NCBI GenBank assembly: GCA_963701855.1 | Contig: CAVPBK010000011.1 | Location: forward strand, 96,001-160,000 | Direction: 5' to 3' | Source of the DNA: Nitrospirota bacterium | GTDB taxonomy: Bacteria > Nitrospirota > Nitrospiria > Nitrospirales > Nitrospiraceae | Length of the DNA stretch: 64,000 bases | In this document: in pieces, positions 1-64,000 of the stretch | Position numbering within the stretch: position 1 is the stretch's first letter | How the letters are laid out: the number at the start of each line of letters is the position of its first letter | Position numbers and translations under genes: made by a program | The notes under the pieces: model-generated | Told to the model about the DNA's origin: nothing | What the model saw: only the letters and a program-made list of their open reading frames with translations | Database searches by the model: none

Positions 1-638
1 CTGTCTTTCATCAATCTCAGCCCCCAGCGGGCCACCACGCCGACCAAGAGTCCGACCACGACACCCACTCCCGCCGCCATGAAGAAGTCCAGCACTGTGT
101 CGCTGAAGATGAAGGTGCCACTGACCGCCGCCATGACCGCGGCGCGATACAGAATGAGCGCCGTCGCATCGTTCACGAGACTCTCCCCTTCCAGGATCGT
201 CACAGCACGACGTGGAAGGCCTAATCGCTTTGCGACCGCAGTAGCTGACACGGCGTCGGGCGGTGAAACAATTGCCCCCAACGCAATGGCTCCAGCCCAA
301 CCCAATCCCGGAAGGCAGATATATGCGACTACCGCTACGGCTGCGGTGGTTGCCAACACGAGGCCGACAGCCAGCAGGGTAATCGGGCGAAGATTTGAAC
401 GAAAATCGCGCCACGAGGTGAAGTAGGCTGCTGACCAGAGAATAGGAGGAAGGAAGACCAGGAACACGATGTCAGGATCGAGTCGCAGTGTGGGCACGCC
501 GGGAATAAGGCCCAAGACCAACCCTCCGATCACCAGCAAGATGGGGTAAGGGATCACGAGTTTGCGCGCGAACGCCGCAAGGGCGAGTACGGCTATCAAC
601 AGCAAAATTACCGTTTCGAGTTGATGAAGGCTTTCCAT
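1..638 (-). CDS. Na+/H+ antiporter, CPA1/NhaP family (5' part; runs off the window edge)
   Basis: Manual translation from ATG at 638: MESLHQLETVILLLIAVLALAAFARKLVIPYPILLV...FLPPILWSAA...PPDAVSA...EGESLVNDATALILY, which are CPA1 motifs. Absent from the ORF track because it is truncated. Confidence 0.88.
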   Translation of the reverse strand, partial: MESLHQLETVILLLIAVLALAAFARKLVIPYPILLVIGGLVLGLIPGVPTLRLDPDIVFLVFLPPILWSAAYFTSWRDFRSNLRPITLLAVGLVLATTAAVAVVAYICLPGLGWAGAIALGAIVSPPDAVSATAVAKRLGLPRRAVTILEGESLVNDATALILYRAAVMAAVSGTFIFSDTVLDFFMAAGVGVVVGLLVGVVARWGLRLMKD

Positions 639-721
639 ATTGTGTCAATGGTACGCGAATCGCACGTGCAAATAACAGGGTTCTCCGTCACTGACCGTGG
701 CGCGTGAAGCGCGAGATCCGG

Positions 722-830
722 GTGGTTTCTCTTGTTTGTCTGGTCTATTTGGTTTGTGTACTGGAAGTAGATTAACCAGATGAACAACACAAACCGGATC
801 AACCCGTTTCGGCAGTCTATCTGGGTTATC
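722..830. repeat. 9-nt-period imperfect palindromic repeat (TCTGGTCTA / TAGACCAGA family), copy 1
   Basis: T-rich arm tctggtctatttggtt followed by complementary arm aaccagatgaacaac. Confidence 0.7.
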
Positions 831-868
831 TTGCAGGTGATGTAGAAGAATGAGTGACGAAACGGAAC

Positions 869-1546
869 TTACTTGGAACGAGGAGAGATCGTGATTCGCC
901 GAAAGACCTCTGCATATACACCCGCCGGAGCGCTGGCCTTGGGATCGGCGAATACGGCTCGCCAGCGGTTTAATCCCAGGACTCCTTCCCCATAGGGGAT
1001 CGTGGCCACCTGACTTTGATGCTGTGCTATGGCCGTCATCTTCTTGGCCACATAGCGGTCGATGTACTCAAGGCGATCCCAGGTTGCAAAGGGGCCCCAG
1101 ACTTCGTACGCCCACATGCCACCACTTAGATAGATGTCGGCTTCAAGGACGCTTTCTCTCGCCAGCTTGCCGGCAAGGCGATGGGCCGGATGCCGGTCGA
1201 GTTCCTCATCCAGCGTATAGACCTCAGCCGGTTGGAGGCGAGCGAGTATTTCGACCAGTCTCCGTTTGATAGCCGTAACATTGACCTCGTCCGCATCGTC
1301 CGGTTCGTCACAAAAGATCACGTCTTTCACGCCCAAGACGCCGGCGGCACGGAGAGCCTCCTCTCTTCTCACTTCAGCCATCCGCTGTTCCGTCAACGCA
1401 AATGGATTCGATGACCGGCCACCGTTCGTGATGACGACGGACGTTAGTACGGCCATGGACTCCGCCAGTTGGGCAACGGTCCCGCCCATGCCGATTTCCA
1501 TGTCATCCGGATGAGCGCTGATGATGACGACGTTGTGGTGGCTCAT
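869..1546 (-). CDS. PIG-L family N-acetylglucosaminyl deacetylase (LmbE/BshB-like)
   Basis: SAHPDDME and HPAH metal motifs, HQSQ near C-terminus. The upstream ORF extension lies in a repeat, so the start is placed at MSHHNVV. Confidence 0.88.
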   Translation of the reverse strand: MSHHNVVIISAHPDDMEIGMGGTVAQLAESMAVLTSVVITNGGRSSNPFALTEQRMAEVRREEALRAAGVLGVKDVIFCDEPDDADEVNVTAIKRRLVEILARLQPAEVYTLDEELDRHPAHRLAGKLARESVLEADIYLSGGMWAYEVWGPFATWDRLEYIDRYVAKKMTAIAQHQSQVATIPYGEGVLGLNRWRAVFADPKASAPAGVYAEVFRRITISPRSK

Positions 1547-1650
1547 CTTGTTCATTTGGTCTGTCTGGTTTGTCTGGGTGAACAAGACCAACGAAATGAA
1601 CGAAACAAACCAGATCGACCAGAGAAACTAGATGAACCAGGCAAACCGGA
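1546..1650. repeat. 9-nt-period palindromic repeat, copy 2
   Basis: tttggtctgtctggtttgtctgg ... aaaccagatcgaccagagaaactagatgaaccag. Confidence 0.75.
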
Positions 1651-1711
1651 TTTGTCCCAGACGTGCCAACCATCGAAGTTCTCTCGTACCCACATAGTTT
1701 TCCTCGGCCTG

Positions 1712-2641
1712 TTAAAGGGCTACTTGCTGCTCTGCATGGTAGGAACTGCGGACGAGCGGACCTGATTCGACGTGGGTGAATCCGAGTGCCCTCCCCTCCT
1801 CCTTTAACATGGCAAACTCGCTGGGATCGTAGAAGCGTGCAACCGGCAGATGCTCTCTCGCCGGTTGGAGATATTGCCCGATGGTCATGATGTCGCAGCC
1901 GACGGAACGGAGGTCGCGCATGACTTCGCGCGCCTCATCCATCGTTTCTCCCATTCCAAGGATCAACCCGGACTTGGTGCGCATGCCCAACTGCTTTGCC
2001 TTGCCGAGTAATTCGATCGACCGCTGATATTTTCCTTGTGGTCTGATGGCAGGAAACAGCCGCCGGACCGTTTCGATGTTGTGATTCAGAATTTCCGGCT
2101 TTTCGGCACAGACCATCGCAAGGGCTTTCTCGTTCCCTTCGAAATCAGGAATCAAGACTTCAATCGTGCAGTTAGGGCTGAGCTGTCTGGCCTGCCGGAT
2201 CGTTTCGGAAAAGATTTCGGCGCCTCCATCTTCCAGTTCATCCCGGTTCACCGATGTGATCACGGCATGTCGAAGACCCAACGCCTGGATTGCCTCTGCG
2301 ACTCGCCTCGGTTCCTCAAGGTCAATCGCCAACGGTCGGCCTGTCTCGACTGAACAGTAGTGGCAACGTCTGGTGCAGATGTCGCCAAGGATGAGGAACG
2401 TCGCGGTGCGTGCATTCCAACATTCCCATCGGTTCGGGCAGCGCGCTTCTTCGCAAATGGTATGGAGCTTGAGCCGGTCCATCGTCTGCTTGATGTCGAA
2501 GTAGTCCGGACCGGTTTTCGCTTGGACTTTGAACCAGGGCGGAAGACGCCTGGAAGAACTGATGGCCGACGGCTGAAGGCTGATAGCCTTAGGTGAATCA
2601 GAGGACGAAGACCGGAGCTGGTCGAGCGGGATAAAGCTCAT
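1712..2641 (-). CDS. lipA: Lipoyl synthase
   Basis: CEEARCPNRWEC and CTRRCHYC Fe-S motifs, C-terminal VRSSYHA. Confidence 0.97.
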   Translation of the reverse strand: MSFIPLDQLRSSSSDSPKAISLQPSAISSSRRLPPWFKVQAKTGPDYFDIKQTMDRLKLHTICEEARCPNRWECWNARTATFLILGDICTRRCHYCSVETGRPLAIDLEEPRRVAEAIQALGLRHAVITSVNRDELEDGGAEIFSETIRQARQLSPNCTIEVLIPDFEGNEKALAMVCAEKPEILNHNIETVRRLFPAIRPQGKYQRSIELLGKAKQLGMRTKSGLILGMGETMDEAREVMRDLRSVGCDIMTIGQYLQPAREHLPVARFYDPSEFAMLKEEGRALGFTHVESGPLVRSSYHAEQQVAL

Positions 2642-3840
2642 GGAGCTTCCTTCGATGAGAGTAACTCCGAGGGATGTTCAAGGACGCGTTTGAACTCTTT
2701 CAGGAAGACGGCCCCCTGCACACCATCCAGAGCCCGGTGGTCGCAGGACAACGTGACTTTCATACGCCGGCCCGCCTTGACCGTGCCGTCTCTGACGACA
2801 GGCGCGTCGCGGATGGCGCCTACAGCGATAGATGCTGCTTGAGGGGGCATGAGGACCGCAATGAAGTTTTCCACGTCAAACATTCCCAAGTTTGAGATCG
2901 AAAACGTAGCGTCGGTGTATTCCTGCGGCTGTAAGCGTTTGTCCCTGGCCCGGTCGATCAGTGACCGCGATTCAGTCGCGATATTCTCCAGCGATTTCTC
3001 GGCGCAATCACGGACGACCGGCGTGATCAAGCCGTCATCGATGCCGACGGCGATGCCGATATCGATGCGCGCATGTCGCCTGATCGCATGGCCGGTAAAG
3101 GACACATTGATTTCCGGATGGCGGATGAGCGCGATTGCTGCAGCTTTGATCAGCAAGTCGGTGACGGAGGGATGCGTGGTTCGGTTCTGTTTGAATTGAT
3201 CGCGGAACTGCTCTGCCTTCTCCATATCGATCTCGCTCGTCAGATAAAAATGCGGCACCGGCCCTTTGCTCTGGATCGTCGCTCGCGCGATGGCTTTCCG
3301 CATCTGGCTCAGCGGCTGGTCTGTTCCAGCCGGAAGCATCTGCGTCGGCAGCGCCTTGGTTTTCACGACATCCTCTTCTACGATTCGCCCGCCAGGACCG
3401 GTTCCAGTGATGGTGGAGAGATCGATTCCCCGGTCGGCAGCAAGCGCTTTAGCACGAGGTGAGGCGATAACACGAGTATCCTGTGGATTTCCTGATGAGG
3501 TAGGGGCCGGACCCGCGGCAGGAGACGAGCTTGCTTTCGTTCCGCCGCCGACCGATGGCGCGGCAGTGATCCGGTCGGTCAATGCCGCGGTGATATCCTC
3601 ATCCGCTCCACCGATGACGCCGATCAACGTTCCGGACATCACGGTTGCGCCGTCCTGCACCAGGATCTTGCGTAGGATGCCGGAGGCGAAGGCCTCAAGA
3701 TCCATGATGGCCTTGTCGGTTTCGATTTCAGCAAGTGACTCCCCTGCCTGCACTGAATCTCCTTCGCGCTTTTTCCACGCAAGAAGGACACCCTCTTCCA
3801 TCGTGTCGGTTAATTTTGGCATCACGACGCGACTAGCCAT
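2638..3840 (-). CDS. pdhC: Dihydrolipoamide acyltransferase (E2) of pyruvate dehydrogenase
   Basis: Lipoyl motif ETDKA, E3-binding ASPRAKALA, catalytic DHRALDG. Confidence 0.93.
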   Translation of the reverse strand: MASRVVMPKLTDTMEEGVLLAWKKREGDSVQAGESLAEIETDKAIMDLEAFASGILRKILVQDGATVMSGTLIGVIGGADEDITAALTDRITAAPSVGGGTKASSSPAAGPAPTSSGNPQDTRVIASPRAKALAADRGIDLSTITGTGPGGRIVEEDVVKTKALPTQMLPAGTDQPLSQMRKAIARATIQSKGPVPHFYLTSEIDMEKAEQFRDQFKQNRTTHPSVTDLLIKAAAIALIRHPEINVSFTGHAIRRHARIDIGIAVGIDDGLITPVVRDCAEKSLENIATESRSLIDRARDKRLQPQEYTDATFSISNLGMFDVENFIAVLMPPQAASIAVGAIRDAPVVRDGTVKAGRRMKVTLSCDHRALDGVQGAVFLKEFKRVLEHPSELLSSKEAP

Positions 3841-3853
3841 AAAACTCCCTCAC

Positions 3854-3974
3854 GGATGCTGAAAAAGTCCTCCAACTTCGTTCTCGGGTCGACACAATCC
3901 TCAACGTAGCTGTGAAGCTACGCCTCCAGTTGTGTCATCCCTGCGGCCTCGCTGGATGGCCTTTTTGAGCATCC
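3854..3974. mobile_element. MITE-like palindromic element A
   Basis: Terminal inverted repeats GGATGCTGAAAAAG / CTTTTTGAGCATCC; core CCTCAACGTA-N10-TACGCCTCC shared with 14894-15020. Confidence 0.8.
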
Positions 3975-4011
3975 TTAAGATTTGGGGTTGTCTTTCAATC
4001 ATCATCACTAT

Positions 4012-4377
4012 TTAACTACTAGTAGTAGAACGGCTAAACCATGAGAACAACTTGCCGATCAATCCATCTGGCGTTTCAGACTGCCTCGCGGGGTCTGGAT
4101 ACTCAATCCAAGGCTCCTGTGAACCCAAATAGAGGCCTTGTCGGACGCTCAGTTGGCTGCGGAGTTGCGAGTAGCCTTGTCCTTGGAGCGTTCGGATTAA
4201 CTCCTCAAGCGCCGCCCCAGGCGTGGCTTGTGCGGTGGTCACCACGCGCGTCGTTTCATATCGCAGAATGGCTTGATAGCCTCCGTTGGCTTGCTCATAC
4301 ACAACTAGTCTACTAAAGCCCCGTTCGCGTGCATCGAAGCCCGCTAATTGATGTTTCTCTTGTACTTCGTCCGACAT
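4012..4377 (-). CDS. Hypothetical protein
   Basis: ORF; start placed at MSDEVQ because the upstream extension crosses a palindromic repeat. Confidence 0.65.
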   Translation of the reverse strand: MSDEVQEKHQLAGFDARERGFSRLVVYEQANGGYQAILRYETTRVVTTAQATPGAALEELIRTLQGQGYSQLRSQLSVRQGLYLGSQEPWIEYPDPARQSETPDGLIGKLFSWFSRSTTSS

Positions 4378-4398
4378 AGCAAATTCCGGATAGAAAGC

Positions 4399-4494
4399 CG
4401 TGCGAGACGGGCGGGACGAGCGAGATGAGCACACGAGGTGGAAATCTAATCTGTCCACGTCGCGCCTTTCTCGCATGTCGCGCGCTTCACGCGC
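4399..4494. repeat. Imperfect palindromic repeat (GCGAGACG / CGTCGCGC type)
   Basis: gcgagacgggcgggacgagcgagatg ... cgtcgcgcctttctcgcatgtcgcgc. Confidence 0.5.
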
Positions 4495-4503
4495 CATGGT
4501 CTG

Positions 4504-4872
4504 TCAGAGAGCCCGGAACACGGCCAAAAGATCGCTCAAGGCAATGGTTTTGTTCCGCAGGATGGCACGCTGCGCCTGCATCGGCTCCATCGCCGAGGCT
4601 CGTTCATGGCCGCCTTTCAAGACTGCGGCTCCAAGGGCGAGCACGTCCTTGCATTCCTTCTCGACCTTGCTTTTGACCACGGGATTCACCGCGAGAATGT
4701 CCGCCATCATTGCGCGCGTCGTGGAGAGATGCGCGTGCAGTTCCTCGTCCGGGTATGCCTTCCTGGCCGCCTCATCGAGGCAGCGATCGAGGTACTGTGT
4801 CAGGAACACATAGAGGCGAACGAGTATTTCCGTGATCTCAATATGACCGTGAGCCTGGACTTGTAATGACAT
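4504..4872 (-). CDS. Hypothetical helical protein
   Basis: 122-aa ORF co-oriented with the pdh genes, GGAGG SD upstream. Confidence 0.75.
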   Translation of the reverse strand: MSLQVQAHGHIEITEILVRLYVFLTQYLDRCLDEAARKAYPDEELHAHLSTTRAMMADILAVNPVVKSKVEKECKDVLALGAAVLKGGHERASAMEPMQAQRAILRNKTIALSDLLAVFRAL

Positions 4873-4893
4873 CGGTAATCGTGCCTCCTGTGT

Positions 4894-5871
4894 TTACTGT
4901 GTGCCGCACACTACTTTGACGGCTTCGATGACGCGCGGTTTGTCCGGGATGGCGGCATCTTCCAAGGGACGACTATAGGGCATTGGCACTTCTTCGCCGG
5001 TGACGCGTTGGATGGGGGCGTCCAAGTAGTCGAATGCTGCCGCGTACACGCTCTCCGCTATCTGAGCGCCTAACCCGCAGAAACGCCAGCCCTCTTCGAC
5101 GATCACGAGGCGTCCCGTCTTTTTGACTGATGCCACAATCGTCGTGAGGTCCAACGGTTTGAGGGTGCGGGGATCGATGACCTCGACCTCGATGCCTTCC
5201 CGGCTCAACTGTTCGGCTGCCTCCAGCGCCAGCAGGAGCATCTTCGAATAGGCGACGATGGTCGCATCGTGTCCGGCACGTTTGACCTCTGCGACACCGA
5301 TGGGGATCGTGTATTCACCATCGCTGACTTCCCCCTTCGTTCCGTACAGTAATTGCGCTTCGATGAAGATGACAGGATTGTTGTCCCGGACTGCACTCTT
5401 CAGCAGGCCCTTTGCATCGTGCGGCGTGGCCGGTGCAATCACTTTCAATCCCGGGACGTGACAGAACCAGGCCTCCAGACTTTGCGAATGCTGCGCGCCT
5501 AACTGGTGCGCGGCGCTCCCCGGTCCGCGAATCACCAGCGGCACCGACAGCTGCCCCCCCGACATGTAACGAATTTTTGCGGCGTTGTTGACGATTTGAT
5601 CCAAGGCCAGAATGCCGAAATTCATAGTCATGAGTTCAACGATGGGATGCAGTCCCGCCATCGCGGCGCCGATTGCCAGACCAGTGAATCCGGCTTCCGT
5701 AATTGGAGTATCCACCACCCGTTGCGGACCGAATTCTTCCACGAACCCCTTGCTGACCTTAAAGGCGCCCTGGTAGTAGCCCACTTCCTCGCCGATCAGA
5801 AAAATGCGCGAGTCTCGACGCATTTCCTCTCGCATGGCCTGGTTCAGAGCTTCGCGATAGGAGATCATCAT
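4894..5871 (-). CDS. pdhB: Pyruvate dehydrogenase E1 beta subunit
   Basis: GEEVG, DTPITE, GAQHSQ motifs. Confidence 0.95.
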   Translation of the reverse strand: MMISYREALNQAMREEMRRDSRIFLIGEEVGYYQGAFKVSKGFVEEFGPQRVVDTPITEAGFTGLAIGAAMAGLHPIVELMTMNFGILALDQIVNNAAKIRYMSGGQLSVPLVIRGPGSAAHQLGAQHSQSLEAWFCHVPGLKVIAPATPHDAKGLLKSAVRDNNPVIFIEAQLLYGTKGEVSDGEYTIPIGVAEVKRAGHDATIVAYSKMLLLALEAAEQLSREGIEVEVIDPRTLKPLDLTTIVASVKKTGRLVIVEEGWRFCGLGAQIAESVYAAAFDYLDAPIQRVTGEEVPMPYSRPLEDAAIPDKPRVIEAVKVVCGTQ

Positions 5872-5879
5872 AGATTATC

Positions 5880-6848
5880 TTAGTCCGCCCGCATCACGTG
5901 GGTGTGCAAGTCCGATGGGGTCGGGAACGGGCTCTCATCCGCGAACTTGACGGCAGCCGTCACGACTTCGCCGATTTCCCGCTCAAGCTGTATGAAATCG
6001 GTCTCGGCGCCTAGGTTGTTGCTCTGGATCGTCTGCTTCAGCAACAGCAGCGGGTCGCGTGTGCGGTGCTCCTCCACTTCTTCTTTGGTTCGGTAGTGCC
6101 CATGTGCCGGGTCGGACATTGAGTGCCCCATGAACCGATAGGTCATCGCCTCGATGAAAAATGGTCCCTGCCCCGCGCGTACCTGCTCGACGACGTGGCG
6201 CATCACATCGCGCACGGCCAGCACATCCATGCCATCTACGCGTTCAGCCTTGATGCCATAGGAGCGGGCCGTTTCTGCCACGTCCGCATAGAGTGCGATG
6301 GCCCGTTCAGCCGGTGTCCCCATACCGTAGCGGTTGTTTTCGCAGACGAAGATCACAGGAAGTTTCCACAAGGCTGCCAAGTTGAGCGCCTCGTGCGCCT
6401 GGCCGCTCGGAATCGCTCCTTCGCCGAAGAAGCAGACGGTCACGAGGTCGAGTGATTGATACTTTGTGGCGAACGCGAGGCCTGTGGCAAGGGGAATATG
6501 GCCGCCGACAATAGCGTAGCCGCCCATGAACCGGCGCGGGGCATCCACCAGGTGCATGGAGCCCCCTTTGCCGTGGCACAGGCCCGTCGCTTTGCCGAAC
6601 ATCTCGGCCATCACGTGGCCGGGGTCGGAACCTCGTGCAAGACAATGTCCGTGATCGCGGTACGCGCTGATCGCGTAGTCATCCGGTCGAAGCGCGGCGA
6701 TAATCCCGACCGCAATGGCCTCTTCGCCGATATAGAGATGCAGGAATCCGGCAATTTTTGCGAGGGCGTACATCTCCGCCGATTTTTCTTCGAAACGGCG
6801 GATCAGCAGCATTTGACGATAGAGGAATAAGACGTCGCTCCGGTCCAT
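5880..6848 (-). CDS. pdhA: Pyruvate dehydrogenase E1 alpha subunit
   Basis: GFLHLYIGEEA, GKGGSMH, ThDP motif GEGA...ENN, RFMGHSMSDP. Confidence 0.95.
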   Translation of the reverse strand: MDRSDVLFLYRQMLLIRRFEEKSAEMYALAKIAGFLHLYIGEEAIAVGIIAALRPDDYAISAYRDHGHCLARGSDPGHVMAEMFGKATGLCHGKGGSMHLVDAPRRFMGGYAIVGGHIPLATGLAFATKYQSLDLVTVCFFGEGAIPSGQAHEALNLAALWKLPVIFVCENNRYGMGTPAERAIALYADVAETARSYGIKAERVDGMDVLAVRDVMRHVVEQVRAGQGPFFIEAMTYRFMGHSMSDPAHGHYRTKEEVEEHRTRDPLLLLKQTIQSNNLGAETDFIQLEREIGEVVTAAVKFADESPFPTPSDLHTHVMRAD

Positions 6849-6900
6849 AGTTGGCATCATAAAGAGCCTAGAAACCGGACTCAACCCCGACCACCAGAGA

Positions 6901-7206
6901 TCAGACAAGCACCTTCACGTCCGTGCCCTCGACCTTCACTTCATACCGTTCCACTTTCGCCGCGGGATTCGCCACGCAGGCGCCCGTGGTGACATCGTAT
7001 TGCCAGCCATGCCAGGGACAGGTCACGACGGATCCTTCGAGTTCCCCTTCGCCGAGCGGGCCGCCTCGATGAATACAGGTGTTGCTGATTGCGTGGAAGG
7101 TGCCATCCACATTGAAGACTGCGAAGGTTTTTCCGTTCACTTCTGCGACGATCCCCTGGCCCGGTTTCACGTCGGTTGTGCCTGTCACCCGCACGAATGC
7201 TCCCAT
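6901..7206 (-). CDS. Rieske [2Fe-2S] ferredoxin
   Basis: CIH ... CPWH ligands. Confidence 0.92.
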   Translation of the reverse strand: MGAFVRVTGTTDVKPGQGIVAEVNGKTFAVFNVDGTFHAISNTCIHRGGPLGEGELEGSVVTCPWHGWQYDVTTGACVANPAAKVERYEVKVEGTDVKVLV

Positions 7207-7233
7207 CGCCAATCCCGTCCTTTCGTCCGTCAG

Positions 7234-8109
7234 TTATGCTTTCGCAAATGGATTCTTGATTTTGCTCAGCAGGCTTTCGATCGGCGGAACTCCCTTTGTG
7301 GCGCCGGTGACTCCCGCGATAATTTTCTGTGCGATCTCTCGAAACGCGGCTGATTGTGGGGACGCCGGATCGGCTACGACGATCGGATTGCCAGAATCGC
7401 CGCCGTCGCGAATTGCCGGGTCGATCGGCACGCGGCCGAGAAATGGGATCCCGAGTGTGGCGGCGGCCCGCTCCCCTCCCCCATGCGAAAATATTTCGGT
7501 CCGCTCGCCGCAGTGACCGCAGAGGAAGTAACTCATGTTCTCCACAATGCCAAGGAGCGGCACATTCACCTTCTGGAACATCATCATGCCTTTGCGGACA
7601 TCGTGCAGGGCGACTTCTTGTGGCGTCGTGACGGTGACGGCGCCAGTCAGTGGGACCAACTGGGTCAGCGTAAGCTGCGCGTCTCCGGTGCCGGGTGGCA
7701 GATCGATCAGCAGATAATCCAGCTCACCCCACAACACGTCCCGGAAAAGCTGTTGAATAGCAGTATGGACCATTGGACCTCGCCAGACTACGGCGGTGTC
7801 TTCCGGGACAAAAAATCCCATGGAAATGAGTTTGACGCCGTGGCTTTCAGCTGGAACGATCTTGCCGTCTTGCTGTTCCGGGGGCTTGCTCACGCCCATC
7901 ATCATGGGAATGTTCGGACCATAGATATCCGCATCCAGCAGGCCGACCTTGGCGCCGCTTAGGGCCATAGCCACGGCAAGATTGACGGAGACCGTGGATT
8001 TGCCGACCCCGCCTTTGCCGCTGCTGACGGCAATGACATATTTGACGCCGGGAATAAGATTGTCTTTCCCGTGACCAGTCTGGGATTCAGCGGGATGTTG
8101 ATCTGCCAT
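7234..8109 (-). CDS. mrp: Mrp/ApbC (NBP35) Fe-S cluster carrier ATPase
   Basis: [29 protein letters not shown]. Confidence 0.94.
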
Positions 8110-8285
8110 AACGTGCTCCTCTCTACGTGCATAATCGAATTGGACTGGCTCTCAAGCCGGTCACTCCATCATAAGCGAATGAACGGGTGAAAGAAAATGG
8201 GGCTAATGCGCTACAGACGATAGCACAATGGGGGAATGTAACCAGGATGGTGAAACTGGCAGTCGAGCAGGTTCTTACAGGTCCA

Positions 8286-9146
8286 TTACCCGACGGTGGG
8301 ATCGTTGCGGCGGAGATTACTTGCGAGGCCGATCAGCGAAAGACTGAATATGATCCATTTCGAGGGGTCGAAATTGTACCACTGCGGTCCATTGCGAAAG
8401 TCGCGCGCATAGGTGTGATGAAAATTGTGATACCCCTCGCCAAAGCTGACGAAAGAGACCAGCCAGCTATCGCGGCTGCTATCTTTCTTGCTGTAGGGCT
8501 GTGACCCAACCATGTGACAGAGTGAATTGATGGTGAAGGTTGAGTTCAGCACCATGAACATCCGGAAGAGACCACCCAAGAGAAAGGCGCTGATGCCGCC
8601 CTGCAGGCCGCCGTGCCAAATACCAAGGACGAAAGGGAGCAGCAGCCCCGTGACCACAATCGGCCAGTAGTAGCGATCTTGCCATATGACGACAGGGTCG
8701 CGGCGCAAACGGATCTCGTATTTATCCTTGCGATGAATGCTATTGTAAAAGAGCCAGCCACAGTGGCTGTGCCAGAATCCCTTGCTTGCATTGTAGGGAT
8801 CTTCTTCTTCGTCCGTCTTGGCATGATGGCGGATATGGTCGCTGCCCCACTTGAGGGCAGAATTTTGCAGCGCCCAACCTCCGGCGACGAGAATACAGGC
8901 CTTGACCCAGTTCGGGCATTCGAAGCTCTGATGCGACACCAGCCGATGATAGCCGACGGTGATGCCCATGCCTGTGACGACGTACATGACAAAGAACAGT
9001 ATCCAATCGAAGCGGCTGAATCCGTAGTAGTAACCGTAGAGTGGGAGACCGATAGTCGAAGCGGCCACGATGGCACAGAATAGAGCAAAGTTTCCCACCG
9101 AAAACGGAGACCTGACCGGTATGGCTTCAGTTGTTGTCGCGAGCAT
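8286..9146 (-). CDS. Acyl-CoA/acyl-lipid delta-9 fatty acid desaturase
   Basis: His boxes HRLVSH, HIRHH, HNFHH. Confidence 0.93.
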   Translation of the reverse strand: MLATTTEAIPVRSPFSVGNFALFCAIVAASTIGLPLYGYYYGFSRFDWILFFVMYVVTGMGITVGYHRLVSHQSFECPNWVKACILVAGGWALQNSALKWGSDHIRHHAKTDEEEDPYNASKGFWHSHCGWLFYNSIHRKDKYEIRLRRDPVVIWQDRYYWPIVVTGLLLPFVLGIWHGGLQGGISAFLLGGLFRMFMVLNSTFTINSLCHMVGSQPYSKKDSSRDSWLVSFVSFGEGYHNFHHTYARDFRNGPQWYNFDPSKWIIFSLSLIGLASNLRRNDPTVG

Positions 9147-9307
9147 GACCTCTCCTTAAAATACACACATCTTTCGTAGCATTAGGCTGAGCTATGGGAA
9201 GGCTGTACTAGGCGTAGTGCAGCATACCGAAATCTTGAGAATGTTTCAAGCGAATGTTCACAGTGTATACTGACGGTACCCCCAGCCTTATTGCCAGTGA
9301 GGTGCAG

Positions 9308-12271
9308 ATGCCGGAAATTTCCTCACCCTTCGAACCTATCGTGTACCGTATCGGTGAACAGCTCGCCCGGCTCTCTGCCGGTCGAACTCCAACACTTTTT
9401 GAGGGCCGCTGGTGGTCGCACACTGCGCTCAACCTGGCCATGCAAGACAGCCTCTTCAAGGCCCAGCTGTTTCGATTCATCGATGTCCTGCCTTCGATCA
9501 CAGAAGACGAACAGGTGGTCACGCTGGCTCGCGAGTACTTGGGGGATGGAGCTCCACCGCTCTTCGGCGGCCAATGGGGCCTCAAAGCCATTTCCGCCAC
9601 CAGCCTGGGGGCTCGGCTCACTGGAAAAGCGATCAGAAGCCAGGTCGAGCACATGGCGCGCACCTTCATTGCCGGAGCGACAGTCGAGGAAGCAGCGCCG
9701 CGGTTGACCGATCTGTGGCACCATGGACGAGCCTGGTCGGTTGATTTGCTGGGCGAGGCCACCATCAGCGATCGTGAAGCTGATCAGTACCGCGACCGCT
9801 GTATGGATGCCCTGACTCTGCTTGCGCGAGATGCGGCCTCGTGGCCGCCCATTCCTTTACTGGAGCGGGACCATCTCGGACCGGTACCGCGGGTCCAGCT
9901 CTCCATAAAAATCTCCGCCCTCTCTCCGCATCTTGACCCGATCGACCCGGAAGGAAGTTACCGTTCGGTAGGGATGCGGCTTCGACCTATTCTCGATCTG
10001 GCAATGCGCCTCCCCGCTTCATTGATCTTCGATATGGAACAAGCCGATACGAAAACCTTGCTGGTGGAGATTTTTACCAGGCTCTTCACGGAGCCTTCCT
10101 ACAAGGACTATCCCTATGCGGGGCTCGCGTTGCAGGCCTACCATCTTGAAACAAAACGCGATATCGAAAAACTTCTGGGTTGGGTTCGCCGACGTGGGAC
10201 GCCCATTACCATTCGATTGGTGAAAGGGGCCTACTGGGACTCGGACACGATCCGCTATCGGCAACGAGGCTGGACTACTCCTCTCTTTGAACATAAGGTG
10301 GAGACGGATGCCAACTATGAGTCGCTCGCATATCTCATGTTATCCCAGTCATCGCTCATTCGACCGGCCTTCGGGACGCATAATCTTCGTACGCTGGCAT
10401 ATATAGAGGCGGTTGCGGAATCGCTCAAGCTCCCTCCAGAGACATGGGAATATCAGATGATCTTCGGCATGGCCGAACCCTTTCAGCATGCCGTCATGCA
10501 GTATGGGAGGAGATTGCGGCTCTATACCCCGGTGGGCGAGCTGCTTCCAGGCATGGCCTATCTCGTACGGCGATTACTGGAAAATACCTCGAACGAATCA
10601 TTCCTACGCAAGGAGTATGTAGAATCTCACCCATTGAGCACGTTGCTGGCTCCGCCCGTTCTTGCGGAGCCGAGTCAGAAGCAGCCCCTCGTGTCTCATT
10701 GCGCCGAGATGCAGGAGTTTCGAAATGAACCGCAGCGGAATTTTGCGCAGGCCGATAGCCGCGCGGCAATGCAGCAAGCCCTGGCGACCGTGCGGTCGCA
10801 ACTGGGCCGACAATGGACTTTGTCGCCCCGGGGGCTGAGCCTGACGGGGCCTCTTATCGAGTCGCGCAACCCGGGACGTCCGGATGAAGTCGTGGGCCGG
10901 TTGTCTAGTGCGAGTTCTGTGGATGTCGAACAGGCAATCCACCGAGCGGTTCAAGCAAGGGAATCCTGGCGTGACGCCACAACAGAGCGACGGGTGGACA
11001 TTCTGCGTGCTGCAGCTACGCTCATGCGGACGCGGCGCGATGAATTGGCGGCATGGGAAATAATGGAATGTGGGAAGCCCTGGAGGGAGGCAGATGCGGA
11101 TGTTGCGGAGGCGATCGACTTTCTGGAATTTTATGCCGCGGACTGGCGCAGGCTCGCCTCCCCAAAGCGGTTAGGACAAGAGCCTGGTGAGCTGAACCAG
11201 CGTCTTTATAGCCCTCGCGGGGTGACGGCCGTTATCGCTCCGTGGAATTTTCCGCTGGCGATTCCCACCGGCATGGTGTCGGCGGCGCTCGTGACCGGGA
11301 ATCCCGTCATCTTCAAACCCTCCGAGCGCTCGCCAATGATGGGACATTGGCTCACGGAGATCTTGCAGGAGGCCGGTCTGCCTGAAGGAGTACTCTGCTG
11401 TCTGCAGGGCGGACCGGATATCGGACGCGCGCTGCTGCACCATCTCGATATAGCCACGATTGCCTTTACCGGTTCGAAAGACGTGGGGCTCGGCCTTCTG
11501 AAAGATGCCGGTACTCTGATGCCGGACCAACATATGATCAAACGCGTGCTGGCCGAGATGGGAGGAAAAAATGCGATCATTGTGGATGAGACGGCGGATC
11601 TCGATGACGCGATCACCGGAGTGGTCTCCTCGTTCACTGGCTATTCAGGACAGAAATGTTCAGCTTGCTCGCGGGCGATCGTACACACTGCGATCTATGA
11701 TAGTTTTCTGGATCGTCTCAAGGAGGCGGTGTTGAGCCTAAAGGTTGGAAACCCTGAAGAGCCCGGGACGCAAGTCGGACCGGTGATCGACCGGCGCGCG
11801 CAATCGAAGATTCAGGACTATATCGAGATTGGGAAAAAGGAAGCCCGTCTGCTGATAGAAGGAGCGGTGACGGAACCCGGCTGGTATATCGGGCCGACGG
11901 TGTTCGCGGATGTGGCGCCGGCACATCGAATAGCCCAGGAGGAAATCTTTGGGCCGATCCTTTCCGTCATGAAAGCCGCTTCCTTTGAGGAGGCGCTGGC
12001 CCTGGCGAATTCAACAGCCTATGCCCTCACCGGCGGAGTCTATTCACGAAGCCCGGCTAATCTGGAACAGGCACGGCGGCAATTCGATGTCGGGAATCTC
12101 TACCTGAATCGTCCAATCACCGGCGCGTTAGTCGGCCGGCAACCGTTTGGGGGCCATCGGCTCTCCGGAGTCGGAGCGAAGGCCGGAGGTGAAGAGTACC
12201 TGACGCAATTCGTGGTTACCCGTGTGATCAGCGAGCAGACCCTCCGTCGAGGATTCGCGCCGCCCGAGTGA
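9308..12271 (+). CDS. putA: Bifunctional proline dehydrogenase / P5C dehydrogenase
   Basis: RLVKGAYWD, YLVRRLLEN, AEMGGKNA, GQKCSACS, QPFGG. Confidence 0.95.
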   Translation: MPEISSPFEPIVYRIGEQLARLSAGRTPTLFEGRWWSHTALNLAMQDSLFKAQLFRFIDVLPSITEDEQVVTLAREYLGDGAPPLFGGQWGLKAISATSLGARLTGKAIRSQVEHMARTFIAGATVEEAAPRLTDLWHHGRAWSVDLLGEATISDREADQYRDRCMDALTLLARDAASWPPIPLLERDHLGPVPRVQLSIKISALSPHLDPIDPEGSYRSVGMRLRPILDLAMRLPASLIFDMEQADTKTLLVEIFTRLFTEPSYKDYPYAGLALQAYHLETKRDIEKLLGWVRRRGTPITIRLVKGAYWDSDTIRYRQRGWTTPLFEHKVETDANYESLAYLMLSQSSLIRPAFGTHNLRTLAYIEAVAESLKLPPETWEYQMIFGMAEPFQHAVMQYGRRLRLYTPVGELLPGMAYLVRRLLENTSNESFLRKEYVESHPLSTLLAPPVLAEPSQKQPLVSHCAEMQEFRNEPQRNFAQADSRAAMQQALATVRSQLGRQWTLSPRGLSLTGPLIESRNPGRPDEVVGRLSSASSVDVEQAIHRAVQARESWRDATTERRVDILRAAATLMRTRRDELAAWEIMECGKPWREADADVAEAIDFLEFYAADWRRLASPKRLGQEPGELNQRLYSPRGVTAVIAPWNFPLAIPTGMVSAALVTGNPVIFKPSERSPMMGHWLTEILQEAGLPEGVLCCLQGGPDIGRALLHHLDIATIAFTGSKDVGLGLLKDAGTLMPDQHMIKRVLAEMGGKNAIIVDETADLDDAITGVVSSFTGYSGQKCSACSRAIVHTAIYDSFLDRLKEAVLSLKVGNPEEPGTQVGPVIDRRAQSKIQDYIEIGKKEARLLIEGAVTEPGWYIGPTVFADVAPAHRIAQEEIFGPILSVMKAASFEEALALANSTAYALTGGVYSRSPANLEQARRQFDVGNLYLNRPITGALVGRQPFGGHRLSGVGAKAGGEEYLTQFVVTRVISEQTLRRGFAPPE

Positions 12272-13057
12272 AGCCTTCGGCGGCTTGATGTCATACGATT
12301 CCAATTCCTCCGTGATGTCCGTCACCACACCCCGGTCTTCCACCTGCGAAAGTTCCTGCCGCTCGACATACTTGACCAAGCCCACGCCCTTGGCGAACCA
12401 TGCGGTCATCACATCGGTTCCGATGGCTGTCTTCTTCTCGCCGGAGAGATGAATCTGCATCTGCATGCGCGCTTCCACCTTCACGGCATCCTTGAACGTG
12501 CCGGCCGGCACGGTGACCGATTCCAGCCCTAGTACTGTCGCGTCACCATGCGCTTCGGCCTTTTCGTTGATGCCGTCTCGATCCAGATCTGTGCCGAAGT
12601 CCAGATCTTTGCGGTTGAATTGCGGGAAGGACGACGAGACCATCAGCGGGAAGCGCACGATCTGATAAGGGACAAGCTGTTTCTCAAAAGGCGTACCCGG
12701 TTCCGAGCCATAATAGACGATGCCGACGATATCGCGCCGGTAGAAACTATCCGAAGGGCCATGGTTGCCTGGATTAGTATCGTGAAATACGGTGACCGTC
12801 ATGCCCTTGATAGTTTTTGTGCCGGTGACCGAGGACACGTTGGAGAAAAACTTATGCTCGATCGTTTGTAGAGGCCCTTCAGTAATCTGGCCACGATAAT
12901 GCCATTCGTTTCCGATTTGATCGGGGAAATAGTCGGCGGATTGGGCAATGACGCCGGCGTTTTCCGTTGCACGGGATACTGAAAAGGGAGCACAACTGAG
13001 CAGCAGCGCTGTGCCCACGAGAACAGCCCATCGGTATCCCGGTTTCTTCAGCGGCAT
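12128..13057 (-). CDS. Hypothetical exported protein/lipoprotein (VTVPAGTF beta-rich family)
   Basis: Hydrophobic N-terminus ending LLSC, ESVTVPAGTFKDA and WFAKGVGLVK motifs; 3' end overlaps putA. Confidence 0.75.
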   Translation of the reverse strand: MPLKKPGYRWAVLVGTALLLSCAPFSVSRATENAGVIAQSADYFPDQIGNEWHYRGQITEGPLQTIEHKFFSNVSSVTGTKTIKGMTVTVFHDTNPGNHGPSDSFYRRDIVGIVYYGSEPGTPFEKQLVPYQIVRFPLMVSSSFPQFNRKDLDFGTDLDRDGINEKAEAHGDATVLGLESVTVPAGTFKDAVKVEARMQMQIHLSGEKKTAIGTDVMTAWFAKGVGLVKYVERQELSQVEDRGVVTDITEELESYDIKPPKASLGRRESSTEGLLADHTGNHELRQVLFTSGLRSDSGEPMAPKRLPAD

Positions 13058-13085
13058 GTGCGAGATCCTCCACTGGTTACACTCT

Positions 13086-13270
13086 AGGAGCCTGTCCGGC
13101 ATAGACCGTTCTACTGCGGCGAACGCTCCGCAACCATCTGCGTCGTTCTCGGCCCTGAAAAACCCTCAATGTATTCCAGTGAATACGCTTCCGGTTTTTG
13201 CTGGCCTTGCGCCGTTCATCTGGCCGCATCTCCTTCGCCTCGTCACGAAGGCAATATCGGACAGGCTCCT
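13086..13270. mobile_element. MITE-like element D
   Basis: Perfect 13-bp TIR AGGAGCCTGTCCG / CGGACAGGCTCCT; internal CCTCAATGTA-N10-TACGCTTCCG hairpin. Confidence 0.8.
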
Positions 13271-13346
13271 TGGTGACCGTACCATAGCAATCCTGGAGGC
13301 GGCAAGGGAATGAGTCGTCCGGTAGTGGGTCAGTAATAAAATCTGT

Positions 13347-13928
13347 TCAAGAATTGGCAGCCCTGTGTTCCTCACGCGCTGCGCTCCAGACTTCCCGTGC
13401 GGCATCGGCGTTCATCGCCGCGATGCCGAGCCCAACGATCAGATCGGGCCATCCCGAAAGCGTATAGGCCGTGACAAACCCCGTCGCGATGATTGCGACA
13501 TTTGCCAAGGCATCATTTCGAGCTGACAGGAACGCCGCTCGTGTCAAACTGCCGCTATGTGCCCGCAAATGTACCAGCATGAACGCGCACGACAGATTGA
13601 TAGCCAGGGCACCGGCACCAGCCAGCGACAGGGGAAGCGCGGCAGGCGGCAACGGCGCCAAGAACTTCTCCCATGCCATCCAGAATGTAGCGATGCCGGG
13701 TATCAACAGGATGCCGGCAAGGGCCATTCCCACACGAGCCCGGTTGGTTGCACTCCATCCAAGCGCTATGGCAATCAAAAAATTAACTGAGGCATCTTCT
13801 AAAAAATCGACGCTATCCGCAAACAGCGCGACTGAGCTGATGGCGAGGGCCACAGCGAACTCGACTCCAAAATAGGCCAGGTTCAGAATAGCAACAATAA
13901 TGACAGCTTTTCGTAGATTCGCGATCAT
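13347..13928 (-). CDS. Cation transporter (CDF/cation efflux-like transmembrane domain)
   Basis: SVALFADSVDFLED, ARNDALAN, WPDLIVG. Confidence 0.85.
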   Translation of the reverse strand: MIANLRKAVIIVAILNLAYFGVEFAVALAISSVALFADSVDFLEDASVNFLIAIALGWSATNRARVGMALAGILLIPGIATFWMAWEKFLAPLPPAALPLSLAGAGALAINLSCAFMLVHLRAHSGSLTRAAFLSARNDALANVAIIATGFVTAYTLSGWPDLIVGLGIAAMNADAAREVWSAAREEHRAANS

Positions 13929-14057
13929 TCCCCAGCTCCAGCAACGTCCTTCGTTTAGAAGGCCGACAATACAGTCGAGGTCGCCAGATATCAAACTGAC
14001 CCACTATCAATCGTCCCTGCAGACTTGCCTTCACGCGATATCCCACCCATAATCAAC

Positions 14058-14182
14058 CGGTCTATTTGGTCTATCTGGTCTGTCTAATTTGTCTTGTTTA
14101 ACCAAATAAACGAAATAGACCAGATAGACCAAATCAACCAAATAGACCAGATCAACCAGATGAACCAAACAAACCAAAGAGA
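14058..14182. repeat. 9-nt-period palindromic repeat, copy 3 (longest)
   Basis: ggtctatttggtctatctggtctgtc ... (aaccaaatagaccagat)n. Confidence 0.85.
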
Positions 14183-14894
14183 TGCGGTGCTAGTGACCGG
14201 CGCGTCCGGAGGGATTGGTCGAGCGATTTGCCTGGCTTTTGCGGCGGCCGGCTGGTCTGTCGGGATTCACTATCATCGAAACAAGGCAGCAGCTGAGAGA
14301 ACACTCACACAGGTGGTAGCCATCGGTGCAACCGGAGCGCTCTATGAAACCGATATTCGCGAATGGCATGCGGTGGAACAAATGGTGGAAGCTTCCTGCC
14401 GCCAGGTGCCTGCACCATCGGTGTTTATCTGCAATGCCGGAATTGGAGGGAGTCATCTCCTGCTTCGACAACGGGAAGAAGATTGGGCTGAGGTGATCGC
14501 CACGAATCTGACCGGAACATTTCACTGCCTTCGCGCGATGGCCCCTCCCCTCCTCCTTCGCGGCGGTGGATCGATCGTCGTGATTGGCTCGCACACCGGA
14601 TTCCATGGTTCGATTGGGCAGTCCGCCTACGCAGCATCAAAAGCCGGTCTCATTGGTCTGGTACACACCGCCGCCCAAGAGTGGGGAGCAGGCAACATCC
14701 GTGTGAATCTCCTCTTGCCTGGCTGGCAGAAGACGGAGCTATCCAAAGGCGCCATGCCGGCAGACAATAGCTGGAGCGGCCATGCGTTGGGCCGGCCACC
14801 GTCACGAGAAGAAGTAGCCAAAACGGTGTTGCATCTGGCGCAACTTAACGATGTGTCGGGACAGGTTTGGAACTGTGATAGCCGACTCCTCTAG
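14160..14894 (+). CDS. Short-chain dehydrogenase/reductase (FabG-like)
   Basis: TGASGGIG, NAG, YAASK; start uncertain because it lies within the repeat. Confidence 0.88.
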   Translation: MNQTNQRDAVLVTGASGGIGRAICLAFAAAGWSVGIHYHRNKAAAERTLTQVVAIGATGALYETDIREWHAVEQMVEASCRQVPAPSVFICNAGIGGSHLLLRQREEDWAEVIATNLTGTFHCLRAMAPPLLLRGGGSIVVIGSHTGFHGSIGQSAYAASKAGLIGLVHTAAQEWGAGNIRVNLLLPGWQKTELSKGAMPADNSWSGHALGRPPSREEVAKTVLHLAQLNDVSGQVWNCDSRLL

Positions 14895-15020
14895 CAGAAT
14901 GCTGAAAAAGCCCGCCAGCTTCGTTCTCGCATCGTTCAGGTCCTCAACGTACCCGAGAGGGTACGCCTCCGGTCCTTCACTCGCTGCGGCCTTGCTGGAC
15001 GGACTTTTTGAGCATTCTGC
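14894..15020. mobile_element. MITE-like element B
   Basis: TIR GCAGAATGCTGAAAAAG / CTTTTTGAGCATTCTGC, begins on the SDR TAG stop; same core as element A. Confidence 0.82.
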
Positions 15021-15062
15021 GGGAGAACTTCAGTTGTGCAAGACTGATGGGCCAAGGAAGAT

Positions 15063-15884
15063 ATGCTTCTAGCCAAACGACACCCTCACGATTCTGTCCC
15101 GCGAGGAGTCTTTATCACAGCGACCGATACTGGCGTCGGAAAAACGCTCATCACCTCTGCGCTCGCGATATGTCTGACTCGACGGGGGATTGATGTCGGG
15201 GTCATGAAGCCGATTGAGACAGGGGTCTCGCGATCGGCCAAGGCTCAGTCTGATGGAGCGCGGTTGCGAAGTGCGGCTGGAAGCCATGATCCGATGGCAG
15301 AAGTCAGTCCCTATGTCTTCCGACTTCCAGTGGCGCCACTCTCTGCCGCGCGAGCGGAAGGGAAAGCCGTGCTGGTGGCGACCATCATGCGGGCCTTCCA
15401 TGCCCTGCGTCAGAAACATACATTTGTGGCTGTAGAGGGAGTTGGCGGCATAGAGGTACCTATCACACAGTCACTTAACGTATTGGACCTCATCTATCAG
15501 ATGAAGTTGTCGGCCATTGTGGTTGGACAATCTGGCTTGGGGGGAATCAATCACGCGTTGTTGACGCTTCACGCGCTCCGCCGACAAAAGATTCCGATCG
15601 TGGCGTTGGTATTGAATCAACGTCACCCGGTGCGTACGAAGATTGCTCGCCTGCAAGAACAGTCGACCGTGAATCTCCTCAGCCTACTTGCTGGGATTCC
15701 AGTGGTAGGTCCGCTCCCTTACAGCCAGCACCTGAATCGCAATTGGAACGATGGGCTGGTCCGCCTTGCGGGAACTGCTCCGATTACTAGGCTGGCGAGG
15801 CTAGTCCTAGCCCGCATTATTCATGAAGGTTCCTCGCGAACGCGTGCAGAAGCGAAACGGGCACTCGAAGGCGTGAAGCCCTGA
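15063..15884 (+). CDS. bioD: Dethiobiotin synthase
   Basis: TATDTGVGKT, MKPIETG, VEGVGG, LGGINHALLT; C-terminal tail read from element F. Confidence 0.93.
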   Translation: MLLAKRHPHDSVPRGVFITATDTGVGKTLITSALAICLTRRGIDVGVMKPIETGVSRSAKAQSDGARLRSAAGSHDPMAEVSPYVFRLPVAPLSAARAEGKAVLVATIMRAFHALRQKHTFVAVEGVGGIEVPITQSLNVLDLIYQMKLSAIVVGQSGLGGINHALLTLHALRRQKIPIVALVLNQRHPVRTKIARLQEQSTVNLLSLLAGIPVVGPLPYSQHLNRNWNDGLVRLAGTAPITRLARLVLARIIHEGSSRTRAEAKRALEGVKP

Positions 15885-15986
15885 GGCATAATCGTGCAGT
15901 ATATCGTCGAAGGGCTGAACGGCGAAACCGCCTGTCACAGCCGCGTATCCGCGCTTGCAGCAGAAGCGTCAAGAATCATGCGGGCT
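15809..15986. mobile_element. MITE-like element F between the convergent bioD and thiE genes
   Basis: Imperfect TIR AGCCCGCATTATTC / GAATCATGCGGGCT, preceded by CT(AG). Confidence 0.7.
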
Positions 15987-16618
15987 CACATCTGGGCGAG
16001 GAACGTTTTCACAGCGTGGCTGATATCCGGGGCCTTGAGAATTGCCGAGATAACCGCAACGCCATTTGCGCCGGCTCGCATCACCTCACCAAACTGGTCG
16101 ATCTGAATGCCACCAATCGCAAAAACGGGTAGTGATGTGAGCGACCGTATCGCACGTAATCCCTCAAGCCCAACCACCGGGTCGTGATCCTGTTTGGAGC
16201 CGGGTGTGAAGATGGGACCAAAGCCAAGATAGTCCGGTTTCCCGGCAGTGGCTTCCCGCACCTGATCGGGATTATGCGTGGAGATCCCAATCAGTTTGTC
16301 CGGGCCCATCACCTTCCTCGCCAAGTCGAGAGGCAAGTCTCCCTGACCCAGGTGTACGCCATCGGCATCCACGGCCAGAGCCAAGTCACAGCGATCGTTC
16401 ACGATGAAAAGCGCGCCTGCCTTCGCAGCAGCTTGTCGGAGCGCCAAGGCCTCCGCATAGGCTTGCTTCATCGATGCGGACTTGTTGCGGTATTGAAAGA
16501 GGGAGGCGCCGGCCTCAGCTGCAGTTCTCAGCACCTCGACCAAGGGACGCGAAGGATAGACCGACGGATCGAGAATGATATAGAGGCCAGAGAGGGAGTG
16601 AGAACGGGCGGCATTCAT
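15986..16618 (-). CDS. thiE: Thiamine-phosphate synthase
   Basis: QYRNK, IVNDR, GVHLGQGD, GISTH, AIGGI. Confidence 0.95.
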   Translation of the reverse strand: MNAARSHSLSGLYIILDPSVYPSRPLVEVLRTAAEAGASLFQYRNKSASMKQAYAEALALRQAAAKAGALFIVNDRCDLALAVDADGVHLGQGDLPLDLARKVMGPDKLIGISTHNPDQVREATAGKPDYLGFGPIFTPGSKQDHDPVVGLEGLRAIRSLTSLPVFAIGGIQIDQFGEVMRAGANGVAVISAILKAPDISHAVKTFLAQM

Positions 16619-16633
16619 GAAGATCGTTATGTA

Positions 16634-16712
16634 GTTTATATCGTTTGTCTGGTTTCTCTGGGTCAAGCAACAGGCCAGACCCGATAGACCAGAGAAACTG
16701 GATAAAGCAAGC
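16634..16712. repeat. 9-nt-period palindromic repeat, copy 4
   Basis: tttgtctggtttctctgg ... ccagacccgatagaccagagaaac. Confidence 0.7.
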
Positions 16713-16744
16713 GAACCCATCGCGCACGAGCGTAAAGAGCAGGA

Positions 16745-17233
16745 TCACTTCTTACTGCAGGCCACTTTCCAAAGAGATCGATTGATGGTACGCGGTACAG
16801 CCGGTTCCCAGGGCAATTGCTCAGTGGTACTGTACACCACGTTACCGTTTCCCATGTTGCCCGAGAACCACGTATACCCAAGCATGCGTGTGCGCTCTTC
16901 TGCGCAATCGTATTCATTAAATCGCTTGATAGACAAGAACGAATCGCCCGCCACCGTTTGAACGGTTTTGTAGTCGTACAATTGCCACATCTTCGCCAGA
17001 TTTCCATTGCGGCGAAGGGTAGCGGGATCGACATATACGGCCAATCCGGCTTCGTCGTCGCCACTCGTCAACACCCACTCCGCATACACTGGCCCGCTAC
17101 TCAGCGCCAGGAGCGCGATCAGGAACCAGAAACTCAACAAGCAGGCCTGTGACAACTTGAGGAATAGGCTCGCGCTGTAGACTGCAGCGCAGGGAACAGG
17201 GACGCGACGGTAGGTGCCAATCGTAAAAGGCAT
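16745..17233 (-). CDS. Surface-adhesin E-like exported protein
   Basis: AEWV...YVDPATLRRNGNLAKMWQLYDY...EYDC...W..AC pattern after a hydrophobic segment. Confidence 0.7.
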   Translation of the reverse strand: MPFTIGTYRRVPVPCAAVYSASLFLKLSQACLLSFWFLIALLALSSGPVYAEWVLTSGDDEAGLAVYVDPATLRRNGNLAKMWQLYDYKTVQTVAGDSFLSIKRFNEYDCAEERTRMLGYTWFSGNMGNGNVVYSTTEQLPWEPAVPRTINRSLWKVACSKK

Positions 17234-17366
17234 AGGGGCCTCGTAGGGTGGCGTATTCTAAGAGGGTCGAGATCGAGGATGCAAGGATCAATAAATAACT
17301 CTACGCAACTTGGCTGGGCTGCTGGTATAGTAGGAGCAGAAACTCCGTCGTTAAAGGAGGGAGCCC

Positions 17367-17591
17367 ATGAAAACCAAACATTCTGATGCTCAGCATGTGG
17401 TGGGGCGGAACCTGTCGCCTGAGCCTGAGTCCATGCAGAAATATTCGGACAAGGTGAGGGAGTTGATTGCGAAGAAAGCCTACGAACTCTATGAGCAACG
17501 AGGGCGGCAGGGAGAACGCGACCTGGAAGACTGGTTACAAGCTGAGGAACTAGTCCGCAAGGAAATGAACACCCGCCGTACTACTCCCTAG
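17367..17591 (+). CDS. DUF2934 domain small protein
   Basis: IAKKAYELYEQRG...DLEDWLQAE; GGAGG SD. Confidence 0.88.
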   Translation: MKTKHSDAQHVVGRNLSPEPESMQKYSDKVRELIAKKAYELYEQRGRQGERDLEDWLQAEELVRKEMNTRRTTP

Positions 17592-17678
17592 CTCCCTGAT
17601 TGGAGTATAGGACGGAGCTCTTTGGATGATGTCCTATCCTCACACAACGCGCATAACTCATGACAGATTGAGTGATGA

Positions 17679-18650
17679 TTACCAGGCGTAGGCTTCTGGT
17701 GCGGACCCGCCTGGGCCGGGAAAGATCGCATCAAGCCGTTTCAGTGTTTCCTGACTCAATGTAAGACTCAGAACCGACATCGTGCCGTTCAATTGCTCCA
17801 TTGTGCGTGGTCCGATGATCGGCGCTGTCACGGCCTTTTGGTGCAACAGCCAGGCGAGCGCCACATCGGCCGGGCGTTCTCCGAGTTGTGCGCAGAGCGC
17901 CTCATAGGCTTCCAGCTTAGGGCGATATGTCTCGATATCTTTCTTCAAATCTTCGTTCGCGCGTCGACCGATCTTCGCCGGTTCCAAGGCCCCGGCCAAT
18001 AGTCCGCGTGCAAGCGGACTCCAGGGAATCAGACCGATGCCATAGGCCTCACAGGCAGGAATCACTTCTAACTCGATCGTCCGCTCGTTCAAATTATAGA
18101 GACTCTGCTCCGACACGAGGCCGACAAAGTGGCGGCTTCGCGCCAGCTCTTGCGCCTGAGCTACGTGCCAGCCGGCAAAATTGCTGCTGCCGACGTATAA
18201 AACCTTGCCTTCCCTGACCAACTGTTCCATTGCCTGCCAGATTTCCTCCCACGGCGTCTCCCGATCGACGTGATGCATCTGATACAAGTCGATGCAGTCA
18301 GTCTGAAGGCGCCGCAGGCTCGCCTCGCAAGCCCGCTTGATGTGCAGGGCCGACAAGCGAGACTGATTCGGCCATGCGCCCATCCGGCCGAACACCTTCG
18401 TTGCCAGCACGACTTTCTCACGCCGTCCCCCGCCCTGGGCGAACCAACGCCCCACAATCTGCTCCGTCCACCCCTCCCCTACCTTCCATCCATAGACGTC
18501 CGCCGTATCGAAAAAGTTAAGGCCCAGCTCCAGCGCCCGGTCCATGATGGCAAAACTATCCGCCTCGTTCGTCTCCGGCCCGAAGTTCATCGTGCCAAGG
18601 CAGAGGCGGCTGACTTTCACTCCTGACCGACCAAGATGAACGTATTGCAT
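17679..18650 (-). CDS. Aldo/keto reductase
   Basis: LGTMNFG, DTADVYG, IDLYQMH, WSPLARG. Confidence 0.94.
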   Translation of the reverse strand: MQYVHLGRSGVKVSRLCLGTMNFGPETNEADSFAIMDRALELGLNFFDTADVYGWKVGEGWTEQIVGRWFAQGGGRREKVVLATKVFGRMGAWPNQSRLSALHIKRACEASLRRLQTDCIDLYQMHHVDRETPWEEIWQAMEQLVREGKVLYVGSSNFAGWHVAQAQELARSRHFVGLVSEQSLYNLNERTIELEVIPACEAYGIGLIPWSPLARGLLAGALEPAKIGRRANEDLKKDIETYRPKLEAYEALCAQLGERPADVALAWLLHQKAVTAPIIGPRTMEQLNGTMSVLSLTLSQETLKRLDAIFPGPGGSAPEAYAW

Positions 18651-18715
18651 AAGCAAGATTCCTTCTCACAGAGGCGAATGAGATATCGTGCACAGATGGA
18701 ACGGAGGGAGAACAC

Positions 18716-18931
18716 TCACGGCTCTTCCTCTTCAATGTCCTCGATCGACTGTTTGAGCGCCGCAACAAAGGCCACCGGCTGAGCCAGAGCGTTCTCCGTC
18801 AATTGGAATTCAGAGACCAGCACACCGGCCTTGTCGACAATGATCAATCGATAGCCTGGTTTCACAGACAAGCCCTCTCTTGATGTGATGCAATGCGCCA
18901 CAAACCTAGCATAGCGGGAAAGAGACTTCAC
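18716..18931 (-). CDS. Small hypothetical protein
   Basis: ORF; start uncertain. Confidence 0.5.
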   Translation of the reverse strand: MKSLSRYARFVAHCITSREGLSVKPGYRLIIVDKAGVLVSEFQLTENALAQPVAFVAALKQSIEDIEEEEP

Positions 18932-19011
18932 GCCGGGGCATTGAGCATGGACGGATCCTTTGTGAGACCTGTGGTAATGAATCCAGATATCGTTTCATGT
19001 TTCTCGTTGAT

Positions 19012-19368
19012 TCATTTAGTCACACCACTGGCCTGGAGCCGAATCTTCTCTTCTATGCTCGCCATGAGTTCAGCAAATCGTTCAGGCTCTGGGGCCGTTC
19101 TCGGATCGAAACAGCCGGCATCCCGTAACATGCGCAAATATTCGAACTCAGTGAGCCACTTACTTTTGTTGGTTCTTTCTTCCGCGAGAGCATAGTAAAT
19201 ATCATAGAGCGCGGTTTCAGGCGCTGAATGTTGCATGGCGTGAACATCGTTGAGTATGGTTGACACCGTCTTGTTGCGAACGAGTTGCATTCCCCTTGAT
19301 GAACTCAGGAAATAGACCACGGCTGCACCAGCAGCGATGACCGTGAGAATGATCAAGAGGAATTCCAT
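19012..19368 (-). CDS. Hypothetical protein with an N-terminal membrane anchor
   Basis: MEFLLIILTVIAAGAAVVYFL hydrophobic helix. Confidence 0.6.
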   Translation of the reverse strand: MEFLLIILTVIAAGAAVVYFLSSSRGMQLVRNKTVSTILNDVHAMQHSAPETALYDIYYALAEERTNKSKWLTEFEYLRMLRDAGCFDPRTAPEPERFAELMASIEEKIRLQASGVTK

Positions 19369-19764
19369 TGGATGTAGCCTACTCCCGGCAAGTAGAACGG
19401 CACAAGTAGCTGCAGACGCCAGATGCGCATCCTCAGCCATTCCTTTTGAGAAACGATTGCGAGATTGGAAAGGCGTCGCTCCGGCTAATGGCAATACTCG
19501 GGTTATCGATTGCGATGCAATCGGAAGCAGGACGGATGAAAAATATCTGCCAAGTCGGTGGGTGGGTAAGAAAGTCGCGCGGAGTGGGACCAAGCATGAG
19601 AGGCTTTGTCGGCAGATTGGGGCAAGGATGGCTGCAATTTTCTGTCCAAACTCTTAGTGTGGTAGTACAATTGGAGCGGTTTAGCAGGCTGCGGAAAAAC
19701 TCAGCTAATACGAAACGCACGGTTGAAATACTCTCATATGGTGCTGGAGGCCTGAATTGCCTCA

Positions 19765-19925
19765 GGATGCTCAAAAGGCCATCCAGCAAAGCCGCAGCAA
19801 CTTATCATTTTATAAGGGGTGGCTGGGATGATTCCAACTGCGCGCGTCCAACGAGGGCCTTCTGTGGCTGCGCGTTGCGCGAGCACGGGGATCGTTCCAG
19901 CCATCCCGCCCATTTTTCAGCATCC
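19765..19925. mobile_element. MITE-like element C (A/B-type ends, opposite orientation)
   Basis: GGATGCTCAAAAGG ... TTTTTCAGCATCC; an extra related end tagcaggctgcggaaaaa lies at about 19682. Confidence 0.7.
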
Positions 19926-20053
19926 AGCTGGAGGCCGCAACGGATAGGCTCCGTACGCATGCGTCGTTAGGGCTGAACAGCCGAACGAATTGGTCGCGAC
20001 CATCCGAGGATTTCTTGGTACGCAAGAGTCATCGATAGAGAGAAGGAGACAGC

Positions 20054-20398
20054 ATGACCGAGTTCATCTTGCGAAAGGGTCAACGGCTCAAGACATTTGC
20101 GACGATGCGCTACTTTGGGGACGGGGTTGCTGGTGAAGGAATCATCAAAGATCTTTCGCTGAACGGGAGTTACATTACCGGGAACAGGCCGGTCTCCATC
20201 GGGATGGTGCTCGCCCTACATATTTTTGTGCCGGGAGAGGCCACGCTGTTACTGATTGAACGCGCCACCGTGAAATGGGTCAAGAGGGCTGATTTCGGGG
20301 TGGACTTCGACACGCACGAGCCGAAGGTGGCCGAGCATATCACACGGGTCATCTCCAAGCTGGTCAAGACACAACATGGCTCATCCCGTGATGAATAA
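20054..20398 (+). CDS. PilZ domain protein
   Basis: RKGQR and DLSLNG c-di-GMP motifs, VKWV...FGVDF. Confidence 0.85.
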   Translation: MTEFILRKGQRLKTFATMRYFGDGVAGEGIIKDLSLNGSYITGNRPVSIGMVLALHIFVPGEATLLLIERATVKWVKRADFGVDFDTHEPKVAEHITRVISKLVKTQHGSSRDE

Positions 20399-20593
20399 GA
20401 AAACCTGGCAAATGTATTGCTCCACTTGTGCCCTCCTTGCTCGCAGAACGCACACGATAACACGGTGCTCATCCGATGCGCGCAGTCGAGGGCAGTCTTG
20501 GTCGCTCCCTTAGAGAGAGTAACGAGAATTGGAAGGCCTGTGCACGATGCGCGTAGTGGAAGATGAATCGGACCACTCCTGCATGCGCAGTGA

Positions 20594-20965
20594 TTATTTC
20601 GACTCGCGAACCGGGAGTAGCCGGCGCACCGGGCCTGTGGGTTTATTCTGATACCGTGCGACAAACATCTCTCCCGCGGTGCGGGCATGATCCTCGGCAT
20701 CCTCTCGCGTTGAAAAACGCGCCTCCCCCACCTGCCACCACTGGCTCGCACTCACGCTCTCCCCTAACAACTCCGTGACCGACACCCTCAGCGCCTTCGC
20801 CAATCGCACCAGCGTGCTAAGCGTCGGGTCGTGCTCCCCTTGCTCCAGCTTGGTCACATAGAATGAGACTAGCCCTGCTTTCACCGCGAGCTGTTCGGGC
20901 GTCAGACCCCGGCGAGTTCGCAGTCGCTGGAGCTGTTTACCGAAACGTTGAATCGCACGCATCAC
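20594..20965 (-). CDS. XRE-family HTH transcriptional regulator
   Basis: LQRLRTRRGLTPEQLA...KLEQGEHDPTLSTLVRLAKAL. Confidence 0.85.
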   Translation of the reverse strand: MMRAIQRFGKQLQRLRTRRGLTPEQLAVKAGLVSFYVTKLEQGEHDPTLSTLVRLAKALRVSVTELLGESVSASQWWQVGEARFSTREDAEDHARTAGEMFVARYQNKPTGPVRRLLPVRESK

Positions 20966-21075
20966 ACCTCCGGTACGAATGCAGGAGACAACGGGGTGAG
21001 TCTACACCGCCGGCAGAGAAAAAGAGATGGAGCCTGATGATCTTCTGTGCTCGTGCAACGCGCGGCGTCCACAGA

Positions 21076-21156
21076 GGAAGGTTAAGGTTGCGGCTCAGGT
21101 TGAGCACTGACCACTTCGACTCGGCGTTTGTTCAACCCTTAACCTAAGCCTTGGCC
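21076..21156. repeat. Hexamer (AGGTTG/CCTCAA-type) palindromic repeat
   Basis: aaggttaaggttgcggctcaggttgag ... tcaacccttaacctaagcctt. Confidence 0.6.
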
Positions 21157-21309
21157 TTCCAATAAGACACGCGCAGTGGAAGATCAATCAGCCCCCACCC
21201 CCAGAAAGGGAACGAGCGACAAAAAAAGATTCTCGACCCCTTTGATGTCCCCGAATTCGGCTGAGACAGACCACCCGCGCGTGGGGTTGACGAAAAGTCA
21301 TCCTGCCGG

Positions 21310-21672
21310 CTAATGCGCCAAATCGTCTCGAACGGCATCGAGTAATTTCCCCACATCTAAGGGCTTTTGAAACGTCTGACGCGTACCCAACAGCTTGGCC
21401 GCGTCGAGCCAACCCTGGCTCCCTCGACCACCGGACATGGCGATGACGTTGACGTTAGGACATTTCCTGGTCAGCTCTAATAACATGTCAAGGCCGTTCA
21501 TCTCCGGCATGACCATATCGGTAATGATCAAGTCCGCTGGTCGCTTCCGATACAACTCAAGACCAAGACGACCGTTAGCCGCTTCAAAGACTTCGTGGCC
21601 GTCCCCTTCCAGCGAATCACGGAGGAGCGCCCGTATTGGTTCCTGATCATCAACGACGAGTATGGTTGCCAT
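21310..21672 (-). CDS. Single-domain response regulator (CheY-like receiver)
   Basis: ILVVDD, ITDMVMPEMNG, SG, KP; AGGAGG SD. Confidence 0.92.
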   Translation of the reverse strand: MATILVVDDQEPIRALLRDSLEGDGHEVFEAANGRLGLELYRKRPADLIITDMVMPEMNGLDMLLELTRKCPNVNVIAMSGGRGSQGWLDAAKLLGTRQTFQKPLDVGKLLDAVRDDLAH

Positions 21673-22069
21673 CTGAGCACCTCCTTAATTCTCCGCTGTG
21701 ACTTCCTGGTTCGGGGGACAGGTCCACTAGAGTGAAGCGTAGAGGACGCCTTGGAAACGGGGCAGACCACAAGGAAGTAACTCCGAAGAGGGGAAAGTAC
21801 AGTCAAGATTTTTATAGACACTCGTTGTTTCAGGGCTTTGTGGTCAGGCGCGTGCCGCTGTAAGTGACGCCCGATAAGTCTTGGCGCAGCTGGCCGAGCC
21901 GTCTTCTCCCTGCACTCCTCTGTTTCTGCCAGAAGAATGATGGCAGAGTATGGTAGCTGTTTTCAGATCGTGAAGTAGCTGGACATCTGGATCACACAGC
22001 CCGAAGAGCACGGGCCTGCCATATATCTGGCCGGGGAGGTTGAGAGGGCATAGCGTGAACAGAGAACCG

Positions 22070-22160
22070 AACTTGTTTGTCTCATATATCTGAACTATTG
22101 GGTCTGTCTTGTTGGCCGGCCAGGCAAATCAACCAGAGAATCAGACAGGCCAGAGAGACC
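22070..22160. repeat. 9-nt-period palindromic repeat, copy 5
   Basis: tgggtctgtcttgttggccgg ... caaccagagaatcagacaggccagagagacc, similar to 37696-37800. Confidence 0.65.
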
Positions 22161-22164
22161 GGCG

Positions 22165-22253
22165 GGATTCGCGCTCAGCTTGCCGAGATCTTCCGTGTGG
22201 ACGGTACGAGGAAGGGTCGGTAACAGGAGCAGAAGGGAGAAGACAACCTACAT
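22165..22253 (-). pseudogene. 5' remnant of the NPY-repeat gene at 23621-24052
   Basis: Translates M*VVFSLLLLLPTLPRTVHTEDLGKLSANP versus MWVVFLLLLLLLPLPLPVHAEDLGELSANP; upstream DNA is also homologous. Confidence 0.8.
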
Positions 22254-22388
22254 GGTGAGTCTCTGACAAACGGAACAATCCGTGGGTACAGTTACTCCCT
22301 GCCTCAAGATGAGCGCAAAGGGTCGGAAAGTATTCCTGACACCGTACTGTCTTCCCAAATGAATTGAGGAAAGAACGCCTATTCTTCT

Positions 22389-23531
22389 TCACTCACATTG
22401 CACGAACTGAGTTTCCCGGCAGCGCCGCGCCATCTCCTGCGCCTGCTCAATCTGTTCGGCGGTCATGTCTGAGGCCAGAGTGGTTTGATTCCTGATAGCA
22501 GTCTTCACATCATCGCCTCTCGACCCTGGGATCGCAAGGGTGAGCCACATGTACGCGCGGATCACATCCTTCGGCAGGCCCTGCCCATTGGCATACAACA
22601 CGCCGAGATTGCTCTGCGCCCGTGCATGTCCCTGTTGCGCCGCCCGACGATACCACCGCGCGGCCTCTTTATAACTCTGCGACACCCCCTGCCCGTTGTC
22701 ATACCTCACACCAAGATTGAACTGCGCCGATACATCCCCCTGCTCAGCCGCGCGCCGGTACCACAAGACGGCCTCCTCATAGTTCCGCGCCACGCCTTGT
22801 CCATTGGCATACAGTACACCCAGCTGAAACTGTGCCAGCGCATCTCCCAGGTCAGCCGCCCGCCGGTACCATTGTATGGCCAGGCGATAGTCCTTCGGTA
22901 GGCCCTGCCCGCGGGCATACAACAAGCCCAAATGGCTCTGCGCCCGCGCATGTCCTTGGTCAGCCGCCTGCTGGTACCACTGAATTGCCTCCTCGTAGCT
23001 CTGCGGCACGCCTTGTCCATTGGCATACAGCACACCCAGCTGAAACTGTGCTGGCGCATGTCTTTGATCAGCTGCCCGCCGATACCACCGCCCGGCCTCT
23101 TCATAACTCTGCGACACCCCCTGCCCGCCGACATACAGCATACCCAGCTGGAACTGTGCCGCAGCGACTCTCTGGTCAGCCGCCCGCCGGTACCACTGCC
23201 CGGCCTCTTCATAACTCTGCGACACCCCCTGCCCGCCGACATACAGCATACCCAGCTGGAACTGTGCCGCAGCATCTCCCTGTTCCGCTGCCCGCCGATA
23301 CCACCGTCCAGCCATCTCATAATTCTGCAGAACGCCCTGCCCGTTGGCATAGAGCACACCCAGAAAACTCTGTGCCCCGGCATGTCCCTGTTCAGCCAGA
23401 GGACGGAAGAGTCGCGCCGCAAGGTCATAGTTATCACGATGAACCGCAGAGACGGCATCTGTATAGGAATCGGCCCCCGAGACGGTCGCAGAAGCCGCAA
23501 CCAAGAACAGGGCAAAGAGAACTCCCCGCAT
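22389..23531 (-). CDS. Secreted Sel1-like repeat protein
   Basis: About 8 repeats of AQFQLGVLYANGQGVxQxYEEAxxWYRRAAxQG after a signal peptide; alternative start at 23609. Confidence 0.92.
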   Translation of the reverse strand: MRGVLFALFLVAASATVSGADSYTDAVSAVHRDNYDLAARLFRPLAEQGHAGAQSFLGVLYANGQGVLQNYEMAGRWYRRAAEQGDAAAQFQLGMLYVGGQGVSQSYEEAGQWYRRAADQRVAAAQFQLGMLYVGGQGVSQSYEEAGRWYRRAADQRHAPAQFQLGVLYANGQGVPQSYEEAIQWYQQAADQGHARAQSHLGLLYARGQGLPKDYRLAIQWYRRAADLGDALAQFQLGVLYANGQGVARNYEEAVLWYRRAAEQGDVSAQFNLGVRYDNGQGVSQSYKEAARWYRRAAQQGHARAQSNLGVLYANGQGLPKDVIRAYMWLTLAIPGSRGDDVKTAIRNQTTLASDMTAEQIEQAQEMARRCRETQFVQCE

Positions 23532-23620
23532 CAATGAGCTGCCTTTCAACATACCCACAGCATCAACAGCCGGAGCGCCGCAAAAGGGACAGGTGAAGGA
23601 GTATTCCACGACAGCCGAAC

Positions 23621-24052
23621 CTATCGACCTTCAATTCGCAGGCCGCGGCCATAAGGATTGGTGGGACTACTGGGGCTATAGGGATTTCCGTCGCCGTAGG
23701 GATTCTTGATCGAGTCCGGCGAGAACGGAGAGCCGTAGCGGCCGTAGGGGTTACTCGTCGAATCAGGATCATACGGGTTCGCGCTCAGCTTACCGCGATA
23801 GTTTCCCTGTTGATCGTAGAGCCTTGGAGCGTCAGTCGCATAGGGATTCGTGGCCGATTGATTGCTGAAGGGACTGCCGTAGGGACTGAAGGGATTGTTG
23901 ATGCCGTCCGGCTTGAAGGGACTTCCAGCTCCGAATGGATTGGACGTGGAATCGGGATTGTAAGGATTCGCGCTCAGTTCGCCGAGGTCTTCCGCATGGA
24001 CGGGGAGAGGCAGTGGCAGCAGCAGGAGCAACAGAAGGAAGACAACCCACAT
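23621..24052 (-). CDS. Secreted low-complexity protein with SANPY/NPYG repeats
   Basis: Signal peptide, repeated LSANPYxPDSTSNP motif. Confidence 0.8.
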   Translation of the reverse strand: MWVVFLLLLLLLPLPLPVHAEDLGELSANPYNPDSTSNPFGAGSPFKPDGINNPFSPYGSPFSNQSATNPYATDAPRLYDQQGNYRGKLSANPYDPDSTSNPYGRYGSPFSPDSIKNPYGDGNPYSPSSPTNPYGRGLRIEGR

Positions 24053-24468
24053 GGCGAGTCTCCGACAAGCGGAAGAACTAGTGAGCTCAGCCTACTCCCC
24101 AACTGGAGATCAGCGCAAGGTGGCTAGAAACTGTTCCTGACACCGTTTCCTTCTCCGAACGTCCGGTCGAGGCACTTGTCACGAAAAACTGATATTGTAA
24201 CGTCGAGGGTTTTGCCGGCAGACGACATCGAGAACGGAACTGGTGGTTTACTGAATGGCAGGGATCCCGCTCCCGCACCATAGACTAGGAGGTGCCGTAT
24301 GGATCTATTTGATAAGTCTAGACGGGACATGGCGGACGAAGTCAATAAATCGGTCAAGTGGGTCGTGTTAGTCGCCATCTTCGGACTCATGTTGATGACG
24401 TTGTATATCATGGTCACGTGAGCCCGGCCAGGGAATGGATGTGTGGAAGAAGCAAAACGGGAAAGGAG

Positions 24469-24858
24469 TTATAGCGGTTCCTGAAGCTGGAGCGGAGCGT
24501 ACTTTCGATCTTTCGGCAGCGTGAATTTGAAATGCCAATCCTGTTGCCCACCTTCTGGTGCGACGCGGAACGAGCCTTCTGCGGCGAGATGCTCGCCTGA
24601 TTTGGACTTACCCTCCGGATAGAACTTGAACTGCAAATGTCCCTGTTGATTTCCTTTTACATCACCGGAGTCGAGCTTTCCCATGATTTCGATGTGGTCT
24701 TCAAGTCTATCGAATGCTTGGTTGAGAAGTGAACGGAGGAGACTCGTGGTCAACCCCTGTTGGAAGGGTGCCTCCGGGTCGAACGGTTCAACCTCAGCGG
24801 CCCACACCGGACCTGCCGCACACACCAAGAAAAATGCTATCGCGACAGCACGTACCAT
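24469..24858 (-). CDS. Hypothetical exported protein
   Basis: Signal peptide MVRAVAIAFFLVCAAGPVWA. Confidence 0.7.
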   Translation of the reverse strand: MVRAVAIAFFLVCAAGPVWAAEVEPFDPEAPFQQGLTTSLLRSLLNQAFDRLEDHIEIMGKLDSGDVKGNQQGHLQFKFYPEGKSKSGEHLAAEGSFRVAPEGGQQDWHFKFTLPKDRKYAPLQLQEPL

Positions 24859-25195
24859 GCGATCACTCTATTACCCAAACCCTGCGCCGTCAAGGGCTCG
24901 CCTCCTGAATTTCCGTATTGCTCCATACTGCTTACCGCGAGGGACGCGGCAAGGAATTCACAGCGACAAAGGACCCGGTCCCATAAAGTAGCCTATCCCC
25001 GTTTCTTCCCGCTCACAATGTCCAGCAGTCTTTGTGAATACGTCGGACACTTAGAGGTAGAGGCCGAGGAGCCCCAGCGGAAGCAAAAACATGGTAGTGA
25101 GGAGGATAATCATGCTGACTCAACCTTATCGTCCGTCAACACCACGATGATCGGATATCGACGGACGTAAAGCGCAGTGTCTTGGGAGTGAAAGC

Positions 25196-25753
25196 TTACG
25201 CCTTCTCCTTCACCGTCAGATCGTTCTTCACCGACTTCACGCCGGGAACCTGCCAGACAGTCCAAGACGCTTGGGCACTGGTCATCAGGCTCGACACTTC
25301 ACCGCTCAACGCCACCACGCCCGCATTGGTCTGGGCATGGATACCGGCATCCTTCAAATAGGAGTCTTTCGCGATCTGCGCATTGACCCGTGTCGTAATT
25401 GAGGCATCTTTGTCATCGATCGCCTCGCGTTTGGCAGGGGCGACGACTTGGAGCTCGTTCTTCACCGTCTTGACACCGTCGATCCCTTTGGCGATCCCTT
25501 CGGCCGCCTGTTTCGCCTCATCAGAATCAACCTTGCCACGGATGATCACCGAGCCCTGGGAGGTCTCGACATTGATCTCGCTCCCTTTGACCCGGGCATC
25601 GGCAAACAGCGCAATCTTGGTCTTCGCCGTCATCCATGTGTCATTGATCGGCGTCTTCTCGTCGGCCTTGCTGACCGCGTGGGCCGAACCGGTGATGAGT
25701 GCTCCACCGATAACCAGAGCCGTGCAGAGTGTCAGTACATAGCGTGTGTTCAT
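25196..25753 (-). CDS. BON domain (OsmY-like) periplasmic protein
   Basis: Two BON domains (INVETSQGSV...GVKTVKNEL; GVKSVKNDL), signal peptide. Confidence 0.9.
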   Translation of the reverse strand: MNTRYVLTLCTALVIGGALITGSAHAVSKADEKTPINDTWMTAKTKIALFADARVKGSEINVETSQGSVIIRGKVDSDEAKQAAEGIAKGIDGVKTVKNELQVVAPAKREAIDDKDASITTRVNAQIAKDSYLKDAGIHAQTNAGVVALSGEVSSLMTSAQASWTVWQVPGVKSVKNDLTVKEKA

Positions 25754-25816
25754 AGTCTTCTCCTTAACCGACATGTAAAAGTGTCTTGTCAAACGTCTAT
25801 CGCGGGTGGAATCCAC

Positions 25817-26047
25817 TCAGCGAGACTTCTTCTCCACGACTTTCGGCGCGGCAGGCTTCGCATGCCACGCGTCCGCCCACTTCATCAGCTCGACCTTTTT
25901 CCCGGCATACCGTTCTTGAACTTTGCCGATAAATTTCTCGATGTTTCCTTCAATCTGCTTCAAGTCATCATCGGTAAACTCGCCCCACTGCTGTTTCAAG
26001 TCGCCTTTGAAATGGGTCCATTGTCCTTTGAGTTGTTCCGCATTCAT
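25817..26047 (-). CDS. CsbD family stress protein
   Basis: KGQW...KQQWGEFTDDDL...GKVQERY. Confidence 0.9.
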   Translation of the reverse strand: MNAEQLKGQWTHFKGDLKQQWGEFTDDDLKQIEGNIEKFIGKVQERYAGKKVELMKWADAWHAKPAAPKVVEKKSR

Positions 26048-26104
26048 TGCATCGCCCTCCTTATGTGAAACATCGATACCTCAGCGTCACCGTGCAGCTT
26101 CCGG

Positions 26105-26272
26105 TCATGCAGCCCGAGCGGAGCGCCCTGTGATGAGATGGATCGCAACCAACACGATCCCGACCAAGAACAGCACCCAGGAAATCTGAACCGCAACCGC
26201 AGACACCCCGGCAAGATTCAGGGCGCCGGCAATCACACCGACCACCAGGAACACCAGTGCGTAGTAGAGCAT
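26105..26272 (-). CDS. DUF1328 (UPF0391) small membrane protein
   Basis: Manual translation MLYYALVFLVVGVIAGALNLAGVSAVAVQISWVLFLVGIVLVAIHLITGRSARAA (55 aa); AAGGAG SD. Confidence 0.88.
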   Translation of the reverse strand: MLYYALVFLVVGVIAGALNLAGVSAVAVQISWVLFLVGIVLVAIHLITGRSARAA

Positions 26273-26778
26273 GGCTCACTCCTTTCTATGGAATGCGAGC
26301 GTGAGTCGAATAGTCCTCTGAAGCATGGCCGGCGCCCTGGCTGCCTCCATCAGCAGACCACGACACAACGGCATTCAGCCGTTCAGAGCAACTCTGACAA
26401 CGAAACGGAGGAGACTGGAGAATCGGTCACGCCCGGAAGGATCAGGAAGCGCAAGAGATGGGACAGTCAGCGAGCTTCATACCTCGCAACATCACCTTGG
26501 GCGCAATGAGTACAGGAGTCAAGCAATATAAATGCGGACCTGGATAGATCAATGACAACACTGGCTTGCACATATCGCGTCAGCCTTTCCTGGCCTAGCG
26601 CATGGCCTCCAGGCGTTCCTCATTCATCGACCTCTTGTCATCATGTGTGATGGGTTTCACCGGGGAACCGTTTGAGCGCATCTCCTGCTTCGCGGTGGAA
26701 GGATCGCTGGAGAACGCGCAGCCAGTCGCGATGAGCAAGAGCCGTCACAATAGACATGGGCTCCCTTGATCTAATCAG

Positions 26779-26955
26779 CTACTCGAGACACTTGGCCTCG
26801 AACTCAGCCAGGGCATCGTCTTCGACGGTGTAACGGATTTCGAGGGGGTTGCAGCAGACCTCACAGTCTTCGACATAGCTGTGCCGGTGAACCGAGAGGT
26901 CCAGGACCATCGAGATCTCTTCGCCGCAAAATGGACAGGTGAAGGAGTGTTCCAC
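26779..26955 (-). CDS. CPXCG-motif cysteine-rich small protein
   Basis: Manual translation from GTG: MEHSFTCPFCGEEISMVLDLSVHRHSYVEDCEVCCNPLEIRY... (58 aa). Confidence 0.85.
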   Translation of the reverse strand: MEHSFTCPFCGEEISMVLDLSVHRHSYVEDCEVCCNPLEIRYTVEDDALAEFEAKCLE

Positions 26956-27015
26956 GACACTAATACGCTACCGCAAACCCCTCTCGCATAACAAATGGAG
27001 CGGGAAGAACGGCCC

Positions 27016-27762
27016 TTATGCTTTATTCAATGCGCGTGTGAACAGCTCCAGCACCATGCCGTAACAGATCCTGGCTGCAGCCGGATCGTAGCGGGGACCT
27101 TCGTCGCGAAGAAAGGCGTGTGCGGCGTTGAACTCATGCCATTGGAAATACACACCGGCATCACTCAGCGCGTTGTAGATCAGCGCCCGTCCCTCTCGGG
27201 GAATGTGTGGATCCTGCCTGCCCCAGATCATCAGCAGCTCGCCCGTGATCTCGCCGATCCGGTCCAGGCTGTTGTCGTGCATGCCCGCTCCCAGGCTGCG
27301 CTTGTGGATGTCGGTCGCGTAGCAACAGGTGGCGGCCAGCACGTCAGGCTGCATCGCCGCACGAAACGCCAAATGTCCCCCAAGACAAATCCCCATCGCG
27401 CCCAGCTTGCCCGTGCAATGCGGTGAGGACGTGAGAAAGTCCAGCGCCGCGCGCGCGTCGGCATCGTAGCTCGACAATGTCTTGGTGATCTTGTGCCGGT
27501 TGCCGCGCTCCGCGCCGGCCTCGTCATAGGCCAACACCGTTCCGGCCGGCTCCAGCTCGTGATAAATCTCCGGAACCGCCACCACAAATCCGTGGCTTGC
27601 CAACATCGCCGCAGCGCGTCGGATGGGCCCCGTCACCTGGAAGATCTCCGAAAACAGCAGCAGGCCCGGATACCGCCCCTCAGCCACCGGACGAAAGAGG
27701 TACGTGCGCATGGGCCCAGTGGACGTGTGGATATCAACCGACTCGGTATCTTTAATAATCAT
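27016..27762 (-). CDS. Dienelactone hydrolase family protein
   Basis: SEIFQ, GICLGG nucleophile elbow, HAFLRDEG. Confidence 0.92.
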   Translation of the reverse strand: MIIKDTESVDIHTSTGPMRTYLFRPVAEGRYPGLLLFSEIFQVTGPIRRAAAMLASHGFVVAVPEIYHELEPAGTVLAYDEAGAERGNRHKITKTLSSYDADARAALDFLTSSPHCTGKLGAMGICLGGHLAFRAAMQPDVLAATCCYATDIHKRSLGAGMHDNSLDRIGEITGELLMIWGRQDPHIPREGRALIYNALSDAGVYFQWHEFNAAHAFLRDEGPRYDPAAARICYGMVLELFTRALNKA

Positions 27763-27826
27763 CCCGTTCTCTATTGAGCCCCTACAAAGTGCGGACGCCG
27801 AACACAGACCTTGCTATACTGTGTCG

Positions 27827-28027
27827 ATGCTCAAACGTTCTCTGAACAGAACCAATCCCTGTCTTGTCGATCCGGCAAAACGCCATGCCATGTTTCGGAT
27901 GACCGTCTACACCTCCACAGATATTGAAGGCGTCAAACTCACCCCGTCCGACCTGCTTGCTGGAACGAGAGCCGCGCGCCGCATTACTTCCCGTGAATCT
28001 GCAAAGTCCTCTCGATCACCACGATAA
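27827..28027 (+). CDS. Small hypothetical protein
   Basis: 66-aa ORF MLKRSLNRTNP... with a TGCTATACT extended -10-like motif just upstream. Confidence 0.4.
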   Translation: MLKRSLNRTNPCLVDPAKRHAMFRMTVYTSTDIEGVKLTPSDLLAGTRAARRITSRESAKSSRSPR

Positions 28028-28109
28028 ATTGTTTCGTCATTGGTTCGTAATTGCAGGCTAGGCCAGCGCGAACTGCGGCAAAATACTCCTGCCGCATTCG
28101 ACCTGCCTA

Positions 28110-29636
28110 TCAAACCTTCTTTTCTTGTGGTTCACTGCCTAGATCATTCGCAATCAGTCGGAATTGTTCCAAAGCTGCTTCGAGGTCGTCGACGATTTCT
28201 TGGGCGATGATGTCGGGGTTAGGAAGATTTGCGGAGTCTTCTAGGGAGTCGTCTTTGAGCCAGAAGATGTCGAGGCTGGCTTTGTCGCGGCCGATGAGCT
28301 CGTCGTAGTCGTAGGCACGCCAACGGCCATCTAGTTTCTTGTCGGACCAGGTGGCTTTGCGGGTGTGGCGGTTGCCGGCCTGTTTGTCGGGCCGGTCGTG
28401 ATGGCCGTTGTAGCATTTCACGAATTCGTCCAGGTCTTCGCGCTTGAGCGGATCGGTCTTGAGCGTGAAGTGCTGGTTGGTGCGGAGGTCGTAGATCCAG
28501 AGCTTCTTGGTCCAGGGACTCTCGCTCGCCGGTTTTTTGTCGAAGAAGAGCACGTTGGCTTTCACACCCTGCGCATAGAAGAGGCCGGTCGGCAGGCGCA
28601 GGAGTGTGTGCACGTCGCACTCGTGCAAAAGCTTGCGCCGGACGGTTTCTCCCGCGCCACCTTCGAAGAGAACGTTGTCAGGCACCACGACTGCGGCGCG
28701 GCCATTCTGCTTCAGCAACGTTTTGACATGCTGGACGAAGTTGAGTTGCTTGTTGGAGGTCGTCGCCCAGAAGTCGTCACGCTCGACGATGTCCCGTTCC
28801 TTAGAGACCTGCCCTTCTTCCCCCACAATGGTCGTGCTGCTTTTCTTCCCAAAGGGTGGATTAGTCATCACGATGTCGAACCGATCGCCCGGATCAGCGG
28901 CCAAGGAATCGGCCACAACGATGGGCAGGTCTTTGTCGCTTCCGATCCCGTGGAGCATCATGTTCATCGCGCAGAGTCGTGCAGTGCTTTGGACCAATTC
29001 CCATCCCTTGAACGTGCCTTGCTTCAGTTGTCGCTTTTCGTCCTTAGTCAGGTTGGGATAATGCTTCACGATGTAGTCATGTGCAGCCAGGAAAAATCCG
29101 CCGGTTCCACAGGCCGGGTCGCAGATGGTCTCGCCGGACTTCGGGGCAATGGCCTCCACCATCGCGGCGATTAGCGGGCGCGGTGTGAAGTACTGTCCCG
29201 CGCCGGACTTGGTGTCTTGCGCGTTCTTTTCCAGCAAGCCCTCGTAGGCATCCCCTTTCACATCGGCGCTCATCGTGGACCAATCTTCTTTGTCGATCAG
29301 ATCCACAATCAGCCGCCGCAGCTTGACGGGGTCTTGAAACTTATTCTGGGCCTTCGTAAAGATCAGGCCGAGCATGCCTTTCCCTTTGCCAAGCTCTTCA
29401 AGGAGATGGCGGTAGTGGTCGAAGAGGTCGTCGCCGTCCCTCTTCAGCAGGCTGGGCCAACTGTACTTGTCGGGAATCTGGCTGGGCTGATTGTACGGCG
29501 GCTTGGTCCGCTCGTCGGCCATCTTGAGAAACAGCAGATACGTCAACTGTTCCACATAGTCGCCGTAGCTCATCCCATCGTCGCGGAGGACGTTGCAGTA
29601 GTTCCAGAGTTTTTGAACGATTTGGTTATTTCTCAT
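28110..29636 (-). CDS. hsdM: Type I restriction-modification methyltransferase subunit
   Basis: GQYFTPR, DPACGTGGF (motif I), NPPF (motif IV). Confidence 0.95.
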   Translation of the reverse strand: MRNNQIVQKLWNYCNVLRDDGMSYGDYVEQLTYLLFLKMADERTKPPYNQPSQIPDKYSWPSLLKRDGDDLFDHYRHLLEELGKGKGMLGLIFTKAQNKFQDPVKLRRLIVDLIDKEDWSTMSADVKGDAYEGLLEKNAQDTKSGAGQYFTPRPLIAAMVEAIAPKSGETICDPACGTGGFFLAAHDYIVKHYPNLTKDEKRQLKQGTFKGWELVQSTARLCAMNMMLHGIGSDKDLPIVVADSLAADPGDRFDIVMTNPPFGKKSSTTIVGEEGQVSKERDIVERDDFWATTSNKQLNFVQHVKTLLKQNGRAAVVVPDNVLFEGGAGETVRRKLLHECDVHTLLRLPTGLFYAQGVKANVLFFDKKPASESPWTKKLWIYDLRTNQHFTLKTDPLKREDLDEFVKCYNGHHDRPDKQAGNRHTRKATWSDKKLDGRWRAYDYDELIGRDKASLDIFWLKDDSLEDSANLPNPDIIAQEIVDDLEAALEQFRLIANDLGSEPQEKKV

Positions 29637-29708
29637 CAATATTCTACAGATAATCCCTTTGCCGCATGGGGGATAGCGTTGCAAAACAGAAACTACGGCA
29701 CTCTGGCC

Positions 29709-30134
29709 CTACCTTGCTCCTGAGAACAAGACTCGCTTGATGAAGCTTTCGTCTACATATGAAAATGACTGCGGCACTTTAAAGCCGCTACGCACTTCTG
29801 TAGGTTCAAGCTCCTTTTTGAGTCTCACAGCACGCCGGAGTGATATGAAGACAGCGGACTCTGACCCAGAAAAGTATGCCTTAAATGCACTCCTGGAAAT
29901 TCCTGCAGCCTGTCTGGTCTGTCTCCATGTCGCCGACACAGATGCCGCTGTTACTCTGACGACCTCAGCTATCCCCACTATCTTCTTCACTGGCGAAGTA
30001 GAGTAGATCACAACGTGCGTTATATCCTGTCGCAACCGAGATCTCCTGAACTCGTATTTCTTGCTTCCCTCAAGAATACGATTTGCATAGATGGGCTTAA
30101 TCGGCAAAAAAGCAATTACCGAGTCGGCACTCAT
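29709..30134 (-). CDS. ASCH (PUA-like) domain protein
   Basis: PIKPIYANRILEGSKKYEFRR (GxKxxExR), VIYSTSP, PQSFSY. Confidence 0.88.
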   Translation of the reverse strand: MSADSVIAFLPIKPIYANRILEGSKKYEFRRSRLRQDITHVVIYSTSPVKKIVGIAEVVRVTAASVSATWRQTRQAAGISRSAFKAYFSGSESAVFISLRRAVRLKKELEPTEVRSGFKVPQSFSYVDESFIKRVLFSGAR

Positions 30135-31578
30135 CCACGACCTTCCGAAACGCTTCATTAGATATTTTTCTGATTGTCTGGATTTGCCCATTCACTACCC
30201 CTTGCTCAGATAACCAGTTAGAGGGAATCACATTCTGAAGGTGAGCTGCTAACCGAAACAATATTACTTTCGTCTTTTTCTCTGCGATCTTCACAATATC
30301 GTCGTAAGAGTACACTGTTCGCTTTGAAACAAGCTGCAAAATTTTGTCGTGATCCTGGTACTCATGGACCGACTCTACAACGCCAATGCTTGTAATGGCT
30401 TGGATATCCTGAGATCTGTAGAAAAACAGAATGTCTCCCGACTTAATACCGCTGATTCTCGCGTGGCAAAGATATGCCTGCTTAATCGCGTGCCCTGCAC
30501 TTGATGGGCCAAAGAGGCTTGGTTGAATTTGGATTTCCGGGAAAAGGACTTTGTGATACTCAGGACGAATAGGCACGATGTACTTACCGACTTCTCTACT
30601 GCTGAGAATATGGGGATAGAAGAGACGATGGTATTCGAGTGGAGGAAGCGCAACCTCAGGTGGGTGTAAGGGATGCTCCTTCACAAAGACATGATCGTTT
30701 TGGTATTCACCAAATATTGTGAAGCCAAAATCGGCACAGAGGTCCTCAAGAAAGTCTTGTTTGCCTGGCCTCATAGTGATGTAGATATGCTTTAGCCGGT
30801 TGTTCGTCGCATAGCGAAACGCTGCTTTTAGTAGAAGTTCGCCGAGCTTACGGCCACGTGCCTGTTCAGCAACTTTGAATGTGCATAGCTTGAGTGTCCT
30901 TCCAGGCAATGCCTGGTTGTCATTGGTCACGATTGGATCGCGCTCTTCCTTGAAGATTGCTATAGCTCCCGGATTTCCATCGGAATCACGATATACCCAA
31001 GCCGTCCGCCCTTCCCTAGCTTTTTCCTGATACCACTTGTCAAATTTGTAATCACTCCTCAGGGAATCGAAAAACGAATTCTCCAAATCAATCTGGTGCA
31101 GCGGAACCTCTTCGATACTGGGCAGAACAACTCCAACGCGCGCGTGGAGGTGTTCTAGGAAGGATGTAGCTTGCTGGATGTAGTGAACTCGGTCAGCAAT
31201 TCCGATTTGCAATGCTTTCTTGTGAAGCTCTCGGTCCTCGGTAATGAGGATGTTGGCAGCATCGCGATAAAGGGCATAGAGGATCTCATTATCGACCCGG
31301 TCGTTGTCATCGCGTTCTATAAGCCCTAGCTTAGACAGTTCTGCGGCAGCTGGTCTTGGCGGATTCCCCAGAGTGGAGTACTTGCGAAGCCGCGACAGGC
31401 TGATGTCGCGGCGCTTCTTGTCTGGGTCACGGGCTATGTCGTCATTGGAGGACGGGTGTGCGAGGAGCTGATGTCCATTCTCGCTTGCAAGACGGACCAG
31501 TTTGCTAAGGCTCTCTTCAAGAACACGAGTTGAATCTTCCAGGGGAATTACAACATTGGTATCAATGAGGATTCTCAA
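30097..31578 (-). CDS. PIN nuclease - GNAT acetyltransferase - ASCH/EVE-like fusion protein
   Basis: IDTNV, DNEIL and ITEDREL (PIN acidic residues); KLCTFKV...RGRKLG (GNAT motif A); PIRPEYH...GDILFFYRS...IGVVE (PUA-like). Confidence 0.82.
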   Translation of the reverse strand: MRILIDTNVVIPLEDSTRVLEESLSKLVRLASENGHQLLAHPSSNDDIARDPDKKRRDISLSRLRKYSTLGNPPRPAAAELSKLGLIERDDNDRVDNEILYALYRDAANILITEDRELHKKALQIGIADRVHYIQQATSFLEHLHARVGVVLPSIEEVPLHQIDLENSFFDSLRSDYKFDKWYQEKAREGRTAWVYRDSDGNPGAIAIFKEERDPIVTNDNQALPGRTLKLCTFKVAEQARGRKLGELLLKAAFRYATNNRLKHIYITMRPGKQDFLEDLCADFGFTIFGEYQNDHVFVKEHPLHPPEVALPPLEYHRLFYPHILSSREVGKYIVPIRPEYHKVLFPEIQIQPSLFGPSSAGHAIKQAYLCHARISGIKSGDILFFYRSQDIQAITSIGVVESVHEYQDHDKILQLVSKRTVYSYDDIVKIAEKKTKVILFRLAAHLQNVIPSNWLSEQGVVNGQIQTIRKISNEAFRKVVDECRLGNCFFAD

Positions 31579-31602
31579 AGCCTGAGACTTCCAGGAGCTG
31601 GC

Positions 31603-32823
31603 TCACGTTTCATTGCTTCGCCCAGATAGCAAACGGCCAGCAAAAGCCTGGCTAAGGATTGATTGTCGCAGCCGGTCGGCGCGGGTGAGGTTGGTTTGGA
31701 CGGTGGCTTCGAGTTCCTCGATGACGGATAGGCGGCGCTCGACTTCGGCGATGATTTGCTCTTGCTCTACCACCTGAGGAATATCGAGCGGTAACACTTT
31801 GAGATCACCGCCTGAGATCCCAGATTGTCCAGCCGTGGTCCGAATCTTCGACTCAATGTATTCGCGCGCGCGGCCAGTCGAGGCGAGGATCACCAAGAAC
31901 TCGGGAAGCATCATCAAGCGGGGGACACGAACTCGTATCAGCTTGTCTGGGTAAACCGTGGGAGGCAGGTTTGCCGGCACTCGTGCGCACACGCCAACAT
32001 AGTCCCGGTTTCCGTTGTAACGCGTAAACAATATGTCGCCTGGCTCAACGAGGAACGGCTCATAGTCTGCTGGAGTTCCGGATAAATAGCGAACATCGTT
32101 TGCATCCAGTTTCATCGGACGAACCGCGCTAATCCGAAAAATACGTGTCCCATGCTCCGCATCGGGTTTCTTCGAGTAGCCGTTTCTGATGGAAGTCGTG
32201 ATATCACCAAGGACGACTTGTTTCCAAGGCCCCGCGGGCGGCGCGAGCTTCCCTTCGAAGGCGGCTTTGAGGACGGAAGCTTTGTAGCGTTTGAGGTTGG
32301 CCTTGACGCGTTTGAGGTTGGCAACGGCTTCGTCGAGGCGGGAGAACTGCTTTTCGATCTCCGCGACGATGCGATCCTGTTGCCCTTTTGGTGCATGTGG
32401 CAAATGTAACTTCCTTAAGAACTGAAAATGGCGACTGTAGCCACGACTTGGAATCTGCAGCGAGCGAAGGAGATAGTAGAAGAACTTGGGAACATACCCC
32501 TCACGAGGCCGTAGGATCTTCACGCCTTCGGCACCCACGGCAAATCGCCTATCAACGTATTTGAACGAACGTGTGTGGTCTCCAAATAGGATGACAGGCA
32601 ACTCATCATCAAAAGTCATATCCTCATCGTCGGTATAACCTCCGATCGTGTCTTGCCCTTGATCGATGACGGGAATCTTCCCTGCGAGCAAATATGCTCC
32701 CTGTTTAACCCGCCTACCTTTATCGGAAATTACATCGGCAGCCTGCTCAAATGGCAGCACATCCCAGCCCAGAGGCACGATGGGCATTTCTGGCTGAAAG
32801 ATATCTTCCAACGTCTTTTTCAC
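31603..32823 (-). CDS. hsdS: Type I restriction-modification specificity subunit
   Basis: Two TRDs separated by conserved helices QDRIVAEIEKQFSRLD and EQEQIIAEVERRLS...QSILSQAFAG. Confidence 0.93.
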   Translation of the reverse strand: MKKTLEDIFQPEMPIVPLGWDVLPFEQAADVISDKGRRVKQGAYLLAGKIPVIDQGQDTIGGYTDDEDMTFDDELPVILFGDHTRSFKYVDRRFAVGAEGVKILRPREGYVPKFFYYLLRSLQIPSRGYSRHFQFLRKLHLPHAPKGQQDRIVAEIEKQFSRLDEAVANLKRVKANLKRYKASVLKAAFEGKLAPPAGPWKQVVLGDITTSIRNGYSKKPDAEHGTRIFRISAVRPMKLDANDVRYLSGTPADYEPFLVEPGDILFTRYNGNRDYVGVCARVPANLPPTVYPDKLIRVRVPRLMMLPEFLVILASTGRAREYIESKIRTTAGQSGISGGDLKVLPLDIPQVVEQEQIIAEVERRLSVIEELEATVQTNLTRADRLRQSILSQAFAGRLLSGRSNET

Positions 32824-32940
32824 GCTGCCAAAGTCCCGTTCAGTTCTTCAATAAGTTTGTTCAGCTCGCTACCAAAACCTGATGCACCTTCCCTAGCCCA
32901 CCTTCCTGAGCAAAGGGCGCGTACTCGAAGTCGTCCTTCG
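32820..32940 (-). pseudogene. hsdR: Orphan 3' end of a second hsdR allele
   Basis: Encodes KDDFEYAPFAQEGGLGKVHQ, identical to the main hsdR tail; its TGA overlaps the hsdS GTG. Confidence 0.85.
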
Positions 32941-33023
32941 CAATGCTACGATTTGCCTGCTTACACGCGGTGCGCAGGCGAGCTGCGAATCGGTCGTCCC
33001 CACTTCGGACAAGTCCCGCACGC

Positions 33024-33328
33024 TTATCTAAGTCGCGACTGCCAGTACCCCGGCCGTCGTTTCAGATGCATGACGGCGACGACGAGCAGACTGTTGGAGT
33101 GTTGGCTATAGATAACCGCGAACGGGAAGCGATGCACAAGGAAGCGCTTTGTTCCTCGCTTATATTCCGGCCAGGCATTCGGGGTTTCTCGTATTCGGGA
33201 GACGGCAACAGTGATTTCGTGGAAGAACGACCCCCGAGACCTGGTCGCTGTGCGTCGTACCATGCCTTGGCCAGCTCTAGCTCGGCAAGGGCGGCGGGAT
33301 GGAATTCGAGAGGCAGTTCACCGGCCAT
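33024..33328 (-). pseudogene. RelE/ParE-family toxin, frameshifted
   Basis: FHPAALAEL...WYDAQRPGLG in one frame, ...RFPFAVIY...VAVMHLKRRPGYW in another; shift at a G5 run (33231-33235). Confidence 0.82.
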
Positions 33329-33545
33329 GTCGCAGGCGCTTTTGCACCTCCTCCCAGGGGATAGTCTTTACCTCGCCACGCTCGATTTGCCCAAGCCGCC
33401 GCTGCACTTCTTCTTGCCAGGCCTGTTCCACATCGGTATCCGGAACCTCATCTAAGCTGGCAATCAACTGCTCCGCCACTTCTGCACGCTCATAGGCAGT
33501 TAGCTTCAGAGCCTCTTCCAACAAGACTTGTGACTTTTGCGTCAT
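33318..33545 (-). CDS. Addiction-module antitoxin component
   Basis: ALKLTAYERAEVAEQLIASLD...AWQEEVQRR...IPWEEV; overlaps the toxin start. Confidence 0.88.
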   Translation of the reverse strand: MTQKSQVLLEEALKLTAYERAEVAEQLIASLDEVPDTDVEQAWQEEVQRRLGQIERGEVKTIPWEEVQKRLRHGR

Positions 33546-33558
33546 AACGAACCTCCTC

Positions 33559-36488
33559 CTAGGCCACGAGAGCCACATTCATGGCCTCTATTATGGTCTG
33601 AAGACCCTCTGGAAACAACTGATGTACCTTTCCCAACCCACCCTCTTGCGCAAAGGGCGCATACTCGAAGTCGTCTTTGTCAACCGCAAGATTCGCCCCG
33701 ATGTGATCGCGGATCATCTCCAGCCAATGGCGTTGCTCATCGGTAAACTTCCTCTTTCTGCTCTCTTGCTCCCCTAGCCAAGCCTTAAAGTTGGCGTTGA
33801 CCTTCTCAGGAAATGGCACCAATTCATTCTCTTGGTGAGTGGCGAAGCGGACAAGGGAGACGAGGTCCGTGAGAATGCGCTTGCCGCTTGCACCTTTGAC
33901 CTTGGACTTCTCCAGGGCCGCATAGGCCTGCCAGAGTTGGGATTCGTTCCAAAGATAGGGCGGCTTTTCGATGGCATTGGCGAGGTCCTTGATGTCCTCG
34001 AACTTCAGCCGTTGTTTGTACGGCTTACTGTAGAGGATTTGCAGAGCGGTGATCTCGTCTTTGTGTTGTGTGATGAACAGTTCGAACGACTGTACGATGG
34101 TGCGGGCACGAGCCAACGCGTCGGCGCTGAAGCCTGCTTCGATGACTTGATCCTGGCTGACATGGTCGATGGTCAGCTCATTTTTCTTCTTGATGTCGAT
34201 GAGCAGTTCGCGGAGCTTCGGGTCTTGAAATGGCTTGGCGGCTTCCTGGATGAGCGCGCTGCCGCCTTTGCCATTTGTTGCTCGGTCGGCTTATCCGTCC
34301 CGAACTGCTTTCTTGCCAATTCTTCATGCCGGTCTGGATTGACCGCTTCCACCAATTGACGACTGAGGTCTTTGAGCGTGAGGCCCCCACTGGCTTTGCT
34401 GATGGCCTGTTCATCTTCCTTCGTGATCCGGTGCTCCATGCGGGCCAGCCGTCCGGCGATGCTGGTGAGTACGTCTTCTTCGGTATTCCCCAGTGCGACA
34501 GCTTGTAGCAGCTTCTCAAAGGCGACGCTGGGCTTCTTCTCCATCGGTCGCGCGTCGGTCTTATCTTGCTCGCAGACGCCGACGGTATCGACGATGACGA
34601 AGTGGTCCTTGGTCGTGGCATCGGGCGTGACGGCCTTCAGATCGTCCGGCTTGATGACGCGGACACCCCGGCCCTTCATCTGCTCGAAGAAGGTGCGGGA
34701 TTTCACCGCGCGCATGAAGACGACGATCTCGACCGGCTTGATGTCGGTGCCGGTGGCGATCATGTCCACGGTGACGGCGATGCGGGGATGGTAGCTGTTG
34801 CGAAAGGTCTTGATGAGGTCCTTGGGATTCACGCCGGTGGTGCGATAGGTGATCTTCTGGGCGAATTCGTTGCCCTTGCCGAACTCCTCGCGGAGGATTT
34901 CGACGATGTTCTCCGCATGGGCGTCGTCCTTGGCGAAGATGAGGGTCTTGGGCACCTCGGTGCGGCCGGGAAAGATCTCGGTGAAGAGCTTCTCCTTGAA
35001 AGCTTTGACGATGGTGCGGATCTGGTCCGGGGCGACCACGTCGCGGTCGAGCTGGTCGGGATCATAGGCGAAGTCATCGTCAAGCCTCTCCCAACGTTTT
35101 GCGCGCGTTTCACGATTCATCACCTGCACGCTGTATCCAGCATCGACCGTCGAGCCCGCCTGAGTTATTGCGGTACGGATGCGGTACACGTCGTAGTTGA
35201 CGTTGACGCCGTCGGCGACGGCCTGCTCGTGTGAGTATTCCATGACCAGGTTCTGATTGAAGAAGCCGAAGGTCTGCTTGTTGGGCGTGGCGGTCAGGCC
35301 GATGAGGTGGGCATCGAAGTATTCCAGCACCTGTGCCCAAAGGTTGTAGATGGACCGATGGCATTCGTCGGTGACGATGACGTCGAAGGTTTCAATCGGA
35401 ATAACCGGGTTGTACTCAATCGGCTCGATTGGGCTTCTCAGAAGGCCGTGATTCTGCGTTGCTCGGGTCGCTCCGCTGCTCATTGACGCGCCTGTCAACT
35501 CCGCTGCTCGCTCGCCTCGCGCCTTGTCTGACGACCTTCTGCTTTGCCCAATCCCTTGGGTGAGCCGTTCAAGCCCCGCGATGGAAATTTCTTCGTCCTC
35601 GTCCGATAGCTCGCGCCCCTTCAGCATGGAATACATGCGCTGAATGGTGCTGATGCAGACTCGCGCGGTGGTATCGAGGGTATTGCCCGCCAACCGCTGG
35701 ACGATGAACTCTTCGGTGAACTTGAAGTTGTTGTAGGGCGAGACATACTGCTGGAATTCCTTGAGCGTCTGGTCGCCGAGGTTGCCACGATCGACGAGGA
35801 AGAGCACGCGGCGCGCGCCGCCGAACTTGATGAGGCGGTAGATGAAGTTGATGGCGGTGAAGGTCTTGCCGCTGCCGGTGGCCATTTGGATGAGGGCGCG
35901 TGGACGATCCTGAGCCAGCGACTTTTCGAGATTGTTAATGGCGGTGACTTGCGCGGGCCAGAGACCGGTGGTGCTTAGAGGTGGCAGCGTCTTCAAGCGA
36001 GCGCGGAGGGTCGTCGCCGTTTCTGCGGCCAGAGACGCGCCGTGCAGATCCTTCGGGGCTTCGCTGCGCTGTGGGATTAAAGCGGCCAGTGTCTCGGGTC
36101 GATGGAAGCTGAACACGGGGCGGCTGCGCGGTTGGGGATCGAGGCCGTTCGTGAATCGCGTTTCCACGCCGGTGCTCTGATACAGAAACGGCAACGGTCG
36201 GATAGAGGCAGGTAAGTCCGTGGGGAGGCCCTTGCTGTACTTCTCGGCCTGGACTTCCACGCCGATGAGAGTCACGCCTTCTTTCTTGGCTTCGATGATG
36301 CCTGCGGCCTTGCCGTCCACATAGAGGAGATAGTCCGCAAAGCCGTGCCCGCTCACGAGCGGAAAGTTTCTGAGAACCACGCCTCTTCCGGCATGAAGAT
36401 TTGCGCTCTTGTAGTCCTGAACTCGCCAGCCAGCCTGTTCCAGCGCTTGGTCGATGTGCTCACGCGCTTGATCTTCAGGAGTCGGCAT
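33559..36488 (-). pseudogene. hsdR: Type I restriction endonuclease subunit R, frameshifted near 34257
   Basis: ADY...IEAKK nuclease motif, MATGSGKT, DECHRS, TATP, QMKGRG; the C-terminal domain continues in another frame (ALIQEAAKPFQDPKLRELL... into ORF 33559-34116). Confidence 0.9.
35427..35553. mobile_element. Palindromic element E inside the hsdR reading frame
   Basis: TIR GATTGGGC / GCCCAATC, inner CAGAAGG / CCTTCTG and a TTGAC...GTCAA hairpin. Confidence 0.72.
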
Positions 36489-36561
36489 GGGCCGAAGAAT
36501 ACCTCTTTCCCCTAGAGAAATCACTCCGCCTTCCGAGAGAGGGGGAGCAACGGTAAAGACG

Positions 36562-36620
36562 GTTTGTCTGGTTTATCACCCAAGGAAACCAGATAGACCA
36601 AAAAAACCAGATGAACCAGA
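36562..36620. repeat. 9-nt-period palindromic repeat, copy 6
   Basis: gtttgtctggttt ... aaaccagatagaccaaaaaaaccagatgaaccag. Confidence 0.75.
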
Positions 36621-36680
36621 GCAGGCTCGTTCACGGTACAATCGTGGCTCTGGCAGCACTCTCACAGTGGAGACGACACG

Positions 36681-37674
<994 letters not shown>

Positions 37675-37695
37675 GCATACGGGCAGGGAGAGGAG

Positions 37696-37800
37696 GTTTG
37701 TCTGATCTATTTGGTTTGTTTGGTTGATCTGGTCTGTCTTGTTGGCCGGAATGGAAAACCAACCAGAGGAACCAAAGAGACCAGACGACCAGAAAGACCA
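37696..37800. repeat. 9-nt-period palindromic repeat, copy 7
   Basis: tctatttggtttgtttggttgatctggtctgtc ... aaccaaccagaggaaccaaagagaccagacgaccagaaagacca. Confidence 0.8.
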
Positions 37801-37809
37801 TCCCTCTTC

Positions 37810-39168
37810 TCAGGATGGCTGGGGCTCTGTGGGATTGGTGACTTCGGATTGGGACTGAAGCGCGATTAGTTCAGTCTCGGGTGTGATACGCCCTACATCG
37901 AGGAGGATGGCGACGAGCATGTCGCTCAGGACGTTGACGCCTGAGCGGGCTCGGGCAATGATCCAATCCACCGTCATGATGAGTGGAATGGCTGCGCCGA
38001 TGACGTGAGATGGCAAGCCGGCGGCTGAGAGGACGAGCGGCAAGACGATCATCCCTGCTTCCGGAATGCCGGCCACGCCGGCTCCCGCGATCATCGACGC
38101 GGCGACGATCAGTATCTGGCTGTCCATCGGCAGGTCAAAGCCCAGCGCTTGGGCGAGAAAGAGCGCGGCCATCGCTTCATAGAGAGTGATGCCGTCGTTG
38201 TTGAGGTTCGTGCCGACACAGGCGGCGAGGCGCGCCGATTGAGGCGAGACCTGCATGCGATCGAGGCACCGGAGGGTGACTGGCACGGCGGCGAGACTGC
38301 TGTTGCATGACACGGCGGTCATGATCGCGTCGGCCCCCTGTCCTATGTAGACCTTCGGCGACTTCTTCCCGATCAGCCAGGCGACGAGCGGGTAGTAACC
38401 AAGCGAGTGGATGGCGAGTCCGACGAGCATGGTGACAAGGAAGATCCAGAGGACGGCGAAGACTCCGATGCCTGCCTTGCCGACGACCTGCGCGACGACG
38501 CCGAAGACGGCGAGCGGTACCGCGAGGATGATCCATCCGAGGATCTGCACAAGCCACGAATACACGCGCTCAATAATCCGTACGAGGGTCTGCACGACTC
38601 CACGACCCTGGTCGGTATGACCGTGCAAGCGGCGAAGAATGGCGCCGATGCAGAGGGCAAGGAGCACGACTCCGATGATGTTGCCGGTAGAAAACGGAGC
38701 CATGATGGTACGAGGAATATAGGAGGCGAGGTATTCGATCGGACTCTGGGTTCCGGTCTGCACTGTTGCCGAGGCGCTCGCCGATGGCTTGGCGGTTGGC
38801 ACGACGTTCAGCAAGTCCTCGACGTGGCCATTCCAGGCTAGGCCCGGCTGCCAGGTGTTCATGATCACGAGGCCGATCGTCATGGCCACGGTAACGTTGA
38901 CGAGGCAAATGAGGAGCAGCTTGGCCCCCTGACGCAGCGGGAGGCTGGTGCGGACAAGCGCATCGAGGATCGCAAAGAAGATGAGCGGGATGGCGAGGGT
39001 CTTGAGCAGCGTGACGAGCAGCAGACCGAGCCAGCCTAGATGCTCATTCTTGAGGCCGCCCAGATACGGCTCTTGACCAAAGACCACGCCAAGCAACGTG
39101 CCACAGGCCACCGCGATGAGCACTTGTGTGTAGAGCGGCAGCGGGATTAATCGTGGTGAGGCCTGCAT
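37810..39168 (-). CDS. Dicarboxylate/amino acid:cation symporter (DAACS/GltP family)
   Basis: SCNSSLAAVP, NLNNDG, GVAGIPEAG, DWIIARARSGVN. Confidence 0.9.
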   Translation of the reverse strand: MQASPRLIPLPLYTQVLIAVACGTLLGVVFGQEPYLGGLKNEHLGWLGLLLVTLLKTLAIPLIFFAILDALVRTSLPLRQGAKLLLICLVNVTVAMTIGLVIMNTWQPGLAWNGHVEDLLNVVPTAKPSASASATVQTGTQSPIEYLASYIPRTIMAPFSTGNIIGVVLLALCIGAILRRLHGHTDQGRGVVQTLVRIIERVYSWLVQILGWIILAVPLAVFGVVAQVVGKAGIGVFAVLWIFLVTMLVGLAIHSLGYYPLVAWLIGKKSPKVYIGQGADAIMTAVSCNSSLAAVPVTLRCLDRMQVSPQSARLAACVGTNLNNDGITLYEAMAALFLAQALGFDLPMDSQILIVAASMIAGAGVAGIPEAGMIVLPLVLSAAGLPSHVIGAAIPLIMTVDWIIARARSGVNVLSDMLVAILLDVGRITPETELIALQSQSEVTNPTEPQPS

Positions 39169-39308
39169 AGTGTTGTTGTGGGGGCTGCGGAAGAATACCC
39201 CTTTCTCCGGGAGAAAGCACGCCGCCTTTCTGGGATGTGAAGGGTGAGACGTCAGGGGTCATGTTTGCGTACTTTCGTGATATAGTTTCTCCAACAGTGA
39301 GGTGTTTC

Positions 39309-39554
39309 ATGTACAGAACGTTCATCATCGTCGCGGCCTTATTGGTCCTAGGGCTCACACAGGCAGCAGCCTCATCGACCGCTGCCGACAATCCTAAGAC
39401 AGGGGATGGCAAAGGCATCACCGTAGACGATCTTGGACGAGGGCTGAAGAGCGCGGCCAACAATGTCGAGAAAGAGATTCCGAAAATCGGGTCTGCGATT
39501 GGAAATGCAGTCAAAAAAATCACGGAAAAGGGATCTGAAAAATCGACGAAGTAG
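39309..39554 (+). CDS. Small exported hypothetical protein
   Basis: GAGG SD, signal peptide MYRTFIIVAALLVLGLTQA. Confidence 0.7.
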   Translation: MYRTFIIVAALLVLGLTQAAASSTAADNPKTGDGKGITVDDLGRGLKSAANNVEKEIPKIGSAIGNAVKKITEKGSEKSTK

Positions 39555-39739
39555 CGTATGTCAATCCCCTCTCACAGGATGCTCAGCACATTCCTAATCA
39601 GACGACGACCGTTATTGCGTGTGTCTCCTGTGCCTGGTTAAACTAAATCAACTAGATACACCAAAATCCCGATCAGCTAGATTAACTAGTCTTGCCTGTT
39701 CCGTCTGTCTCAATAGCTTTCTTTTTTTTACAAAAATTC

Positions 39740-39774
39740 GGCTCCACAGCTTCTGTGGGTAACTCTGTGGATGA
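39740..39774. promoter_or_regulatory. Cluster of DnaA-box-like 9-mers
   Basis: TGTGGGTAA (39754) and TGTGGATGA (39766), each one mismatch from TGTGGATAA, plus an inverted weak box GGCTCCACA. Confidence 0.45.
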
Positions 39775-40075
39775 GAGGGTTGTCTTGATGAAAATGACCT
39801 ATGCTGATAGACCTCGCAGCGGTTTGCCTAAGAAATAGGCATTGTGTCCTGCCCAATTTCGCCCCCATATTTTGTGGCTTGACGAATCGATTTTTCCCTT
39901 CTTTCACCATCGATGGTTCATTCGTGCTTCTGCACTGAGTGCTTACTTGAATCAGACATCTCGATGTGGGGTGCTGGAAATAATTCCACATGTCACAATC
40001 ACTCAGCGGCTGTCCAGCCATGAGAGGAGCACACGCGGCTTCGTACATGGGTATCTGACGCCGTCTGGGGCTGCG

Positions 40076-41416
40076 CTAACTGGCGAGGAAACGTTCGAGA
40101 AAGGTAGTCGAAACGTGGCCCTTTTGGAAGTCGGGGTCGTTGAGGATACGTTTGTGCAGTGGAATGGTCGTCTTGATACCTTCGATCACGAATTCGTCGA
40201 GGGCTCGGCGCATGCGGGCGATGGATTCCTGCCGGTCCCGACCATGGGTGATGATCTTGGCGATCATCGAATCGTAGAACGGAACGACCGTCATGTTCGA
40301 TTCCATCGCCGAGTCGACGCGCACACCGAATCCGCCTGGCGCGCTGTATCTGGTGATCGTGCCGGGACAGGGGGTAAATTTTTCCGGGTCTTCGGCGTTG
40401 ATGCGGCATTCCATGCTGTGTCCGCTGAGCTTGACGTCTTGCTGTTTGAACGAGAGGGATTGCCCGTCCGCGAGGCGAATCTGCTCCTTGATGAGATCGA
40501 TGCCGGTCACCATTTCGGTGATGGCGTGCTCCACCTGGATGCGGGTGTTCACTTCCATGAAAAAGAAGTTGCGGTCCTTGTCGAGCAGGAACTCGACGGT
40601 ACCGACATTTCGATAATGCACGGCTTTGACGGCTTCGACGGCAACGCGGCAGATTTCCCGACGGAGTTTTTCATCGACGGCGGGCGACGGCGTCTCTTCG
40701 AGCAGTTTCTGATGCCGGCGCTGGATCGAGCAGTCACGCTCGCCGAGATGCACGACATGCCCACGATGGTCGGCGATGATCTGCACTTCGATATGGCGGG
40801 GCTCGAGAAAATATCGTTCAAGATAGACGGCATCGTTGCCGAACGTGGTCTTCGCCTCCGCTTGCGCGGCTTGAAATGCGCGAGCGAGGTCTTCAGCTTT
40901 GTTGACGACGCGCATGCCGCGTCCTCCCCCACCGGCTGAAGCTTTGATGATGACGGGATAGCCGATCTTGCCTGCGGCATCGAAGGCTGCTTGTTCGCTC
41001 TTCAGCTCACCGGGACTGCCTGGCGTAACTGGTAAGCCACGGCGGGCGACGATTTCTCGCGCTTTGGCTTTGTCTCCCAGAAGAGCGATATGTTCGGATG
41101 TGGGGCCGATGAATTTGACGCCGATAGACTCGCAAACTTCGGCGAAGTGGGCGTTCTCGGAGAGGAATCCATAGCCGGGATGGATGGCGTCCGCTCCGGT
41201 AATCTCTGCTGCGCTCAAGACGTTGGGAATATTTCTGTAGCTGAGCGCCGCATCGGGAGGTCCGACGCAGATCTTCTCGTCGGCTGCGCGCACATGCAGG
41301 CTCGCGGCATCGGCCTCGGAACAGATCGCCACGGTCTTAATGCCGAGTTCCTTACAGGCTCGAATGACGCGGAGTGCGATCTCACCGCGATTCGCTATTA
41401 ATACTTTCTTGAACAC
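40076..41416 (-). CDS. accC: Acetyl-CoA carboxylase biotin carboxylase
   Basis: [39 protein letters not shown]. Confidence 0.96.
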
Positions 41417-41449
41417 GCAAATGCTCCGATGTGGGTCGCAGGAAGAGGA

Positions 41450-42022
41450 TTACGATGTAGCTGTCGGATCGACAAGGAAGAGCGCCTGTCCATATTCCAC
41501 CGGCTTGGTACTTTCGGCCAGAATTTTCATGACCCGACCATCCACCTCCGACTCGATTTCATTCATCAACTTCATCGCTTCGACAATACATAGAACCTGG
41601 CCCTTTTTCACATAATCGCCTTCGTCAACATAGGGGTCGGCGTCCGGCGAGGGGGACCGATAGAACGTCCCGACGATCGGGGACGCGATGGTGATCATGC
41701 CGGTCGTGTCTTCGGTCTTTGTGCCTGTTGTGGCAGACAGTTGCGCTGTGAACGCTGAGACGGCTGTCCCCTGCTCAGAGACCGCAGCCGTAATCGTTCT
41801 CGGCCCGGTTTCGTGCCGCACGCGGACTCTGAGGCCTTTCCACTCCATCTCCATTTCGGTCAGGTTGTTCTTCTTGAGCATGTCGATCAGTTCTTGAACC
41901 TGCTTGGCCTGTTGTCCCGACAGTACGGGTGCCCCCTGTCCGCTTTGGGTTGGGGTAACAGCCTGCGGGAGGATGATCGGTCTCCTACCCTTCTTCGACT
42001 TGCTGGAGGCCTGCTTGCTCAC
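41450..42022 (-). CDS. accB: Biotin carboxyl carrier protein
   Basis: [15 protein letters not shown]. Confidence 0.95.
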
Positions 42023-42579
42023 CGAACACGCTCCACATATTCTCGTGTACGGGTATCGATCCTAATGACGGTCCCGGTTTCCAAATAGAGTGGAACCTTA
42101 ATGGTGGCACCGGTTTCAAGAGTCGCAAGCTTGGTGCCGCCCGTAGCGGTGTCGCCACGAAAACCCGGCTCGGTGTCGCTGACTTTTAGCTCGATGAAGT
42201 TGGGCAGCTCGACGTCGATTGGGCGATGCTCATACACGAGAATTTTCACCGTCATGTCTTCTTTCAAGAGATCCGCATTTCCACCGAGCTTGCCCTTTTC
42301 GAACGTCAATTGCTCAAAGCTCTCCGTGTCCATAAAGGTATAGGCATCGTCGGTTGCATAGAGGAATTGCATCGTCCGTTCTTCGAGATCAGGCTCCTCG
42401 AACCGTTCTCCTGATCGGAAGGTACGATCCAGGACATTACCTGACAGATAGCTCTTGAGCTTGGTGCGTACGAAGGCTCCACCCTTGCCGGGTTTTACAT
42501 GTTGAAACTCAACGATATAAAAGGGCTGGTTGTCCACCATGAGGCGCACGCCACCGCGAAAATCGGTTGTGGAAATCAC
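42019..42579 (-). CDS. efp: Elongation factor P
   Basis: [17 protein letters not shown]. Confidence 0.96.
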
Positions 42580-42626
42580 TCGATACTCCCTTCAAACTGT
42601 AAGCCGGTCGTTGGACCGTACTGCAA

Positions 42627-43127
42627 TTATCTCGTTCCTTTTACCGCCCGTCGCGATGTCGCTGAGGTGGAGGTTTTCTTCTGGCGTCTTGATACGGTTA
42701 GATGGTCGTGCAACCCACGGAGTGCCAGGAGATAGCCGGTCGGACCCAAGCCGGAAATTTGTCCGATGGCGACTCCTGCGATATAGGACCGATGGCGAAA
42801 TTCTTCCCGCTGATGAATATTGGACAGATGCACTTCAATGGTCGGCAGACCGACCGCTGCAATGGCATCCCGGATTGCGATACTGGTATGCGTGTAGGCA
42901 GCAGGGTTAATGATAATCCCATCGTATCCCGTCCCAGCCTCTTGAATCCAGTTGACGAGTTCACCCTCGCTATTCGATTGGCGCAGATCTACCTCCACGG
43001 CCAGCTCTTCCGCTAACTTCATGATGGCTGAATCTATGGCATCGAGGGTAAGGGTGCCGTATATGGACTGTTCCCTGGTCCCGAGAAGATTGAGATTGGG
43101 GCCGTGTAAGACTCGTATTCGTAGCAT
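42627..43127 (-). CDS. aroQ: Type II 3-dehydroquinate dehydratase
   Basis: [27 protein letters not shown]. Confidence 0.96.
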
Positions 43128-43233
43128 GTCTTTCAATCGCATACTGGATATGCGAGGACGATTCCACGCGACCGGGTCCAGCAGGGCGGCATTGTAGCAG
43201 TCCGCCTCAGACCGGTCAAACGTGTGAAAAATA

Positions 43234-44070
43234 TTATGAAACCTTGGAGTGTGGTTCGATCGCTGTGTCAGGATCGTGACGACGTGATTCGATGCGGCGA
43301 AGCCATAATTCCAGCTGTACTACAGCTTTAGCATGAGGCGATGGAGGAAGCATCTCCACAGTGTCAGCAGCTCGGGAATCCTGCTCCGCGACCATAGGGT
43401 GTTCCCCTATCCGATCCTGAGGGGAAAGGCCTGTCTCCATAAGAAACGTTTCCACACTCATGGGCTCGACAGAAGCGATCGCCGATTCGTCCACTGTTGA
43501 GGCAGTCGAGTCTGGCACCGCAATCGTCTTTGTGGCAGCGACTGGGAGTTCGGCAGGATCGGGCGGTGCATTTGCCGTTTTGGCGGAGAGATCATTGATG
43601 ACTGGAGCCGTCGGTTTTGGCCGCTCTTGTTCCTTCTTGTGTTTCAGCGGTCCGCCTAAAGCGGCTTGAACTGAGCGCGCTTCTTCATCACGTGGGTTGA
43701 CTGTGAGGATGACGGCACAGGATTGCAGTGCTGATTCGTTCAGCCCCTGGCTCTGGTAGATCTTGATCAAGGTTCGGTGCGCGCGCAGGTTTTCAGGACT
43801 CAACTTGACGGATTCTTCCAGAATGGCTCTGGCCTTCGTGGCCTGACCCATGTGGTCATATGCACGTCCGAGCGCGACCATGGCGGTAATGAATCCGGGA
43901 TACAGTTTCAGGCCATCTTCAAGGACGCCTGCGGCTTCCTGCCACATACCGACTTTTCCATACTCTTCGGCCAAGGGCATAAAGACCTTCGAGTGTGGAT
44001 CTTTGGCCAACTGGGTAGCCAGTCGATCGATTTCCAAGGCACTCTCGGCGGCTTGCTGATCCTGAGCCAT
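43234..44070 (-). CDS. Tetratricopeptide repeat protein
   Basis: N-terminal TPRs followed by a low-complexity linker. Confidence 0.8.
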
Positions 44071-44076
44071 AGGCTG

Positions 44077-45342
44077 CTAGCGTCCTCCTGCAACTGGCTT
44101 CGAGGCCTGGATAGATTGTCTGGTGTGGATTAATGTTTGCGCCCGGTTCAAGATCGCGTCGGCGAGTGCTCGTTTTGGCATCAGGGGCAGTTCGGTCATA
44201 CCCCCCTGCCGGTCAATCAATACGGCTGCGTTCTGATCGCTGCCGAATCCCGCTCCTTCTATCGTGACATCGTTGGCAACAATAAGGTCGAGCCCTTTCG
44301 CCTTCAGTTTCTCTTTCGCATGGACGATCAGATCGTTGGTCTCAGCAGCAAAGCCAACCATGAGTTGCGTGGTCCGTTGGGCAGATAAGGATGCCAGAAT
44401 GTCAGTAGTTCGTTCGAGATCGAGCGTCTGGGCGGTTCGTCCCTGTTTCTTTATTTTTTGCGAGGCAGGGTGTGTGGGACGAAAATCCCCCACGGCTGCG
44501 GCCATAATGACGGTGGTCGACCATGCCAGATGCGCGGACAGGGCCTTCAACATCTCTTCAGCCGTAACTACGGAAACAACCTCGACGCCTCTCGGAGTCG
44601 GTAGCGCTGTTGGACCAGTGACGAGAACCACCTGGGCTCCCCTTGCCTGGGCAGCTTCGGCGATGGCATAGCCCATCTTGCCGGAGGAGCGATTCGAAAT
44701 AAAGCGTACCGGATCGATCAGCTCTTGTGTCGGACCCGCCGAAACCAGCATACGCTGCCCTTGCCAATCGCGTTGTGGTGCCAGCGCCGCCTGAATCGCC
44801 TTCAGAATTGTGCCTTCCTCTGCCAAGCGGCCTTGACCGACCTGTCCGGAAGCAAGCGGACCTACTTCTGGATTCACCACGATTGTTCCCCTCGCACGCA
44901 GCGTCCCTATATGTTCTTGGACAGATGGATGCATCCACATCCCCCCGTCCATGGCGGGGACCACAATCAACGGGCACTCTGCTGAAAGGAGGATCGTCGA
45001 GAGAAGATCGTCGCCCAGCCCCAGCGCTGCCTTTGCAAGACAATTGGCCGTGGCTGGCGCAATGACGATGGCATCTGCCTGTGCGGGCAACGATAAGTGC
45101 TTCATCTCCTGATGCGCCTCGAACACATCCGTCGAGACTGGATAACCGGAAAGCACTTCAAACGTCAGCGGGGTGACGAACTTCGTGGCCGATTGCGTCA
45201 TCACGACGTGCACCACCGCTCCTTCACGGAGCAAGGTCCGGAGCAATGCAACCGCCTTATAGGCAGCGATGCTGCCGGTCACGCCGAGCACGATCTGCTT
45301 TCCGATCAACGTCGGCTCACTGAAGTCGGAGATCTTCACCAA
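44077..45342 (-). CDS. coaBC: Phosphopantothenoylcysteine decarboxylase/ligase
   Basis: GSIAAYKA, APATAN, DPVRFISNRSSGKMG. Confidence 0.96.
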   Translation of the reverse strand: MVKISDFSEPTLIGKQIVLGVTGSIAAYKAVALLRTLLREGAVVHVVMTQSATKFVTPLTFEVLSGYPVSTDVFEAHQEMKHLSLPAQADAIVIAPATANCLAKAALGLGDDLLSTILLSAECPLIVVPAMDGGMWMHPSVQEHIGTLRARGTIVVNPEVGPLASGQVGQGRLAEEGTILKAIQAALAPQRDWQGQRMLVSAGPTQELIDPVRFISNRSSGKMGYAIAEAAQARGAQVVLVTGPTALPTPRGVEVVSVVTAEEMLKALSAHLAWSTTVIMAAAVGDFRPTHPASQKIKKQGRTAQTLDLERTTDILASLSAQRTTQLMVGFAAETNDLIVHAKEKLKAKGLDLIVANDVTIEGAGFGSDQNAAVLIDRQGGMTELPLMPKRALADAILNRAQTLIHTRQSIQASKPVAGGR

Positions 45343-45351
45343 TGACTCCTT

Positions 45352-45708
45352 TTACTCCTCGCTCTCAGCCACCACCGGCTTCGGGGAATCGTCAACATAG
45401 ACGCTCAATTCTTTCTTGATCTCCTTTGCGTCGTCGCCGGTCATCAAGGCGATGCGTTCCATTTCGCCTTCCTTGCCTCGCTTCGCCTCCTTCATAGCAT
45501 CCCGCGCTTCCTGGCCAACGAGGTATGTGATTTTCCCCTGAAGAACCTCATCAAGAGCAATAGTCGTTTCTTTGGTGAAGCGTGAAGCGGCATGGCGCGA
45601 TCCCTGAACAATATGCTTTGCTCGCTGGGCTGTGATAATCGCCAGCCGGTGGCGCGAGTCAAATTCGCCCGCTGTGTATTGGGGCAAGAGTCTCAACATG
45701 TCGATCAT
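45352..45708 (-). CDS. rpoZ: RNA polymerase omega subunit
   Basis: SRHRL...AQRAK motif; gmk-rpoZ-coaBC synteny. Confidence 0.88.
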   Translation of the reverse strand: MIDMLRLLPQYTAGEFDSRHRLAIITAQRAKHIVQGSRHAASRFTKETTIALDEVLQGKITYLVGQEARDAMKEAKRGKEGEMERIALMTGDDAKEIKKELSVYVDDSPKPVVAESEE

Positions 45709-45728
45709 GGACGCGGTACTCCTTTAGG

Positions 45729-46439
45729 TTAGGGAAGATCTTTGCGATCTTCGGGTTTCTGTTCATCCCCAATGATGAAATTGCTCTCAAGCCACGACAT
45801 ATTCAACCGTTTTGTCTTCAAACGTTCCGACCAAAAGATGCTTTCGAGATCGTGAAGGGATCGTCCGAGGTCTTCGTTTCTGACAATATAGGCGTATTCC
45901 CGATAGCTCCATACCTCTTCTTTCACTTTGTGCAGTCGCCGTTGAATCTCTTCCGCAGTATCTGATGCCCTGGTTTGAAGCCTGGCCCGGAGCACAGTCA
46001 TCGAGGGAGGGAGAATAAAGATCGACACCGAATCCTCGAATCGTTTCTTGACCTGCATCGCCCCTTGCACATCGATCTCCAGTAACACATCGACCCCCTG
46101 GTCGATCTTTTCGTTCAGCGATTTCCACGGAGTTCCATAGAGATGTCCATAGACATGAGCCCACTCGACAAATTCATTTCGCGCGATCATCTCTCGGAAT
46201 GTCTCTTCTCCAATGAAGAAATAATCGTGTCCATGCGCTTCGCCTGGCCGCGGCTTCCTTGTGGTATAGGAAACCGAATGCCACAGTCCGGGGAGGTTCG
46301 CGGTGAGTTGCTTGCAGAGCGTGGTTTTCCCCGTCCCGGAAGGCGCGGAAATAATGAAAAGAATTCCCCGCCGATCCGTCGAGGGCCGTGGGGGGCTAGA
46401 TGCCGGTGCCGTGGAGCTGGTCGTGGTAGCTGAGTTCAT
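45729..46439 (-). CDS. gmk: Guanylate kinase
   Basis: SAPSGTGKT, YTTRKPRPGE, EIDVQGA. Confidence 0.96.
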   Translation of the reverse strand: MNSATTTSSTAPASSPPRPSTDRRGILFIISAPSGTGKTTLCKQLTANLPGLWHSVSYTTRKPRPGEAHGHDYFFIGEETFREMIARNEFVEWAHVYGHLYGTPWKSLNEKIDQGVDVLLEIDVQGAMQVKKRFEDSVSIFILPPSMTVLRARLQTRASDTAEEIQRRLHKVKEEVWSYREYAYIVRNEDLGRSLHDLESIFWSERLKTKRLNMSWLESNFIIGDEQKPEDRKDLP

Positions 46440-47314
46440 TCGACGTTCTGGACCTGTTCGCGAATGCGTTCCAATTCGGCCTTCATCTGGACCACATGAC
46501 CGGCAATTTCCGCATCGTTGGCTTTCGAGCCGATTGTGTTGACTTCCCGCCCGATTTCCTGAAGCAGAAAATCGAGCGTTTTGCCTACAGAGTCTGCACG
46601 GTTGAGCGTCTGCTCAAACTGTACCATATGCGAGTCCAACCTGACTATTTCTTCGGTAATATCACCACGGTCAGCGTACACCGCCAGCTCCTGATATAGC
46701 CGGGGGGGATCAGGGATTTCCGACCCTAGTAGTTTTTCCACACGACCCTTCATTTTGTCAAAGATCTCCTTGGCCAATAGCGGGGTCCGTGCGGCGACAA
46801 GAGTCTTATGTCCCCGGATTGTGTGAATCCGTGCGCTCATATCCTCTGCCAGGGCTTTCCCTTCGCGCATTCGCATGCCCTCAAGATCCGTCAGTGCCTG
46901 GACCGTCAGTTGTTGAGCGATCTTCGCTAGTTTCGGGTCTTCCGTCGGTTGATCCGATACCGACAACACATCACGGAGCCCAGCCATAAGCGCAAGATCG
47001 ATAGAGCCGCTCAGCTTCAGGGATTTCTTGAGGGTCCGGAGGGCCTGATGGTACTGTTTCGCTAGGGATTGGTCAAGAATGACGTTTTCAGCACGGCCCT
47101 TGCCGGCCTGGACCGTCACCGTAATGTCGATGCGCCCACGGGTACAGTGCTGTTGAACGGCTTTCTTGAAAGAGTCTTCCAGAGGGCTTAACGGCCTGGG
47201 CAGGCGGCAGGCAATTTCTAGAAATCGATGGTTGACGGAACGCATTTCCACCGTCACAAACCCATCCTGCCAGGGGGCCTGTCGTCGTCCGAAACCGGTC
47301 ATACTACGAATCAT
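46436..47314 (-). CDS. yicC: YicC/YloC family endoribonuclease
   Basis: MIRSMTGFG, SVNHRFL, REVNTIGSK, REQVQNVE. Confidence 0.94.
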   Translation of the reverse strand: MIRSMTGFGRRQAPWQDGFVTVEMRSVNHRFLEIACRLPRPLSPLEDSFKKAVQQHCTRGRIDITVTVQAGKGRAENVILDQSLAKQYHQALRTLKKSLKLSGSIDLALMAGLRDVLSVSDQPTEDPKLAKIAQQLTVQALTDLEGMRMREGKALAEDMSARIHTIRGHKTLVAARTPLLAKEIFDKMKGRVEKLLGSEIPDPPRLYQELAVYADRGDITEEIVRLDSHMVQFEQTLNRADSVGKTLDFLLQEIGREVNTIGSKANDAEIAGHVVQMKAELERIREQVQNVE

Positions 47315-47973
47315 TGGAGACCTTTTTCTTTCCATGGGCAATGCCGGTAGACCGGACATGTGGCGCACTGGGGTTTTCTGGCAAGGCAGACATAGCGGCC
47401 ATGCAGTAACAATCGTTGCGAGACAGCAGTCCATTGGGATTTCGGCAGGAGCTGCTGCAGGTCTTGTTCGACCAAGTCTGGATTGTCGGATCTGGTCAAT
47501 CCAAGTCGCTTCGCCACGCGCTTCACATGGGTATCGACGACGATACTGGGCTGGCTAAAAACAGTCCCGAGAATAACATTTGCCGTCTTTCTGCCGACCC
47601 CCGGCAAAGTGATCAACTCTTCCATCGTGTGCGGGACTTGTTCACTGAAGCGCTCGGTCACAGCTTTGCCGCAGGCGACGAGATGTTTCGCCTTATTCTT
47701 AAAGAAACCAGTGGAACGAATGAGCTGTTCAAGTTCAGGAAGATGCGCCGCAGCCAACTCTGCTGGTCTCCGATAATGCCGAAAGAGCGATGGAGTGACC
47801 TGGTTGACTCGCTGGTCGGTACATTGGGCGGAGAGGATCGTAGCCACGAGCAATTCCCAAGGCGAACGATGGTCGAGCTCCATTTTCGGGCTTGGCATGG
47901 TGTGCTGGAGCGTCTTTGCAATCTCTCGGAGGCGCTTCCGATAATCCAATGATGGCAGAGATTTCGTTGTCAT
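47311..47973 (-). CDS. nth: Endonuclease III
   Basis: LSAQCTD, LPGVGRKTA, VDTHV, C-x6-C-x2-C-x5-C. Confidence 0.95.
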   Translation of the reverse strand: MTTKSLPSLDYRKRLREIAKTLQHTMPSPKMELDHRSPWELLVATILSAQCTDQRVNQVTPSLFRHYRRPAELAAAHLPELEQLIRSTGFFKNKAKHLVACGKAVTERFSEQVPHTMEELITLPGVGRKTANVILGTVFSQPSIVVDTHVKRVAKRLGLTRSDNPDLVEQDLQQLLPKSQWTAVSQRLLLHGRYVCLARKPQCATCPVYRHCPWKEKGLQ

Positions 47974-48007
47974 GGATGGTGCCACAATGGGCCAATTGTG
48001 CAGCGGG

Positions 48008-49693
48008 TTACGGACGAGATGCAAGTGTGGGCACCGAGGCTGCCGATTTTTCGGAAGAACCATCCGGTGGGACAAGCGCGGCCAGCCGTTCTTCAAGGTG
48101 CTGAATCAGTGGGGACAAGGTCTCTGGGTTCAGAGCCGAGATCCCGATCGCACCGTAGCGTCGACAGAGGGCTTCCGCTTGTGCGGACGGAAGTCGGTCG
48201 CACTTATTGAACACCAGGACTCGCGGAAGCTGGTCGAGGGCAAGGCTTTGCAGCACGATGTCGACTGCTGCGATATGAGTGTCCAGATCTTTTGCCCCTG
48301 CATCGACCACATGCATGAGGAGGTCTGCATCGCGCAATTCTTCCAGCGTCGTTCTGAAGGCTGCGAGAAGATCTTTGGGCAGGTCGCGAATAAATCCAAC
48401 CGTGTCAGTGATAATGACTTCCCTGCCATGCGGGAAACGCAATCTTCGGCTGGTTGTGTCGAGCGTTTCAAAGACGCGTGCGGCTGCGCTTACCTGACTG
48501 TTCGTTAAGACATTAAGCAATGTTGACTTGCCGGCGTTTGTGTAGCCCACAATTGACAAGACTGGGAAGGGCTGTCGGCCGCGGCGTGATCGCCGTTGGT
48601 CTTGGTGACGGGCAAAGCCCTCGATTTCCCGATCCAAATGGTCGATGCGCTCTCTGATGCGACGACGATCCGTTTCGAGCTTTGTTTCACCGGGACCTCT
48701 GCTGCCGATGCCACCGCCCAAGCGTGAGAGGCTCGCACCCTGACCGGAGAGACGAGGGAGCAAATAACGAAGTTGCGCCAATTCGACCTGCACCTTGCCT
48801 TCTCGGCTATGCGCTCGCTGTGCAAAGATATCAAGAATCAGTTGGGTCCGATCGATGACAGTGAGGTCCGTGATCTCCTCAATGGCGCGCAGCTGCGCGG
48901 GAGCTAAATCTTGATCGAAGATAAGCAGGTCCGCGCCTTTTTGCATGGCTTGCATCAGCACGTCCTTGAGTTTGCCGCTTCCCAATTGGAACCGATGATG
49001 GCCGCTCTGTGTGCGTTGCACTAAACGGTCGATCACCGTGAGATCTGCCGAGGAGGCCAGTTCTGCCAATTCGGCGAGGCGCTCTTCTTGGTCGGCCTTG
49101 CTCTTGGGGGAGGCGCTCACGAGGATGGCGGTCTGCCCCTGAGCCATCGTGTGAGAACCGCTCTGGCGCTGAAGGTCTGCCTCCAATTCACGAATGAATG
49201 TCTCGAAGCTCACAGGACATTGATGAACCAAAGTGGGCTTCATGAGCGTATACAGCTGTCCATGAGGACTGGGTGGGTTCAAATGAGCCAGGGAGAGTAA
49301 CCCTGGTTCCCCCTTGGGCGTAACGGACATCGTTCCGATCATATCGAGTCGGAGTAGACCCAGTAGGGTGAGGTCTTCTTGAGTAAGGGGCAGTTCCTTT
49401 AGATGGGCGCGTATGAGACGAAGGCCCCGCAGAGATCGTGGGCTTGCGCGAAAGGTGGCCAAAGTCGTTGGCGATGGCTCGGTGCCGGCGCCGACCAGAA
49501 CGTCTTGAACAGCTCCGCGCCTGGTGATGACCAAGCCAATGGGGCGCCGAATTTCGTGCGTAAATTGCGCGAGAGTTTTTGCCGCTTCAGCCGAAAGGAC
49601 TTCATCTACAGACATACGCCGGCGATAGAGCCGCTCAAGCATTGTGAGCTGGCTGGCTCGGAGACCGAGAACCTGTCCGTGAATTTCTGGAAT
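48008..49693 (-). CDS. hflX: GTPase HflX (long form); start probably ATT at 49693, first ATG at 49642
   Basis: DRTQLILDIF, GPGETKLE, GYTNAGKST, DTVGF, NKCD. Confidence 0.94.
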   Translation of the reverse strand: MPEIHGQVLGLRASQLTMLERLYRRRMSVDEVLSAEAAKTLAQFTHEIRRPIGLVITRRGAVQDVLVGAGTEPSPTTLATFRASPRSLRGLRLIRAHLKELPLTQEDLTLLGLLRLDMIGTMSVTPKGEPGLLSLAHLNPPSPHGQLYTLMKPTLVHQCPVSFETFIRELEADLQRQSGSHTMAQGQTAILVSASPKSKADQEERLAELAELASSADLTVIDRLVQRTQSGHHRFQLGSGKLKDVLMQAMQKGADLLIFDQDLAPAQLRAIEEITDLTVIDRTQLILDIFAQRAHSREGKVQVELAQLRYLLPRLSGQGASLSRLGGGIGSRGPGETKLETDRRRIRERIDHLDREIEGFARHQDQRRSRRGRQPFPVLSIVGYTNAGKSTLLNVLTNSQVSAAARVFETLDTTSRRLRFPHGREVIITDTVGFIRDLPKDLLAAFRTTLEELRDADLLMHVVDAGAKDLDTHIAAVDIVLQSLALDQLPRVLVFNKCDRLPSAQAEALCRRYGAIGISALNPETLSPLIQHLEERLAALVPPDGSSEKSAASVPTLASRP

Positions 49694-49719
49694 GGACGTC
49701 GTTTCCTTATAGGCGTCGG

Positions 49720-50790
49720 TTAGATCGTCGTCGCGAAGGATGAAGCCAGTGAAGCTTGGGCATCGATGTCCAAGGAGGCGTGGAGCCCTGAAAAAAGAGC
49801 CTGTCGCCCTGCGGCTGCAATCATTGCCGCATTGTCGGTACAGTAGGCCAGCGGGGGGAGGCTTAACTGCAGGCTTTCGGATGCCGCTCGTTGCTGAAGC
49901 AGTGTGCGTAATCGAGAATTGGCTGACACTCCTCCGACAACGGCTAACGCTTGTGCGCCGGATGACCGAACTGCGGCAAATGATTTTTCCACCAAAACAG
50001 TCACGATGGCCTCCTGATAGCCAGCCGCCAAGTCAGCAATTTTCGCCTTGTGAGACTGCTCATCTATCCCTTGAAGTCTATAGAGCAATGCTGTCTTTAA
50101 ACCACTGAAACTAAAATCAAGGCTCCCATTTTTTAGATAAGAACGGGGAAAGGCAATGGTTTCTGGATTACCCAGGCGAGCCAGACCATCTATGGCTGGC
50201 CCTCCTGGAAATTCTAGCCCAAGCAACTGAGCCCCTTTATCAAATGCCTCCCCTGCCGCATCGTCTCGGGTGGCGCCAAGGAGTCTGCAGTGACCGCTTA
50301 GCTCCTTATAATAAAGATGGGTATGGCCACCGGAAACAACCAGGACCACGCAGGGTAAGGGAAACGCTGGATCCTTCAGCCAAGCGGAAGCGATGTGGCC
50401 TTCAAGATGACTCACGCCGACCACCGGAATATTCAAGGCATAGGCCAGTGCCTTTGCATAATTGACTCCGACGAGCAGAGCACCCGCCAAACCTGGTCCT
50501 TGGGTAACGGCGATTCCCGTGAGATCCGCCCATGCGAGACTGGCTTGTTGCAGTGCCGCAGATGATACGTCTTCAATCGATTCAATGTGGGCACGAGAAG
50601 CAAGTTCGGGAACGACGCCACCGAATCGCCGATGAACATCATGCTGTGACGTAATAATATTCGAAAGGACGGAACCGTCTTCGGCAAGCACCGATGCGGC
50701 CGTTTCATCACATGATGTTTCGATACCAAGGATGGGCCCAGGTATCCAGGCTGCGATAGGCTGCTCAACGGTCGTCATCGTAAAATGCAT
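49720..50790 (-). CDS. tsaD: tRNA threonylcarbamoyltransferase
   Basis: GIETSCDET, HLEGH, SGGHT, DDAAGEAFDK, DNAAMIA. Confidence 0.96.
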   Translation of the reverse strand: MHFTMTTVEQPIAAWIPGPILGIETSCDETAASVLAEDGSVLSNIITSQHDVHRRFGGVVPELASRAHIESIEDVSSAALQQASLAWADLTGIAVTQGPGLAGALLVGVNYAKALAYALNIPVVGVSHLEGHIASAWLKDPAFPLPCVVLVVSGGHTHLYYKELSGHCRLLGATRDDAAGEAFDKGAQLLGLEFPGGPAIDGLARLGNPETIAFPRSYLKNGSLDFSFSGLKTALLYRLQGIDEQSHKAKIADLAAGYQEAIVTVLVEKSFAAVRSSGAQALAVVGGVSANSRLRTLLQQRAASESLQLSLPPLAYCTDNAAMIAAAGRQALFSGLHASLDIDAQASLASSFATTI

Positions 50791-50921
50791 CCCAATCGTA
50801 CGAACTGGACAGCGAGAACTGCGTTATACAGAAGAGGAGAAATGACACGGCCCTCGTGGCCATTGGCGCCACAAGGGCCGTACTCTATACAATGGCGTCA
50901 CGCAGGTGCAGGGCTAAGATA

Positions 50922-53348
50922 CTAGACCCCAGCCATCGCCTCTTGCTCGATGAATGCCGGAGCGCCGTCGCGAAGCACCACGCGGATCTTTCGGCATTCC
51001 TTGAATCGCCCTCTAATCATCTCTTCGGAAAGTGGATCACCAATCGCGCGCTGAATCGTCCGGCGCATCGGTCTGGCTCCGTAAAGTGGTTCGTAGCCTT
51101 CTTTGATTAGCCACTGTTTGACATCATCCTCGACCTCAATCTCTACCCCCTTGTCGAGGAGACGAAGGTTGAGTTCACCCAAGAGGATATCGAGGATGCT
51201 GTAGAGATGCGTCTTGTCCAGCTGATGGAAGACTACGATCTCGTCAATCCGATTCAAAAACTCCGGGCTGAACGAGCGGCGTAATTCTCCCAACACTTCT
51301 TCCTTCTTATGGCGCTCTTGATCACCTTCTGTGCTCTGAAACCCGAGCGAGACTCCCTTCTGGATCATCTTGGTCCCGATATTAGAGGTCATGATGATGA
51401 CGCAATTTTTGAAGTCCACTTTACGTCCGAGACTGTCAGTCAGCACCCCGTCGTCCAATACTTGCAGCAAAATATTGAACACATCAGGATGGGCCTTTTC
51501 GATTTCGTCGAACAGGACCACTGAATAGGGCCGGCGCCGAACCCGTTCAGTCAATTGGCCACCCTCTTCATATCCCACATACCCAGGAGGGGCGCCGAAG
51601 AGTCGTGAACTGGTGAACTTTTCTTGATATTCGGACATATCGATCCGAATAAGCGAGTCTTCGCTATTGAAGAGGAACTCCGCGAGCGTCCTTGCCAACT
51701 CGGTTTTCCCGACCCCGGTGGGTCCCAGAAAAATAAAGGAACCAATGGGCTTTTTCGCTTCTTTCAGGCCGGCGCGTGACCGCCGAATGGCTCGGGCCAC
51801 AGCGGAGATCGCTTCATTCTGCCCAACCACGCGTTTATGGAGGAATTCCTCCATGCGAAGCAGCTTGTTCGATTCTTCTTCCTCAAGCTTGAAGAGTGGA
51901 ATGCCTGTCATCTTGGAGACGACATAGGCGACCTCTTCTTTCCCAATCGTCGGTTTGTTTTTTTCCTGGTTTTTCTTCCACTCACGCTTGGATTCATCGA
52001 GGAGTTTTCGCAGACGTTCTTCTTCCTCGCGATGGCGGACAGCCTCTTCGAAGTTCTGCATCGAGATGGCCAGTTCCTTATCTCGAGAGACTTTTTTCAG
52101 CTCTTGCTCCATGGCCTTCAGGTCGGACGGCAGCGCATAGGTCTGCAATTTGGCCCGCGATCCAGTCTCGTCGATCAAATCGATGGCCTTGTCCGGCAGG
52201 AAGCGATCGCTAATGTATCGATCGGACAGCTTGACCGCTTCGAGGATGGCCTCTTCTGAAATCTCGACCCCGTGATGTTCTTCATACCGATCGCGAAGCC
52301 CTTGGATGATCAACACCGTTTCATCAATGCTCGGCGGCTGGACGTGGATCGGCTGGAACCGTCGCTTGAGGGCTCCATCCTTCTCAATATGCTTTCGATA
52401 CTCATCGAGAGTCGTGGCGCCGATACATTGAATTTCTCCGCGCGACAGTGCGGGCTTGAGCATGTTGGAGGCATCGATCGACCCTTCCGCCGCCCCTGCA
52501 CCCACCAAAGTATGGAGTTCATCGATGAATATGATGATGTTCCCGGCCTGGACGATTTCTTTCATCACGACCTTCAGCCGTTCTTCGAATTGGCCCCGAT
52601 ATTTCGTCCCTGCGACCAATGAGCCGAGGTCGAGTGCAATGACACGTCGAGAGAGAAGGTTATCCGGCACTTCGGACTGGATAATTCGTTGGGCAAGCCC
52701 TTCAACAATGGCGGTCTTGCCGACGCCAGCCTCCCCGATGAGCACGGGATTATTTTTCGAACGGCGGCTCAGGATCTGAAGCACCCGCTCGATTTCGTCG
52801 GCTCGGCCGATGACAGGATCCAGTTGCCCTGCCTGGGCAAGCTGAGTCAGATCGCGACCGAACTCATCAAGTGCCGGGGTATTACTCTTCCGGTCCCGCT
52901 CACGCGGGGCGGACTTCCGCAAGAATGTCACGGTCAATTGTCGGGCAGTCAGGAGATTGGCGCCTAAGCTGCGGAGAATCTTTCCACCGATTCCCTCTTC
53001 TTCTCGAAGGAGGCCCAATAAGAGGTGCTCACTACCGATATGATTGTGTCCAAGGAGACGGGCTTCTTCGACCCCGTATTCGATGACCTTCTTGACCCGA
53101 GGGCTGAATGGAATCTCACCAAAGGTCATGGTAGTTCCCCCGCCAGGCAAATTCCGTTCAATTTCCAAACGGACTTGTTCGGTCGAGAGTCCCATCTTTT
53201 TCAAGATCATCAGGGCAATCCCGTCGGATTCTCGGAGAATGGCCAAGACAAGATGCTCGGTTCCGAGGTAGTCGTTTTGATGACGCTCAGCCTCTTCCCG
53301 TGCGAGGATGATGATCTTCCGGCCCTTATCCGTAAATCTTTCGAACAT
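50922..53348 (-). CDS. clpC: ATP-dependent Clp protease ATP-binding subunit
   Basis: MFERFT N-domain, two AAA+ modules ([16 protein letters not shown]), LGF loop. Confidence 0.95.
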
Positions 53349-53417
53349 CCTGCCTCCTTTTAGGGTGGACCTGATAGCCAGCTCCACACGCGCAAAGTTC
53401 TCGAAAAATCTGACCTA

Positions 53418-53446
53418 ATTCTAACTAGAAGGATTTTAAGTGTCAA
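53418..53446 (-). promoter_or_regulatory. Sigma70-type promoter of clpC
   Basis: TTGACA-17nt-TAGAAT. Confidence 0.75.
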
Positions 53447-53524
53447 GACTACGATACAATCGCACAAGCCAAGAGTTGGAGTGGACGAAATACATGTGGT
53501 GAAGGCCTGCCCCCTTCTGATTCG

Positions 53525-53554
53525 TTGACTTCAAAATAACCCACCCGATACAAT
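53525..53554 (+). promoter_or_regulatory. Sigma70-type promoter of nadK
   Basis: TTGACT-18nt-TACAAT. Confidence 0.6.
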
Positions 53555-53605
53555 CGCGCACATTTTCGCTGACCTCTCGATGTCATTACCATAGGGCGTC
53601 AACAC

Positions 53606-54466
53606 ATGAAAAGCAAAAGTATCGGGATCCTGGCAAAGCCAAAATTTCCTGAGATCAAGAGTACGCTGCAAGATGTGATCGCCTGGCTCCGGGCTCGAAA
53701 CATTGATGTGATTTTCGACACGACATCGGCAGCGCTTCTTGGTGAACAGGGGGGGTATCAAAACACTCAGCTGGCGAGCAAAGCGGACGTACTTCTGGTC
53801 TTGGGCGGCGACGGAACCATGCTCAATGCCGCTCGACTTGCCGGGGAACGAGGCATTCCCATCCTCGGCGTCAACATGGGCGGACTCGGTTTTTTAACCG
53901 AGGTTCGCTTGGAGAATCTATACCCCTCGCTCGAACGGGTATTCGCGAATGACTTTGTCCTCGATGAGCGACTCATGCTACGGACGAATATACATCGGCA
54001 TGGAGAGACGGTGGCGCAAGGGGTGGTGTTGAACGATGTCGTCATCAGCAAGGGCACGCTGGCCCACATGATCGAACTCAAGATTGCGATTCATGGACGA
54101 TTCGTGACTAACTTGCGCGGCGACGGGCTGATTGTCAGCAGCCCGACGGGATCCACCGCCTATTCCCTTTCAGCCGGAGGTCCCATTATCGATCCGGCAG
54201 TCCAATCATTGATCCTGACGCCGATTTGTCCTCATACGCTGACGCACCGGCCATTGATCGTGCCGGGCAACGCAGAGATCGATGTAACACTCACGAGTAA
54301 AGACGACGGCGCCATAGCGACGCTCGATGGACAGATGGGAGTGGCAATCACGCAGGGAGATACAATCGTGATTCAGACCTCGGAACACAGGTCCAGATTG
54401 ATCCGGTTTCCAGAGAGTAATTACTATGACGTGCTGAGAGAGAAACTCAAATGGGGGGACGGATAG
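53606..54466 (+). CDS. nadK: NAD kinase
   Basis: GGDGT, LND, SPTGSTAYSLSAGGP. Confidence 0.96.
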   Translation: MKSKSIGILAKPKFPEIKSTLQDVIAWLRARNIDVIFDTTSAALLGEQGGYQNTQLASKADVLLVLGGDGTMLNAARLAGERGIPILGVNMGGLGFLTEVRLENLYPSLERVFANDFVLDERLMLRTNIHRHGETVAQGVVLNDVVISKGTLAHMIELKIAIHGRFVTNLRGDGLIVSSPTGSTAYSLSAGGPIIDPAVQSLILTPICPHTLTHRPLIVPGNAEIDVTLTSKDDGAIATLDGQMGVAITQGDTIVIQTSEHRSRLIRFPESNYYDVLREKLKWGDG

Positions 54467-54484
54467 AAACTAAAGACGTGCGGG

Positions 54485-55840
54485 CTAGGTCTTCCCACTC
54501 TCGATTAATTTGAGCATTTCCTGGTTGTTTGTAAATTTGAACTCCCCGATACAGTCCTCGCCCCAGTGACTTTTTTCATTCGACTCGAGTATGCGGAGCC
54601 CCGCCACATCGACCGGGTGACTCTTGTGCTTCGTGAGAATTGCGGCGAGCTTGCCGAGGACGACTTTTACGTCAAGGTGGTTACTCGATGTTTTCGTCGA
54701 GAGGTATTTGGCGACAACTTCCGCACACCAATCCCCGTCTCGTTTGGCGATGCCGACTAATCCTTCGCTCGCCTTCCGTGCCCACCCAGCGAGAAATACA
54801 CCGTCCACGATCTTGCCTGTGGTTTCGTCATAGGCTTGGAAGAGTGCGTCGTCCGGATCATTGCCAGTCTTGTTAGGGTTCGTGACGAACAGGCCGTTTT
54901 TGTATGGCAGCCCAACGGTCTCATCGACTTTGTCGCCGACGGCAAAGACCACGGCATCACAAGGGAATTCATAATACTGCTTCAGCCCGACCGCGACCGT
55001 ATCCTCGCCTTTTGGATCAAGCTTGTTGTCTTCCATCTCCAGTCCACGAACCCGATTGTTCTCGTCCACAAGAATGCGTTTCGGAGAGGCCAAAAACTTG
55101 AAACCCATCTTCGTCTCGCTGACTTTCGGCTCGCATTTCGTAAACTCGTCCATCAGGCCCTTGAGTACCTCGTCTGCATTCTGGCCGACCGCGGCAAGGC
55201 GATCCTTAATCCGAGCGACCTCATTGGCAATCCCGTCCCTATCCATGTTGGCGCAGACCATGCGAATTTCTTTCGGATTGTACTTTCGCTCGACTGGCCC
55301 ACGCCGCACGATCGCTGTGACCCGCTCAACTTTCTTATAGCGAGTCAGCCAATGGGCGATATCGACCATCACGTCCCCGGCGCCGATTATGGCCACGTGC
55401 TTACCCGTCTCAAACGGTCGATCGCCGAATCCAGGAAGCCGATTGAAGTGGTACACGACATCCTTCGCGTGGAACACACCCTTGGCCGAGTCCCCTTCCA
55501 CACCGATAGCTTTGGTGCCTTGCGCGCCGATAGAAAACACGACTGCGCTGGCGCCAAGATTTCGAACCTCATCGACGGTGAGATCTTTACCGTTGCCGAT
55601 GGATACATTTCCAAAGTAATGGACGTTCGGTCTCTCGATCAATTCCCAGTACTGTTTTTTGAGACCGCCGCGCAGTTTGAGTTTTGAGGGAAAGATCCCA
55701 TATTCAGCCAACCCCCCGAACTTGATGTCCCGATTCAGAATGATCACCTCATGGCCCGCCTTTGCGAGGGTACTGGCTACTGCCATACCTGCTGGCCCAG
55801 CGCCAATCAGAAGAATCACATGCGCGTTTGTTGCACTCAT
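54485..55840 (-). CDS. FAD-dependent oxidoreductase (ferredoxin-NADP+/adrenodoxin reductase-like)
   Basis: GAGPAG, GGLAEYGI, GAGDVMVD, GWAR. Confidence 0.85.
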   Translation of the reverse strand: MSATNAHVILLIGAGPAGMAVASTLAKAGHEVIILNRDIKFGGLAEYGIFPSKLKLRGGLKKQYWELIERPNVHYFGNVSIGNGKDLTVDEVRNLGASAVVFSIGAQGTKAIGVEGDSAKGVFHAKDVVYHFNRLPGFGDRPFETGKHVAIIGAGDVMVDIAHWLTRYKKVERVTAIVRRGPVERKYNPKEIRMVCANMDRDGIANEVARIKDRLAAVGQNADEVLKGLMDEFTKCEPKVSETKMGFKFLASPKRILVDENNRVRGLEMEDNKLDPKGEDTVAVGLKQYYEFPCDAVVFAVGDKVDETVGLPYKNGLFVTNPNKTGNDPDDALFQAYDETTGKIVDGVFLAGWARKASEGLVGIAKRDGDWCAEVVAKYLSTKTSSNHLDVKVVLGKLAAILTKHKSHPVDVAGLRILESNEKSHWGEDCIGEFKFTNNQEMLKLIESGKT

Positions 55841-55898
55841 GAGTTATTTCCAAGGAAAATCTGACAGTGAATCGACCAGAACCCCAACAGTTCCGCGG

Positions 55899-55928
55899 AC
55901 TTTAGCATAGGGGCTTTTGCGCTGTCAA
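55899..55928 (-). promoter_or_regulatory. Sigma70-type promoter of the reductase gene
   Basis: TTGACA-18nt-TAAAGT with an upstream TG. Confidence 0.5.
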
Positions 55929-56036
55929 AAGTGATTGGCTGGAATTGAAGGACCGCAGAACCAGAGGACCCAGTGCGAGGGTGTTGAGCCATCGTCACCG
56001 GGTCCTTGGTTGTGCTGCTAGGCGAGACTGAAGAGT

Positions 56037-58061
56037 CTAATGATCATCATGGTGATCATCAGACCCGATCGGATTCCGCTGGCCTTTTGTCAACTGGATC
56101 TTCCATATGGGAGGAAGCTCCTGGACCCAGCCATTGTAGATAACAGGGACAGGCAACACACCCTGAGCGCCCATGCCTCTGTTCCCGTTGATCGCATCAT
56201 CGTTCGGGGCGTTGTCATTAGCCAGGATTACCCAGCCTGCAATTTTTGCATCGGACGCATCACCATCATTGTTCGGATCGTAATCCAAGACGATCAAGCG
56301 GTTGGAAAATTTTGGCGTGACGTAGGCGTAGTACCCGCCACCTTTTTTTGCTCCAAAATTCACTCCGTGGCAACCTGGATCACAGGAAAGTATTTTCACA
56401 ATCGTATCGGTTTTCGTACTCACGATGGTAATGGTGCCGCCTAAGGTATTACCCGTGACCATAAATTTCCCGTCAGGACTCACAGGAGTCTGCACGGGAA
56501 ATCCACCTATCAGACCATCTATGCATTTGCCGCCCTTGCACCCATCAACCAGGTCATACCCCTGAAGCAAGGAGATGTCTTTGATTTTCTCCCCCGGCTG
56601 GTAGATTTTTCCATACCACAGCTTCCGCTTCGGGCCGTTCATGACTGATATCGAGTGGCCGAGATAGTTCGTCACATAGTATTTACTCGAATCTGGCATC
56701 ATGCTGGCCGCAATAGACACGGCTCCTGTGTCATGCTTCGCGAGTACATGGCCCGTATTAAAGCCGGTGAATTCGTACAGCGTCGAGTCGGCCGAATTGG
56801 AGTTGGGTGTGACCATGTGCCCGCCGTCGAACCCCATCCAATGGGCATGGGGCTGCGTTTGCTTTGTTGGATGGTTGGGATCTTGCATCGAGATCGTTCG
56901 CTGGTACGAAAGTAAGCCGGAACCTGGGTTCCTGTTCAGTTCCACCACTCCATCTTCGCCATTAAGCCCTGTATGGACTTGCTGCGTGTCCACCCGTGTC
57001 ATGACATGGGCAGGGTCATACCCGACCTCGATTTCCTGCAAAAGATGGCCAGTAACACGATCGAGCACGAACAAGCTCTTACCATGCCACTCCGTCTGAT
57101 AAATCTGCCGCTGATCGTGGCTGGTCCACATGTTGTGGCCGTTGTTCATCTTTTGGTCAGGCAGGGCGATCTTTCGTTTAACTTCCCAATTGCGGTCAGG
57201 CAACAGAGCATCGACTTCCACCACGCTCATCGTTCCAGGGAAGCCCGGCCGTTTCCTGGCACTCAACTCAAATTGGGTATCGACCCACACTTCTCCAACC
57301 CCCTTGATGTGGGGTTTCTGCTGCGTCGGGATAGCATCACCATCAAATGTTGCCTGGAGTGCCGCGTTTAAATCTGGAACGATTGCGCCGCCAGTGACGA
57401 CGACAGGCACGGGAGGATAGGCTGGCTTATAGGGGATTCCAACCTTTGTATAGTCTTTCCAATTGGATGGATTGGTCACGATAAAGAAGGCGCGCAACGC
57501 CCGCAGTCCAAGATTTGAATTGCTGGGAAATGTCAGGTTCGCCGGATCCGTGACTTCTCTATTCACCAGCAGCGTGAGCTTGTCACCGATGTCATATGCC
57601 GGTACCGTCTGCCCCTTCCCGTCCACTGTCGTTGTGGTCGGGTTGTCAACGATGACCCCAGCGAGCATGTAGGGATGGAGCTTGCACACAAAGACATACA
57701 AGCCCGGGGTGCTCAGTGTCACGGAATGATCATTCTGACTCGCCTTATCCTCGTCGAGGAGTTCATTCGGTTGGGCATTCGACGGCCAGATCAGGCTCGT
57801 AACGGTGTGCCTGCTTTCTACACGAGAGGGGCCAGGGCCAGAAGGGCCAAATTTCGAACTTTTCATAAGGAACGTAATCGTCTCACCAGCTCGTGTGCTA
57901 GGGACGATTGCGAGTGAGCGAGTACCGGCGATGTCAGTGCCACTATCGAACCAACGGCCTGGCTCATCGGTCACATCAAAATATGTAGTGCCGGCCTGGG
58001 CCATACCAGCCGTGCCCCACAGTAATCCAGATACCAAGAATGCTGCTCGAACGTATTTCAT
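56037..58061 (-). CDS. Secreted cupredoxin + YVTN/YncE-like beta-propeller protein (putative copper enzyme)
   Basis: Signal peptide, HTVT...CKLHPYM type-1 Cu motif, propeller blades with His at blade starts; AAGGAGG SD. Confidence 0.75.
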   Translation of the reverse strand: MKYVRAAFLVSGLLWGTAGMAQAGTTYFDVTDEPGRWFDSGTDIAGTRSLAIVPSTRAGETITFLMKSSKFGPSGPGPSRVESRHTVTSLIWPSNAQPNELLDEDKASQNDHSVTLSTPGLYVFVCKLHPYMLAGVIVDNPTTTTVDGKGQTVPAYDIGDKLTLLVNREVTDPANLTFPSNSNLGLRALRAFFIVTNPSNWKDYTKVGIPYKPAYPPVPVVVTGGAIVPDLNAALQATFDGDAIPTQQKPHIKGVGEVWVDTQFELSARKRPGFPGTMSVVEVDALLPDRNWEVKRKIALPDQKMNNGHNMWTSHDQRQIYQTEWHGKSLFVLDRVTGHLLQEIEVGYDPAHVMTRVDTQQVHTGLNGEDGVVELNRNPGSGLLSYQRTISMQDPNHPTKQTQPHAHWMGFDGGHMVTPNSNSADSTLYEFTGFNTGHVLAKHDTGAVSIAASMMPDSSKYYVTNYLGHSISVMNGPKRKLWYGKIYQPGEKIKDISLLQGYDLVDGCKGGKCIDGLIGGFPVQTPVSPDGKFMVTGNTLGGTITIVSTKTDTIVKILSCDPGCHGVNFGAKKGGGYYAYVTPKFSNRLIVLDYDPNNDGDASDAKIAGWVILANDNAPNDDAINGNRGMGAQGVLPVPVIYNGWVQELPPIWKIQLTKGQRNPIGSDDHHDDH

Positions 58062-58232
58062 AGAACCTCCTTACCAAATAACTTGCCATTGACCATGAGG
58101 GAATATCACTTCAGAAATCGAGTGAGGCAACCCTTCTCGATTTTGTGAATCGGACCTCCTTTCTGACAGCTGCTATTGGTTGCTAGCATTTTGTTTTTGC
58201 CTGTTCAGGCAGCCGCTGCTTTACAGTGCTAT

Positions 58233-58781
58233 TCAGCTCCGCTCTCGTTCCTGCTCAGCAGCCCAGTACCGTTCGATAATTTCAATTGCTTTCGCCTGCA
58301 CGGCTGGGTCTTCGTCATCCATGGCCTCGAATAGTGGATCAAGAGGTGCCGAGGTCTCCTTTGACCCCCAGTGGCTCATGGCCCGAAGCCGTACACTGGC
58401 ATCGGGAGAGTTGAGGTCTTTGGTTATCAAGTCGGGTATAAGGGGGACCGAGTTAGCGTTGGGCATTTCAGCAGGCTGGGATTGAATCCGGTCTCCAGAG
58501 CCTCTGATGTTCACACCTGGGACGCCCCCGGTGCCTGACGCAGAGCCAGTCCCATTAGCTGCGGCAAAAGGCATAGGGTTGGTCGCCGGAGGGGCTGGGT
58601 CGTTGCGTGGCGACAAACTCTTCTGAGCCAGAGGCGGTCCTGCCACGTTCGCGCGCGGCCCGGAGGTTGGTGCATTGTCAGACGCCGGCCCGCAGCCGAC
58701 CAATCCCGCGAAGAGTACAGCGCTCAGGAGCAATGCTATGCGCGGATACAACAGATGCAGGGACGGTCGTGACGGACGCAT
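58233..58781 (-). CDS. Lipoprotein with a HEAT-like repeat
   Basis: Lipobox LVGC, Pro/Ala linker, SPDASVRLRA / DEDPAVQAKA. Confidence 0.75.
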   Translation of the reverse strand: MRPSRPSLHLLYPRIALLLSAVLFAGLVGCGPASDNAPTSGPRANVAGPPLAQKSLSPRNDPAPPATNPMPFAAANGTGSASGTGGVPGVNIRGSGDRIQSQPAEMPNANSVPLIPDLITKDLNSPDASVRLRAMSHWGSKETSAPLDPLFEAMDDEDPAVQAKAIEIIERYWAAEQERERS

Positions 58782-59104
58782 GTCTTCAGTCCTTAATCAG
58801 ATGACGTCAACGGTGGGAGCATAAAGAGGCACTGTTTCAGTTTGGTTAGTATTGATTTAATCTTCGCAACAACAACATCTTCTGGTTGTCTGTCTTTGGA
58901 TTTTAATCGTATGATTTGGTTGGGTTTCTCTGCAGCTTGCCTGAGTTTTAAACCGACATGTCATTCACAGGCCTGAACTCATTTCTCCTGCTGTCCCCAG
59001 TTGGGCAATACTTCTAGGCGTTTGCCACATACATAGACAATGCGTCAGATGGCGTACATCGAGCCACGTAATCCACTTTCCACGCGCGATCGACCCAGCC
59101 ATCA

Positions 59105-59308
59105 TCATCGGACGTCTCGAATAACCCGCCGCATCCGCACGATCGCTTCAGTTCGTGTGTGAACATCAAGATGCAGATAGATACGCTGCAGAGGCTTTTG
59201 AATGTAGCGTGGACTAACCTCGAGCACGAGCGCAATTTCCTTGTTCGACATCCCTTGCTGCAGCCAGGAGAGGACTTCGGATTTTCTCTTTGAAAGACCG
59301 TCATCCAT
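59105..59308 (-). CDS. LuxR-type HTH protein (HTH only, possibly degenerate)
   Basis: LSKRKSEVLSWLQQGMSNKEIALVLEVS...LDVHTRTEA. Confidence 0.65.
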   Translation of the reverse strand: MDDGLSKRKSEVLSWLQQGMSNKEIALVLEVSPRYIQKPLQRIYLHLDVHTRTEAIVRMRRVIRDVR

Positions 59309-59742
59309 CTTCGTGTTTTTCGGCAAGCCGATCACATTGTGGTTAGGGCGAATGGAATCGGCGGAAGTGCAAGATACAAACCAACTTGCCCGATCATGAG
59401 ATTGATCAGGCCTGCTACCGAATATTGAGATTTGCAAGGAAACTTTGACTCTGCAGAAAGGATGGATGGATCAGAGAACCAGCAATGAGGGAATCTGGTG
59501 AATCACTTCAGATTCATGCTGGATGCAAAATGATTCCATGTGCCGGACACAATGGTAGACCTAGCGGCGAAAATACTCATCCCATCATGGAATAACTGTA
59601 GCCGAGTGGAGGACTGGCCATACGCTTCTGGAAAGAAATGTGGACAGTATGAGATGAACCCATCGTATGCCTGCTTGGAGGGAGCCTGGGACCGCTCACA
59701 TTGCATGTGTTGAACAAGCACAGTGCCGCAGTTTTGCCGCCG

Positions 59743-61179
59743 CTACCCCCCTGCACTTCCAACAGGCCCACCTGGCTCGGTCATACGCCAGGGATCGAGC
59801 AGTTCAGTGAGCCGTTTTTCTGGCAGGACTTTTTGCTCTTTGGCCATCTGACGCACAGTCTTGCCTGATTTGTATGCATCCTTGGCGAGTTTCGCGGCAG
59901 CCTCGTAACCGATCTCTGGCGCCAGGGCGGTGCACATGGCCAGACTTTCCTCGATCAGGCTCTTACAGCGCTCTTCGTTGGCTTTGATGCCGTCGATACA
60001 CTTGACCGCGAAGTTAGTTGACACAGTCGAGAGCAGTTCAATGGATTGTAAGACATTATAGGCCATCACCGGCAGCATAACGATCAGTTCGAAATTGGCC
60101 GCCTGCCCTCCCACTGTCACCGTCACATCGTTTCCAATCACCTGAGCGCAGACCATCGTCACTGATTCGGCAATCACCGGGTTGACTTTGCCCGGCATGA
60201 TGGACGAGCCTGGCTGTGTCTCCGGCAGATTGATCTCTCCGAGCCCACAGCGAGGGCCCGAACCGAGCCAGCGAATGTCGTTAGCGATTTTCATGAGGCT
60301 CACGGCGATGGTCTTTAACTCCCCGCTCGCTTCAACCAACGAATCCTGAGTGGACTGTGCTTCGAAGTGGTTTTTTGCTTCGACAAATGTGCAGCCGGTC
60401 TCTTTCGAAATGATGGACAGTACCTTGGCTGAGAACTTCGGGTGGCAATTGAGACCTGTGCCGACTGCGGTACCGCCGAGCGCGACTTCGCTGAGCGCAG
60501 CTTGCGCGCGCTTGACTCGCTGAATACCTAATTCAATCTGCCTCGCGTACCCGCCGAATTCCTGACCCAATCGAACAGGCGTCGCATCCTGCAAATGAGT
60601 GCGGCCGATCTTGACGATCTTGTCGAACTCTTTGGCTTTGCGAGCGAGCGCTTTCTGCAAGCCAGTGAGTGCCGGAATGAGCTGTTGTTGCATCATTTCC
60701 CCGGCAGCAATATGGATCGCCGTAGGAATCACGTCGTTGCTGGATTGGCCCAGATTGACGTGGTCGTTTGGATGCACCAGCTTGCTGCCTCGTGCTCCGC
60801 CTAACAGCTCGGTGGCACGATTGGAGATCACCTCGTTGGTATTCATGTTCGTCGAGGTGCCTGAGCCGGTTTGGAAAATATCGACTGGGAATTCGGCGTC
60901 GAGCGCTCCCTCAACCACTTCGGTCGCTGCCTGCTTAATCGCATCCGCCGGCTTTTTATCGAGGAGACCGAGCGACTGATTGACCGTTGCAGCAGCACGT
61001 TTGATCAGCCCCATCGCCCTGATCATGGCGCGGGGAAATCGCAACGAGCTGATCGGGAAGTTTTCAATAGCGCGAGCGGTTTGCACACCATAATAGGCCC
61101 TGGCCGGTACGGCCAGCTCGCCCATCGTATCCCGTTCAACTCTGGTCGCAGGTGATGACTGAGTCGCTGTCTTCTTCAT
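59743..61179 (-). CDS. fumC: Class II fumarate hydratase
   Basis: QTGSGTSTNMN, GRTHLQDATP, GSSIMPGKVNP. Confidence 0.94.
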   Translation of the reverse strand: MKKTATQSSPATRVERDTMGELAVPARAYYGVQTARAIENFPISSLRFPRAMIRAMGLIKRAAATVNQSLGLLDKKPADAIKQAATEVVEGALDAEFPVDIFQTGSGTSTNMNTNEVISNRATELLGGARGSKLVHPNDHVNLGQSSNDVIPTAIHIAAGEMMQQQLIPALTGLQKALARKAKEFDKIVKIGRTHLQDATPVRLGQEFGGYARQIELGIQRVKRAQAALSEVALGGTAVGTGLNCHPKFSAKVLSIISKETGCTFVEAKNHFEAQSTQDSLVEASGELKTIAVSLMKIANDIRWLGSGPRCGLGEINLPETQPGSSIMPGKVNPVIAESVTMVCAQVIGNDVTVTVGGQAANFELIVMLPVMAYNVLQSIELLSTVSTNFAVKCIDGIKANEERCKSLIEESLAMCTALAPEIGYEAAAKLAKDAYKSGKTVRQMAKEQKVLPEKRLTELLDPWRMTEPGGPVGSAGG

Positions 61180-61310
61180 GGATACTACTCCGGTGTAAGG
61201 GTTCTAGATGGTGCGGGCGTCATAATAAACGTTGGCACCTGCTTGCACAAGGGTGTTGGTCGATCTAAAGCGCGTAATGCCAGGCATACTTGATGGTGGG
61301 TAGTAGAGGG

Positions 61311-61346
61311 AAAAAGAAGAGGCCCGCCGGAGCGAGCCTCTTTTCA
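61311..61346 (-). terminator. Rho-independent terminator after the Hsp20 gene
   Basis: AAGAGGCTCGC-TCCG-GCGGGCCTCTT stem followed by CTTTTT on the minus strand. Confidence 0.75.
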
Positions 61347-61368
61347 GACTGGATGCGGCGGTGTGCGA

Positions 61369-61818
61369 TCAGCCGACCTTGACTTCGATCGCTTTCGGCT
61401 TTGCCTTCTCGGACTTGGGAAGCTGGAGATTCAAGACACCATCCTTGAATTCCGCTTTCACCTTCTCCTCATCGACGAGATCGGGCAATGTGAAGCTCCG
61501 AACAAAACTCCCATAGGAGCGCTCGACCCGATGGTACTTTTTGCCGGTCACTTCCTTTTCCTGTTTGCGCTCACCCTGGATCGTGAGGACGCCGTCTTCT
61601 ACCGTCACCTTCACATCCTCTTTTTTCACATCAGGAATCTCCGCCTTGATCTGGTACTCCCCGTCCGTTTCGCTGACGTCCACGGATGGCACCCAGTCGG
61701 CGACGACCATGGTCTCCTTGCCGTTCGTCCGAGGCGACGCAGGACGGCTAATCATCCGATTCAACCGATCCGACATGTCTTCAAGTTCACGAAACGGATC
61801 CCACCGTACGAGTGTCAT
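61369..61818 (-). CDS. Hsp20/alpha-crystallin small heat-shock protein
   Basis: RWDPF, PSVDV, ERSYGSFVRSFTLP, DGVLNLQLPK. Confidence 0.95.
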   Translation of the reverse strand: MTLVRWDPFRELEDMSDRLNRMISRPASPRTNGKETMVVADWVPSVDVSETDGEYQIKAEIPDVKKEDVKVTVEDGVLTIQGERKQEKEVTGKKYHRVERSYGSFVRSFTLPDLVDEEKVKAEFKDGVLNLQLPKSEKAKPKAIEVKVG

Positions 61819-61939
61819 GATCGACCTCCTTCTTGTTCTTATTCACAGTTTCAGAATGTGGATTCGCCGCGCGCGCCGATTTCTCTGTATGAAAAAGGAG
61901 ATAACTCACGCTGCCGCAGAGTCAAGGGGGATTAAGATT

Positions 61940-62165
61940 GTTGGAGGTTCGAGGTTGGAGGGTAGAGGCAGCGGGGGAAGGTTGAGGTTGAGGTTAAGGC
62001 TAAGGTTCGGATTGAGAGTACGGTGTGGTGCTGAGTGCTCTGTCCTGAGCCCCTTCCTCAAACCTCGGATTTCCCGCCTTCACCCTTCTCCCCCTCAACC
62101 TTAGCCTCAACCTTCTTGTTCCTGCCTCCAACCTCTAACCTCACGCCTCAAGCTCTTCAACCTCA
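61940..62165. repeat. Nested composite palindrome of heptamer and hexamer tandem repeats
   Basis: (GAGGTTN)n and (AGGTTG)n on the left mirrored by (CCTCAA)n and (CCTCNAA)n on the right. Confidence 0.75.
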
Positions 62166-62170
62166 TCCTG

Positions 62171-63304
62171 TTAGCGTTGGTCAATGGGCACGTACGGTCG
62201 ATTATGCTCACCGGAATAGATTTGATCAGGACGGAACAGTTTATTCTCGCGAAGTTGCTCCAACCAGTGGGCCAGCCACCCCGACACCCGCGCCATCGCG
62301 AATAACGGAGTGAACAGATCGGTCTCGATACCCATCTTGTCGTAGACGATCCCGGAGTAAAAGTCGACGTTGGGATAAATCCCCTTTCCCTTTAGCAGCT
62401 CTTCTGCAACCCGTTCGACCTCTAGGGCGACCTCATATAACGGTGAACTACCATTTTCCTTGAAGAGTCTTTCGCAGAGACCTTGTAAGATCGTCGCACG
62501 GGGATCTTTGACTTTATACACCCGGTGACCGAAGCCCATCAGCCTCTGTTTTGCGCGGACCTGTTCTTCGAGATACAGCCTGGCCTTTCCTGGCTCACCG
62601 ATCTCTTTCAGCATTTGCACAACTTCTTCGTTGGCCCCGCCGTGCAGCGGGCCCTTCAGGGCCCCGATTGAAGAGGCGACGACAGTATAGGGATCGGCCA
62701 GCGTCGATGCGGTGACCATGCCGGTGAAGGTTGAGGCATTCATCGTGTGCTCGGCATGGAGGATCAGGCAGTCGTCGAAAATGCTGCTCCACAAATGAAG
62801 GGGCTCCGTCTCAGTCAGCATGTAGAGAAAGTTTTCCGAAAATCCAAGATCGTCGCGCGGTGGAATATACTCATTCCCATGCCGCAGACGCGCCCAGGCC
62901 GCGACGATTGTAGGCAGCTTTGCCACGAGCCTGACGGCAGACCAATAGTTATTTTCAATGTCCTGGACATTACGGCCAGGATAAAACATGCCTAACGCAG
63001 CGACTGCAGCCTGCAGGGCGTCCATGGGATGCCCCTGCTCAGGAAGGCATTTCAATAAATCGACAATCCTGAATTTGATCCGGCGGTGATGGATGATATC
63101 CTCGTTCCATCGAGCGAGCTGTGATTCAGTGGGAAGGTGTCCGAATAGCAACAGATAGGCGGTTTCGAGATAGGTCGACCGCAGACAGAGTTCTTCAACC
63201 CGAATACCACGATATTCCAGCACACCTCGCTGCCCGTCTACATCGCTGATCGCAGATTTGGCTGCGGGAACCCCAGCGAGTCCCGGCATAAAGTCATGTG
63301 GCAT
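62171..63304 (-). CDS. gltA: Citrate synthase
   Basis: HAEHTMNAST, GPLHGGAN, GFGHRVYK, YPNVDFYSG. Confidence 0.94.
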   Translation of the reverse strand: MPHDFMPGLAGVPAAKSAISDVDGQRGVLEYRGIRVEELCLRSTYLETAYLLLFGHLPTESQLARWNEDIIHHRRIKFRIVDLLKCLPEQGHPMDALQAAVAALGMFYPGRNVQDIENNYWSAVRLVAKLPTIVAAWARLRHGNEYIPPRDDLGFSENFLYMLTETEPLHLWSSIFDDCLILHAEHTMNASTFTGMVTASTLADPYTVVASSIGALKGPLHGGANEEVVQMLKEIGEPGKARLYLEEQVRAKQRLMGFGHRVYKVKDPRATILQGLCERLFKENGSSPLYEVALEVERVAEELLKGKGIYPNVDFYSGIVYDKMGIETDLFTPLFAMARVSGWLAHWLEQLRENKLFRPDQIYSGEHNRPYVPIDQR

Positions 63305-63486
63305 GATCGTGCTCCTTAGCCCGTAGCGCGTGAAACGCGAGACAGGCGCGAAACGTTTTCCGCAGCCTGTTAGAATCGAGACAGTCTATCATGTTCGGAG
63401 CGCAGGATCTTGAAATGGCGCTGATCGGTTGGCATACTAAATTTTCGGCTGTTCATTCGAGGAACGATGCGCAAAGAGGGTAAGCG

Positions 63487-63876
63487 ATGACGTTGCATCT
63501 GTCCCTCCTGCTGTTGCTATTCAGTTTCATCACGATGGGAACAGCCTCCTTGGTCCAGGCCGACAGCGAGATCCTCGGTTTTGCCGTCGTGAGCGAAATA
63601 CCAAAAGATAAGGCGCGGGTGTCAGCAAAAGTCTCAGTGAATGACGCAGTGTCGGATATGAAGCTGCTCGCGTCGGAAACAATCCTGAATAATCTCATTT
63701 GGAAAAAGCTAGAAATCTGTCATGCCATGAGGGTGGAAGGGTACAAAGTCGCCGAAGGTTTTCAAATTATCACAGTGCGTGTGATCGACGCCGGCATGCT
63801 GCCGATGTCCTTACAGTCTTTTGCGGGCGATTGCTTGATTAAGAAAGCCGTCGAGATCGCGCCACTGGTGGATTGA
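63487..63876 (+). CDS. Hypothetical exported protein
   Basis: Signal peptide, GAGGG SD. Confidence 0.7.
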   Translation: MTLHLSLLLLLFSFITMGTASLVQADSEILGFAVVSEIPKDKARVSAKVSVNDAVSDMKLLASETILNNLIWKKLEICHAMRVEGYKVAEGFQIITVRVIDAGMLPMSLQSFAGDCLIKKAVEIAPLVD

Positions 63877-63879
63877 CAG

Positions 63880-63960
63880 GAGAGGTTGAGGTCTAGGCTC
63901 AGGTTAAGCGAGCAAGCATTCCGACCTCAGCCTCATCCTTATCCTCAGCCTATTTCAACC
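63880..63960. repeat. Hexamer palindromic repeat
   Basis: gaggttgaggtctaggctcaggttaag ... cctcagcctcatccttatcctcagcc. Confidence 0.6.
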
Positions 63961-64000
63961 CCCGGCATTCCGGACAAGAACTGGGCTCTTCTGCTGACTC

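Follow-up and report, generated by a model that had tools for sequence, protein, structure and literature searches.

By profile and structure matches, a PIN-GNAT-PUA fusion gene (gene A) and an ASCH gene (gene B) lying inside a type I restriction-modification (RM) operon of a Nitrospirota bacterium are members of a published family of (PIN)-GNAT-EVE + ASCH operons, listed by PADLOC as candidate PDC-M11. The cassette is not new as a family. The locus is a rarer form that lacks the usual third gene, which encodes an ATPase. We propose that the pair is a toxin and its antidote that serve in defence, and that they may be a writer and an eraser of acetyl marks on RNA. In this proposal we infer toxicity, target, chemistry and trigger, and our confidence in it is evenly divided.

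The window, which is the whole 64,000-nucleotide stretch of DNA that was analysed, carries the operon in the order hsdR, a small toxin-antitoxin (TA) pair, hsdS, A, B and hsdM. A preliminary description of this DNA had placed two overlapping genes, more AT-rich than their neighbors, between hsdS and hsdM, and all of this was borne out. Gene A begins 24 nt after the end of hsdS, and 24–72 nt separate gene B from the start of hsdM. The longest hsdM ORF encodes 524 aa, but profile alignments start at residue 17, so that translation probably begins at 29636. The longest ORF of gene B is 29709..30191. Its real start is placed at the ATG at 30134 by homologues and by an upstream GGAAGG Shine-Dalgarno-like motif, which makes the overlap with gene A 38 nt rather than 95. 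GC content is 0.48 in A and B versus 0.54–0.58 in hsdS, hsdM and hsdR. A deficit of 6–10 points relative to the host hsd genes was seen in three lineages (the window, L022 and L001). Recent acquisition was ruled out as the source of the low GC, since a deficit of this size recurs in L022 and L001, whose hosts differ in GC.

Table 1. Features of the hsd operon and its embedded cassette (window coordinates).
Feature	Coordinates	Strand	Description
hsdR, N-terminal ~three quarters	34173..36524	minus	783-aa ORF; Pfam ResIII, SWI2_SNF2, HSDR_N, Helicase_C
hsdR, C-terminal piece	33559..34116	minus	other frame; Pfam EcoEI_R_C 3e-41
Small gene of an antitoxin family, in the hsdR–hsdS interval	33318..33545	minus	Pfam Unstab_antitox PF09720 E 1e-16
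Probable ParE/RelE-like toxin gene	33024..33328	minus	two frames: 33062..33328, then 33024..33263
hsdS	31603..32823	minus	406 aa; PADLOC Specificity_I E 1e-57; NCBIfam PRK09737 7e-40, under its cut-off
Gene A	30097..31578	minus	493 aa; PIN-like ~1–150, GNAT ~152–308, PUA-like/EVE ~329–488
Gene B	29709..30134	minus	141 aa, stand-alone ASCH protein
hsdM	28110..29684	minus	Pfam N6_Mtase 5e-73, HsdM_N 1e-11; PADLOC MTase_I 3e-203

By its Pfam and NCBIfam matches the hsd system looks EcoAI/EcoEI-like, which we take to be type IB. The ParE/RelE assignment is a reading of the translations, which gave no Pfam match at E 0.001 or 0.01. A scan of 27700–36800 for promoters returned none; its terminator-like sites numbered 14, where 10.6 ± 3.0 were expected, so that the scan is uninformative.

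Protein A was examined for the three domains that had been proposed for it. Its N-terminus reads MRILIDTN, with DTN at D6-T7-N8, an ITED motif contains T113-E114-D115, and RGRKLG occupies residues 241–246. The PADLOC profile PDC-M11A (PDLC04422) aligned with residues 1–487 over profile positions 1–495 of 501 (E 1.1e-140). Pfam PIN_3 was covered from position 1 to 114 of 115 at a score below its cut-off (16.5 bits versus 27, E 0.015). Among 44 homologues of A, 32 match PIN_3, the best at 3e-5, and D6, D96, E114 and D115 are invariant. A six-sequence N-terminal profile searched against PDB sequences had a PIN structure (1o4w) as its top match at a non-significant E of 0.29. In a fold search with the whole 493-aa model, the matches listed were to GNAT and ASCH and did not reach the PIN domain. 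The presence of a PIN domain, weaker on A alone, is supported at the family level by these profile matches.

The glycines of GNAT motif A are invariant in the 44 homologues, the acetyl-CoA-binding motif is intact, and the AF2 model (pLDDT 87.3) has a GNAT fold. TacT (7f36, 5fvj) and AtaT (6gtp) were among its Foldseek matches (~3–4e-5), and among the matches listed the N-terminal acetyltransferases of proteins resemble it most. The modeled fold says nothing firm about the substrate; a protein and the amine of an aminoacyl-tRNA are both possible. We know of no ASCH protein that deacylates aminoacyl-tRNA amines. At the C-terminus of A is an EVE/PUA-like β-barrel, called EVE by Pfam, whose nearest structure among the matches listed is ZmASCH of Zymomonas mobilis. 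The ASCH motif GxKxxExR has no counterpart in this domain in an hhalign comparison of the B and A families, which was of low confidence (probability 1.9%, E 0.026), and no Lys or Glu is invariant in the corresponding region of the 44 homologues. Since it lacks the ASCH catalytic motif, the domain would be a reader.

Protein B matched PADLOC PDC-M11B (PDLC04424; E 5.2e-42) and Pfam ASCH (E 1e-5), and was modeled by AF2 with a pLDDT of 95.8. The model superimposes on ZmASCH with TM 0.83–0.86 and rmsd 1.7 (E 8e-14), and the B family profile matched the ZmASCH sequence at E 9e-26. ZmASCH (ZMO0922; 5GUQ, 5GUS, 5Y6B, 5Y6C) belongs to the B subfamily at 25–27% identity and shares the motifs GxKxxEFRR, IYa..PVK and PQS with B. 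G23, K25, E28, R30, Y44, W70, Q122, S123 and Y126 are invariant in 37 homologues of B. The octapeptide GxKxxE/TxR (Lys plus Glu or Thr) of ASCH N4-acylcytosine amidohydrolases is present in B, and one of the fold matches is YqfB (9kyf, E 7e-3). In addition, B matched NCBIfam PRK12279 (1.5e-10), in which ribosomal protein L22 carries a fused ASCH-like domain. Of the domains assigned to A and B in the preliminary description, GNAT, PUA-like and stand-alone ASCH were recovered directly, and PIN is probable, chiefly through the relatives of A. Prediction of an A-B complex scored 0.00 ('no answer') and carries no information for or against.

The activities of ZmASCH have been measured, whereas B is known from sequence and model. 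In the available text of PMC5615036, ZmASCH is a Mg-dependent ssRNA nuclease that binds and cleaves ssRNA through Y47, K53 and S128. The B residues aligned with the ssRNA-site residues of ZmASCH are Y44, Q122 and S123, all of them invariant. According to the accessible part of a preprint (10.64898/2026.02.27.708502), 19 ASCH proteins including ZmASCH strip N4-acetylcytidine (ac4C) from tRNA in vitro, and a Lys+Glu dyad is essential for ac4C removal in the GKER-type members. The same part reports that free ac4C is not acted on by ZmASCH and that the drop in ac4C in vivo was non-significant; GNAT is not mentioned in this preprint. The deacetylase reading of the B subfamily thus derives from one in vitro assay in a preprint. 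B retains the ASCH Lys/Glu dyad and is therefore plausibly an enzymatic antidote. The preliminary description had suggested a sensor and an effector that would recognize modified nucleic acid or a block of RM and shut down translation; with an enzyme-type dyad, B may instead be an eraser or antidote.

B is the sole ASCH match of the host genome, which is 97% complete. TmcA and TmcAL are the known families of ac4C writers. Neither family had a match in this genome, in which the controls matched, so an acetylated nucleoside that appeared upon expression would be attributable to A.

Relatives of the cassette were collected to learn how general the arrangement is. Of 8000 candidates scored, 1749 were relatives at E 1e-5 or better, and at least 512 relatives were confirmed in metagenome stretches. 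A single-protein search of genome contigs returned one locus, L001. Gene B follows gene A directly on the same strand in 77/77 evaluable metagenome loci, a recurrence that argues against chance pairing. The family was found in 5/401 genomes of the phylum and in 0/12 other genomes of the genus. Neighborhoods were surveyed on metagenome contigs and the 401 genomes of this one phylum, using 25 non-redundant loci with at least 3 kb on both sides. A defence or TA gene, by a reading of Pfam names, lies within 3 ORFs in 18/25 loci, so that most of these relatives have defence neighbors. Type I genes lie within 3 ORFs in 6/25 loci and are missing at that distance from 19/25. Because most members of the family are not RM-linked, RM is not required for function. 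Searches by tblastn with the Hsd proteins of the window miss divergent type I genes (the hsdS of L057 was seen by Pfam only), and RM counts based on tblastn are therefore lower bounds.

The picture differs in the clade of the window. There, hsd genes flank the cassette in 9/12 loci, the window included; in L021 and L024, for which some flanking sequence is available, no hsd gene was seen. A small AAA_17 ATPase gene follows B in 64/69 evaluable distant loci, and is beside the pair in 0/9 of the evaluable loci in the clade that contains the window. The tree behind this grouping is a quick one, and a single clade for all ATPase-less loci is not claimed. Together, the missing AAA_17 gene and the place of the cassette inside the hsd operon suggest that, in the window's clade, regulatory input comes from the RM complex.

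The preliminary description had noted that similar architectures were predicted near RM loci with no mechanism attached, and this is correct. A PADLOC search assigned both proteins, at full length, to PDC-M11. Bell, Wolf and Koonin (2020) described (PIN)-GNAT-EVE + ASCH operons that are often linked to HsdRMS (PMC7641849); in the available text the role of the ASCH protein is left open and an ATPase is often present. The three-domain fusion, the downstream ASCH partner and the link to HsdR/M/S are all shared with our locus, which differs from the operons in that text by the lack of AAA_17 and by a cassette that is flanked by hsdS and hsdM instead of lying at the operon end. The family is widespread; it has an entry in a database for defence annotation and was discussed in the literature by 2020 at the latest. 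Full-text searches, including those for PDC-M11, GNAT-EVE and GevT, found no mechanism or experiment for any PIN-GNAT-EVE protein and no paper showing what any domain of this family does.

A homologous pair in the coliphage PhiR47_2 of Escherichia (PV340567.1) is annotated GevT toxin and GevA antitoxin. GevT is 31% identical to residues 151–490 of A (E 4e-38) and has GNAT and EVE-like domains. GevA is 35% identical to B (E 9e-26), shares its GxKxxEFR motif, and is encoded by a gene that overlaps and follows that of GevT, as B follows A. Unlike A, GevT has no PIN domain, and its locus is not an RM operon but the immunity region of a prophage, where cI and kil flank the pair. The interval between cI and kil we take to be the rexAB exclusion slot of lambda. 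Full-text search found no publication behind the two names, which come from the GenBank record. That the toxic and antidote roles are GenBank annotations speaks against our proposal, as does the downstream place of the small gene.

In the GNAT-RHH toxin-antitoxin pairs (TacAT, AtaRT, KacAT), which share the GNAT fold with A, the gene order is the reverse of A-B. Here the partner is a downstream ASCH β-barrel in place of a ribbon-helix-helix repressor, and A has additional PIN and PUA-like domains. DarT/DarG offers a parallel in logic: the toxin marks a nucleic acid, its partner is an enzyme that erases the mark, and together they protect against phage. DarT/DarG chemistry is ADP-ribosylation of DNA, with a macrodomain eraser. 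Only the logic is alike, since folds and chemistry differ, and the DarTG models of PADLOC had no match to A or B.

In our proposal the A-B pair would be wired transcriptionally into the type I hsd operon. A would be a harmful effector with an RNA target, for which tRNA or some other RNA of translation is the most probable candidate. At its C-terminus the PUA-like domain would dock on nucleic acid as a reader, while its GNAT domain would transfer an acetyl group from acetyl-CoA and its PIN domain would cleave RNA. B would be the antidote, translationally coupled to A and plausibly enzymatic, taking off an acetyl mark (an N4-acetylcytosine-type amide) by the DarT/DarG logic rather than merely binding A or its target. 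Phage infection would tip the balance between A and B so that translation stops, a form of abortive infection. If the acetyl writer/eraser reading is true, the chemistry would be one that we have not seen reported in defence, and ASCH deacetylases would gain a physiological role. Otherwise the locus simply adds another annotated instance to PDC-M11. As a minimal two-gene form fixed between hsdS and hsdM, the locus is a useful test case in which dependence on RM is directly testable. Against this model are the sub-threshold PIN match of A, the 19/25 relatives without RM, and the frameshift in hsdR.

We wondered whether A could instead be guarded by the RM complex itself. According to the accessible text of PMC12707154, the PrrC gene is located inside a type IC locus and its product becomes active once EcoprrI is inhibited by T4 Stp. 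By analogy, A would be kept latent by a complex of HsdM and HsdS (and perhaps HsdR), would be freed by a phage anti-restriction protein and would halt translation. This was the reading of the preliminary description; it is compatible with our preferred explanation, to which it adds a specific trigger, and we consider it possible but unlikely. PrrC is a possible working analogue in that A too would be an accessory, translation-attacking gene inside a type I hsd operon, and the close fit of the cassette between hsdS and hsdM agrees with such a role. The order R-S-A-B-M is common to L022 and L026 and is seen in part in L001, L020, L023, L078 and L088. In the RM-linked three-gene loci L039, L040 and L050 the cassette begins 11–71 nt downstream of the final hsd gene, in the same orientation. 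The ATPase is missing from the RM-embedded clade, and an ASCH-HsdS fusion in Methanohalophilus is described in the available text of Bell et al. (PMC7641849). Conversely, A and B have no homology to PrrC, their only PADLOC and Pfam matches being to PDC-M11 and to PIN, GNAT, EVE and ASCH, respectively. Unlike PrrC, the cassette consists of two genes and brings in acetyltransferase and PIN domains; its relatives, among them phage and plasmid copies, mostly stand outside RM loci, as do L021 and L024 over their available flanks.

The state of hsdR in the window is a further point against guarding. Both hsdM and hsdS are whole, and hsdR carries an apparent frameshift. Alignment with the intact 938-aa HsdR of L022 put the frame switch at its residue ~706, with the frame lost near 34262–34268. 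A second tblastn HSP was 64% identical to residues 706–938 of the L022 protein, and the homologous reading of the C-terminal piece begins upstream of its ORF, at ~34265. Public sequencing runs contained at most 0.39 of the words sampled, and contigs of four public runs, matched at 85% likeness, left 34251–34277 uncovered. Two other apparent frameshifts were noted, at ~33.24 kb in the parE-like gene and at ~37.26 kb in a Peptidase_M90 gene. Barring an assembly error behind the frameshift, a PrrC-style restriction guard may have nothing to guard here.

The mark could also be placed on DNA. The GNAT domain would then acetylate a DNA base and the EVE-like and ASCH domains would read or erase the mark, which would serve as a second self/non-self label or as a modification-dependent arm of the type I enzyme. 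Acetylation of DNA bases is a proposal that the available text of Bell et al. (PMC7641849) attributes to Iyer et al. 2013, and in that text HTH-ASCH and ASCH-HsdS fusions are used to argue for binding of modified DNA. HTH-fused partners were also found among our alpha-proteobacterial plasmid matches, and the fold matches of B include TRIP4 ASCH-dsDNA complexes and the modification-reading McrB-N and THYN1 domains. The insertion between hsdS and hsdM would suit an RM accessory. The conserved PIN-like RNase domain, however, points to RNA, the nearest characterized relative, ZmASCH, works on ssRNA and tRNA, and most loci have no RM. We regard a DNA target as doubtful.

A selfish addiction module, which would stabilize its carrier island with no part in phage defence and would occur in RM and defence islands because mobile genes accumulate there, is a weaker candidate still and in our estimate improbable. 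The toxin/antitoxin annotation of the phage homologues, the second TA pair within the same operon, the GC deficit in three lineages and the patchy distribution are all consistent with it, as are plasmid copies that adjoin replication and partition genes. In contrast, the tight operonic hsd junction recurs in unrelated lineages, the phage copies occupy the cI–kil interval, presumably the rexAB slot, and the pair figures in PADLOC as a candidate for defence.

Just as improbable is the most detailed version of our own proposal, in which the GNAT domain writes an N4-acetylcytosine-type RNA mark, the EVE-like domain reads that mark and guides the PIN domain, the ASCH protein erases the mark, and, in the ATPase-less clade of the window, the RM complex replaces the lost AAA_17 ATPase as sensor, so that A-B would guard restriction as PrrC does. 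Searches on ASCH, acetylcytidine, toxin and EVE domain found neither an acetyl writer/eraser pair nor a takeover of the sensor by RM in print.

Finally, a housekeeping pair that regulates the writing and erasing of an ac4C-type mark on cellular RNA, with no role in conflict, would accord with the tRNA ac4C erasers in the accessible part of the preprint (10.64898/2026.02.27.708502) and with the PRK12279 match of B, but is highly improbable given the restriction of the family to 5 of 401 phylum genomes and none of 12 congeners, its defence-island neighbors, its carriage by phages and plasmids and the probable presence of a PIN nuclease.

The two overlapping genes inside the type I restriction-modification (RM) operon, gene A (a PIN/GNAT/PUA-like (EVE) fusion) and gene B (a stand-alone ASCH protein), are a further member of a family that has already been described, and the original observation is confirmed. 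Both match PADLOC models over their full length, A to PDC-M11A (1e-140) and B to PDC-M11B (5e-42). The preliminary description mentioned similar architectures predicted near RM loci; these correspond to PADLOC candidate PDC-M11 and to the published family of Bell, Wolf and Koonin (2020; PMC7641849), which that paper defines as (PIN)-GNAT-EVE fusions with an ASCH gene almost always alongside and often an AAA_17 ATPase. It attributes the original description, along with a proposal of DNA-base acetylation, to Iyer et al. (2013), and states that no module of this kind had been studied by experiment. In full-text search, 'PDC-M11' and 'GNAT-EVE' led to the Bell paper and otherwise to mentions in annotation only. 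The reading of the pair as a defence module agrees with the published predictions and with PADLOC; it is not new. The present analysis adds an ATPase-less, RM-embedded clade, strict coupling of A and B, a tie by sequence between gene B and the only biochemically studied ASCH protein of its subfamily, the lack of a TmcA or TmcAL match in the genome, the GevT/GevA annotation and a broken hsdR. The locus is a minimal form of the family and would be a clean place to test its mechanism.

Genes of the co-directional string at 28.1-36.5 kb (window positions)
Feature	Coordinates	Strand	Evidence
hsdR N-terminal ORF	34173..36524	-	Pfam ResIII, HSDR_N
hsdR second ORF	33559..34116	-	Pfam EcoEI_R_C
Unstab_antitox small gene	33318..33545	-	PF09720, E 1e-16
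ParE/RelE-like ORF, split over two frames	33024..33328	-	reading of translations
hsdS	31603..32823	-	PADLOC Specificity_I, 1e-57
Gene A, 493 aa	30097..31578	-	PDC-M11A
Gene B, 141 aa	29709..30134	-	PDC-M11B, ASCH
hsdM	28110..29684	-	Pfam N6_Mtase, 5e-73; PADLOC MTase_I, 3e-203

All genes of the string lie on the minus strand. The coordinates first reported for the pair agree with the ORF positions, the DTN, TED and RGRKLG motifs are all present in gene A, and both genes are AT-rich as described (GC 0.48 versus 0.54-0.58 in the hsd genes). The sole correction concerns gene B, which was placed correctly but begins at ATG 30134, downstream of a GGAAGG motif, and so overlaps gene A by 38 nt.

The domain calls GNAT, PUA-like and ASCH also proved correct, and the PIN call is probably right. 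The AlphaFold2 model of gene A has a pLDDT of 87.3 (44-sequence alignment). PIN is the least secure of its domains: the match to Pfam PIN_3 covers the whole profile at an E of 0.015, under the Pfam cut-off, and a profile of the N-terminal domain ranked a PIN structure first in the PDB at a non-significant E of 0.29. PIN_3 is matched by 32/44 gene A homologues (best 3e-5), and D6, N8, D96, E114 and D115 are invariant among the 44. Gene B (pLDDT 95.8) superposes on the Zymomonas mobilis ASCH protein, ZmASCH, with a TM of 0.83-0.86 and an rmsd of 1.7, and ZmASCH matches the gene B family profile over its full length (E 9e-26). G23, K25, E28 and R30 (GxKxxExR) are invariant in the gene B family, as are Y44, Q122 and S123. 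A low-confidence comparison of the family alignments revealed no counterpart of this octapeptide in the PUA-like domain of gene A, so that this domain looks like a non-catalytic reader.

What is known of ASCH proteins bears on the mechanism. According to a February 2026 preprint (10.64898/2026.02.27.708502), 19 ASCH proteins including ZmASCH strip N4-acetylcytidine (ac4C) from E. coli tRNA in vitro, and a Lys+Glu dyad is essential in 'GKER' members; for ZmASCH there was no activity towards the free nucleoside, and in vivo it did not lower ac4C significantly. ZmASCH is described by Kim et al. (2017; PMC5615036) as a Mg-dependent ssRNA nuclease needing Y47, K53 and S128. In gene B, the sole ASCH match in the genome (97% complete), the residues aligned to these three are conserved. 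The TmcA GNAT family and TmcAL, which we take to be the known tRNA ac4C writers, have no match in that genome, while control genomes match. Because of the gene B motifs, the ASCH biochemistry, the reader domain and the missing TmcA/TmcAL matches, an arrangement of writer, reader and eraser is attractive. The GNAT domain of A would write a mark, its EVE-like domain would read it, its PIN domain would be the executing nuclease, and gene B would be the eraser, an enzymatic antidote presumably in the style of DarT/DarG. In its fold, the GNAT domain of gene A resembles no other group more closely than protein N-terminal acetyltransferases. Gene B also matches the C-terminal 'unknown domain' of the L22 ribosomal-protein fusion family NCBIfam PRK12279 at an E of 1.5e-10, far under the family cut-off, a hint that its ASCH subfamily may be linked to ribosomes or RNA.

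A metagenome scan with the alignment confirmed at least 512 relatives, of which the best 80 loci were surveyed. In 77/77 evaluable loci gene B comes after A in the same orientation, 76 by tblastn plus L088, where only the first ASCH residues are on the contig. Of the remaining three, L093 and L099 have no more than 26 and 16 nt of contig past A, and in L020 A is cut. In L020 (2218-3430), a close relative (85% identical), gene A breaks off at residue 457, and the start of the unrelated sequence after it resembles by eye a transposase HTH. In most loci surveyed a P-loop ATPase of the AAA_17 type, about 175 aa, directly follows the ASCH gene; in L015 and L016 it directly precedes A. The window, L001, four loci of the phylum and the same best 80 of at least 512 metagenome loci were then divided by similarity. 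AAA_17 is adjacent in 64/69 evaluable loci whose A is at most 50% identical to the window's (absent in L018, L028, L076 and L077; L081 ambiguous) and in 0/9 evaluable loci at 54% or above. The close group (window, L001, L020-L026, L078, L088 and L099) has hsd genes flanking the cassette in 9/12 loci, the exceptions being L021, L024 and the very short L099; outside it they flank 9/74. In a quick maximum-likelihood search the loci with the ATPase fell within a clade of 68 rows (SH-aLRT 97), outside of which lie L024, L022/L023 and the group of five rows that contains the window (support 100). Since the search was quick and the root arbitrary, we claim only those placements. Full-length gene A occurs in 5/401 genomes of the window's phylum and in 0/12 other genomes of the genus.

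For defence context, 25 non-redundant loci having at least 3 kb on both flanks were chosen, L081 being left out, and the nearest three ORFs to either side of the cassette were scanned with Pfam. Type I RM genes are present in 6/25 loci (L022, L039, L040, L050, L057, L083), and most loci lack them. A type ISP enzyme lies near one (L066). By reading of Pfam names, the other defence-type neighbours are Cap4 nuclease, AAA_15/21 + DUF4435, AbiEii, OLD-TOPRIM, SIR2_2, GmrSD, Abi_C and KAP NTPase. On the same reading a defence or toxin-antitoxin (TA) gene is nearby in 18/25 loci, a raw count without a random-gene background. Four of the 25 (L047, L054, L058, L068) have housekeeping flanks only.

The RM system of the window may itself be altered. 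Its HsdR aligns at 63-64% identity with the intact 938-aa HsdR of L022, a close relative, but the alignment passes from one frame to another near 34262-34268. It also differs from that homologue by a low-complexity insert, about 41 residues long, that lies between helicase motifs (35.4-35.6 kb, residues ~310-355). A second small TA pair occupies 33024-33578 (-) between hsdR and hsdS; the Unstab_antitox gene is followed by an ORF, split at ~33245, that has no Pfam match and whose translations read like a ParE/RelE toxin. A Peptidase_M90 gene is split at ~37262, with profile positions 3-144 and 150-243 in consecutive ORFs. Three frameshift-split genes thus cluster at 33.2-37.3 kb, and no further family split across consecutive ORFs was seen among the 62 window ORFs scanned. 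The cluster may reflect genuine degradation of the island or an assembly error confined to this region; the public contigs compared leave the hsdR site uncovered. If the hsdR frameshift is real, the window copy would guard a methylation-only system.

Relatives of the cassette are also found on mobile elements. In phage records searched by tblastn, lambdoid coliphages (L101, H37-H43) have a GNAT-EVE gene that lacks PIN, together with an ASCH gene, in the interval from cI to kil, which we take to be the rexAB position of lambda, whereas the window's gene A has a putative PIN domain and lies inside an hsd operon. One coliphage record, PV340567.1 (L101, 3013-4441), labels the pair 'GevT toxin' and 'GevA antitoxin'; full-text search for 'GevT' found no publication, and the name is known from the GenBank record. 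GevT shares 31% identity with residues 151-490 of gene A (E 4e-38), and GevA shares 35% with gene B (E 9e-26). In Methanothermobacter phage psiM100, 'inserted fragment IFa / ORFD' (8233-9522; H34/H35) encodes a relative of gene A over residues 1-423 (34% identity, E 7e-60), so an archaeal virus also carries the cassette about, as an inserted segment. The Burkholderia anthina conjugative plasmid NZ_CP126319.1 (L019, 8989-12497) has a cassette made up of A, a partner of 135 aa and an 'ATP-binding protein', with a DUF6685 gene after it; the cassette adjoins integrase and replication/partition genes, with no RM near. In G189, a genome of the same family as the window, the three-gene form with A, B and AAA_17 (L017, 9692-16468) has in its vicinity a MazE/PIN pair and a gene for a sodium:dicarboxylate symporter. 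Such a symporter gene also lies beside the window's island (37810-39168), so it may be an integration hotspot common to both. The G189 copy of gene A contains one in-frame TAG.
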